A stretch of 64,000 bases of DNA from Mobula birostris (taxonomy: Eukaryota): NCBI RefSeq assembly GCF_030028105.1, contig NC_092378.1, positions 19,958,715-20,022,714 of the forward strand, read 5' to 3'. Below the pieces are notes generated by a model. That model did not search any database. It saw only the letters and a program-made list of their open reading frames with translations, and was not told the DNA's origin. Positions 1 through 64,000 of this stretch are shown one piece after another; the stretch's first letter is position 1, and every line of letters starts with the position of its first letter. The position numbers and the translations under genes are program-made.

Positions 1-1244
1 TAGTTTTCTGTGTCAATTCATGAAGATATAAAGTAACAAAGAGTCAGAATCAGCTTCTATGTATATAATGTAGTCGTTTCCTTGAAATCTGACATCTGGA
101 TTTCAATTTGTTTTAGATGGTCAATTGCCAGATGTTTAGCTAGATTCCTGTTGAATTTCTCTTATAGGAAGAATTAGTTACAGCTCATCTCCATCATTTG
201 AGCCAGAACTGATGTGGATTTCAATCAGGTTTGTTTCTTTCAGCCATTCACTTGGCATTTGTTTCAGGTTGACCCGGTTTTTATGTTAAAGTTCCAATTG
301 TGATGTCTCCCAGTGGCTCATTGGATAAGCATACTAATGGCATTGTGCCACACAGATCGGTCTTTAGATTAAAGTCAGGCCAGGAGTAGAAGCACATTCA
401 TGAATTGCAATATTCCTGGTCTTGAGAGAGGGAAAATCATGCAGAATTACTGCCCAGATCACTATCCAGTGACTTCGGCTGGAAGTTTGCATGCAATGAC
501 AGCAGATCAAGCACCAGTGAGCCCTTTGTGCTTCTTCTTCATACAACAGTCTCGTTCATTATTACAGCACACATTTGAGAAAGCGTCATTATTTCAGGCA
601 GGGGGACTTGTTATACCAATGGAACTAAATTTCAGCCTGACTTAATGACTGAGGGAGAAGAAGAATGTACTTCAATATTCCAAATCTTGATTCCAGCACA
701 AATCTACACCACAAACTATGTAATTAATATGCCTGACAATTAAACCATTATGCTATTGGTCTAATTGTAAAGTATGAAGAAAAAGAAGAAATTCAAATTC
801 ATAAGATGGCAGCTCTAGCAAGGAAGAACAATTATATAACATTAATTTGACCACTATTTAAATATTGTAGGAGCAGCTGCTTAACAAAAGGCCACTCCAG
901 TTAGTAACATTCTATTGAAAATCTGAGAATGTATAAAACACAAGCACAATCAAGAACTCTAAATTCCTTATAATATTTAAATTTGATACAGGGAGTTGGC
1001 AGTCCTGAGTGCAAAAAGAGTTTATGAAATGCAATGTCCCATCGACTTCCCTTTAAGATGCAAAATCTCAAATAAGTAGCAATGTTACAACTTTGATGCC
1101 ATTAATGGGACGTGGAAAATAACCTGCATTGCATATTTTTTCATTTGTGATTCTCATTATGACCAAATAAAACATAACTTTTTTGGTGAAATAAAGGTGG
1201 CTCTATTTTCATCAATTTCCAAAGAATGTTCACTCTGTAATAAG

Positions 1245-2625
1245 ACTGACACCATAAGACACAGGAGCAGATTTAGGCCATTCAGCCCATTGAGTCTGCT
1301 CTTGCCTCTCCATCATGGCTGATTTATTACCCCCTCAACCCCATTCTCCTACCTTCTCCCCATAACCTTTGACACCCTGACAGACCAAGAACCTGTCAAT
1401 CTCTATTTTAAATATATTCATTGACTTGGCCTCCACAGCCGTCTGTGGCAATGAATTCCACAGATTCACAAGCCTTTGGCTAAAGAAATTCCTTCTCATC
1501 TCGGTTCTAAATGTATGTCTGAGGCTGTGCAGTCTGGTCCCAGACTCACCCACTGTAGGAAACGTCTCCACAACCACTCTATCTAAGCCTTTCAATATTT
1601 GATGGGTTTCAATGAGATGATTCCGCGCGCCCCCCCCCATTCTTCCAAACTCCAGCGAGTACAGGCCCAGAGCCATCAAGTGCTCCCCATACGTTAAACT
1701 TTTCATTCCCAGAATCAGTCTTGAGAACCTCCTCTGGACACACTCCAATGCCAGCACATCTTTTCATAGATTAAGGGGCCTAAAATTGTTCACAATACTC
1801 CAAGTGCAGTCTGGTCAATGCCCTATAAAGCATCAGTAACAATCCCTTCTCTTATATTCTCGTCCTCTCAAAATTAATGCTAATATTGCATTTGCCTTCT
1901 TCACTACCGACTCAACTTGCAGTTAACTTTTGGTGAGTCCTGCATGAGAACTCCCAAGTCCTTTGGCACCTTGAATTTTTGAATTATCTGCCAGTTTAGG
2001 AAATAGTGTACCCTTTTGTTGCTTCTACCCAAGTGCATGACCGTATGTTTCATGACAATGTATTCCATATGCCACTTTTCCCATTGTCCTAAATTGTCTC
2101 CTTGCATCCTCAACACTACCTGCCCATCCACCTATCTTTGTATCATCTGCAAACTTGGCCACAAAGTAATTTATTCTGTCATCCAAATTATTGACATAAA
2201 CATAGAAGGAAGCAGTTCCAATATCGATTCCCGCGGAACACCACCAATCATCAGAAACCAACTAGAAAAGGCTCCCTTTATTCCCACTCTTTGCCTCCTG
2301 CCAATTAGCCAATCCCCTATCTATGTAGTATCTTTCCTGTAATGCCATGTGCTCTTATCTTGTTAAGCAGCCTCATGTGCAGCACCTTGTTAAAGGCCTT
2401 CTAAATATCCAAGTACAAAACATCCACTGATTCTCCTTTGTCTATCCAAATTGTTATTTCCGCAAAGAATTCCAACAGATTTGGCAGGCAAAATTTCCCC
2501 TCTTGTTGTATACTGGTTGTCTCATCTTCAGACCTATCACTCTGATTCCCATTTCCCTGCCAAATTAGTTTAAACCCGCCTCAAGGATTTTGTTCTCCTT
2601 CAGTTTAGGTGAAACCTATGCTGAC
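1245..2625 (-). mobile_element. Degraded CR1 LINE (RT and 3' end) with an ORF1/ORF2 junction remnant at ~2505-2625
   Basis: ORF-track 1335..1757, 1904..2131 and 2025..2261 (KFADDTK). A GFHLN*RRT remnant is homologous to the ORF1 motif GLHLNPRGT. Confidence 0.85.
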
Positions 2626-4439
2626 ATATGGCAGTGTTCATGTCGAGTTTGCATGATATTATCCTTCCACGTCACTCAAATACTGAATAAGTGTATACCA
2701 GTTCAGAAATATGTAGTTTAGATTGAAGATATCCATAAAACTAAAGCACAGAGATGCATTGTAAGTTAATTTTAAAATAATTCAATTGATATGATTATGT
2801 GGTAACTTCCTAAATACTGTAATAAATGAGAGTACTGTATTATCTAAAATTAGTTCGTCAATTTGTTTTCTCTTTTCTGGCAACATAGGCATTTGACTTT
2901 TTCAACTATAGAAATAGCATTATTTTAGAACTCCAAAACCCTCTGAGATAAATAGTTAATAATTACAAAGAAAGGCAGAAATTATGGCATAATAAATCTG
3001 TTTATGGAGATCGGACTGTGATAGACTCTGAGTCTGCAGAAGATGCAATAAGATTATACTTGTGCTTTATGGGCTTAGTTATAAAATGACTATGAGGAAA
3101 AGTGATGCAATCACAGTGTTTCAATATTTCAAGACTGAACCCATGAAATGTTAAATTTCAATTAATAGTATGTAAATATTTGTTGAAAGTATGATATCAC
3201 AGTACCTACCTCACTGCACCAAATATCAGTATTCAGTTCAAAAACTAACCTTCAAGATATAAATGGCTTGAACTTAGTCATTAAAAGATCATTGTAGTTG
3301 CTAATGTTCTAATAGTCATATATGCAATTCTGAAAATCTATAATCTTCATTCCAGGTTCACTTTAATTTATAAAATACTGCCATCATTCCTGACAGCTCG
3401 GCAAGATCTATTTTTTACTCACAAGTATTTGGGTTTATTTACAAATCTGTTGAACAAAGTTGTGAGCAGCTTTTATAAGTATCTTTGGTTAATCAAATAC
3501 ATTGTATAAATAAGCACAACTTTACTTTGTAAAATGGGCCTCAAATTGAAATAAAAACAGAGGCACTTATTATTCAAATACTCTTGTTATTTGCAGACCA
3601 GTCTCTTCTCCTTCCTGAACATAAATATAGGAAAACAGTTTCCGGTTAAATCCATTGACAAGAGATTGATGAAGATTCCCGTGTCAAGTTATCTCCATTA
3701 TAAAACTGCTTGCAAACTCTTCAGTACAGGGTTTTAGATTTATTGGAACAGAAAAATATTGATATGTATTTCCATGTAGCTTTTATCATTTGGGTTAACC
3801 CTGGAAAAGCAATATCATTTGGGTGGAATTAATCACAAGAATAGCAATAAATAGCTTTGAAAAAAAGACACCATAGTCAATCCTTTATACACATATGCAG
3901 CTACCGTGTGTCATTTCAAGGACATGGTGCCCTCTGTTCATCTGTTTAATCAGTGCACTTGGTATTCTTCCAGTAACCGAATCTGCTAGTCTGCAGTTTG
4001 TCAAAGACTCAGGTTTCATTGCCATAATATTGCACAAACACTATTAGCAAAGCACTCTGGTAAAATACAGGCTCCATTTTGTTACATTAAAAAATGACAA
4101 AAGTACATTTCCACACTACCCATTTGTCATCTCGCAATGGTTAGCATTAAGATTACTCATTCTCCTCATGAAGAGCCTGCTTTCCAAATTCACTATCTTC
4201 TTCTTAGTTCATAAATTGATATGAAAGCCGAAAAGCGTGCAAATGAATTCCAGAAAGAACCTGAACTTCGCATGGCCCATCTGGAGCAATGTTAATGTGT
4301 TAAAGTCTCCCTCACATAGGCCTCAACTGCTACAGTCCCACTACAACATGAAGGCAAATTTGGGTATGAAGATGAGTAAGGATATTCCAGGTAGTCCATT
4401 TCTCTTGTGCTCCACAGAAAGCTGATCCTTCACCTTATT

Positions 4440-4633
4440 CGGCCAGGCAGCATCTCTAGGAAGAGGTACAGTCTACGTTTCAGGCCGAGACCCTTCATCT
4501 GTCCTGACGAAGGGTCTCGGCCTGAAACGTCGGCTGTACCTCTTCTGAGAGATGCTGCCTGGCCTGCTGCGTTCACCAGCAACTTTGAGTGTATTGCTTG
4601 AATTTCCAGCATCTGCAGAATTCCTCGTGTTTG
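4440..4633. mobile_element. Short fold-back Penelope-type element; hammerhead core at 4504-4531 (+)
   Basis: 4441-4498 is the reverse complement of ~4506-4564. TSD ccttcaccttatt (4427-4439) / ccttcatcttatt (4634-4646). Confidence 0.82.
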
Positions 4634-5317
4634 CCTTCATCTTATTGCCCATTCTGGCACACCTATCAAGGTCTGCAGGTTGCATCTACCATGACTTCTT
4701 GTGGGTGTGCCAACCTAGTAAAGATATTCAAGGCCTTGTCATCATTAACCTTTTGAAAAAGTCTTGTCCCCTTTCCTTTGGTGGCCCTCTCAACACTTCT
4801 CCTCCCACACCTTCATGATCTGCCCATCATCTCCCTCTGGTTCCCTCCCTCCTTCCATTTATTCCACTGCCCTCTCTTATCAGATTTCTTCTTCAGCTCT
4901 TTTCTCTCCCACCTATCACCTCCCAGCTTCTCACATCACCCCCCCCCCCACCCATCCACCTTCCACTCACCTTGTCTCAACTACCACCTGCCCTAATGTA
5001 CTCTGCCGCCTTCCCACCGCCTTCTTATTCTGGCTTCTGCCCCCTTCCTTTCCAGTCCTGATGAAGGGTCTCAGGCCAAAGTATCAGCTGCTTATTTCCC
5101 TCTAGACAGGCTGCCTGAACTGCCGAGTTCCTCCAGCATTTTATGAGTGCTGCTCATGATTTCCAGTATCTTGTAACTCCAGCTTTTCTCTGTCTGGTGC
5201 TGCTAAATGACCTGCCAAGGTCACAATTAATATCTTTAGTGGTTATTGGTGATGGTGTACCATTCCCCCTCACTCTTCTTTATTCAGCCTTTATCATAGG
5301 CAACATGCCAGTCTTTT

Positions 5318-5700
5318 TTTAGATTAGATTATGAGAACACTCAGTCCTCTTTTATTGTCATCTAGAAATGCATACATGCATTAAGAAATTATACAGTGTT
5401 TCTCCAGAGTGATATCACAGAAAACAGGACAACCCAAAGACTAACACTGACAGAACCACATAACTATGACGTATAGTTACAGCAGTGCAAAGCAATCCCA
5501 TAATTTGATGAAGAACAAACCATGGGCACGGTAAATAAAGTCTCAAAAGTCCCCGAGTCGATCGACTCCCGAGTCCCCGATAGCAGGTGGCAAAAGGGAG
5601 AAACTCCCTGCCATAAACCTCCAGCACCGTCAACTTGCCGATGCCTTGGAAGCAGCCGACCACAGCCGACACTGAGTCCATCCGTCCGATCTTCTCCACA
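5318..5700 (-). mobile_element. LINE 3' UTR fragment (probably Rex1/Babar-like) with (aatct)n tail
   Basis: The same 3' end recurs on the + strand at ~30751-30820 (gcatgcatt..aaatgacaataaa..cataatcta). Confidence 0.6.
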
Positions 5701-6613
5701 AGTATCAATGCTTAGTTCCAGTCTTTACCTGGCACCAAGTACACAGTCAACCATAAAAAAGTTAAGGACGCTCATTGTTATTATTTTGCCATCAAAGGAG
5801 ATTCAGCAGGTATAGAACAAAAACAAAAGAAGGATTAAATGATAGGATGAATATAGTAGATTTTAAAAATATCCCCAAAGCTCGTGCAGGTTCAGGCATT
5901 CAAATCAGAGGTTGATAGATCTTTGGACATCAAGGGATGTGGGGGTAGTGCTGCTAAAAGATCAGCCTTGTTCTTAATGAATGCCAGAGCTGGTTTGAAG
6001 AGCCGGAAGGCCACCTGCTTCTGTTTCTTAGATTTTTGATCCAAAATTGGCAGAGCACCTTCACCTTGATGTGGAGCAAATGTAAATCACCCAGTGTGGG
6101 GATGATGGGTGAGAGCTAGGACACGTGCAACAATGTTTTGGATAATTTGATGTTAAAGAAGATGAATGATTCCTGTCTTCCTGTGCAGAGATCAGATCTC
6201 TATTGATATTAATACCCCAGGAATATTTGGCTGAAATAAGAAACCCAGCACTATACGTCCTATACACTTGAATTCCACCCACACACCTCTGAAAAAAGCA
6301 AAATCTGTTCACATTGCCAGAAAGCAAAATTGACTCAGTGTTATCAGGTCAATATAATGAGGTTGTAATGAGTATGTAGAGATAGACTTGCATGAGAATA
6401 ACAGGAGGGGGAATCCGTGGAACAGATTTGATCAGGGATCAGTATGGCTGATACTTTACTTCAAGCTGGATTGACTAAGTCTTATAAAATATTTTTCATT
6501 TCCACCAGTTACTGCCTCTTCTATTTCTCAGTTTCCACCAAAATTGGTGCTGTAAACTTGTCACCAGTTCTAAAATTCTAAATAGTTCTAAAATGGCATG
6601 AGCCAATAGTAAG

Positions 6614-6766
6614 GCACACACACAAAATGCTGGAGGAACTCAGCAGACCGGGCAACATCAATTGTTTACTGTCTTCCATAGATACTGCCTGGCTTACTGA
6701 GTTCCTCCAGCGGTTTGTGTGTGTGTGGCTTTGGATTTCCAGCATCTGCAGATCTTCTCGTGTTTG
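6614..6766. mobile_element. Fold-back Penelope-type mini-element lacking the ribozyme core
   Basis: Perfect TSD caatagtaag (6604-6613, 6767-6776). Same 3' end ...tttccagcatctgcaga..ctcgtgtttg. Confidence 0.8.
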
Positions 6767-7889
6767 CAATAGTAAGCCAAGTGGGTTATTACTACAATAA
6801 ACAGTGTGCACTTCTGCGGTAGTAGATACATCATTTGCATGTCACATTGTTAGAGGTACTGTATATTACACTCTCTGCTGGCTGTCCTTGTGAGATTTAG
6901 GAGATGAAATGACACCACTTCCCACCTGGTCTTCAGGAAGAGGTAAAAATATTTTGATTAATTTAATTGTTGGCTTCGCAATAACCCTGTTCTTATTTTG
7001 TAAAAATATAATTTTAGGTATTTTCATTGAATGCTTTGCAAAGGATGAGTTCTTGTTAATTATCCTCCCTCAACTCTGTAAAATGGATTTTCATTTCAAG
7101 ATGGGACAGTTATGTGGATCCTACATAGTCAAAATAATTTTGCTCGATTCTCCATCAGCTTATTTGGACAATGCCCCAAATTCATACAGTGTGACGTGTC
7201 ATCTTGTGCCTAAGCCCTTATTTTAAAATAATTTTTGTTCATGTCATTCCAGCTGTGAATGGCCTTCAATGCTCAGAAGCAAGTCACAATGTTAAAAGTA
7301 CATCTGGAATATAGTGGTAGATTTGAGCCTAAATATTGTTTCAATACTTTGGATAGAAAAGTGTCTTTGATTGGCTTCAAATTTCAGAAGTAGAATATAG
7401 TGCAAAAATGCTATCATCTTTCACATTAGATGCAGGAATCCTTGGACTGCTTTTGAGGCAGATAGCAAAATCCCTCCAACAGATATTAGTATTAGTTGCT
7501 TTATGCTGAAGCAATGAATTTAATTATATAAATAGGATACAAAATTCAGAGTTTTGATCACAAGCACAGGAGATGGGGTGTTTATTCATGCACTTCTATA
7601 GAACAGTCTTAACCTTCTGGGAGAATTGTGTCCATTTGCCCTCTGACTAAATTCTGTTCTATTTGCCCTCAATCGGTCATAAATGAATATAGATTCTTTA
7701 TTCATAAGCCAACTCAGGTTTCATAGGTGAATTGTCTAAAACAATGCTTTGTGCATGTTTTATTCAGGTGGATTTCCAACTGTGAAGGAAATCTACCATT
7801 AAAAATACCTTTTTATGACAACATAAAATATTCATAACGGTATGTGAGTCTCGAGAAAAATGAGAGGTTGCAAATGTCCAATTGAGTTA

Positions 7890-8328
7890 CTGACTTACTG
7901 TCTGTAAAGTCGCTGATATTTAGGGAAGGCATGAAGATCTTCCACCTCTGTCTGTCTTTGGCAATCTTCTCTAATGTTCTCATTGGGTTCAGGGTCCTCA
8001 TTTCTGCCTCTACAGTATGGCGCTAAGTTGTCTTTGGTCTTCCACATTTCCTCCACCATATCACATTGCACACAGATATAGGAATCTTCATTGCTGCTTC
8101 CGTAACAGTGTTGTTAAACCAGTTAGGATTGTTAACCCTGAGCTGAACCCCTGAACCTGGAAGAACAGTGGACCACTCTTAGTCTGGCCTCTACCCTTTG
8201 ACCTGTTTGGCATGGGTGACCTTACCAAGAGCCAAAACATAAGGCCCTGAATCCAGCCAGCATAGCTCTCCAGACCATTGAGGCATGCAGTTCTCCAAAT
8301 CACGACAGGGTTGTGGCCCTCTTGGATG
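7890..8328 (-). mobile_element. Internally deleted RTE-clade LINE derivative (5' UTR fused to 3' end)
   Basis: Encodes AKDRQRWKIF (RTE ORF C-terminus). The 5' module is shared with 46690-47080 and 59460-59740. Confidence 0.65.
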
Positions 8329-9479
8329 TTATCCAACTGAACAACATTATTATAGTACTTACAAATGGCCCTAACAACTTTCATATTATTTTGGTGATAA
8401 AAAATGATCCATTATATGAAAATTGGTGAATAATTGCTCCATAATGAAATTTCCACAGATAAGGAATGCCCTGCAAAGTCTTTTGGTGGACAGAGTGATT
8501 TTGTCAGCTGTAGATGGTCATTTGTATTTTCCATTTGTTCTAGTGCCCTGGGATATTAGTGGGGGTGAGCCCTATCTGTCAATATGGAATTGTATTAATT
8601 CTAAGTAGGTGGCTTAACGGAGAGAAACAATTAAGAGCACGTGGAAGACAAGGGTCAGTGAAGGGCAGGCCTCAAAGACAGAGTATTGCACTTTTTGTCA
8701 AGCTCAGCATGCCCCATATTGGTGGTCCTGTAAAATCAAAAGTTAACCCTTTACTATAGCCAAATACAGGATATCTGACTTTAATGTCCGTTTTCCATTT
8801 TTTCTTATAATATTTTATCTTCAAATGCACTGAATAAAATTTAGTTGGGTAAATATCAATATATAAGAAATTATAGCAAACAAAATAATTGGTGTGCAAA
8901 ATACCTGATTACTTTACAAAGCCCAACAAAATGGCACTTCCATCTTTTCCCATAATCTTCTAGTGCTCATTATGTCTCCGGTTAAGCTTTAAAATAACAT
9001 TTTCCTCACAAAGTAGTCTAGATCAGGAGATTCATTGTTAACTATTATAATTTTACATTCATTTAACAGTTTTTAAAAGAAAAATAATTTCCCTGAGAAG
9101 TCAAAGTTGAAAAAGATTGTACTCTCAATCATATTATAGCATATCTAACTGCAGCTAACAATTACGTATTAAATATAAAATATTGTATGGCTGAGTACCT
9201 GGGATGCTAGACATTGTCTGGTGTTTCCTTAAAGAGACGTGAAATATTATGATATCAAATGATTGCGTGCAGGCCCCAACCACTAATAGATAGAAATAGC
9301 AAATTATTAATAATAAATTGGACAAAAAATATGAGAGCGTAATTCTCAAGCTGTTAAAACATCTTTCTAAATGTTGCCATAAAACCAGAATATTAATGAG
9401 TCGAGCTGACTTATCATCTCTCTTTTGTACACCATATAACTATAAAAGTACACCAGGCTGACTTACATTTCAACTTGAA

Positions 9480-9975
9480 AAGTGAACTGTCCATCACAGG
9501 CAAAAACCCTCCCCACCGTCAAGTACAATTACATGGAGTGCTGCCACAGGAAAGAAGCATCCATCATCAAATATCTCCACTATCCAGGCTATGCTCTCTT
9601 CACGCTATAGCCATGGGGCAGGAGGTACAGAAGCCCTAGGTCCCACACCAGCAGGTTCAGAAGCAGTTATTAGCCTATAATCATCTGACTTCTGAATCAG
9701 CATGGATAACTTCACTCATCGCTACTCTGAACAGACTGTATGATCTACAGACTCAAATTCAAGGACTCTTTACAATTCGTGTTCGCAGTATTATTTTGAT
9801 TTGCAGTTTCTCTTCTTTTGCACATTGGTTGTTCCTTGGTCTTTGCCTATGCATTTTTTTTGTAAAATTCTATTGTATTTCTGTTCTCCTGTAAATGCCT
9901 GCAAGAAAATGAATCTTCAGGTAACATGTGGTTTTTATATATATACTTTGATAATAAATTTGTTTTGATCTTAGA
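9480..9975 (+). mobile_element. Rex1/Babar-like LINE 3' fragment
   Basis: Resembles the reverse complement of 50600-50760 and ends in ttgataataaatt. Similar pieces at ~43180-43345, ~57330-57720 (-) and ~61590-61680. Confidence 0.7.
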
Positions 9976-10815
9976 ACTTTGGAGTTCAATAAGTATTCTA
10001 AGAAACCTTTCTTGGAATAGGGAATATTGAATTGGTAACTTGTTTCTTCACAAGATTTTCCTCTTATCTTACACCGGAATGATAGATCATGCAAAACAAT
10101 CATTTCCTATATTAGCTCATCGTCATTCTTCGGGACATATTCAGGAAGCTGAAAAGGGAATATTCCTTGGCAGATTGGAAGAACAGAAAAAGATACAGAA
10201 GAGGGAAGAGATGAGAAAGGAATTAGATTTTGACAAGAACATGCCTAACTGTAGAGGTGGAAATTATTATATTTTTATCCCTTTCATTAGTCAGTTTTTC
10301 TGGGTAATTCCCATATGGTCAGTTCATTGATTGCAACTCACATCACTATTCATTTGAACATGGAAAATGTGATGAATTGCAATTTATTCATAACTTTATT
10401 TGTACACTGGATGTGATCTACATAGGGAACAGCAGTACTTATTGGCAATCCTAATTCATAAAATCCTACAGGCCAATTTCCTAAACACATAGTTCTCTTT
10501 TTTTAGGATTTGTTTTATCAACTGTTTTTTGTGATGTCCACCTTTTCATGTGAATATACTGTATGCTTAGTGAGTTAATATAGGCTTTTGATGATTATAT
10601 TCAGTCCTGCATTACAAAAGATATAGGGGCAGAATTAGGCCATTTTGCTCCGTACCAATATCCCGTAAGTACCCATGGCAAATACGGTTCTGCATTTCAT
10701 AAGATATAGGAGCATAAATAGGCCATTTGGCCCATCGAGACAGCTCCCAACAATATCCTATATATTATTAATATTGAATATTATAATGTAAATTCAAAAG
10801 ATATTTTTAAGGACC

Positions 10816-11150
10816 GGCTGGTGGTGCAACGACATTGGCGACGGACCTGGGAGTGGAGGTTCCCGGGTTCGAAACTAGTCGAGTCCACCCCCGAGCACGC
10901 TTTCCATCCGTGCTGGGTTGAGTGTCGAGACTGCAACTTGACCTCGTAAAACAAAGGGAAAATACTGCAAAAAATATCTGTGTGGGGAGTGGCGTGCCAC
11001 ACAGTCTCTCTCTCTGGCTCTGCACCTTGGAAAAAGCCATGAAAAATCCATCATCACAGATGCACGCATGGACACGCAGACGCACACACATAGATGCGCA
11101 CGCACACACAGGTGCACACGCACAGACTTGCACGCATGCGGGCACATGCA
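10816..11150 (+). mobile_element. tRNA-derived SINE of a second family, followed by an alternating purine-pyrimidine (CA/CG) tract; related copy at ~47695-47890
   Basis: A-box tggtgcaacg, B-box gggttcgaaac, shared body gcacgcttt..catccgtgctgggttgagtgtcgag. Confidence 0.65.
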
Positions 11151-14100
11151 AAAAACAGGACTGTTAATTTTTCCAGAGGAAATTGTCACTTCCTCTGGCA
11201 GTTTGGTCCACATATCCATCAACCCATGTGTGAAAAAGTTTTGCATTTGTTTCAATTTGTTGAAATATAGTGTGAAGTTGTCCCTTAGATCCCCTTTCAA
11301 TCTTTCTCCACTCCTCATTTGACTTAGCTGCCAAGCATCTTGCATTAAATAAATGCCGTTTCGTCTATCAGATCTTACATACTCTAACCCCTACCTGTCC
11401 TGCCAACTGGCCTTAAATCGCTGATCTAGGTCTAGAGACTTAAAACATTGTGCAATAAATCAAGCTGTCTTGGGATCCTATGAATGCAGCTTGATACCTG
11501 TCAAGCTCAGAAGCTGTAATACAAGTGAAGATAATGAGCACCAATCTTCATTTATTCCTAGGTGTGAAACACCCAGTCTCCAGACCAAACCTTTCACTTT
11601 AATCAACCGCCCGCAGAGTTTAAATTTCTAACTAAGATGATTCTCTAACTGAGACAGCAAAATCATTCCTCTGAATTACATTTCTGGTGGTGAATCAAGT
11701 TATAAGACTTGTAAAAGAGTAGAATTTAATACATTAAAATGAGAAGAACCTTCAACAAAATTATTTATAGAAACAATGAAGTGATGGTTTTGAGTCAGCT
11801 GTACCCTGCTCACAATTAATGATAATGGTCTAAGATCCTAAGAACACTTCAGTAAATAACTTTTCAAGATGCTCTGCATTAAGTTACTTTTTAAACTTCA
11901 CTTTTTCTTAAAGACATTCCAATCAGAGAGCAAAGTAAGCTCCAAAATCTCTGCTACACTTTAAATTATATTTTCCTCCTGCAAAATAATTTTTAAAAAT
12001 CTTTTTATTAATTATTATCGAAAATCAACAACAACAAAAAATACATTGAAGTAATCAAGTCAACATATCAATATGTAGAATAAGAGTTAAACTATCAACC
12101 AAGTTAAACAATATATCAATAATAAGAAGAAGCAACAAAATGTTAAAGTTTTTTTTTTGGAAAAAAAAGAAAGAAAAAGAACCTCTACTAACTAAAAAAA
12201 AACCCTAACAAAAAAAAACCATTTGGAGCACAAACCCGGAGCTATATGCCATACAAGCTTCCATAAAAGAAAGACATAAATCCACCAACCAAATCCACTT
12301 ACCCAAGAATCAGAAGGGGACCATCTTAATTAACTCAAATCAAATGATAGTAGCGGGCAAAAGAGCCCCACCTTTTCACAAAGTCAAATCGAGGATCAAA
12401 AGTTGGACTTCTGATTTTCTCCAAACTAAGACATAACATCCCATTCGATCAAAGTGGGAGCAGAAGCATCTTTCCATTTTAATAAAATAGCCCTTCTGGC
12501 CAATAGTGTGACAAATGCAATTACATATTGGTCTGATATAGAAACACCGTGAATATATTGAGGGATTATACTAAACAAAACTGTCAATTTATTAGGTTGT
12601 AAATTAATTTTTAAAGCTTTAGAAATTGTAGAAAAAATAGATTTCCAAAACTGTTTCAATACAGAACACGACCAAAACATATGTGTCAATGTAGCTGTCT
12701 CAGATTTATATCTATCACACTGACTATTAACATTAGGAAATATTTTAGACAGTCTCTCCTTTGTCAAATAATAACGATGTACAATTTTAAATTGAATTAG
12801 AGGATGACTGGCACAAATCGAAGAAGAGTTAACCAACTTCAAAATTCTCAACCAATCCTCTGTAATCAAGGTCATGTTAAGCTCTCTTTCCCAATCTTGC
12901 TTAATCTTAAGTAAGGGATAATTATCCTGTTGTAATAGTAAATTACAAATTTTCCCAATGAAGCCTTTCACTAAAGGGTTCATTTTTAAAATAATGTCTG
13001 ACAGGTCAGAATCTTGTATATATAGAAAATTACTTAAATATTCTTGTAAGAAATGTCTGACCTGAAGATATTGCAAAAAGTGTGAGTATGAGAGAGAATA
13101 TTTAGTTACTAATTTCTCAAAGGACATCAATCGGCCTTCGTGAAACAGATCCATAAAGGAATAAATTCCTTTATTCCTCCAAAGAGAAAAGGTAGGATCA
13201 CTAAGTGAAGGTTTAAATAAATAGTTTCAATATACTAAACTAAGAAGGTTAAATTTTTTAAGATTAAAAAACATACGGAACTGATACCAAATTTGTAATG
13301 ACTGCTTAATCATAGGGTATATAATTAGAATAGAAATTTTGGCTAATAACGAAGTTAAGTAAAATTGTTTCACAGCTTTCAATTCCAGATCAATCCATGG
13401 TGGTCGTTCATTTTTATCGGTCCAATATAACCAAGAACACACATAACGTATATTAACCACCCAATAATACATTCTTAAATTAGGCAAAGCAAGACCTCCA
13501 TCCTTCTTTAATTTTTGTAAATGATATTTTCCAATTCTCGGTCTTTTATTATTCTAAACAAAAGATGAAATAATGGAATCAACCTGATCAGAGAACTTCT
13601 TAGTTAGAAAAATAGGAATATTTTGAAATACATATAAAAATTTTGGTAAATTCATCACTTTAACTGCATGAATTTGACCGGCTAACGAAAGTGTAAATGG
13701 ATTCCATCTAGAAAATAATTGCTTCATAAAATCCACCAAGGGAACTAAATTAGCTCTATAAAGATCGCCATAATTTTTAGTGATGATAATACCTAAATAT
13801 TTAAAAGAATCTGTAACTTTAAAAGGAATGTCATCATATATACGTTTGTAGAAGCAATATCATTTAAAGGAAATAATTCACTTTTATGCAGGTTTAATTT
13901 ATATCCTGAAAACTTTCCGAATTCATTTAATAATTTCAATAAACTAGGAATAGATTCTTCAGGATTCGAAACATAAACTAAGAGATCATCAGCATAAAGG
14001 AAAATGTTATGAATAGTCCCATTTATGGAAATTCCTTGAATATCTTTAGCTTCACGAAGTGTAACAGCCACAGGTTCCAGCACCAAATTAAATAACTAAG

Positions 14101-14787
14101 GACTTAACGGACAACCTTGTCTCTTACCCAGTGAAAGTCGAAAAAAGGGGGATCTGCAGTTATTAGTAATAACAGTAGGGCTTTTATATATCATTCTAAT
14201 TCACTTATTAAAATTAGTACCAAAGATAAGTTTCTCTAAAATGTTAAATAAGTATTTCCATTCAACTCTAACAAATGCCTTTTCAGCATCAAGAGAAACA
14301 ACACATTGGGGAATCTTCGAGAGGGATGAGTATATAACATTTAACAGTCTCCGAGTATTAGAAAAGGAATAGCGGCCTTTTATAAAACCTGTTTGGTCCT
14401 GAGAAATAATTTTAGCTAGTATATTCTCCAATCGATTAGCCATTATTTTTGAAAGAGTTTTAGTATCCACATCCAATGAGATAGGTCTATATGAAGCACA
14501 ATCAGCAGGGTCTTTACCTTTCTTAAGAATTAAGGAGATGGAAGCTTCATAAAATGTGGAAGGTAACTCTCCTAACAAAAAGGAATCTTTAAGTACTTCC
14601 AACATATAAGGAGTAAGCAAATATTCAATTTTTTAATAAAATCCTACAGAAAAACCATTCAGTCCAGGAGCTTTACCAGATTGCATTGAAAGAATAGCTT
14701 TCTGAATTTCTTTTTCAGTAAAAGGAGTATCAAGAATTTGTTGATCTTCAACAGATATTCTAGGAAAATCAATCTTTTGTAAAAATG

Positions 14788-15835
14788 ACCAGCCTATTGG
14801 CTCAGGGTGTCTGACCCTCCAAGGGAGGAGTTGTAAAGTTTGATGGCCACAGGCAGGAATGACTTCCTATGATGCTTTGTGCTGCTTCTCGGTGGAATGA
14901 GTCTCTGGCTGAATGTACTCCTGTGCCCACCCAGTACATTATGTAGTGGATGGGAGACATTGACCAAGATGGCATGCAACTTAGACAGCATCCTCTTTTC
15001 AGACACCACCGTGAGAGAATCCAGTTCCATCCCCACAACATCACTGGCCTTACGAATGAGTTTGTTGATTCTGTTGGTGTCTGCTACCCTCAGCCTGCTG
15101 CCCCAGCACACAACAGCAAACATGATAGCACTGGCCACCACAGACTCGTAGAAGATCCTCAGCATTGTCCGGCAGATGTTAAAGGACCTCAGTCTCCTCA
15201 GGAAATAGAGACAGCTCTGACCCTTCTTGTAGACAGACTCAGTGTTCTTTGACCAGTCCAGTTTATTGTCAATTCGTATCCACAGGTATTTGTAATCCTC
15301 CACCATGACCACACTGACCCCTTGGATGGAAACGGGTCACCGGTACCTTAGCTCTCCTCAGGTCTACCACCAGCTCCTTAGTCTTTTGCACATTAAGCTG
15401 CAGATAATTCTGCTCACACCATGTGACAAAGTTTCCTACCGTAGCCCTGTACTCAGCCTCATCTCCCTTGCTGATGCATCCAACTATGGCAGAGTCATCC
15501 GAAAACTTCTGAAGATGACAAGACTCTGTGCAGTAGTTGAAGTCCGAGGTGTAAATGGTGAAGAGAAAGGGAGACAAGACAGTCCCCTGTGGAGCTCCAG
15601 TGCTGCTGATCACTCTGTCGGACACACAGTGTTGCAAGCACACGTACTGTGGTCTGCCAGTCAGGTAATCAAGAATCCATGAGACCAGGCAAGCATCCAC
15701 CTGCATCACTGTCAGCTTCTCCCCCAGCAGAGCAGGGCGGATGGTGTTGAACGCGCTGGAGAAGTCAAAAAACATGACCCTCACAGTGGTCGCTGGCTTG
15801 TCCAGGTGGGCATAGACACGGTTCAGCAGGTAGAC
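14788..15835 (-). mobile_element. Rex1/Babar-like LINE RT fragment nested in the L1
   Basis: FFDFSSAFNTI, GAPQGTVLSPFLF, KFSDDSAIVG and YFLRRLRSF in ORFs 15269..15784 and 14794..15312. Confidence 0.9.
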
Positions 15836-16820
15836 TTTTTAATTTAAGCAAATTTCTTTCAATAGGATGTTAATAGTATTGTGATTGAAGTTCAACCCTT
15901 TGTTTAAATAAATCAATATTAGGAGAAACTGCACTTATCCAAGTCTTTAATTTGTTTTGAAATCCTATCTAACTCTATTTTTGTCTGCTTCTTAAGCTTA
16001 GCCAAATAGGAGATTATCTGACCTCACAAATATGCTTTAAATATATCCGACATAATCAATTTTGACACATCTCCCCTATTATTAAAAAGAAAAAAAACTT
16101 TTATCTGAATCTCTATAAATTTGACGAAGTCCAAGCTTTGTAATAAATTTTCTGGAAAACGCCAAGGCAAGTTTACATTACTAACATCATTCAATTCAAA
16201 AGTTAAGCTTAAAGGTGCATGATCCGAAACAACAATAGCATCATATTCACATTTCTGGACTTCGGACAAAAATCGGAAATCAGCTATAAAATAATCAATT
16301 CTCGAATATTTTTTATGGACATGTGAATTAAAAAGAATAATCTCTATCATTAGGATGTAGATTTCTCCAAATTTCAATCAAGTCTGGTCAGAAACCAAAT
16401 ACATTTTTTAAAAAAGAAGGATCATCTACATTAGGTCCATATAGATTAACCAGGACAATTTTTCTATTACAAATTGTTCCTTTAGCAATTAAAAATCTAC
16501 CATTGATATCTGAGATGATGTCTTCTTGGATAAATAAAATATTAGATTTAATAAAAATAGATACTCCCTTTGTATTATTTTGACAAGTGACATGATATTG
16601 AAGGTCCTTCCACATTTTAAAAAATCCACTTTGATCGCCCGTTCTGATATGCGTTTCTTGAACAACAGTAGAGCTACTGGGCTTGATGTTTCAGGTTATA
16701 TCGGGCTGGAATTGATTAATAATTTTAAAAGTCTTATTTTGCTTAATAGGGTGATTCCAGCCACGTACGTTCCAACCAATAACGTTTATCTTTTTAACTA
16801 CCATAGAATTTTGTTTTTAA

Positions 16821-17251
16821 TAAAAACTTGGAGGCCATTCATTCAGCATTTTCATTTGATGTAACTTGATCATTTCAAAATTTGTTTTATCTCTCTGTAC
16901 TGTTGTTGGAGGGGAATGGAGTCGTTGACACTAAGGTTTTCTTCTTTTCCATTTCTAAGTTGTTAGTTTTGCTCAAGTCTTTTAGTTTAGTTGATTAATT
17001 TTGTTTTTCTTTGGGGATGGGGGTTTGTTTTTTTTTGGTTTTGTTTTTTTTTTCTTTTTCATGATTTTTTTCCAGTTTTTTTTTGATTTGTATTATCTGT
17101 TGTCAGTTCTACATGATTGGGAGCTTTGTTAACTTACACTATTTGATTTTACAATTACTTTTCCTAAGTGTAACAATATATCTCCTACTATTTGTATTAT
17201 TGCTATGTTTTGTTTCTATATTTCGAAATTAATAAAAAGATTGAAAAAGAA
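16821..17251 (+). mobile_element. 5'-truncated L1 of a second family (ORF2 C-terminus, U-rich 3' UTR, poly(A) signal) with a 16-bp TSD
   Basis: KTWRPFIQHFHLM* followed by aataaaaagattgaaaaag. TSD agaattttgtttttaa (16805-16820) / agaattttgattttaa (17252-17267). Confidence 0.8.
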
Positions 17252-17429
17252 AGAATTTTGATTTTAACACGAAAATACACCCATACCATCACAGGCTAAT
17301 CAAAGATGGCGGTGATGAGTATAACCATATAGAAAACACGCATGCTCCGGAACTCCATAATGGGGGAAAATACAGGATGTATATAAAATAATTACCCCGC
17401 ATTTCTCCTCCACAATCTGGTCGTCATAG

Positions 17430-19120
17430 AAAAGTACAACACAGAAATAGGCCTTTCATCCTATCTACTTCCATCTTCCTGCACCCAGGCCATGGCCCTC
17501 CGTATCCTTACCATCCATGCACCTATCCACATTTCGCTTAAATGTTGAATTTGAATTCATATGCACCACTTACGCTGGCATCTCATTCCACACTCTCATA
17601 AGTGAAGGAATTTTCCCTCATGTTCTCCATAAACTTTTCACCCTTCATCCTTAATCTATGACCTCTAACTGTAGTCCCACCCAACTTCAGTGGAAAAAGC
17701 CTGCTTGCATTTACCCTATCTACACCCCTCATAATTCTGTATATCTCTATCAAATCTCCTCTCAGTCTATGTTGCAAGGAATAAAGTCCTAACCTATTCA
17801 ATCTTTCCTTATAACTCAGGTCCATCAATCTTGGCAACATTCTTGTAAATTTTCTCTCAACTCCTTCAATGTTATTTACTTTCCTGTAGGTACGTGACCA
17901 AAACTGCACAAAATACACCAGATTAGGCCTCACCAACATTCTAAAACAATTTCAACATAGCATCCCATCTCCTGTACTCAGTACTTTGATTTATGAAGAC
18001 CAATGTGACAAGAGCTATCTTTAATGTCCCTATATATCTGTGCCACCACTTTCAATGAATCATGGACCTGTACTCCCACATCCCTTTGTTCCATCACACT
18101 CTCATTCACTATGTGAGACCGACACTGCTTGATCCTAATGAAATGCAACACCTTGCACTTGTCTGCATTGAATTCCATCTGCCATTCTTCAGCCCATTTT
18201 TCCAACTGCTCCAGATCCCTCTGCAAACTCTGATAGTCTTCCTCGCTGCCCACTACACCCCCAATCTTGGTGTCATCTGCAAATTTTCTGATCCAGGTAA
18301 TCACACTATCATCCAGATAATTGATATACATGACCTACAACAAAGGGCCCAGCACCAATCCCTGTGGTAGGCACTCCACTAGTCACAGGCCTCCAGTCAG
18401 AGAGGCAACCATCTACTACCACTCTCTGGCTTCACCCACAAAGCCAATGTCTAATTCGATTTACCAACTTGTCGTGAATGCCAAACAACAGAACCTTCTT
18501 GACCAACCTCCCATGTGGAAACTTGTCGGATGCCTTGCTGGAGTCCGTCTAAACAATATCCACTGTCTTTCCTTCAACTTTTCTCGTAACTTCCTTGAAA
18601 AACTGTAAGATTGGCTGGACATGACCTACCACACACAAAGCCATGCTATGCCGAATCAGTCCCTGTCTATCCAAATACTTATATATCCTGTTCCTTAGAA
18701 TATCCTCTAATAACTTTCCCACTACTGATGTCAGGCTCACTGGCCTATCATTACCTGACTTATTTTTAGAGCCTTTCTCAAATAGCGGAAGAACATTAAC
18801 TATCCTCCAGTACCTCACCTGTCGTTGAAGATGATTTAAATATCTCTGCTAGAGCCCCTGCAATTTCTGCACTTGCCCCCCTCACAGAGTCTGAGGGAAG
18901 ACATTGTCAGGCCCTGGGGATTTGCCCACCCTAATTTGCCTCAAGGCAGCAAACACCTCATCCTCTGTAATCTGTATAGGGTCTATGACCTGGCCGCTAC
19001 TTCGCCTCTCTTCTATAGAATCCATGTCTGTCTTCCAGAAAATACATAGGTAAAAATACTATTTAAGATCTTCCCCCATCTCTTTTGGCTCCACACATAG
19101 ATTACCATTCTGACCTGCCA
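17430..19120 (-). mobile_element. Degraded CR1 LINE (RT and 3' part)
   Basis: ORFs 17583..17939, 17978..18331 (KFADDTK) and 18549..18818 (RPVSLTSVVGK). Confidence 0.9.
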
Positions 19121-20200
19121 GAAGACCAATTTTGACCTGTATCTGTATTGTACGGCTCTATGACTCTCCATAGTAGAGACCATTGTTAAGATTGCAACTG
19201 AAGTATTTCTTACAGGTACGATCTCCTTAAGTAAGTGAGGATACAGTTGCAATGCAGAAAGTGCAATGAATAATCAGCAATTGAAAGGTTTGTTTCATGA
19301 TGAGAGATTAAGCCGACTGGTTCTAGGCTGTCTTGCCCTGAGGGAAAAAAAAATGGCTATCTCTTTGAAAACTTAGAAAAAAAAGTTTCCTATTTCCCCT
19401 CATTGGAATGTCTTGAGTTAGAGATCACAGTCTCAAAATAAAGATCAGAAAAAAAACATACTTAACCAATTAGTCAGTGATTCTTTAGAAGGCTATACTC
19501 AGACTTCATAACTGAGTAAAGACCATAAGACCATAAGATATACGAGCAGAATTAGGCCATTAGGCCCATTGAGTCTGCTCTGCCATTTCATCATGGCTGA
19601 TCCGATTTTCCTCTCAGCCCCAATTTCCTGCCTTCTCTCCGTATCCATTCATGCCCTGACCAATCAACCTCTGCCTTAAATATACATAAAGACTTGGCCA
19701 CCACAGCTGCCTGTGACAAAGAATTCCACACATTCACCACTCTCTGGCTAAAGAAATCCCTCTTCATCTCCATTCTAAACAGACACCCCTCTATTCTGAG
19801 GCTGCATCCTCTGTCTTAGACTCTCCTACCATATGGACAGTGCAGCGCGGCAGATTTAAAAGGGCAGAAATCCTGCTTCGGGTTTGATTCGAAGAAGGAG
19901 TCTGAGAGTCTGAGTGGGAGTGCCGAGAAAGACATTTTTGAAATTTTCGTTATTTTTTTTTCTCTCCAACGGCGTTCTGAGAGGCGGGACTGCGCAGGCG
20001 TGTGACGTCGGGCAGTGCAGCGTGGCAGATTTAAAAGGAACAGAGCCTCATAGAGTGGGCAGCGTAGTTTGTGGGCGGCAGAGTGAGCCGGGAGCAGAGT
20101 GAAGACTTAAGGGCTTTGGCTCAACGGGCTTAGGCGGAAACGGGCGAGGCGAGGAAGGTTTGGCATTCATTTTCTGTTGTCATTGGAGGAGAGGGGCAGT

Positions 20201-21138
20201 ATGAGTGTGAGGGCAGTTTGCTGTTCTCGGTGTCGGATGTGGGAGGCCCTGGAGTCTCCAAGCCTCCCGGATGTCTACATCTGCGCCAAGTGCATCGAGA
20301 TACAGCTCCTAAGGGACCGCGTTACGGAACTGGAGCTGCAGCTCGATGACCTTCGTCTGGTCAGGGAGAGTGAGGAGTTGATAGAGAGGAGTTGCAGGCA
20401 GGTGGTCACGCCGGGGCCACGGGAGGCAGACAAGTGGGTCACGGTTAGGAGAGGGAAAGGGAAGAGTCAGGTAATAGGGAGTACCCCGGTGGCTGTGCCC
20501 CTTAACAATAGGTACTCCTGTTTGAGTACTGTTGGGGGGGACAGCTTACCCGGGGGGGAGCGACAGTGGCCGTGCCTCCGGCACAGAGTCTGGCCCTGTA
20601 GCTCAGAAGGGTAGGGCAAGGAAGAGGAGGGCAGATGTGATAGGGGACTCGATAGTAAGGGGGTCAGATAGGCGATTCTGTGGACGCAGTCCAGAGACCC
20701 GGATGGTAGTTTGCCTCCCTGGTGCCAGGGTCCGGGATATTTCTGATCATGTCCAAGATATCCTGAAGTGGGAGGGTGAGGAGCCAGAGGTCGTGGTACA
20801 TAAAGGTACCAATGACATAGGTAGGAAAAGGGATGAGGTCCTGAAAGGAGAATATAGGGAGCTAGGAAGGGAGTTGAGAAAAAAGGACCGCAAAGGTAGT
20901 AATCTCGGGATTACTGCCTGTGCCACGCAACAGTGAAAGTAGGAATGCAATGAGGTGGAGGATAAATGCGTGGCTGAGGAATTGGAGCAGGGGGCAGGGA
21001 TTCAAGTTTTTGGATCATTGGGACCTCTTTTGGCGCGGGCGTGACCTGTACAAAAAGGACGGGTTACACTTGAATCCTAGGGGAACCAATATCCTGGCAG
21101 GGAGATTAGCGAAGGCTACTGAGGTGACTTTAAACTAG
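20201..21138 (+). pseudogene. CR1 ORF1 (~311 aa after repair): CxxC..CxxC zinc finger, leucine-zipper coil, SGNH/GDSL esterase
   Basis: Motifs CSRC..CAKC, GDSI, GTND, DGLH are spread over ORF-track pieces 20177..20614, 20532..20936 and 20920..21138. These join via two +1 insertions, placed at G7 (20552-20558) and A6 (20879-20884). Confidence 0.9.
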
Positions 21139-24100
21139 AATGGTTGGGGGGTGGGAATCAAATTAAAGAGGCTAGGCGTGAGGAGGTTAGTTCACAACAA
21201 GGGGATGGGAACCAGTGCAGAGAGACAGAGGGGTGTAAAGTGAGGGTAGAAGCAAAAAGTACTAAGGAGAAAAGTGAAAGTGGCAGGCCGACAAATCCAG
21301 GGCAAGCATTAAAAAGGGTCACTTTTCAACATAATTGTATAAGGGCTAAGAGAGTTGTAAAAGAGCGCCTGAAGGCTTTGTGTGTCAATGCAAGGAGCAT
21401 TCGTAATAAGGTGGATGAATTGAAAGTGCAGATTGTTATTAATGATTATGATATAGTTGGGATCACAGAGACATGGCTCCAGGGTGACCAAGGATGGGAG
21501 CTCAATGTTCAGGGATATTCAATATTCAGGAGGGATAGACATGAAGGAAGGGGAGGTGTGGTGGCGTTGCTGGTTAAGGAAGAGATTAACGCAATAGAAA
21601 GGAAGGACATAAGCCGGGAAGATGTGGAATCGATATGGGTAGAGCTGCGTAACACTAAGGGGCAGAAGACACTGGTGGGAGTTGTGTACAGGCCACCTAA
21701 CAGTAGTAGTGAGGTCGGAGATGGTATTAAACAGGAAATTAGAAATGTATGCAATAAAGGAACAGCAGTTATAATGGATGACTTCAATCTACATGTAGAT
21801 TGGGTGAACCAAATTGGTAAAGGTGCTGAGGAAGAGGATTTCTTGGAATGTATGCGGGATGGTTTTTTGAACCAACATGTCAAGGAACCAACTAGAGAGC
21901 AGGCTATTCTGGACTGGGTTTTGAGCAATGAGGAAGGGTTAATTAACAATCTTGCCGTGAGAGGCCCCTTGGGTAAGAGTGACCATAATATGGTGGAATT
22001 CTTCATTAAGATGGAGAGCGACATAGTTAATTCAGAAACAAAGGTTCTGAACTTAAAGAGGGGTAACTTTGAAGGTATGAGACGTGAATTAGCTAAGATA
22101 GACTGGCAAATGACACTTAAAGGATTGACGGTGGATATGCAATGGCAAGCATTTAAAGGTTGCATGGATGAACTACAACAATTGTTCATCCCAGTTTGGC
22201 AAAAGAATAAATCAAGGAAGGTAGTGCACCCGTGGCTGACAAGAGAAATTAGGGATAGTATCAATTCCAAAGAAGAAGCATACAAATTAGCCAGAGAAAG
22301 TGGCTCACCTGAGGACTGGGAGAAATTCAGAGTTCAGCAGAGGAGGACAAAGGGCTTAATTAGGAAGGGGAAAAAATATTATGAGAGAAAACTGGCAGGA
22401 AACATAAAAACTGACTGTAAAAGCTTTTATAGATATGTAAAAAGGAAAAGACTGGTAAAGACAAATGTAGGTCCCCTACATACAGAAACAGGTGAATTGA
22501 TTATGGGGAGCAAGGACATGGCAGACCAATTGAATAATTACTTTGGTTCTGTCTTCACTAAGGAGGACATAAATAATCTTCCAGAAATAGTAGGGGACAG
22601 AGGGTCCAGTGAGATGGAGGAACTGAGCGAAATACATGTTAGTAGGGAAGTGGTGTTAGGTAAATTGAAGGGATTGAAAACAGATAAATCCCCAGGGCCA
22701 GATGGTCTGCATCCTAGAGTGCTTAAGGAAGTAGCCCAAGGAATAGTGGATGCATTAGTGATAATTTTTCAAAACTCGTTAGTTTCTGGACTAGTTCCTG
22801 AGGATTGGAGGGTGGCTAATGTAACCCCACTTTTTAAAAAAGGAGGGAGAGAGAAACCAGGGAATTATAGACCGGTTAGCCTAACGTAGGTGGTGGGGAA
22901 ACTGCTGGAGTCAGTTATCAAAGATGTGATAACAGCACATTTGGAAAGCGGTGAAATCATCAGACAAAGTCAGCATGGATTTGTGAAAGGAAGATCATGT
23001 CTGACGAATCTCATAGAATTTTTTGAGGATGTAACTAGTAGAGTGGATAGGGGAGAACCAGTGGATGTGGTATATTTGGATTTTCAAAAGGCTTTTGACA
23101 AGGTCCCACACAGGAGATTAGTGTGCAAACTTGAAGCACACGGTATTGGGGGTAAGGTATTGATGTGGATGGAGAATTGGTTAGCAGACAGGAAGCAAAG
23201 AGTGGGAATAAACGGGGCCTTTTCAGAATGGCAGGCGGTGACTAGTGGGGTACCGCAAGGCTCAGTGCTGGGACCCCAGTTGTTTACAATATATATTAAT
23301 GACTTGGATGAGGGAATTAAATGCAGCATCTCCAAGTTTGCGGATGACACGAAGCTGGGTGGCAGTGTTAGCTGTGAGGAGGATGCTAAGAGGATGCAGA
23401 GTGACTTGGATAGGTTGGGTGAGTGGGCAAATTCATGGCAGATGCAATTTAATGTGGATAAATGTGAAGTTATCCACTTTGGTGGCAAAAACAGGAAAAC
23501 AGATTATTATCTGAATGGTGGCCGATTAGGAAAAGGGGAGGTGCAACGAGACCTGGGTGTCATTATACACCAGTCATTGAAAGTGGGCATGCAGGTACAG
23601 CAGGCGGTGAAAAAGGCGAATGGTATGCTGGCATTTATAGCGAGAGGATTCGAGTACAGGAGCAGGGAGGTACTACTGCAGTTGTGCAAGGCCTTGGTGA
23701 GACCACACCTGGAGTATTGTGTGCAGTTTTGGTCCCCTAATCTGAGGAAAGACATCCTTGCCATAGAGGGAGTACAAAGAAGGTTCACCAGATTGATTCC
23801 TGGGATGGCAGGACTTTCATATGAAGAAAGACTGGATGGACTGGGCTTGTACTCGTTGGAATTTAGAAGATTGAGGGGGGATCTGATTGAAACGTATAAA
23901 ATCCTAAAGGGATTGGACAGGCTAGATGCAGGAAGATTGTTCCCGACGTTGGGGAAGTCCAGAACAAGGGGCCACAGTTTGAGGATAAAGGGGAAGCCTT
24001 TTAGGACCGAGATTAGGAAAAACTTCTTCACACAGAGAGTGGTGAATCTGTGGAATTCTCTGCCACAGGAAACAGTTGAGGCCAGTTCATTGGCTATATC

Positions 24101-24176
24101 TAAGAGGGAGTTAGATATGGCCCTTGTGGCTACGGGGATCAGGGGGTATGGAGGGAAGGCTGGGGCAGGGTTCTGA
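21123..24176 (+). pseudogene. CR1 ORF2: apurinic-like endonuclease plus reverse transcriptase, with one in-frame TAG at 22887-22889
   Basis: Motifs NARS, ITETW, YRPP, SDH (APE) and YLDFQKAFDKV, GVPQGSVLGP, KFADD (RT). The TAG replaces Ser in SLT(S)VVGK. Confidence 0.95.
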
Positions 24177-24540
24177 GTTGGATGATCAGCCATGATCATA
24201 ATAAATGGCGGTGCAGGCTCGAAGGGCCGAATGGCCTACTTCTGCACCTATTTTCTATGTTTCTATTTAACATTCTCTCCACATCCACTCTATTAAGGCC
24301 TTTCATCATTTGATAGATTACAATGAGTTCACTCCTCATTCTTCTGAATTCTGGTAAATACAGGCCCAGAGCTATCAAACACTCTTCATATGACAAGGCA
24401 TTCAATTCTGGAATCATTTTTGTGAATGTCCTTTGAACCCTCTCCAGTTTGAGCACATCCTTTCTAAGATAAGAGGCCCCAAACTGCTCACAATACTCCA
24501 AGACAGGCATCACCAGTGCTTTATAAAGTCTTAACATTAC

Positions 24541-25086
24541 TTTTTAGATTTCTTCTTTAGATTTTCCTCCTAATTTTCCAAACTTTTCTCATAATCTATG
24601 TCCCCTTTCCCTTGATGTAATCCTGAACATCATCTCTGTATCCTAAAGACCTGGAGTCTGTCTTCAGAGTGATGCTGAGAATTACAACCTTGTAAGAGCT
24701 TATGTTGTAATAAAATCAGAAAATGGTGAAAATATGTAGCAGGTCAGGTGCCTTCTCTGGAGGTAAAACAAGTTAATATTCCAGATGATTACCTGATTTG
24801 ATGAAACATTACCTTTTTTCCCCATCTTCCCCAGATGTTAAGTGCAGAGGAGATGTCATGGTTAAGTTTTCTACGCAGAGAGTGGTGAGTGCATGGAATG
24901 GGCTGCTGGCGACAGTGATGGAGGAGGATACGATAGGGTCTTTTAAGAGTCTCCTGGATAGGTACATGGAGCTTAGAAAAATAGAGGGCTATGGGTAACC
25001 CTAGGTCATTTCTAAGGTAAGGACATGTTTGGCACAGCTTTGTGGGCTGAAGAGCTTGTATTGTGCTGTAGGTTTTCTATGTTTCT
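24541..25086 (+). mobile_element. Composite insertion: ~290 nt non-CR1 sequence fused to a CR1 3' end, flanked by attac direct repeats
   Basis: attac at 24536-24540 and 25087-25091. FSTQRVVSAWNGL (CR1 ORF2 C-terminus) and a ttctatgtttcta tail are present. Confidence 0.65.
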
Positions 25087-27959
25087 ATTACATCCCTGCT
25101 TTTACATTCTAGTCCTCTTGAAATGAATGCTAACATTGCATTTGCCTTCGTCATCACAAACTCAACCTGCAAATTAACCTTTGGGGAATCCTGCACAATG
25201 ACTCCCAAATCCCTTTGCACCTCAGTTTTTGTATTTTCTCTCCATTTAGAAAATAGTCAACCCTTTCATTGCTTCTATCAAAGTCCATGACCATACACTT
25301 TGTGACACTGTAATTCATCTGCCCTTTCTTTTCCCATTTTCCTAATCTGTCTGAGTCCTTCTGTAGCTTTCCTTCTTCCACAAAACTACCGGCTCCTCCA
25401 CCTATCTTCATATCGTCAGCAAACTTTGCAACAAAGCCATCAATTCCATCATCATTAACATATAATGTAAATAGAATTGGTCCCAACACAGACCACTATG
25501 GAACACCATGAATCATCGGCAGCCAACCATAGAAGGCTCCTTTTATTCCCATTCTTTGCCTCCTGCCAATCAGCTACTGCTTTATCCATGCTTGAATCTT
25601 TCCTGTAATACCATGGGCTCGTAGCTTGTTAAGCAGCCTCATGTGTGGCACCTTGTCAAAGGCCTTCTGAAAATCCAAGTACACAACATCAACCAATTCT
25701 CCTTTGTCTATCTTGCTTGTTATTTCTTCAAAGAATTCCAAACAGATTTGTCAAGCAAGATTTCCCCTTTCAAAAGCCATGCTGACTACGGCCTATTTTA
25801 TCTCGCGCCTCCAAGTACCCTGAGACCTCGTCCTTAATAATCCACTCTGACGTCTTCCCATCCACTGAGGTCAGACTAACTGGCCTACAATTTTCTTTCT
25901 TCTGCCTCTGTCCCTTCTTGAAGGGTGGAGTGACATTTGAAATAGTCTGGAACCATTCCAGAGTCTGGTGAATCTTTAAAGATCATTACTAATGCCTCCA
26001 TCATCTCTTCATCTACTTCTTTCAGAACCCTGGGGTGTACATCACCTGGTCCAGGTGACTTACCTACCTTCAATCCTTTCAGTTTCCCCAAGAACTTTCT
26101 CTCTAGTTATGGTAACTTCATATGCTTTATGACTCCTGACATTTGTAACTTCCACCATACTCCTACTGTCTTCCATCGTGAAGACTGATGCAAAATACTT
26201 ATTCAGTTCATCCACTATTTCATTATCCCCCATTACTACCTCTCCAGCATCGTTTTCCTACAGTCCAATATCCACTCTCACCTCTCTTTTACTCTTTATG
26301 TATCTGAAGGCTAGCTTACTTTCATATTCTGTCTTTACCTTCTTAATTACTTTTTTAGTTGCCTTCTGTTGATTTTTAAAAGCTTCCCAATCCTTTAACT
26401 TCCCACTAATTTTTGATCCATTATATGCCCTCCCTTTGGCTTTTATGTTAGTTTTGACTTCTCTTGTTAGCCATAGTTGAGTCATTTTGCCTTTAAAATA
26501 CTTCTTCCTCTTTGGGATGTATATATCCTGTGCCTTCCGAATTGCTTCCAGAAATTCGAGCCATTGCTGCTTTGCCATCATCCCTGCCAGTGTTCTTTTA
26601 CAATCAATTCTTGCCAACTCCCCACTCATGTCTTTATAATTCCCTTTACTCTACTGTAGTACTGATACATCTCACTTTAGCTTTTCCTTCTCATATTTTG
26701 AGGTGAATTTGATCATATTATGATCATTTGTCCCTAAGGATTCTTTTACCTTCAGCTCTCTAATCAATTCTAGTTCATTGCACAACACCTAATCCAAAAT
26801 AATTTATCTTCTGGTGGGCTCAACCACAAGCTGCTCTAAAAAGTCATCTCGTAGGCACTTAGAAATTCCTCCTTCTGGAATCCAGCACCAACCTGATTTT
26901 CCCTACTTACTTATTGAAATCCCCCATGACTAAGTTAACAAATTTCATGACACATGCTGGTGATATAAACCTGATTCTGACTGATTCTTCTGACTATTGT
27001 AACATTGCCCTTTTGGTATGCATTTTCTCTCACCCATTGCAATTTGTAGACTACATCGTTACCACTGTTTGGGGGTCTGTATACAACTCCCGCCAGGGTC
27101 TTTTTACCCTTGCAGTTCCTTAGCTCTATTCACAACAATTCAACACCTCTTTCTAATGATTTGATTTCACTTTTTTTTTTACCAACAGAGTAACGCCATC
27201 TCCTCTACCTTCCTGCCTATCCTTTTGATACAATGTGTATCCTTGGACTTTAAACCCTCAGCTATAATCATCTTCCAGCCATGATTCAGTGATGCCTACA
27301 TCATACCTGCCAATTTGCAATTGTACTGCAGGTTCATCCACCCTATTCCGTATATTGCTCGCATTCAAATTCAACCTTTAGTCCTGTATTCGCCCTTTTC
27401 AATTTTCTCCACCTTTTACATTGCAACTCTTCCTGTTGACCACAATTTTCCCCTACCAACAGCCTCTCCTCACTACGCATTGCCTGTTTGTAAACCAGCT
27501 GCCTCAACTTCAGCACTATCATCTGCCTTTCATATGATTCTTCTTGCATTGAAATACAGGCAACTCAGGACATTAGCTGCACCATGCTCAACCTTTTGAT
27601 TTCTAACTTCTCTAGTCAAAGTTTGTTTGGATTCCTCACTGGATGAGGGAACTGATGAAACTCACTGATTTGCTTTTCACTACTTCTGTTCATCTACCAA
27701 AACTGTCATTAACACAATAGATTAGCACACCTTCCTTTTCCTCTTAATTCCTGTTGACTGAGCTCTTTTATGTTGCCACAAAATGGAAAGTGCTCTGTTC
27801 AACCAAGCTCCTGTAACTATTGTAGATTGATTCTAATCAGTGCGATCTGGAGGTGGCCAAAGAGCATAATGTTTAGAGAGTAGATTCAGTGTCAGTCAAA
27901 ACAACTGCTTTGTCCTGGATGGTGTCTGAGTTCTTGAGTGTCATTGGAATAAAGCTGTG

Positions 27960-30900
27960 ATCCAAAATTCTAGATTCTGCTACTAAAAGGGAATATGTCT
28001 CCATATCATTGTTGTCAAGAGCACTTGGGAACTTAAATGTTTCACTTGTCTCAATTCCAGCAGATACATACCTGGCTTCCCCAAGCTTTCCTCAAAAGAT
28101 AATCAGTCCACCCATCCTACTAATCTGGTAAATCTTCTCTGAGATGCTCCTCATACATTTACATCCCACCTTAATAATGACCAATACCACATATGGTAAT
28201 CCAAATGAGGCCTCACCAGTGCTTTTTATGGCCTCTGCATTACATTCTTACATTTATACTCTACTCCTCTTAAAATGAATGCTAAGATTGCATTCACCTT
28301 CCTCACCAATGATTCAATTTGCAAATTAACCTCCAGGGAATCCTGCATGACACCCCATCTACCCATTCACCAAACAGAAACTCCGTTTCATTTGTGACTA
28401 CCAACTAAAAGTATTCTTAAAAGTTAGTTATTTGTCACATACACATCAAAACATTTAGGACCTACCTAAAATTCTGACTCCATGTACAGATTTACCCTGT
28501 AGACTAACCCTTATGGGAAACCACTAGCAAAGCCATCCAATTGCAAAACAACCCTCTAGCATCATTCACTCTCTCCTAATCAAGAACCTGTCAACCTCCA
28601 CTTTAACTATATCCAGTAACTTGGCCTCCACTGTCATCTGTGGCGATGGTTTCCACAGATTCACCACCCTCGGGCTAAAGACATTTTTCATCATCTCTGT
28701 TCTGAAAGAGCATCCTTCCCTCTGTTCCAAGAATCTCCCACTACTGGAAACATCCTCTTCATGACCACTCTTTCCAGATCTTTCAATATTCAGTAGCTGT
28801 CAATGACATTCCCCTCATTCTTCTAAATTCCAGGGTCAGCCTTGAAAACCTCCTCTGGACCCTCTCCAATTCCAACACGCTTCCTTAGATATACCCATAG
28901 TACCCAAAACTACTTGCAGCACTCCAAATATGGTCTGATCGACACTTTATGAGGCCCCAGCATTAAATTCTTGCTTTTATAGTCATCTCAAAATTAACGC
29001 TAACATTGCAGTTACTTTCCTTACTCAACCAGCAAGTTAAGATTCAGGGAATCCTGTACTTGGACTTCTAAGTTCCCTTGCACCTCCAATTTCCAATTTT
29101 GCTATCCATTTACAATATAGAGTACACCTTTATTCCTTCTACCAAAGTGTATGTCTGAACACCTCCCTATGGTGTATTCCATTTACCACATCTTTGCCCA
29201 TTCTTCTAATCTGTTGTTCTGTAACCTCCCTGCTTCCTCAACACTACCTGTCCCTTCACCTATCATTGTATCATCCACCAACTTAGTCACAAAGCACCAA
29301 TTCCATCATCTGGATCATTAACACAGAACATGAACAGTTGAAGATCCAACGCCTGCAGAACACTATTAGTCACCGGCAGCCTACTAGAAAAGGCCTTCTG
29401 AAAATCCAGGTAAACCACATCCACTAACACTCCTTTGTCTATCCGGCTTGTTACTTCCTCAAAGAATTCCAAAAGATTTGCCCTGGATCCCATGAGCCTA
29501 ATGTTTTGAACCAGTTTCCCACGTGGAACTGTGTTAAAAGCTTTACTAAAGACCATGAAAATCTCATCTACTGCCCTGTCCTCAATGCCCTTTATAACCT
29601 CTTCAAAGAGTTCAATCAGATCATGATCTGCCCTTGACCAAACCAATGTTGGTAGTCTCTGGTCCCTGCCAGTCCAAGGGATCATTCCTGTTCTCCCTTA
29701 GATCCTTTTCCAATATCTTCTCTACCACTGATGTTAGGCTTGCATGTCGGTAGTTATCTGCCCTTATTGAAAGGGAGGACTGCAATTGCTATCTTCTAGA
29801 CATCCGGTACCTCACTTGAGCCCAGCGAAGATTTAAAAATGCCAGCTGCAGCCCCAGCAGTTTCTTTCACTTGGAACTGCCTGAAATAGATCCTATCTTG
29901 TCCTGGGAATCTGCCCACCTTTAAACCAACCAAGGCATTGAACACCTTTTTATTTATTAAGATCCTCACCAGACTTCCAGAAGACCATAAGGCACAGGAG
30001 CAGAATTAGGCAATTTGGCTCATTGCATCTGCTCTGCCATATCAACATGGCTGATCCATTCCCCTCATAACCCCATTCTACTTCGCCCCGTAGCCTTTCA
30101 CGCCATGACTAACCAAGAACCCTTCTACCAAAGTCTTAGATGTACCCAATGATCTGGCCTCCAAGCCACCTGCGGGAATGAATTCCACATATCTACCACC
30201 CTCTGGCTAAAGAAATTCCTCCTCATCTCTGTTCTAAATGGACACCTCTTTTTGTGAGGTTGTGCCTTTGGTCCTGGACTCCCAGACCAAAGGAAAAATC
30301 CTCTTTACATCAACTCTATCAAGACCTTTGACATTTGATAGGTTTCAATAAGATCTCCTCTCATTCTTCTAAATTCCAGCAAGTACAAGCCCAGAGCCTT
30401 CAATTGCTGCTCTCATGATAACTTTCATTTCCAGAATCATTCTTCTGAACCTCCTCCGAACTCTCTCCAATATCAGCACATGCTTTTTTAAATAAGCAGC
30501 CCAAAACTACTCACAATACTCCAAATGAGTCCTCACCCATGCCTTTTATGGCCCCTGCATTACATCCTTGGTTTTATATTCCAGTCCTCTTGAAATGGAT
30601 GCTAACATTGCATTCACCTTCCTCACCAATGATTCAATTTGCAAATTAACCTCCAGGGAATCCTACATGACCACCCACCTACCTATTCACCAAATAGAAG
30701 CTCTGTTTCATTTGTGAATACCAATTAAAAGTATTCTTAAAGGTTATCTATATTGTATCATTTCTTAATGCATGCATTACTAAATGACAATAAAAGGGGA
30801 CTATGTGTCTTCATAATCTATTGTCGCATATACATCAACACACTTAGGACCTCATGTATAATTCTGGCTCCATGCACAGATTTACCCTTTAGTCCCTAAT

Positions 30901-33000
30901 GGGTCCTATATTTTTTCTAGTTATTCCTTTGCTCTTAATGTAATGAGAATGATTGTTCATGTCTCCTCTCAGCTTTCCAAATATTTTTGAGTACCTTACT
31001 ACACTTCTTATACCCTTGTCATTATCTATCACATGCTTCCTATTCTCTCACCAACCCTCGATATCCAGGGTTCCTAATACTTGTTACATAGAAACATAAA
31101 AATCTACAGCACATTACAGGCCCTTCGGCCCACAATATTGTGCCGACCATATAACCTACTGGAGAAGCTGCCTAGAATTTCCCTACCACATAGCCCTCTA
31201 TTTTTCTAAGCTCCATGTACCTATCTAAGAATCTCTTAAAAGATCCTATTGCATTCGCCTCTACCACCATCGCTGGCAGTGCATTCCATGCACCACCACT
31301 CTCTGTGTGAAAAACTTACCTCTGACATCTCTCTTGTACCTACCTCCACATACCATAAAACTATGCCCCCTCATGTTAGCCATTTCAACCCTGGGGAAAA
31401 GCCTCCGGTTATCCACACGGTCACTGTCTCTCATCATCTTATACACCTCTATCAGGTCATCTCTCATCCTCCATTGCTCAAAGGAGAAAAGACCAAGTTA
31501 ACTCAACCTATTCTCATCAGGCACGCTCTCCAAACCAGGCAACATCCTTGTAAGTCTCCTCTGCACTTTTTATATAGTATCCACATCCTTCCTGTAGTGA
31601 GGTGACTAGAACTGAACACAGTACTCCATGTGGGGTCTGACCAAGGTCTTATATAGCTGTAACATTATCTCACAGCTTTTGAGCTCAATCCTACGGTTGA
31701 TGAAGGCCAACACACCATACGCCTTCTTAACAACAGTCAACCTGTGCAGCAGCTTTGATTGTCCTATGAACATGGACCCCAAGATCTCACTGATCCTCTA
31801 CACTGCCAAATGTCTTACCATTAATATTATATTCTGTCTTCAAATTTGACCTACCAAAATTAACCTCTTTGCACTTATCTGGGTTGAACTCCATCTGCCA
31901 CTTCTCAGCCCAGTTCTGCATCCTATTGATGTCCCACTATAACCTCTGACAACCCTCCAGACTATTCACAACACTCCCAACCTTTGTGTCATCAGCAAAC
32001 TTACCTTCTACTTCCTCATCCAGGTCATTTATAAAAATCACAAAGAGGAGGGGTCCCAGAACAGATCACTGCAGAACACCACTGGTCACCAACCTCCATG
32101 CAGATTACGAACCATCTACAACCACCCTTTGCCTTCTGTGGTCAAGCCAATTCTGGATCCACAGAGCAAGGTCTCCTTGGATCCCATGCCTCATTACTTT
32201 CTGAGAGAACCTCACATGGGGAAGCTTATTACCCCTGGATCTTAGCTTTGAAGAAACATGTTGACCTTGAACTTATGCCATTTCTTCTTTGAATGCTTCC
32301 CACTGTATAGAATTTACCTTGGAGAGATCTTCCCTTTGGTAATTAAATTGGCCTTCAGCAAATTTAAGAACGTTATTTCTGGCCCATTTCTATTCTTTTC
32401 CATAATCTGTTACAATATAGGGAGTTACACTCACAATCTCCAAGGTTCTCGTCCACTCACACTCCTTCCACTTGACCAGCTACATTGCCCAATATAAGGT
32501 TCAGAGATGCTCCTTTCATTATTGTTCTATCTACACAGTGTATCCAAAAGCTCTCCTGAACATACCTCAAAAAATCCACCCCATTTGAGCCTTTAAAGCT
32601 ATGGAGATCCAAGTTAATATTTAGAGAACTGAAATCCACTGGGATGGAAACCCAGTATTGCATCCTTCTAATACCTTCCCACCCAATGGTTTCCTCTGTT
32701 GACTATTGGGACGTCTATAATATATTGCCAGCAAATGATGATGCCCTTTTTGTTTCTAATTTTTACCCTTATGATTTTATTTGATATTTTCTCTCAGTAA
32801 TTAATTAAGTACTGTAATGCAATACCTCCTCCCTTTTTACTCCCCATTCTGTCTCACCTGAAAATTCTACACCCTGGGGTATCGAGTTGACAGTACTGCC
32901 TTCGTTCAACCATGTCTCAGTAATGCCAACAGTATTAAATAACCTTGTATTAACTAAAGTTCTGGGCTCACCTGCTTAACTAGACCTCCTCTTAATACCA
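27960..33000 (-). mobile_element. Cluster of several degraded minus-strand CR1 fragments (e.g. ~28570-29940, ~29980-30670, ~31085-32230, ~32230-33000)
   Basis: Repeated RT and 3'-end motifs (YLDFQKAF, FTQRVV) and gaccataag/catagaaa tails. Confidence 0.8.
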
Positions 33001-33269
33001 CCAGTACTCAGAATCTTCCCAACTCGCAGCTCCAGTAATTTGCTAAGTAACATGCTCTGGTGAAAGTAATTTTCTCAAGTTCCTCCCTCCCTTATAATTC
33101 CTGATTTACAGCTATTTCGGGAATGTTAAGTATATTATCTACAGTGAAGAAAGATGCAAAATATCTAATTCATCTATCCTCTTAATTTCTAAGTTTAATC
33201 ACCAACTCATTTTTGAAAGGGTAAACACACTTTCACTCTTTCCTTTTTAAAATATCTATATCATTAAAC

Positions 33270-33297
33270 ATATATATATGTGTGTGTGTGTGTGTGT
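33270..33297. repeat. (TA)n(TG)n microsatellite
   Basis: atatatatatgtgtgtgtgtgtgtgtgt. Confidence 0.9.
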
Positions 33298-33379
33298 ACA
33301 AATGTTTGTATTTAAATATCTGTATTAAACATCTGTTTTCACAATTGTAGCTACAGTTCTCACATTTATATCTACGTGT

Positions 33380-33668
33380 GCCACGGTAGTGTAGCAGTTA
33401 ACACGACACTATTACAACTCGGGGCAGTTCTGGAGTTCAGAGTTCAATTCCGGTGCTGTTCTGTAAGGAGTTTCTGTACGTCCTCCTCATGGAATGCATG
33501 GGTTTCCTCCGGGTGCTCCAGTTTCCTCTCACAGTCCAAAGATGTACCAGGTAGGTTAATTGGTCATTATAAATTACCCTGTGATTAAGTTAGGGTTAAT
33601 CAGGGTTGCTGGGGCAACATGGGTCAAAGGGCCGAAAGGCCTACTCCACACTGTATAACTAAATAAAG
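33380..33668 (+). mobile_element. tRNA-derived V-SINE (HE1-like)
   Basis: A-box-like cggtagtgtagcagtta, B-box gttcaattcc, V-domain tgggtttcctccgggtgctccagtttcctc..cagtccaaaga, CR1-like tail. Confidence 0.8.
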
Positions 33669-33899
33669 AAACAAATCACTGAGATTTTCATCTTGCACTT
33701 AAAGTGAAAACTTGTTAAGTTCAAAATGTATACTCACGCTCTACTTCCACCCCTTCTCATCTATCCCAACTTACTCATCACTCCCACACAGACAAAACTA
33801 GCTCTGTAAAATTATCCGACTGCAGGAGAGCCTGTGTTCCCACAGGGCAGGAGGCAATATGAAAGACACAGATTCTTCACAAGAGAATCTTGAAGAAAT

Positions 33900-34161
33900 G
33901 TGCTCTTGTATTACACAAAAGTTAAACTTTATTTTTGTGTTTTTTTTATTTTTGTAGAATTTTGCTAATGGCAAAATAATAAAATAGAACAACGACAACT
34001 TTGTTTGGTACAACATAAAACATGTCCACATGAGAACAAAACATAACATATAGAGTCTTTAATTCAGATTTTCATCCATTTTATCATGCTGCCTTGCATT
34101 CTGCAAGATATGAGCTTGGCACAGGTGTCATGGCAACCAGTTTATCACAAGTCCTTTCTTC
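33900..34161 (-). terminator. ST7: ST7 3' UTR with two AATAAA polyadenylation signals (33950-33945 and 33933-33928)
   Basis: tttatt occurs twice on the + strand ~210-230 nt past the stop codon. The cleavage site cannot be fixed from sequence. Confidence 0.6.
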
Positions 34162-34257
34162 TTAGATTCGTGTCAATTGATGCCATAGGCTAGAAGGCAA
34201 GATGCTTTCAACCTTCTCCATCACAAAATTCAATGGAGCAAACAGAGTACTGAGAAA
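34162..34257 (-). CDS. ST7: ST7 terminal coding exon: FLSTLFAPLNFVMEKVESILPSSLWHQLTRI*
   Basis: Acceptor tttttccctgcag, 31 codons plus TAA (34164-34162). Matches the ST7 C-terminus as I recall it. Confidence 0.96.
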   Translation of the reverse strand, partial: FLSTLFAPLNFVMEKVESILPSSLWHQLTRI

Positions 34258-34527
34258 CTGCAGGGAAAAATAATGGAAAATCCTGTTTAAGGAGAGAGTT
34301 AAGCGCAGAAAATAAACATTAAAAAACACAAAGCAAACTTGAGATGTGTATTCAAGAAAATAGTTCTGCCATTAATTTAATTCAAACAATTATAGATCAC
34401 TTTAGCATTCATACAAATTAAAAAGCTCCATGTACTCCGCAACCTTACTCTACAACAGATGCACCTACTATATGTTTTATTCTACAGAAAGCATTGCAGT
34501 GAACCCAGTCTAAACATTTAGTGCTAA

Positions 34528-35210
34528 TCCGAGAGATTCTGCAGATGCTGGAAATCTTGAGCAATGCACACAAAATGCTGGAGGATCTCAGCAGGTCAAT
34601 CAGCATCTGTGGAGGGAAATGAACAGTCAACATTTTGGGCCAATGCCCTCATCAGGATCTGTCCGATGAAGGATCTCAGCCGGAAACATCGACTGTTTAT
34701 TTTCCTCCACAGATGTTGCCTGACATAATGGTGACTTTTTCTTGCTGATATATTGACTGTTCAGCACTGTCATTGCTACAACACTTTGGATGAGGGGGCA
34801 ACAATGGAAGAGAAGTCTCCTGGTATCTCTGTTAAATTTTTCCTTAAGCATTAATTTTCCTTTAACATGCCCACGCTCTTGTCAACTAAAGCAACTTTTG
34901 GCTGCAAATCAGTGAATTCAGGTTGAGAAGAGATATGGAATAAAAAGGATGTGATAACTTGCTATTTTCATAAATGCACACACAAGATGCTGGAGGAATT
35001 CAGCAGGTCAGGCAGCATCTATGGAAAAGAGTAAACAGTCAACGTTTTGGGCTGAGACCCTTCATCAGGACTGAATGATGACGGGTCTGGGCCTGACATG
35101 TTGACTGTTTATTCATTTCCATAGATGGTGCCTGACCTGCTGAGTTCCTCCAGCAATTTTTGTGTGTTGCTTTGGATTTCCAGCATCTGAAGATTTTCTC
35201 GTGTTCGTGA
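34528..35210. mobile_element. Two further fold-back Penelope-type mini-elements (~34528-34723 and ~34975-35207) with decayed hammerhead motifs
   Basis: Same tgctggagga..cagcatct / cccttcatcagga / gatttccagcatctg modules. Related copies at ~4780-5170, ~35900-36095, ~45303-45430, ~56880-57160 and ~61142-61278. Confidence 0.75.
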
Positions 35211-37849
35211 TTTTATTAGATTCTCCTTCATTTTAGACATCACTGATAACATGTAAGATCATTTGGTGATTATTTGAGGAAGTACTTTGCTAATTGTTCA
35301 AGATCAGGCTCCTAATTCCACAAGCTAATCAACAGATTAGTTTGAAAACCGTTAATCACTAGCACTGCATTAATTACCCTGTTGTTAACATTAGATTTGA
35401 ATGCTAAAAGTGCTAAATCCAATTATCAAGTGAGAACATGATATATTAATTTTGCAATTCTAACAAAACTCCAGGCTGTTCCAGTCGTCTCTAAATCCAT
35501 GGTTTGAGACACAACTTACTGGGGAAGAACGACAGAAGAAAATTGAAGTGCAAACAAGGAGAGAGAAAAAAGTGGGCACATTTGTAAACTGGAGTTGAAT
35601 GTTTAAATATTTAAAAGCCCCACAGGCACTAAAACATGTCCTTCGCAGTCCACACATCCCTTCTTCTGTTTACCTGAATGGATCTGAAATCGCCTGTGCT
35701 TCTAGATTTTGCAGCAGGATCTACCCCTGGGGGAAGTAAACACAAACACACCCATGGGCCAGAGTGATCTGTTGTCATGGTGATTGTTACCTCCTTGAGG
35801 TTGCTATCCAAAACCAAGTCGAAACTCTCCTTAATGCCCCCATGAACGAACATTTTCCCAAGGGACGCAACTCAAAAATGCATAAAATAGTGGAAATCCC
35901 ACGGCAACACATATAAAATGCGAGAGGAACTTAGCAGATCATGCAGCCTCTACAGAGAGGAACAAACAGTCAATGCTTCAGGCCGAAACCCTTCATCAGG
36001 GCAGGGGAAGGAAGCCAGCCCAAAACGTCAACTATAGATGCAGCCTGACTTGCCCAGTTCACCCAGTATTTTGTCTGTATTTTTTCTTCATCTGCCCACC
36101 ATCTATGAGCTTCTGCCATTAGAATGTAGGTGACATCAGTTCCGCATGATTGACATAGAACAAAGAACAGTAAAATATTGGACAGGTCATCCGGCCCAAA
36201 GGTCAGCATAAATTTGGACAGGGCATTCGGCCCATGATGTTGTTCCAGTCTTGATGCCAATTTATATTAAGTACCTTCCTCCTGCATATTATCCATATGA
36301 GTCCATTCCCTTCATATTCACGTGACATCTGGTGAAAGTGCTCCCACTTGTTTAGGATGGAAAAATTTCATTCGTAGCAGAGGACAGGAAAATTGCATTA
36401 AGTGCAACATTTAACTGACCTTTGCCCCTTTGCCTCTGCTTCGCACTGGGTACATTTTTATTTTGGGTGTTCAACACAAAATTAAGTTATCAACAGATTC
36501 TCCCAATAAACTCCACTGAGCGGCACAGTGAAGGGTTGAGTAGAGGAATACTGACCACAAACCCATCAGATTTATGAATCAGTTCTTGCAAATTAAATAC
36601 CCATTGAGATACCAAAGTGGGAACGAGGTGTAGAGACGACACCTGAATGGTTAAATCCTGAAGTGTTGTTAAGGATTCCTACCACCCATTCCACAATCTG
36701 TTCAACCCACCACCGTCAGTAAGGAGGTACAGGATTATCAGGACTAGGGGATCAACAGCTTCTTCCCCTAGGTAGTGAGACTGTGAGTTCGTTTGGATGG
36801 CCAGAAAAAATAGCTAGAATGGTGTTGGGGGAGAAGCGAGTGAGGAGGCTCATTGTCCATTTTGTAGCTGCTACATGAGCTCATCGGTACTGGTGGGCGG
36901 GAAATTAAACTCACCACACAGATCAAGGCAGCAATTACAAACTGCTACTATGCTTCTCAAACCGTGACACTCAATTTATATTCATCTCCTGTGCTCAGTG
37001 TCAACATTTGAAACATTATCATCTATTCATTATAGATCCAGTTGTAATCACTGTTCTTCTGACCTCGCTCCACATTAACATTGTAAACTTACTAATGAAC
37101 AAAGCATAGACAATTAAATAAAAAACCTACAGGCAGGCAGCTCCCAAAAGCACCATTGTCTGTCAAGAGGTCTATTGAAAATATGGTCCTGCTGTCCGTA
37201 AAAGATTTCTTTACTGGTGAAAAGGTTACTGCACAAATAGCAAAAGGTCATGGTCCTGACTGACCAGCAGCATCTAAGTTTTGGCATTCCAATTCCCTAC
37301 AGTATGGCCAGCTGCCACTGTCTCTTTAAGATTCAGACTGCCAATTATTGCCTGCACATTCCTTCATGGAAAGTCTGTACTTAACTGCCTCGTGCTGAGC
37401 ACTCAGTGCTCAATCACAGGAGTTTCATTTCTAGTACTATGGTTTGTGATTTTTTTGCCTTTGGATTCTGGTTTTGTTGTCTTGTTCATTTTGAGCCTAA
37501 GTCTAAGTCTAAGACTTTACTCTGCACTTGGGTTCACCACTGTCCGTAGGTCTTTCGTTACACAAAATGCCTGGGGTTATTCAGCATGTTTAAATTACAA
37601 GAGTTCTCTCACTGCCAAGTGTCCTATCCCATCTGAAGGCTGCTGAACAACCATATCCGGCAGCATTAAAGCACAAGGAGCAGCCTATCAAGTTCAAAAG
37701 TCCTATATAAATATTTCTTCAATAGAAAGCCTTCTGTAATTTTATTATGTAAGTGTTATGTTTAATTATAAAAATGTGCATGAAAGGCAAAATCCAACAA
37801 TTACTCCACCACAGGTGTCAGAACTAGATCTTGAGATGAGTAATGTCAA

Positions 37850-38241
37850 GTGGCAGGTTGGGGATACGTCTCTACTAAAGGAGGTGTAAGGCACTCCTTC
37901 CCTCCACTAGCCTGCAGGTCACCCTTGGACAAGGTGTAGCACCTGCTTCGTTCTCTGATCAGAGTCAAGCCAATCCATGGGAGGAGCTGGTGGATGGTCA
38001 GCTGGTGCACATCACAAGTCCTGGTTGTGCGACCACTGAGGGCAGACAATCTCTGAAGAATATTGATAAAGGCTGTGGTCACCTGTCTTCTAAAGACACT
38101 GCCTAGAGGAAGGCAATGGCAGACTACTTCTGTGGAACAATTTGCCAAGAGCAATCACAGTCATGGAAAGACCATGATCGTCATAAGACACGGCACATAA
38201 TGATGATGTCATATGGCACGGCACATAATGATGACGATGAA
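37850..38241 (+). mobile_element. SINE-like repeat with an RTE/Bov-A-like segment (gaaggcaatggcagactacttc) and (tga)n tail; second copy at ~48895-49260
   Basis: The two copies are collinear over ~350 nt. Confidence 0.65.
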
Positions 38242-40134
38242 TATGGGAAGTAGTGAGAAAAGTTAAAATTCATTAAGTAGAGTCACTAAGAAACTGATCT
38301 CCACTGTGATGACTCATTTCTAATCATCTGTACATTCTCTCTTTGTACTAACTGTAAATCAATATCAAACTGCTTGCACTGAATAGTGCCTTTAGTACAA
38401 TAACACATCCCAGCCCTTTTATAACTGCGCTTCAAATAAAGCATAACAACCACACAGCCCATTACTGTTTGCTTCCTGAACTTGGCATCTTGCTGCAACT
38501 AACTTACATCTCTCATCTGCAGAGTTAAAAGCCATGCTAAAGTCTTCACACTCAAAACACTGGACAACACTGTGCCTATGAGAGAGTGTGTCAGAAATTA
38601 CAATATCTACCCCACGATTTTAGAGACAGATGGACACTTGGCACGCAGTCTGTTTATTCTAATCATTGAGATTCTAAGCAATATTCTGCTCAAGATTCAC
38701 AGCTCACGCAATGAACTAAGTACAGCCAAGTCATAAAGGTGAAAACCTTTGATCTGACTTCCCTTGATCTCTCAAAATGCCCATTATATCTGTGTGCAAT
38801 TTTTATAAGAATGCCCTCATGTGAAAAGAAATAAAAACAAAAACGAGAAGCTGGTAATTATGTAGTCCTGGGCTGGTAAAAACCTCAAGGTTTTGTGGCA
38901 TTTATGCAAATCACCTCTGCACATAAGGGTGGCTACACAAAAGGTGTCCAGTTTAGCAAGGGTGGTCAGAAACATAAGGGTAACATCAAAAAGGACTTTA
39001 ATGACATAAGGTAATTCTGAATTGTTTGCTGATTCTATTTCCTAATGCCACTGAACTACAAAGGCCCTGCACTAACATCTGCATCCCATCAAGACAACTT
39101 GCAAACAGTTCATTCAAAATCAATTTTAATTAAACCTGAAGAAAAAGGTTAATGATTCCTATTAATTTATGCCATAGCTATTCCAGTTTTTAAGCAGATG
39201 ATCGATCACTTTCTTGCTTGAAATAACGCACAAATGCACAACACCTTCTTAATAGCAGTGACAGAGATTCAGCTATCTTTCAATACGTCATTGTAAACAG
39301 CTACTTCAGTCACATTGCTGCCAAATCAATTCTTAAGTATCTACTTCAGAAGAGGCATTTGTGTTTGACCCAGTTTAGCCTTATTGGAGTTTGTGCTATC
39401 AGCTGAGGTAAAGGTTAGTGAAAGATCAAAGAATTGTGATTTTGATATGTCTACAGTATTCACAAGGGTTCTTTAGGCACCCACGCACAGACATCATCAC
39501 TTTGCAGTCAAGAGAACTTCTATCAGTAGACTTATTGAGTAACACAATGGACACACACTACTCCGGACACAAAAGTCAAAAACTATACACCCAGGGCTCA
39601 GGTGGTTTAATAAGTTAAGGTCAAAGACTTTCATGTGGTGACCTGGGTTCAAATTCTGTCAAAACTTTGACATCAGAGCACAGCTGCTACCTGAGATTGA
39701 AGACTATGTGGATTAAATTTGTCAGCTCAAGGTTCTTTGGTTCGTATGATAGGTAGTTTTTGTTAAAAAGAAATTGCCTATCGCAAGAAACTCCAGAAGC
39801 TCTTTACAATGCCTCAACTGCAACAGTTTTGACCTATTTAAACTTCTTTTAATGGGCATCCAACCTCTGACGCACACCTCCATTACATAACGTAAGGAAA
39901 CAACATCATTCTGATGCTGTGACCAACCAGCTTCTTTGTTAACTAAATCTCTGACCATGATCCACAAAGAAAATTTCTCAAGATCTCGGAATACAATCAA
40001 TATCACAGAACATAAAATGGTTATACTTGTACTGCAGACCACGTTTGTGAAAAGCATACTTTAGCGTGGTAGAACTGGTAAGTACAAAACAAAAACTAGT
40101 TTACAGTGTTAAAAGGATCTAGACGGGTACTTAC

Positions 40135-40274
40135 AGCTTTTGCAAAGACTCCCATGAGCTCTGGAAACTGATGTGTGAGGAGAGCCAGCATAGCAGTGAA
40201 AGAGCACAGGCCTGCTGTGAACAGGATGAAGAACGGCAGCTCCTTCTTGGGGTACACTGAAACTTCATGAAACG
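40135..40274 (-). CDS. ST7: ST7 coding exon (140 nt): [47 protein letters not shown] (hydrophobic, TM-like segment)
   Basis: Manual translation. Acceptor catatccag, donor gtaagt. Confidence 0.96.
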
Positions 40275-41883
40275 CTGGATATGAACAGACAGCATCAGAT
40301 AGGTATAGAGAGAGAAATAGATGGAAAGAAATAAAGACCAGAGATGCACAAAAAAAAACAAATAAAAATAGAATCAGGTACTCAGAAGCAGTGAATCAAC
40401 ACAGGAAGAAATAGAAACCAAGAATACAATGTGACATTTTACAGAAGTGTGACAGGAATGAATGCAGATATATAAACATACAACTCAAATATGTGTTGTA
40501 AGTAATATGAGAAATTCATCCTGATTTAATTTAAATATTTTACATTCAAAGACAGATTGATGGGCTGAATGGCCTAATTCTGCTCTGTGTCTTTTGGTCT
40601 TATGAAATCACAGATACAGCTCGACTCAACACAATTTAAAAAGGATAGAAAAGTGGAATAATTACTAAGGTATGATAAAGGGGCAAAGCAGCAGCAACAC
40701 AATAAGGTGCTATTTTGTTAAATGTAAGAGTATTCTTAATTCTTTATGTTCCATCTGTTTAATAAAGCAACCATCTAAAGTATACTTCAAAGTTGGTTTA
40801 TGATCTGTTAATACAGGGAACAATGTCACAAAGATGTGAACGTCCTTTATGGAAAGTTTAGGGATAAGAACAATGAGGGTGGTGGTGGTGATGGGAACAG
40901 GTTGTATCTTGTGGCACCTTTAACTTGAGGTGCTTCCAGAGGAACTTCAGTTGTATTTATGAAAAAGAGAATGGAACTCTGAGATGAAAGAGATCAAGGG
41001 GGCGATGTAAACTTGGTCTGGGTGATGGCTTTGACATTGTTCTAAAGGAAAGGCGGCAGAGCAGATTAAGGAACAAATTCCAACAAAATGCAGATTGCTG
41101 AATTGAGTCATCAATAATTAAATGAAAGCTGTTTCAACACATAGTCACAATTTATTGATCCCGGGGGAAATTGGTTAAATTGGTTACAATTTTACAACAC
41201 CTTACAAGATAAGAGTGCTGGAATATTCAGCAGTGGGCTAATGGGAGGAGCACAGAGCTGAAGAAGATCACATGGCAGCTTAGAGTAAGAACGTAATGAA
41301 TTTAAAGATGAGGTTTCGAACTTCAGTTCAATGCTTTGAGCAATTACAAAGCAGAAGAAAGATTAATTTAAGCTTTCAAAACTGTGCGTCTTAAGAAACA
41401 TTCAACCTGTCCAACCTTGCTACTTTATCCCCATTTCAATTGACTAACTACTGGATGGGGAGTCCATGTAATTTGGTGGAAACGAGACTGATGGATCATT
41501 GGCACAGAATATGTAGTTATTAATGTCTGGATACAGAATACTTGGACACAGGTTGTGAAGGACTCATAGATTGTATTTTGTGTGAACAAAGCAATAAATG
41601 TGAAGTAATACATTTCAGTAATAAAACAAGGAAACTAAAAAAAGGTAAAACATTTATAAGTTGAAGAGGGAAGAGATACTAATGGAAGTATATTAGTATT
41701 AATGTTAGGGAATGGGGACAACCCGAACAACGAAGTTTATTGGAATATCAGGGCTATTTTGTATGGCGTTTGAAAGTGACTTATTTACGTAAAATCAATA
41801 AATCAAAATGTGGAACGAACAACCAACACTATTTTAACAAAATTTTGAGGTAAGCAGAAATGTAGATTACTCTATGAACTTAC

Positions 41884-41976
41884 ATGGTAGCAGTTCTCTG
41901 TCAGCAGTTTCTGTGCAGATTGGATATGGATAAAAAAGGTGACCTTTTTCCAAGGGATAGGGGATCATTCGGAATG
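41884..41976 (-). CDS. ST7: ST7 coding exon (93 nt): [31 protein letters not shown]
   Basis: Manual translation. Acceptor ctctcctcag, donor gtaagt. Confidence 0.96.
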
Positions 41977-42346
41977 CTGAGGAGAGATTATTACTGTATA
42001 AATAAACTAAATTACTTGCATTTTAAAACATTTTACTATTTTTACACTTATTCCCCTTCCAGTGAAAGCATTTTATCTATTCACTTATTTATGAAGCTCA
42101 CAAAAAGTGAAGTATAAAGGGTGTTTAATAGAGAACTCTAGTTCTTTAGTATTTTAACTTGCTCTGTAAACATGGTCTTAATCTTTTGAGAAATTCAAAC
42201 ATGCATTTACTTTTAAATTCTGGGGACAATTGCTTCATATGGCTTTGAACATACAGGTTTGACATCTTTGAGGATTTCATAACATCTTGGGACTTCATTC
42301 ACTGGAGTGTAAGAGAATGAGGAAGTGATACCACAGAGGTGAATCA

Positions 42347-42580
42347 GGCAGCACGGCAGTGTAGTGGTTAGCACAACGCTTTACAGTACAGGTGATTCCC
42401 GCTGCTGTCTGTACGGAGTTTGTACGTTCTCCCCGTGACTGCGTGGGTTTCCTCCTGGTGCTCCAGTTTCATCCCACAGTCCAAAGGTGTACTGGTTGAT
42501 AGGTTAATTGGTCATTGTAAATTGTCTAGGGTTAACCGCTTGAAGGGCCCGTTCCAGGCTGCATCTCAATAAAAATAAAA
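42347..42580 (+). mobile_element. V-SINE (HE1-like)
   Basis: Same head, V-domain and tail as 33380-33668. Confidence 0.8.
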
Positions 42581-43349
42581 GTAAAATCATGAGGGATGTG
42601 CCCAAGGCCAGGAGATCAGGAACTAGAAGTCAAATGTTTAGGGAGAGATTTCATAAGAACCAGAGGGGCAGCCTATTGACACAGTAGGTGGGCCTTAGGC
42701 TGCCAGATGAAGTGGTTGAGGAATTTAACAACATTTAAAAGGCACTTGAACAGGTACATGGATAGGAAAAGTTTAAATTGGACAAATGGTAGGATAGCTT
42801 AGACAGGAACTTTAGTCAGCATTGATCAGTTGGGCCAGACGATCTGTATCTATGCTGTACAATTCTACAGGCTCATGGCTGATCTCTTACCTGTCCCCAC
42901 GTCACCCTTTGACTCACATTCCCCAACATGACTGTTTTTTTTAAATTCTATCAAATTCAAACTTGAAATTAACAACAATTTAGTATCACTTGCCATTTGC
43001 CAGGCTAAAACAAAAACAAATTTCTTTCAGCCTATGTTTCCAAATATGACTGCTGGGAGATCCAGGTCTAACCCTTATTTTCTGTTAAGCTTCTCAACAG
43101 TTTCCCTATTTCTGCCCTATTGGTTCCCCTAAGTGTCTAAAAATTTCAGTCAAATCTCCTCTGAATTCAGGAAACAACAGTCCTTGTATCTGATGTTTGT
43201 CTGCTGGGGGGAGGGGGTTGATGTTTTATTTTCTTTGAATGGGTTTTATGGTTCAATGTTTCGTGGCTGTCTGTGGTGAAGATGAATCTCACGGTTGTAT
43301 ACTGCATACATACCTTGATAATAAATGTACTTTGAATCCTTGAATCCTC

Positions 43350-44830
43350 AGAAAATTTCACTTGCAATTTAACATTTGGAGTCCAGATTTTTTTTTCTGG
43401 AAATCAACACAGTGCTGCCTTTGAGGCAACATATCTTTCCAAAGGAGTAGGCCAGAATTGCTCACAGTGCTGCAGCTCCGGTCCAACCAACACATTGCAC
43501 TGTTGTACCATAACTTCTTCCTGTTGAATTTCAATTCTCTTATCAAAGCCAGCATTCCATTAGTTTTCCTTAACAACTGACTCCAACATCTTCCCAACCA
43601 CTGAGGTCAGGCTAACCGGTCTAATTTCCTTTCTGTTGCCTTCCTCCTTTGCAATTTTCCAATCCTCCAACACCATGCCAGAGTCCAATGATTTTTGAAA
43701 GATCATTGCTAATGCCTCCACAATCTCTAAAGCTACCTGTCTCAGAACCCTAGGGTGCAGATCATCTGGTCCGGGTGACCTATGCACCTTTAGGTCTTTC
43801 AGCTTTTGAGCACCTTCTCCCTTGTAAAAGTAACTGCACTCATTTCTCTTCCTTCACACATTACAACACCTAGCATATTCCTAGTGTCTTCCACAGTAAA
43901 GACTGATGCAAAATACTCATTTAGTTCATCTGCCATCTCCTTATCCCTCATTATTATTTCTTCAGCCTCATCTTCCAGCAGCCCTCTATCCACTCTCATC
44001 CCTCTTTTATTTTTTACATACTTGAAAAAGCTTTTACTATCCACTTTGATATTGTTGCTAGCTTGCTTTCATATTTCATCTTCTCCCTTCTAATGATTCT
44101 TTTCATTGCTCTGTAGATTTTTAAAAGCTTCACAACCCACTAATTTTTGCTTTTTGTATGCCCTTTCCTTTGTTTTTACATTAGCTTTGACTTCCCTTGT
44201 CAGCCACAACTGTACTATTTTGCCATTTGAGTATTTCTTCGTTTTTGGAATAGACCTGTCCTGCACCTTTCTTATTTTTCCCAGAAAATCACACCATTGC
44301 TGCTCTGCTGTCATCCTTGCCAGCAGCTCCTTCTAATTTACATTGGCCAACTAGTACCACTGTAATTTTTTTTACTCCACTAAAATACTGCTGTCAGACT
44401 TTACTTTCTACCTATCAAATTTCAAGTGGAACTCAATCATATTGTGATCCTTCTCCTCCTAAAGGTTCCTTTACCTTAAGCTCCCTAATCACCTCCGGTT
44501 CATTACATAACATCCAATCCAGTATAGCTGACCCCCTAGTAGGCTCAATGGTAAACTGCTCCAAAAAGCCATCTCCTAGGCATTCAACAAACTCGCTTGC
44601 TTGAGATCCAGTACCAACCTGATTTTCCCAATCGACCTACATGTTAAAATCTCCCATGATTATCATAACATTACTCTTTTGACAAGCCTTTTCTATTTCC
44701 TGTTGTAATCTGTGATCCACATCCTAGCTACTGTTGGGAGGCTTGTATATAACTGCCAATAGGGTCCTTTTACCCTTGCAGTTTCTTAACTCAACCCACA
44801 AAGATCCAACATCTTCTGATCCTATGTCAC
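43350..44830 (-). mobile_element. Degraded CR1 ORF2 fragment in an ST7 intron
   Basis: ORFs 43560..43787, 43799..44044 and 44090..44314 are homologous to the ORF2 at 21144-22889. Confidence 0.88.
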
Positions 44831-46479
44831 AGTTCCATGAGTGTCAACTTTAGTTCCATGACTTTCAAAAGTGCCAGTTGGAAATTTGTGTGAATAATAT
44901 TCACTGACACTTGACTAGTGCTTTGGTTGTCTATTTATATAAGAACAATCAAGTGAAGTTTATGAGTCACTGCTGACAAATTCAGTTCGATAGCTCAGTG
45001 CTTTTGTGTATTCAATTTGTCATTCTTTAGCAGCAAATAATTCCTCATTTGCCACTTTAATAATTGAACACTTGAAGAAATTAGTATTAGGAACACTAAA
45101 GTTAACTGTAGAACTGAAAGGTGTTGTATTAAGCCAAGGACTCCTCTGCATCTTTACTGTGAGCTCACTAACAAAATCTAATGAATGTGTGAACTCCTAC
45201 ACTTGCACAGTAGATACAAGCTAATGGCATAGAAAGTTAGAGCAGGACTGATGTGATATCAAGAGCTGGCTTTGGTCTGTTCATGCTTAATTACCACCTA
45301 AGAACTGCAGCTGCTGGAAACCCGAAATAAAAACAGACAATGCTAGGTACACTCAGCAGGACAGGCAGCATCTTAGGACAGAGAGACAGGTCAACATCCA
45401 AGCCTAAGAACCTGCGTCTGATGAAGGCTAAAGATTAGGGTTAGATCTTTAGAGCCTTAGGGTGTGAGTAAAAACCCTCATTATACAGAGAATGATTCTG
45501 ATCTAAGCACTTTAAAGTGTTTGGAGGAAAACATGGGAGAGATGTCAGAGGTACGTCCTTTAGACAGAGAATGGTGAATGTGTTGCCAGGTTGAGGTCTA
45601 TGAATGAGGGAAGAGTTAGATTCATCTTAAGAGTAGGGTAAAGGGTCAGCACAACATTGTGGGCTGAAGAACCTGCACTATCATGCTCTGCCACAATGAT
45701 CAGTGGAAGCAGAGTTAATCAGGCACTCTAGTGGGAACTGGATTTGGAGAATAATCTTCAGAGCTACAGGGAATGTGCAGGAAAGCTGTTGTTCTCTTAA
45801 GAGATTTCACGGACGTGATGGGCTAAGTTTCCTCTATCAGTGTCAAAACGTTTCTGTTCCATGATTCTAAGCCAGAGAATGTTTCTAATAAAGTGCAAGC
45901 ATAAATTGCTCTTCCAATTAATTTGACAGGAAATTAGACAGAAGCATTTTCAATTTAAGCAAGAAACACTCTAGGGCCCACACAAACAACCGAACAACTC
46001 ATATCATCAGCTCAGACCCGAGTTGGGTTCTGGACCGAAATCAAAAAAGAAATAATAATCGCTTACTCAAAACCAGTGAAATAATTTTGATTTAAAGAAA
46101 TAAAAAGTTTGTGGAAAGGAGAATGACCTCTCTTAACATCTGCAGACTAAACAATTCCCTTTGCACTCCAGGGATTGTCCACTGGGTCAGGTTGCCATTG
46201 AAGTTTGTGGTAACTAATCAATGTCCGCCTGAAGAAAGAAGACACAATCTATATCGCCACCAAGTGGCTAACACTGGAAGAGCCACTGTTGCAATAACTT
46301 TCATCTCAAGCAGTTGTTGAAGCAAAAGTATATCCCGTAGAGAGTCATATGCAACTTCGGCAATTGAAAGTATTTTTTGAATTGTAGCACCGGTCTATTT
46401 AGATTGAGCTGAATGGCCTAATTCTGCTTTTAAGTCTTTTGAACTTTTGGTCTTAATGAACAGAAGATCCATTCTAGTT

Positions 46480-46675
46480 TTGTTGACAGGATAACTGGTC
46501 TATGAATATTGCTCTTCGAAACAGTCCCACCGAATCCTTTATAACCACCTGATAGGGCAGAACAGGCATGAGTCTTAATTTCTCAACCAATCTATGGCAT
46601 CCCAACAGTACAGGGGCCCCTCGGTCTACACAGTGGGATGGAACTTGAACCTACATTCTTCCAGTACAGAGATGG
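46480..46675 (-). mobile_element. Ancient DeuSINE-like (SacSINE1/AmnSINE1 superfamily) fragment
   Basis: ccacctgatagggcaga..ttaatttctca..ggcatcccaacagtaca resembles the Deu central domain as recalled; B-box-like ggttcaagttcc on the minus strand. Confidence 0.5.
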
Positions 46676-46689
46676 AGTTCTTCTTTTGC

Positions 46690-47080
46690 TGATTTCGCTA
46701 CTAGCATTTAGGGCAGCAATGACGGTCCTCCATCTTTGGCAACATTCACGGCTTCCTTCATTGTGTCAGTAGCTTCCTCTCAGCTTACTGTCAGTCAGGC
46801 AAGGAATACCATCGCACTCAGATGTAGAAGGACTCTCACTGCTGTTTCTGTAACAATTCTGTTTTATAGTCAGGGTTTTTCGGCCCTGATCCGAGCCTGC
46901 GAACCTGGAGGACCAGTGGACCGCTCTTAGCCTGGCCTCTGGCTTTTAACCTGTTTGGCATGGGTGACCCCCCCCCAAGAGCCAAAGCACGGGGCCCTGA
47001 CTCCAGCCAGCATAGCTCTCCGGGTCATTGAGGCACGCAACCCACCAAACCTCAAAAAGGTTGTGGTCCTCTCGGAGGAC
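46690..47080 (-). mobile_element. Internally deleted RTE derivative
   Basis: Same 5' module, plus 3' end ..tcattgctgccctaaatgc.. Confidence 0.65.
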
Positions 47081-47959
47081 AGAGATGAAGTGTTACTATA
47101 TGATTTTGTATGATGAGCAAAACTCAGAGTGGGGCACTTCCGTAACAATTGCTGGAGAAGGACCTGCTCTTCTTCTGAGCAAATTACCTGTGTGTCGATG
47201 CCCCAAGCTTGAAGGATTCTAGGATGGAGAACGATGCAGAAGTTTAAACAAAGGGGAAAAGTTTCAACAATGGACCTGGATGCTCTGGAGAGTGCTGGCA
47301 AACGATGAATGCATATTGCTTGCTACACCACACAGCTATTGTGTAAGGACAGTCACAGGCCATGGATGTTTTTGTAGGACCTCACCCTGCACAGTCACTG
47401 TTGAGTTTCATGCATTACTACGGTGACCACACTTCTAAACCACTGCATTGGTCAAAAGCATTCTGTCATATCCTAAAGGACATAAAAGAAGTGTGCCAAT
47501 TCAAATATTTATTTTCTTTCTTACAAATGGAAAAAATGAACGATTTCAAAAGGAGACAACAGAAGACCTTTTACTTAACAGGTAATAATTAGATTAATCA
47601 TCAGTCGATGCACTCTTAACTAGATCAGTGGGAGAAATATGTTATTTATTTAGGGAAAGAAAGTATCACTGAACTAATAAAGTACACTCTCTATGCTGGT
47701 GGTGTAGTGGTATCCGCACACAGACTTCGGAACAGGAGGTCCTGAGTTTGAATTCTGCCAGCTCTTTGCATGCTTTGCATTCATGCCGGGTTGAACGTCA
47801 AGCTAGCAAATCGCCCTCATAAGGAACAGAAAACCGCTAAAGAAACAGCAAGGTTGTCACCTGATGTGCTAAACAAGGCGCGCAGGGAGGATCTTTTTAC
47901 TAATAAAATACACTGGATTGGGACTAAGTAGCTCAGATGAACAACTAAAAGATACTTAC

Positions 47960-48110
47960 TTCCCTCCCAAGTACAATGTAATAAGTTGAGGGCTCCTTCT
48001 ACCCGCTTCCAATGTTGAAGATGGAAGAATGCATATGCTATTGCTTCACTGTCCCCTCTCTTCAGAATGTGTTCTGGTGGCAGTATTAAACTTTTCATTT
48101 CTAATAAATA
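47960..48110 (-). CDS. ST7: ST7 coding exon (151 nt): [50 protein letters not shown]
   Basis: Overlaps ORF-track 47817..48098. Acceptor ttttctttag, donor gtaagt. Confidence 0.97.
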
Positions 48111-48480
48111 CTAAAGAAAAAGTATTTTTTTAATATAATTATACGGGAAAACCACACAATGTGAAAAAGTTATTCATTTAATCATATGCCTTTCAGAGTG
48201 AACTAAAATGCCCAATCAGTTATTCCATTTTCAGACATCATTCTTTACACACAAACTGAGAGTTAATTTAACTGCGGGTTTTAAGCTGACTTGACACTCA
48301 CAGCAACTTTCCTCACTGCCTTCCAACCCCACAGTTAGTAATGATTCGTTTATAATGAATTCTCTGATGGCTCACTCTTAAGAGACTGCAGGTCAATGCT
48401 ACTCACAGAAGCATTACTAAAAGCATTCCCAAACAAAGCTATTGGAACGAGAGCTAATGGAGAAAATAGCAGCGACTCAC

Positions 48481-48583
48481 TTTGGGAACGTGTGGGTTAA
48501 ACTCTACTGCTCTGTGTATTGCTTCTACTGCATTCATCTCTGCAGTGCTGAGCCCTCGCCTGGAGGCAGCCTCTGGTGAGAAT
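48481..48583 (-). CDS. ST7: ST7 coding exon (103 nt): [34 protein letters not shown]
   Basis: Lies within ORF-track 48454..48651. Acceptor ctgttctag, donor gtgagt. Confidence 0.97.
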
Positions 48584-49374
48584 CTAGAACAGCAGCAAAA
48601 CGGTTCGTCACAATTTATATAAAGCCCCGTGAAACACTGACAAAAACACAATATGACACAGAGCTCCCAGAAATCTCATAACATGGGAGAGGGACTCAAA
48701 TGTTCAAATGCAGAAAATGGCTATGCTCAGACTCCACAGAGATCTAATGTATGTCAAAGACTTGTCCTGAAATATTAGGAGTCATATTAGGAGCTGAAGA
48801 TTCATAACCGCTGCCACAACAATCAAACATCCTGCATTTATTTAGAAAGAGACTTCCAACTTTTATTTTAATGTACACATAACCTAATCGGGTGGTGGGG
48901 TGGCAATACTGTATGTCTCTACAGTAAGGCGCTCCTTTCCTCTGCTAGCCTGCAGGTCACTTCTGGGCAAGGAGTAGCACCTGCTTAGTCCCCTATCAGG
49001 GTCCAGAGAAGCCATGGGAGCAGGTGGTGGATGGTCGTACGAGCAGCTGGTGCATATCACAAGTCCTGGTTATGTAACCACTGACGCCAGGCAGGCAATC
49101 TCAGAACAGTATTGATCATTGGTCACGGCTGAGGTCACCTGTCTTGTAAAGACACTGCCCAGAAGGCAGCAATGGCGAACCACTTCTGTAGAACAATCAT
49201 GGTCATGGAAAGACCCTGACTGCCTACATCACACAACATGGCACATAATGAACAAACGAACATATTTTGGCATTCTTGGCAAAGAAATATATCATATCTG
49301 CTCCCCTCTATTTTTTTTATTAGAAATTTAATTCTCCACTTTTTACTAATGTTAACATTTTCAAGGATACTTAC

Positions 49375-49447
49375 TTGTCAGAGACTGCTCTTGCTTTAAG
49401 TAGTGCAGCTGTATAACATATTGTTGCTGACTTTGGAAGGCTAATAT
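49375..49447 (-). CDS. ST7: ST7 coding exon (73 nt): [25 protein letters not shown]
   Basis: Manual translation. Acceptor ttttgtaatag, donor gtaagt. Confidence 0.96.
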
Positions 49448-50319
49448 CTATTACAAAAGGGAAATAAAAGCAAAGATATTTGATAGTGGTACACACAACA
49501 ATCTTCCACTTAACAATACAATGAATGTTTCCACAAATATTTGATCTTCATTGGGTTGATTTGCTTATATATTAATTCTCTCAACTGATCCAAAACACAA
49601 AACATTATGCAGAAAAATTCCAATAAATAATGTATCGTCTTGGCCACATTGTGCTGCTTATTTGTGATGCCTTTATTAACTCATGGGTTCAAATGTGTTG
49701 ACTATTTCCATAAAAGTTTGGAAATTTTGTAATGCTAAATTGCTGCAGATTAAAACAAAACTGCAATCTGTCACTCCGTACTTATCAGGCAGCACACATT
49801 TGATATTTTGCCACTTTTCAAATATTAGCCATGCACGTCCAGTTTAGAAGTGTATTTGGGAGCTTGGCAGTGCATGCAGCTCTGGGTGGCAAGTTTCGTA
49901 GCATTCATACGCTTTATCATAGTACGACTCATTAAGCACTGGAAAATGAGGAATATATGTACTAAAATCACTATTATGGAATTCCTGATTAATATCCCAA
50001 AATCAGTTCAGATTGGGGTCATGAGACAAAGGCTGGAATCCAAATACTGCTGATCTTCTGCACACAAATTGGAATTACTCTGTAAACGTGAACATTTTTT
50101 CTTAATGGCCAGATATGTCAAGTGCTTTCCTGGCAGAATGTGCATGCTTTTGCAATGATTTCTTTTACTATACTCTGGTGTCACAGTTTGCAAACTGCCT
50201 GCTTGGCATTCTGCATAGAGGGTCTGAAATTCACGTCTTTTCATTCTTTTTCATCATTCAGTTCTTTTAAAATCGATTTTCTTAGAATTCTTCACCTGGT
50301 AATAAACACAATGTGTGGA

Positions 50320-52140
50320 ATCAGATTCAGAATCACTGGCACAGGTCATGAAATCTGTTGTTTTGTAGCAGCAGCATAGTGCAACACATAACAATAAAAA
50401 AAACTATAAATTACAATCAGAATCAGATTTAATACCACAGATGTGACATCTGTTAACAGCAGCAGCAGTATAATACATGATAATATAGAAAAAATACACG
50501 AATAAATCAATTAAAGTATATATTTGTACATTAAATAAATTAAAAAATAGTAAAAACAGAAATAATATTAAAAAAGTGAGGAGGTGTTCATGGGTTCGAT
50601 GTCCATTTAGAAATCGGACGGCAGAGGGGAAGAAGCTGTCCCTGAGTCACTGCGTGGGTGCCTTAAGGCTTCTGTATCTCTTTCCTGATGGTAACAGTGA
50701 GAGAAGGGCATGCCCTGGGTGATGGGGGTCCTTAATAATGGACGCTGCCTTCCTGAGACACCGCCCATGATGCCCATGATGGAGCTGACTGATTTTACAA
50801 GTTCTGTAGGCTTCTATCAATCCTGTGCAGTAGCCACTCACCAACCCCGACCCCCAAACCAGACAGTGATGCAGCCGGTCAGAACGATCTTCATGGTACA
50901 TCTGTAGAAGTTTCAAGTGTTTTAGGTGACAAACCAAATCTTCGCAAACATATCGAAATATAGCCTCTGTCTTTATAGCTGCATTAATATGTTGGGACCA
51001 GGTTAGATCCTCAGAAATCTTGACACCCAGGAACTTGAATTTGCTCACTCTTCCCACTTCTGATTCCTCTGTGAGGATTGGTTCATGTTATAAAATTATA
51101 TATATATTAAATATGTAGTGCAAAAAGAGCAAAAAACAGTGAGGTCATGTATATGGATTCTTTGTCCGTTCATAAATCTGCTGGTGGAAAGGAAGAAGCT
51201 TTTCCTAAAACATTAGATGTATGTCTTCATGCTCTTGTACCTCCTCTTTGATGGCAGCAATGAGAAGAGGGCACGTCCTGTGTGATGGGGGTCCTTAATG
51301 AGAGGTGCCGCCTTTTTGAGGCATCACCTTTTGAAAATGTCCTCGATACTGGGTAGCCTAGTGCCCATAATGAAGCTGGCTGAGTTTACAATTTTCTGCA
51401 GCCTTTTCAGATTCTGTGCAGTGGCCCCTCCCCCTCCATTCCAGACAGTGATGCAAGCAATTGGAATGCTCTCCACAGTACACAGAAATCCATGGCACAT
51501 TACAGGCCCTTCAGCCCATAATGCTGTGCCGACTATGTGACCTACTCTAGAAACTGCCTGGAATTTCCCTATCCCACTTTCAAGGAATTCTAGATCCGTA
51601 TTTCCAGATCACTTGTAGGAATTTGTGAGTGACTTTGGCGACATGCCAAATCTCCCCAAACTCCTAATGAAATATAACCGCTGTCACGCCTTCTTTGTAA
51701 CTGCATCAATATGTTTTGGGCCCAGGATAGATCCTCAGAGATGATGACACCCAGGAACTTGAAACTGCTCACTCTTTCCACTTCTGATCCCTCGATGAGG
51801 ACAGGTGTGTGTTCCCTCGACTTGCCCTTCCTGAATTCCTTGGTCTCACTGATGTTGAGTGCGAGGTTGTTGTTGCGAAACCACTCAACCAGCTGATCTG
51901 TCTCACTCCTGTACGCCTCTTCATCACCATCTGAAATTCTGCCAACAATAGCTGAGTCGTCAGCAAGTTCATAGATGGTGTTTGGGATGACCTAGCTGCA
52001 CAGTCACGGGTGTAGAGAGTAGATCAATAGGCAAAGCATGCAACCTTGAGGTGCAGTGGTGTTGATTGTCGGTGAGGAGGATCCACACTGACTGTGGTCT
52101 CCCAGTGAAGAATTCAAGAATCCAGTTGCAGAGGGAGGTA
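50320..52140 (-). mobile_element. Stacked Rex1/Babar-like LINE 3' fragments
   Basis: ERVSSFKFLGVIISEDLSW and SIIKDPHHPGHALLSLLPSGKRYRS in ORFs 50647..51057 and 51590..51781; aatcag-repeat tails. Confidence 0.82.
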
Positions 52141-52269
52141 CACAGTGAAAGTGATAGTGCTAATGCTCACACACAAAAGCAAAGCACCAAATATTTTAAA
52201 TCCTTTATTTTGTTATTTTCCCCCTCTACTCTGTACCTCTGAGTACATGCCATCAACATTGCTATAGGC

Positions 52270-52349
52270 CAGGGGTTTCTAACCCTTTTTTATGCCATGG
52301 ACCATTACCATTAACCAGGGAGTCTATAAACCCAAGTAGGGAGCCCCTG
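52270..52349. mobile_element. 80-bp hAT (Charlie-like) MITE
   Basis: Termini cagggg..cccctg; perfect 8-bp TSD ctataggc (52262-52269, 52350-52357). Confidence 0.85.
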
Positions 52350-52988
52350 CTATAGGCAATGAATTTCAATCACTGAGAAGATTGGGGACAAGTCCAAATT
52401 CAACCTTCAAACTAATAACCTGGCGATCTTTTCTCTTCCCTGATTCAAGGGTACTAGAAGCAATTGCAATACTTCGCTTGAGTATCTTTCGTGGCGTGAC
52501 TAGCAAAGACTTCCATAGTCATGGTTGTTTACTACTTTAGTTTGCTGAATTAAAATGTGTAGCAAATGTACAGTCAGAAAAACAGTTCTCTTGATTAAAT
52601 ACTAAAGGGAAGCTACCTTGTCGTAAAACCAAATGAGCTAAAGATTAATGTCACCTTGACAACAAACAGACATTAACATGACAGAAACTAACAGGCCTGC
52701 AAACTGGCACTAGTTGGCAACATTACAAAGAATAATACCAAAATGTGACGCAAATAAATGCAGATACAGAGGTTCCAAAATACAAGTGAAATAACATTGT
52801 CCTTTTCCATGCATTGGGTCATTCCTACAAACAACTATTTGGAAAATCCTTTTCCAATGTAGATTGAACTTCAGAAATTGGATTCATGATGTCACTAATT
52901 AAGCCATGCTCCCATGAATACACAGCAACAGCAAATATCAAGTTTGTTGCTTAGCAATGCACATAGCTACAAAGATATCAACAATAAC

Positions 52989-53653
52989 TTTGAAGAAGGC
53001 GAATGCAATATTGGCATTCATTTCTAGAGGAATAGAGTATAGGAGCAGGGATGTGATGTTGAGGCTCTATAAGGCGCTGGTGAGACCTCACTTGGAGTAC
53101 TGTGGGCAGTTTTGGTCTCCTTATTTAAGAAATGATGTGCTGACGTTGGAGAGGGTACAGAGAAGATTCACTAGAATGATTCCGGGAATGAGAAGGTTAA
53201 CATATGAGGAACGTTTGTCCACTCTTGGACTGTATTCCTTGGAGTTTAGAAGAATGAGGGGAGACCTCATAGAAACATATCGAATGCTAAAAGGCATGGA
53301 CAGAGTGGATGTGGCAAAGTTGTTTCCCATGATGGGGGAGTCTAGTACGAGAGGGCATGACTTAAGGATTGAAGGGCGCCCTTTCAGAACAGAAATGTGA
53401 AAACATTTTTTTAGTCAGAGGGTGGTGAATCTATGGAATTTGTTGCCACAGGCAGCAGTGGAGGCCAAGTCATTGGGTGTATTTAAGGCAGAGCTTGATA
53501 GGTATCTGAGTAGCCAGGGCATCAAAGGTTATGGTGAGAAGGCGGGGGAGTGGGACTAAATAGGAGAATGGATCAGCTCATGATAAAATGGCGGAGCAGA
53601 CTCGATGGGCTGAATGGCCTACTTCTGCTCCTTTGTCTTATGGTCTATGGTCT
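52989..53653 (+). mobile_element. 5'-truncated young CR1 3' end; candidate aataac target duplication
   Basis: ORF 52957..53400 (LYKALVRPHLEYC) and a tatggtc tail. aataac at 52983-52988 and 53654-53659. Confidence 0.9.
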
Positions 53654-53903
53654 AATAACATCTTTGGGGGGAATTTAACATCAGAATATTTGAGCCCAGA
53701 ACTATCAAATCTTGCTTATTGTTTCAAACCAGTATACTTCAAGTAGGTCCTGCACTGAAAGAGAATTGATATCTAAAACATATAAGGGCAGATGAAATCA
53801 CTTCTCAAATTATACCAGGAACAAGAATTACAAATTAATTGTATCTCCAAGATTTCACAAAAAGTTATCAGACTGATACTGATACAAGTATACTGCACAG
53901 ATA

Positions 53904-54031
53904 CTGATGAAGGGTCTCGGCACAAAACGTCGACTGTGCTTCTTCCTGTGGATGCTGTCTGGCCTGCTGTGTTCCACCAGCATTTTGTGTGTGTTGCTTG
54001 AATTTCCAGCATCTGCAGATTTCCTCGTGTC
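53904..54031 (+). mobile_element. Single-arm Penelope-type mini-element starting at the hammerhead core (GAAA mutated to AAAA)
   Basis: TSD cacagatact at 53896-53905 and 54032-54041. Confidence 0.8.
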
Positions 54032-54822
54032 CACAGATACTTACTGACTTTGGTTCTAGCAGTTTCAATTTTTATCAAAAATTTGAAGCAATTTCCTTCA
54101 GAACAAGTCAATTCTAACACAGATTGTGAAGTCTAGGCTGTTACAATAAGATTAACTGTACTTATCTTCCAGTCCTATTGACTCAAGTCTCTTTGCTTTC
54201 CAATTCCCCATCTCTCCCATATGTAGTGCTGACAAGCAGGCATTTCTTAACTATTTTTAGTTGGTCTGAGGAGAATCAGTATATTGGTTTGACAGAAATC
54301 CAGATAAGCACATTATTTCATACAACAGTCAAGAAGCAGAGTTAATTACATTAGTGTAGGACAGGAACAACAAAAGCCAGGATTGGATAAGGATGACAAG
54401 TTTTCTTCTTCAAATAATGTTAGTAAACCATTTGGGCACTTAAAACATTCCAACGAGCTCACTATCATATTTACTGATAACAGCTATTTTACTTCTAAAC
54501 TATAACATTTGAATCTTTCTATCAGAATTACTAATTTAGGACTTTTAATGACTTGTCCAACAAAATAACTGCAAAATGCTTGTGATACTTTCTACCTGGT
54601 CACTGATGATCTTTTCATTGTCAACACAAAGTTAATATTATTAGAAATAACTTCAGGCACATCTGCTGTGCTAAACTGGAAAAATCACCACACAATTTTG
54701 TGCTAAGGCATTCAGCCTAAAAGATTCCATATTCAATACCTTCAACCTCAGTAAGGATTATCGCTCTACCATTTGCCTCAACAATCCTAGGTTAGAGAGA
54801 GAAAAACATTGAATGGATTAAT

Positions 54823-54934
54823 GAATTGTCTGCTAACCAGGAAGGACTAGATAGAACTGTCTGCTATCCAGGAAGGACTAGATAGAATTGTCTGCAATCC
54901 ATGAAGGACTAGGTAGAATTGTCTGCTATCCAGA
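54823..54934. repeat. 31-bp minisatellite, ~3.6 copies
   Basis: Unit gaattgtctgctatccaggaaggactagata. Confidence 0.9.
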
Positions 54935-55239
54935 ATGGGATGCTGGAAACTTTACACTTGGAAAGGTTAGATGAAGCCATGTATGTTTCTACCATTGTCC
55001 CTTCAATGAGTAAATTGCTTGCAATATGAGAATCTGGTTACCCTTTTAAAGTGAGGGCATGTGGTTATGCTAATGAAGAGCAGCCAGATTCAGTGGAGCA
55101 ATACCTTTAGCAAGAGTCTACAACTGAAGAGAGCAGGGGAGGAAATAGTGGAAAAGAGAAATCCTCTGCAAATATATGTGCACAGAACAGCAGCTTCAAT
55201 CCATTTGGGACGAGAGGGGCATATTCTGTACTTATTGGA

Positions 55240-55524
55240 TCACGGTAGTGTAGTGTTTAGCACAACGCTTTACAGTACAGGTGATCCAGGTTCAATTCCC
55301 ACTGCTGCCTATAGGAAGTTTGCATGTTATCCCCGTGACCGCGAGGGTTTCCTCCAGGTGCTTCCGGTTCCCTACCACAGTCCAAAGACGTACCAATTGG
55401 TAGGTTAATAGGTCATTGTAAATTGTCCAGTGACTAGGCTAGGATTAAATCAGGTAATCACTGGGCAGCGTGGCTTGAAGGTCCGGAAGGACCTATTCCA
55501 TGCTGTATCTCAATCAATCAATCA
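55240..55524 (+). mobile_element. V-SINE (HE1-like); a more degraded copy at ~60950-61400 is interrupted by a Penelope-type mini-element
   Basis: Same head and V-domain, with a (tcaa)n tail. Confidence 0.8.
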
Positions 55525-55644
55525 TTAAAAATTATTATGAAGTGCTTTAGAATGATTTGCTGACACAATACAAAAGAAAATTATTATAAAAGAAGAACCA
55601 CAAAACATCTTTTCAACTTTATTCCAGGTTGTCCAAGGACTCAC

Positions 55645-55759
55645 CATCATATTTAGCTAATACTGCTTGCACGTCAGCGTAGGCTTGTAACTCTAAAAGT
55701 GCCTCCAGTAAATTTTCATGAATATTAAACATGCTGAGGAGAGGGAATTCCTTCATCAG
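55645..55759 (-). CDS. ST7: ST7 coding exon (115 nt): [38 protein letters not shown]
   Basis: Manual translation. Acceptor tactttgcag, donor gtgagt. Confidence 0.96.
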
Positions 55760-56442
55760 CTGCAAAGTAACCAAACTCAGAGTTACATAGCGGAAGAGGA
55801 AATAATATACAGTTTAAAAAAGGAAATTGTAAACTAAGTTGGCATATTTTGAGTTATGGGTTTTCGACAGTTCAGAATGTTCTCCACTTGTATTAAAGGT
55901 TGTAGTAAACTTTGGTTGGAGTTTGTATACTGTGCTGATTCGGCAGTGTATCAATGTACTATAACAGATATAGAGTAAGTTATTCTGTTAGCTAGTTTTT
56001 CAAAAACTCTGAATTTAAACTTAATGGCTGTGAATAACATATTTATTTCTTAGGAACACTTGCCGACTGTCCACTGTATATTGTCAGGGTCTAAAATTGT
56101 TAATGTTTATCATTTACAAACCTTTAGTTATTGAACAGAAAAACACAATCATTGTGCACTAAAACACAATTCTTCTTACAATTAGAAACCAATAAGTTGT
56201 CTGCAATTGCTCAGACCGATCATGAAGGTGAACATCAAGTGTCGGTATGCATTGAAGTTGTTTTCTTTCATGATATTTCAATTGCATGGATGCCAGAATC
56301 TACATTAGCCGTATATAGGTGGTAGAATCAGTCATCAGGTTTTCACATTGCACTACCTTTCAGATTTTTAAACATTTTAACACTATACGCAGGTGCAGCA
56401 AGCCTTGCTGGTATTATGCTGTTAATTTCCATTTCTACTCAC

Positions 56443-56540
56443 ATCTCGCATCATTTTTACAGCTTCTCTTGTCCTTCCCAGTTTTCTCGAACACATCGCC
56501 AATCTTCTTTTAATATAAACTAACACGTTTGTGTCTCGCC
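56443..56540 (-). CDS. ST7: ST7 coding exon (98 nt): [33 protein letters not shown]
   Basis: Manual translation. Acceptor tgtctttcag, donor gtgagt, phase-compatible with neighbours. [12 protein letters not shown] fits ST7 better than ST7L. Confidence 0.96.
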
Positions 56541-58726
56541 CTGAAAGACAAGCATCGTGTATGCAAATGCATATTTCTGTTCGAGAAGACAGCCATTAAA
56601 TGAAAAACAATCTCTCACACCTAATTACTCAATAATAGATCACAATAATAGATTAGAAAGATCTAAATAGAAACATAAATAAAAATGTCATCGTGATCAG
56701 AATATATTTCACAACTCAGGTTAATCATGGCTGCTTTTTCTCAAGATGAAGATGAGTAAGCTGAATGTATTTTAACATAGCAATAACAAGGTTGTGATCA
56801 GATACATTTGCCATTACCACAACTCACCACCTTATAATCTCATCATCGTTTCTTTGATTCAGGCTGGTTTAACTACTTTCTTACCTGCCTATCACTTCCC
56901 CCTGGGTCCCCTCCTCCTTCCCTTTCTCCCGTGGTCCACTCTCCTCTCCTATCAGATTCCTTCTTCTCCAGCCCTTTACCTTTTCCACCTATCACCTTCC
57001 AGCCAGCTTCCTTCCCCTCCATCCACCTTTTTATTCTGACGTCTTCCATTTTCCTTTTTGGTCTTGAGGAAGGGTCTCAGCCCGAAACGCTGACTATCTA
57101 TTCACTTCCACAGATGCCGCCTGACCTGCTGAGTTCCTCCTGCATTTTGTGTGTGTGGGGCTTTGCCTTAACTACCTGTTTTTCCCAGGTTGATCTAAGC
57201 TCCACACCATAACAAAGCTTCAAACAGTTATTCCTTGGACTCCTATACAACATATGCTTCATTTGGTTGTCTGGAACAGAACAAGAGGAAGGGGTTGCTA
57301 CCTTCCCTTTCCCTCTTAAGTACTAAATTACCAAATTAGTTCATTGTTGCCACATGTACCTAGGTATAGTGAAAAAGTTGTCTCGCATACCGTCCATATA
57401 GATTAACTTATTATAACAATACACTGAAGTAGTACCAGGTAAAGCAATAGCAGAACACAGAATAAAGTGTTAAAAGACAGAGAAAGGGCAGTGCAGGTCA
57501 ACAGTAAAGTGCAAGGCTATAACCAGCTAGATTGCAAAGTCAAGAATCCACCTCATCGTACTAGGAAACCATTCAATTGTCTTACAACAGCAGGATAGAA
57601 GTTGTCCTTGAAGGTGGTGGTCGGTGTGCTTTCAAAGTTTTGTACCTCCTCCCTGATGGGTGGAGGAGAGGAGAGAATGTCTGGGGTGGGAGGGATCTTT
57701 GATCATGCAGGCAGCTCTAAAAAGATAGAATTTTTAGTTTTCTAGTGCCAAGGCTTCTAAATAACATATTCTTATGGGATGCTGAGCAAATATGTTATGA
57801 AAGAGTGAAAAATAAATGCACAGCATGCTGAGGAGGGAAATGAAACAGGACATCATTCCAATAAGCAAGTTATAGTCAGTCTTGTGAATGGCAATAAAAA
57901 ATTCTGCATCTCCACATAGATTCAATCTATAACATTCTAATGGTCTTAACAGTAAAATTATTTAACTATGTTATTCATTTAATTTTCAACAGACTATTGT
58001 AAACACAGTGGTTGTTTTATTATTCCATATAACATTTTCTGCTTCACCTTTTTTTTGAAGAGATAATCAATTGCTTCCTAAGTAAAGATTAAATGAATGT
58101 AGCAAATTTAGGACGGGATATTAATACTCATACCAGTCAGCCTTGAGATTCAAGATGTTAAAAGATACTATGAATGTGAAAATTCTGAGGTTAATTTAAA
58201 CCTTGTTTGGTGTTCAGGACACTTTGAACATCAATATCTCAGCCTGTGCCTCACTAATACTCCCATCACCTTGGAAGTAACTCGCTAACAGGAAAAATCC
58301 TTCACACTATTCCCAGAGAGATTTGTGTCATCTATCTCTATCTCCCTACATTTTCTGAACTTGAGGGCGACACTGGATTCTCAACAAATGTATTTAAATA
58401 AGCAGTTTCTTCTCAGTGAGAGGTCTCCAATTTCTAGCCCTTTGTTTCGAGGTTCAATTGTGCAATTGTTCTTAGCACCTTGGCTACATCCTGCCGGCAC
58501 TTACATTTCTGTCATAAATATTGTGGACACAAGGTCTGCTCCATAATCACCAGCAACAGTCCCCACTACTGTGATTCTTACATTTCCTATTTTGTCTAAT
58601 CCACATTATGACCTTCTGCACTCTCTAGCCAAAAGCTCCAAGAAATGAAGAGACCTTGAGAGAACCAAAATTGAAATAATTTGTTGACAATCAAAGGCGG
58701 GCAGTTTTAGTCTGCATGGTACTTAC

Positions 58727-58881
58727 TGTGTTGTGCTTCATACTGCGCTCCGTGATGCTGCAGTTGTTGACTGCGTCTGTAACAGACCTCTCCTGCCTTT
58801 AGTGCTTGCTTAAAGAGTCTTTCTGCTTCCACAATGGTAGTAGCTTCTTCTTCAGCCAAAAGAATGTATGCAGTTGCACAT
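58727..58881 (-). CDS. ST7: ST7 coding exon (155 nt): CATAYILLAEEEATTIVEAERLFKQALKAGEVCYRRSQQLQHHGAQYEAQH
   Basis: Translation matches vertebrate ST7. Acceptor ttttcacag, donor gtaagt. Starts in phase 2, ends in phase 1. Confidence 0.96.
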
Positions 58882-59459
58882 CTGTGAAAAGATTCATGCC
58901 TTATTACACTTAGACCCTTCTGAAATTGCTTCACTGATAATGTTATAAAATAGCATTTGTTTTTATAAACTGATTTGTTTTCAGGATTTGGCTGTCAGAG
59001 GAAAAGTCAAGATCTATAGGTCATGTGTCACTGAAACCTTCATTCACTCTACCAAAAGTGCACTGGCTGCACAGTTACTCACCTAGGTTACATGGACGGC
59101 TCCTCTCACATCTGAGACCTCCGGCATTAAACCTATAACCTCCACCATCAATAGGTGAAGAGCAGCAGATACACAGGATACAACCACCAGCAGACTTCCC
59201 TCCACAAACCTGACCTGGAAATGTAATATCATCTTCACTGGGACCAAATCTGGGTATTCCCTCCCCAAAAGAGCCTTGAGGGCACCTTCACCAGAAGGAC
59301 TGCATCAATTCAAGGTGGAGGAATGCCACTGCATTCTCAGAATTAGTAGGGATAGACAATAGATGCAGACCCAATGAGCAGCATTCACATTCTGCAAAAT
59401 GCATTTTTGAAAAAATATCCTTCAATAGTGTGGTTGGCTAGGCCATTAGTTACTGCCCT

Positions 59460-59740
59460 GTTACACCACTGGCATTTAGGGCAGCAATGATTGCCCTTAG
59501 GATTCTTTATTGCTGTTTCTATAACATTTTTTTTTGACCAGTGAGCCCTGAGCTGCGCCCCCGAACCTGGAGGACAGGTGAACCACTCTTAGTCTGGCCT
59601 CTACCCTTTGCCCTGTTGGACATGGGTGACCCTACCAAGTGTCAAAGCACAAGGCCCTGACTCCAGCCAACGCAGCTCTCCAGGCCATCAAAGCACCCAA
59701 GCCTCCAAATCCTACGACAAGGTCGTAGCCCTCCTGGAGG
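59460..59740 (-). mobile_element. Internally deleted RTE derivative (shortest copy)
   Basis: Same 5' module joined almost directly to ..tcattgctgccctaaatgccagtgg. Confidence 0.65.
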
Positions 59741-60174
59741 TGGCTAGGCCATTCCAGAGGGTCAATCGGAGATACGGAGGCAGACGTAGATCGTACTAGG
59801 AAAATAAGAACAGATTTCCTTCCTTAAAGGACTTCATTAGCTTAAAGGTCTTTGGCCTTGGTCAACAAATGTAAGGTTGATTCTGCACTCTCAGCAGTGG
59901 TCTCACATAGAACAGTACAGCAAAGGAATTGACTCTTTGGCCCACAGTGTCTATACTGAACACAATACAAAATTAAACTAATTCTCTTCTACATGCACAT
60001 GCCTCCATTCCCTGCACATTCATGTGACTATTTAAAATCCTCTTTAACCTCACTACCCCCGGCAGTCTATTCCAGGCATCCAGCACCCTCCATGTAAAAA
60101 AAAATACCTACCCAACACACATAAAAGTTGCTGGTGAACGCAGCAAGCCAGGCAGCATCTCTAGGAAGAGGTGC

Positions 60175-60210
60175 AGTCGACATTTCAGGCCGAGACCCTT
60201 CGTCAGGACT
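60175..60210 (-). ncRNA. Minimal hammerhead ribozyme motif on the ST7 sense strand
   Basis: The reverse complement reads agtc-CTGACGA-agggtctcggcct-GAAA-tgtc-gact, with one C>T in stem III. Confidence 0.65.
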
Positions 60211-60436
60211 AACTGAAGGAAGAGTTAGTAAGGGATTTGAAAGTGGGAGGGGGAGATCCAAAATGATAGGAGAAGACAGGAGGGGGAGGGATGGAGCCAA
60301 GAGCTGGACAGGTGATTGGCAAAGGGGATACAAGAGGATCATGGGACAGGAGGTCCCCCTCCTGTCTTCTCCTATCATTTTGGATCTCCCCCTCCCCCTC
60401 CAACTTTCAAATCCCTTACTCACTCTTCCTTCAGTT

Positions 60437-60472
60437 AGTCCTGACGAAGGGTCTCGGCCTGAAACGTCGACT
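60437..60472 (+). ncRNA. Minimal type I hammerhead ribozyme motif
   Basis: agtc-CTGACGA-agggtctcggcct-GAAA-cgtc-gact: stem I agtc/gact, intact catalytic core, stem II agg/cct, palindromic ACGT at stem III, GUC cleavage triplet. Confidence 0.75.
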
Positions 60473-62510
60473 GCACCTCTTCCTAGAGATGCTGCCTGGC
60501 CTGCTGCGTTCACCAGCAACTTTGATGTGTGTTGCTTGAATTTCCAGCATCTGCAGAATTCCTGTTGTTTGCCTACCCAACGCATCTCCTTTAAACTTTT
60601 TCCTTCTCACTTTAAATACATGTCCAAGTATGCACATGCACTGAACCCCATTAACAGATACATTATTCAGGATCAGTGATGTTCTGCTTGAAAGACTAAA
60701 TTCATTCTAAAAAGATGATAACATAATTTGCCTAGTATTTCAAACTGCAGAAATTATGCAAATGACATATACGCACCATTACTGCTTTCAGTAGCTGAAC
60801 TTCCTTTCAGCTACATAAAGGTCAAAATAAATCAGGTTTAGATTCCAGCCTATGCCAAGTTCTAAAGCTAGATATACACTTAGCGCCTCTAGGATGTTGA
60901 AGAAGGAAGATATATCTCTCATTCCAAATGGGCAGCGAGAACAACTGTCTCATGGCTCCAAAGAGTCCATGGGTTCAATCCTGACCTTCAACACAGTCCA
61001 TGTGAAGTTTTCATGCTCTTCCCATAACAATGTTGATTTGCACCAGTTACCCAAAGTCATGAATGTTGGTAGGTTAACAGGTCACTGTAAATTTGTTCTA
61101 TTATGTTGGTGTGCTGTAAAATCTGACAGAAGTTGATGGGAAGCAACGCACAGAAAATGCTGGAGGAATGCAGCAGGTCAGGCAGCATCTATGGAAAAGG
61201 GTAGACAGTTGACCTTTTGGGCTGAGACCCTTCATTGTTGCTTTGGATTTCCAGCATCTGCAGATTTTCCTGTGTTTAAGAATTGATGGGAGTATAATTT
61301 AAGTAACATGGAATTATTGTACTACTGGTATAAATAGATAATTAATGCTTGTGGACTCAGTGGCCAAAGGGCTTGTTTCTGTGCTATGTCACTCTATGAT
61401 TGATTAACCCATCCCATGGGTGGAACATACAATCTGTATAATAATCAGGCAGCAACTGATGAGCGTACTGAATTGCCCCTTATGGTAGTCTTGCTATCTC
61501 TGTGCGCAAGGTAACCACATATAACATTCTAAAAGCTGTGCCAGCATTCATGGAACTGCATACCAAGCAAGAACTGGTGGCAAGAGGCGGAAAATTAAGA
61601 TTCATGAGAAAATGAACTTCAGGATTATATATGGTGACATATATATATACTTTGATAATAACATTTATTTTGAACTTTGAAGACACCCATAACATTAACA
61701 AATCACTTATTTTGTATTGAGATTTCAAATGACTGCAAATGTCTTCACTTATTACTGATCTGATGTAAAATTGCCTCAATATGGTGACTTGGACCCTGAG
61801 AAAAACTGACTGGAGTTGTGTTAGCATAAAAGACAGATTTCAGAAGCTGCACTTAGACTGACATCCCAACTATTTCATTCTAGACATTTTGCATGCTAAC
61901 AATGTGAGCTTACATATCAGTATTTGTAATTAGATTTAAAACGAGTCATCAGAATTACGAGACAATTCTTCCTAAGTAGTTTTATAATTTACTAGGACGT
62001 GGACTCAGGGGAAATGTTGCCTCTACAGGTCTCCTTTTGTGTTCCGCAGATCAACCAACGATCCTAACCAACAAAAAATTGTGATTTCTCACAAAGTATT
62101 AGATAAATCTGAACAAAATACTATTGTATACTGAACAAATCTGCTTTAGGTTGAGCCCTTGGCATGTTCTGCTGATATCAAAGAATTGTAGCATAAGAAA
62201 TATTGTACATGATTAAGAGAAATGGCAGCAAGTGATTCAAGTGAAGTGCTCTCAATGAAAACTAAACCCCAAGGATGACAATAACATTTCTTTATTTTTT
62301 TTTAGGATGTATGCAAGACTTCTAAACCCAATCTTGGTTGCTCTGAGAAGATTGTGGTGGGCACTTCAAAAAGCACAGTGTTATGTGGTTGGCCTCATAT
62401 GCAAAACAGGTTGACCAGAGATTACAAGTTTCTTCCTTGTGGGACATAAGTGAACTCACACGATTTTGACACCTTTTCATAGCCACTAGCTTGGTTCCAG
62501 TCCACAAAAT

Positions 62511-62608
62511 CATCAGACTATAATGAATTCATCAGACTATACTAAATTCGTCAGACTATACTGCATTCATCAGACTATACTGAATTCATCAGACTATATT
62601 GAATTCAC
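62511..62608. repeat. 19-bp minisatellite, ~5 copies
   Basis: Unit catcagactatactgaatt. Confidence 0.9.
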
Positions 62609-63095
62609 TTCGCACATCCCACTGTGGGATTTGAACGCACGATTCAGAGTTATTAATCGAGCCTATATCCATTCGGCCACAGGACACCCATTCTCCACTA
62701 TACTATTTAATTACCCAAAGCCACTCTTTACAATTTCTTCTGCATTTTATTGTATTTTGAATATTCATGACACACTTATTAAATGAATACATTGTGTGCA
62801 AATGTTGCTGGGCCATAATTAAAGATAATGATAATGCCAGTTAAGATTTTTAGCATTATGTGGCCAATTTTATTTTCTGTAAAATACGTAAAGCACTCAA
62901 TATTCACCAGTGTTTGCAAAATTACACAACCAGAAACAACTACATTACACTGAATGTAAATTTATTAGGTTTAAGTTTTCTAAATGCCTGTTGGTTAGCA
63001 ATTTGACTATAAATTATGAGCGCCAGGTCAAATAGCATAAAAGACTCCAACAATCTTATTTGATTTCTTTATTATCAGACAGAGATTCTATACTG

Positions 63096-63175
63096 CAGGG
63101 GCTCCCAACCTGAGGTTCACAGATCCCTTGCTTAATGGTAGTGGTCCATGGTGTAAAAAAGGTTGGCAACCCCTG
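63096..63175. mobile_element. 80-bp hAT MITE, same family, opposite orientation
   Basis: Termini caggggctcccaacc / ggttggcaacccctg; flanks ctatactg / ctgtacag (6/8 match). Confidence 0.8.
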
Positions 63176-64000
63176 CTGTACAGGCTCACTGTTTAAAAAA
63201 TGGCTGTTTTGAAAGAAGGTGATCTATTGAATTAATTGGAACATCTAACCTGGAATGAAACAATTCATAGGATGCTAGTAGTTCTAATAATTCTCACCAT
63301 GAAAAGTCGAAGTGGAATTATATTCAAAAGCAGTACAATGTCTTTGCCAATTAACATTTAATGATTATGAGAACAATTAATGAAACAGTGGACATTAGAA
63401 TATTAATTCCTGTTAAGTGTGCAGACCGGGAGATATAGGTGCCATGCTAAACAATCTGTAGCTTACTGTTAGTTCTTAATGTTGATGAGCGGCTAATAAC
63501 CAAACACTGAAACTTTTTGGTTACTGCAATGATGTGAGAAGCCTCTTGCGTAATGGGGCACAGCAGCTGAATTAAATGTGAATGTCAGATTGTACAATTC
63601 TCAGACCCAGCTGCTGTGATGTCAAGGCAATTCAAAGGAATGGACAATAATGGGCAACCCTGGAGTGATTATGAGGCAGTAATTTCTTTGAGTAGTTCAG
63701 ATAATGTCACAAATCACATGAGCACAGCTCGAGCAGATCAGAACTGTCATCCTACGTTTGAAGTAGCCTCAAAAACACTCCCAGGTAACTCTTTAGGAAC
63801 ATACATTGTGAACTTTATTCCATTTTGGGTCCTTCTTTTTGCTTGCAGCGGCTGTAGCAGTGGACGCCAATGGTAAAATATCCTGGGTGGAAAGTGGACA
63901 GTGGTCTGGTCAGAATTCAGTGGAATTTAAAGAAAACGGTACAAAATGTTGATCAGAGTACATTAGCATTAAAATAAGATTAGACCCCTTACTTCAAGTG

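Follow-up and report, generated by a model that had tools for sequence, protein, structure and literature searches.

The junction between ORF1 and ORF2 of a CR1-type LINE, found in a 64,000-nucleotide stretch of the Mobula birostris genome (hereafter the window), has the appearance of a real, deeply conserved recoding signal. Based upon its sequence, we consider it very probable that the element employs −1 programmed ribosomal frameshifting (PRF) at the heptamer U_UUA_AAC to produce an ORF1–ORF2 fusion protein of about 1,324 aa. The features which point to such a signal are a heptamer phased in the ORF1 frame, a stop codon adjacent to it, a −1 frame which is shut upstream, fixed synonymous bases, and a G run at a fixed distance. 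Weighing against it are the absence of a canonical stem-loop, the AUGs found in sister lineages, and the 31 of 98 protein representatives which end in no compatible dipeptide. Furthermore, the precedent of L1 at the mRNA level favors AUG-independent initiation instead (PMC5009743, partial text).

In the model proposed here a fraction of the ribosomes would slip back by one base at the heptamer and then read ORF2. Presumably tRNA-Leu and tRNA-Asn would slip in tandem, from UUA AAC to UUU AAA, with reading continuing via CUA to yield the trans-frame junction peptide T-L-N-L-E-W-L. The majority of ribosomes would terminate at the ORF1 stop, leaving ORF1p in excess. The G run might serve as the stimulator, most likely as the docking site of a protein immediately outside the entry channel of the ribosome. 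Recoding of this type had been proposed in the initial annotation, and the comparisons described below are in accord with it, in that heptamer-breaking codons were not encountered in the lineage representatives scored and the register is kept.

Table 1. Features of the CR1 element and its ORF1/ORF2 junction (window coordinates)
Feature	Position	Strand	Remarks
CR1-type LINE, full-length but decayed	19835..24268 (end approximate)	+	shared 5' start; 3' end by reading the sequence
ORF1: CX2CX16CX2C zinc finger and SGNH/GDSL esterase	20201..21138	+	
TGA closing the ORF2 (−1) frame, 6 nt 5' of the heptamer	21120..21122	+	
ORF2, −1 frame: 86-codon linker, APE endonuclease, reverse transcriptase	21123..24176	+	
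Slippery heptamer T_TTA_AAC, in ORF1-frame phase	21129..21135	+	
ORF1 stop directly 3' of the heptamer	21136..21138	+	TAG/TAA in 18/18 lineage representatives
GGGGG, candidate stimulator	21146..21150	+	+11..+15 past the heptamer, 10-nt spacer, no conserved fold

From its architecture and its ORF1 homologues, rather than from an RT tree, the element is classed as a CR1-clade LINE. It consists of a 5' UTR with an internal duplication, ORF1, ORF2 and a short 3' UTR. The 5' boundary at 19835 falls on the same starting base in 4/29 other copies, and the 3' terminus (near 24250–24268) is a short tandem repeat without poly-A. The direct duplication within the 5' UTR (19835–20040) was likewise seen in four other copies (L019, L020, L025 and L030).

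Of the domains named in the initial annotation, the zinc finger and esterase belong to ORF1, and the APE endonuclease and RT to ORF2. The zinc finger is N-terminal and its Cys residues are near-invariant in a 37-sequence ORF1 alignment. The last piece of ORF1 matches Pfam Lipase_GDSL_2 (E 1.7e-07, just under the curated cut-off), while the nearest named ORF1 protein comes from a ray and is 93% identical. ORF2, a frame of 1,017 codons, matches PF14529, PF03372 and PF00078 (endonuclease and RT). In an intact natural copy (L003) ORF1p has 311 aa, and 311 + 1,013 gives the 1,324 aa of the predicted fusion, in agreement with the earlier estimate of about 1,320 aa. With breaks near 20549 and 20879 disrupting its ORF1, and a TAG (22887–22889) its ORF2, the window copy could not itself make the fusion and carries only the signal.

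Re-reading of the sequence bore out the earlier description of the junction: ORF1 terminates in ACT TTA AAC TAG with T_TTA_AAC phased in its frame, and the −1 frame, shut by the TGA at 21120–21122, is open from 21123 onward, such that the two reading frames overlap by 16 nt. The first in-frame ATG of ORF2 lies, as had been claimed, inside the endonuclease. It is codon 218 (21774), two residues ahead of the Asp of the catalytic motif (DDFN here, GDFN in most relatives). An out-of-frame ATG (21140, + strand) occurs one base past the ORF1 stop and opens an eight-codon ORF (21140–21166) in the +1 frame; it is found in 31/31 copies of the family-A group and at the same position in no other group.

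Conservation of the heptamer was examined at two depths. From 1,959 candidates in the 4.01 Gb genome 40 close copies were scored and 30 fetched, the window copy being counted among the 30, and TTTAAAC TAG is kept in 28/30. At 98% identity, these copies reveal no more than the form of the junction in the source element of their family. The divergent set consisted of further families of the same genome, obtained with ORF1 proteins of other species as queries, together with 43 metagenome loci (obtained with the 37-sequence alignment). The junction was located without recourse to the heptamer, as the first in-frame stop past an ORF1 anchor which omitted the last eight residues. Of 149 loci, 125 had the anchor and DNA beyond it, and in 105 of these a stop fell no more than 18 nt from its expected position. 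TTTAAAC was present at 84/105 of these cleanly located junctions. Among the other 41 loci, ten have the heptamer nearby, either out of the anchor's frame or followed by a mutated stop, and the remainder are mostly old decayed copies or one-base variants. A query ending in Gly-Asn fetched ten extra family-B loci, all of which (10/10) possess the heptamer. In family E (L134–L147) a poly-G tract of variable length lies just 5' of the heptamer, adding Gly codons and often disrupting the ORF1 frame.

Synonymous sites were compared in 18 chosen representatives: six from the ray's own genome, six bird-like (52–66% to a Calypte anna protein), one weakly squamate-like (35%) and five not assignable to a host (no more than 37% to each of 16 named vertebrate proteins). 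Excluded were L092 and L118 (heptamer present, though not in the frame of the anchor), L105 (decayed site), L062, L089 and L130 (no clean junction) and L129 (which shares a family with L095). DNA identity of the ORF1 tails between deep groups is about 30–55%. The last Leu is TTA in all 17 lineages with an open tail, versus 15/125 Leu codons (12%) elsewhere in the tails, and the last Asn is AAC in the same 17, versus 18/57 (32%), counts in which shared ancestry and the hand choice of representatives mean that the trials are not independent. Other invariant tail residues have mixed codons, and neighboring third positions are plainly variable among lineages. The base preceding TTA AAC is T in 17/18, and the codon to which it belongs is one of eight different codons; the exception, L093, has G and thus G_UUA_AAC. 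Synonymous Leu-Asn codons which break the heptamer, proposed beforehand as a test, occurred in none of the 17 lineage representatives scored. The retention in close copies and the fixed synonymous positions across divergent lineages confirm that the conservation of the heptamer exceeds chance.

The last heptamer base could change silently in either frame and yet is C in 18/18, and in most lineages the −1 frame is shut 3–42 nt upstream; dual protein coding is therefore not the explanation. One might also suppose that the motif has a role outside of translation, as a splice acceptor or a site of RNA processing or transcriptional slippage, or that the protein is constrained to end in Leu-Asn. Asn311 is indeed invariant in the 37-sequence alignment, and the TAG/G of the bird-like loci resembles a 3' splice site. 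Constraint on the protein is unable to fix synonymous bases, the AG of an acceptor is lost in the 5/18 lineages which have TAA, and runs of three bases are short for polymerase slippage. We regard these explanations together as highly improbable. Four contig runs, which we guess to derive from RNA, gave neither a GT-AG joint nor a letter change at the junction among the matches listed, an observation to which we attach no weight.

The stop codon is TAG in 13 of the lineages and TAA in five, though a TGA would be silent in the −1 frame. This choice, along with the location of the stop immediately after the heptamer and of the G run 7 nt past the stop, which is a canonical spacer distance, would suit a variant mechanism leading to the same fusion. 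In it termination is slow, the stop occupies the A site and the P-site tRNA-Asn alone slips from AAC to AAA. A single-tRNA slippage has no need of the opening triplet of the heptamer, whose bases are also fixed (T in 17, 18 and 18 of 18) and seem to change together by clade. We accordingly give this variant very little credence beside tandem slippage.

Evidence on how the heptamer may change comes from the C-termini of ORF1 proteins. Among 120 homologues examined, 80 have a DGLH motif near the end and 73 of these finish in Leu-Asn; the sources of proteins with this ending include rays, sharks, the coelacanth, frogs, turtles, squamates and a bird. A sister clade terminates in Gly-Asn in 13/27. 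When representatives were taken at 50% identity, 98/150 had the motif near the end, with LN in 54, GN in 10, KN in three and other endings in 31, the search profile being biased to the terminal Asn though not to a preceding Gly or Lys. Over all proteins compared, the residue before LN has a codon unable to end in T in only 2/129 cases, and the residue before GN has a codon unable to end in G in 0/19, it being Gln in 15; the Fisher P computed from these proteins is inflated by their kinship, and we place no reliance on it. These endings fit a switch among U_UUA_AAC, G_GGA_AAC and A_AAA_AAC, the latter two being deduced from protein. All three are listed with the most slippery heptamers on mammalian ribosomes (PMC5009743, partial text). 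DNA of the GN clade was sought in the ray's own genome, which yielded only matches of about 36% to LN families, and in viral and prokaryote collections, which yielded none.

Three database proteins (P0036, P0055 and P0009) derive from one-base-changed copies and run through the junction, reading F-K-L in the first two; this shows indirectly that further ray or shark genomes contain the heptamer. Of three longer annotated proteins, none is a full ORF1–RT fusion as judged by length or Pfam listing, a result which counts as weak evidence.

In the open copies the offset of ORF2 from ORF1, for which the initial annotation had proposed a test, is kept: the −1 register holds over linkers of 39, 44, 50, 53, 57–67, 72, 86 and 110 codons. 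Over 339 linker codons the three frames contain 0, 21 and 41 stops. The zero of the −1 frame is circular, the copies having been picked as open, and the counts establish only the closure of the remaining two. The claim that no AUG precedes the endonuclease, the contrary of which the initial annotation would have taken as a refutation, stood for family A (23/28 open copies, out of 31 group members with L063 and L088 included), family F (1/1) and three deep loci. It failed for family B (codon 39 in 8/8 open copies of 30), family E (codon 19 in 6/6 of 11), family C (3/3 of 13, at varying positions), the bird-like loci (codon 5 or 23 in 4/4 open loci) and L093 (codon 29), while many older copies are not open as far as the endonuclease. 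In the lineages which have such an AUG a separate ORF2 start is possible. Since the AUG is absent or lies anywhere from codon 5 to codon 39 according to lineage, and the −1 frame runs on from the heptamer, these AUGs look incidental.

The main alternative to frameshifting is that ribosomes terminate and then re-initiate, either without an AUG, as has been proposed for L1 of mammals, or from an AUG particular to the lineage, to make a separate ORF2 protein, with the heptamer, stop and G run serving to hold the ribosome. It can draw on the in-frame AUGs just listed and on the stop which always adjoins the heptamer, and it has models in AUG-independent initiation, considered for L1 ORF2 (PMC5009743, partial text), and in the UAAUG stop-start of SART1 (PMC3708506, partial text). 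CR1 resembles mammalian L1 and silkworm SART1 in having a bicistronic LINE RNA from which less ORF2 product is expected, made from downstream of ORF1. It differs from these re-initiating elements in its conserved slippery heptamer and −1 overlap, and a positionally conserved start near the ORF1 stop, of the type used by SART1, was not found. Re-initiation would not lead one to expect a heptamer of the form X_XXY_YYZ, a −1 register held from that point on, or endings which switch among LN, GN and KN in step with the residue before them, nor does an AUG start account for the lineages which have no AUG. We consider it unlikely.

The G-rich tract noted initially does begin 6 nt past the heptamer (21142), but what is conserved is the GGGGG at +11..+15, and no conserved fold accompanies it. 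G occupies these five positions in 17, 18, 17, 18 and 16 of the 18 lineages; all five are G in 68/84 copies and at least four in 80/84, and in L093 the run is displaced by 3 nt. Since two of these positions, +11 and +14, fall on the third base of −1-frame codons, the constraint appears to act at the level of RNA. The next 80 nt, a C-poor region, folded no better than shuffled sequences in the 18 lineages (z −1.4 to +2.2), and the structure 5–9 nt downstream of a canonical −1 PRF site was not seen. Nor was a distant pairing partner of the G run common to the lineages, the best duplexes with the 87–3,620 nt of downstream sequence available differing in place from one lineage to the next. Rfam detected no frameshift family at the junction and gave one weak, unrelated match. 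A G-quadruplex common to all was ruled out by inspection, several lineages having only one or two G tracts; a two-tier quadruplex is possible in families A and B.

By analogy, a protein binding site is our lead candidate for the function of the G run. PRRSV nsp2 −1/−2 PRF depends on a linear motif 10 nt downstream which is bound by nsp1beta/PCBP, with no stimulatory RNA structure (PMC7618472, partial text). CR1 likewise has a linear conserved motif at a spacer of about 10 nt and no fold, but its motif is G-rich rather than C-rich, its heptamer is of the canonical −1 type, and the CR1 case is known from sequence alone. A broader proposition is that all esterase-type CR1 LINEs, in vertebrates and beyond, make their RT as an ORF1–ORF2 fusion by a −1 frameshift stimulated by a protein (a host G-run binder or ORF1p) on GGGGG 10 nt downstream, with no RNA fold, which would be protein-controlled frameshifting native to animal genomes. 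In this general form we hold it to be a tentative idea, and on balance a somewhat doubtful one.

Among characterized systems, the coronavirus ORF1a/1b and retroviral gag-pol signals share with CR1 the class and phase of the heptamer. In those viruses a stem-loop or pseudoknot is located 5–9 nt downstream (the canonical spacer; PMC7618472, partial text), whereas CR1, a LINE, has a linear G run after a 10-nt spacer. Viral −1 PRF maintains an excess of structural protein over fused polymerase (PMC5009743 and PMC7618472, partial texts). Frameshifting also has a precedent within LINEs: TRE5-A and TRE3-A of Dictyostelium, which are APE-type non-LTR elements of the L1 clade, have two overlapping ORFs as does CR1, and a figure legend states that a −1 frameshift is required for ORF2 (PMC5911963, partial text). 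They belong to another clade and another host.

In the literature searched we found no claim of −1 frameshifting in CR1, although the CR1 papers of 1997 or the Repbase notes may mention the overlap or the site. "Chicken repeat 1" combined with "ribosomal frameshift" and ORF1 matched no paper. CR1 as a whole word is absent from the first 300,000 of the 449,034 characters of PMC5009743. In the portions available, a 2026 survey of vertebrate CR1 (PMC13343379) contained no match for frameshift, overlap, start codon or translation, PMC3905857 none for frameshift, and PMC2734521 none for "frameshift", with "frame-shift" used for mutations only; parts of PMC11835228, PMC4255032 and PMC5405496 were also within the scope of the search. 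Thus the mechanism is known, while its use by CR1 and an unstructured stimulator candidate were not found described in this literature.

CR1 has been described as dominating the retrotransposons of most vertebrate species (PMC13343379, partial text), and the translation of LINE ORF2 from bicistronic RNA has been described as unclear (PMC3708506, partial text). Given a site of seven bases and a motif of five, a single reporter could address this question. Were frameshifting to be correct, CR1 ORF2p would be an esterase–endonuclease–RT fusion, ORF2 models beginning at the first Met would be truncated, host factors which inhibit frameshifting could restrict CR1, and CR1 would supply a frameshift stimulator without an RNA fold.

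Several further occurrences of CR1 sequence were noted. On the − strand of the window (about 2565–2574) there is another junction, reading TTTAAAC TAA, which is followed by a G-rich tail and has no upstream match to ORF1; about 70 nt on it meets the middle of the RT, this being an internally deleted, 5'-truncated CR1 copy. Approximately ten more 5'-truncated LINE ORF2 fragments are scattered over 1347–52987 on both strands, nearly all on the − strand. An "SGNH/GDSL hydrolase [Pseudomonas aeruginosa]" (P0022) is 59% identical to the window's CR1 ORF1p and terminates in Leu-Asn; it is likely to be host DNA inside a bacterial record. A Protopolystoma xenopodis protein (P0082) is similarly frog-like in appearance. 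CR1 ORF1 sequence is also contained in annotated isoforms of the host genes RPS24, TMEM204, NCOA5, HAO2 and VSIG10L2 (P0024, P0063, P0120, P0147 and P0148), reflecting either gene-model artefacts or exonisation.
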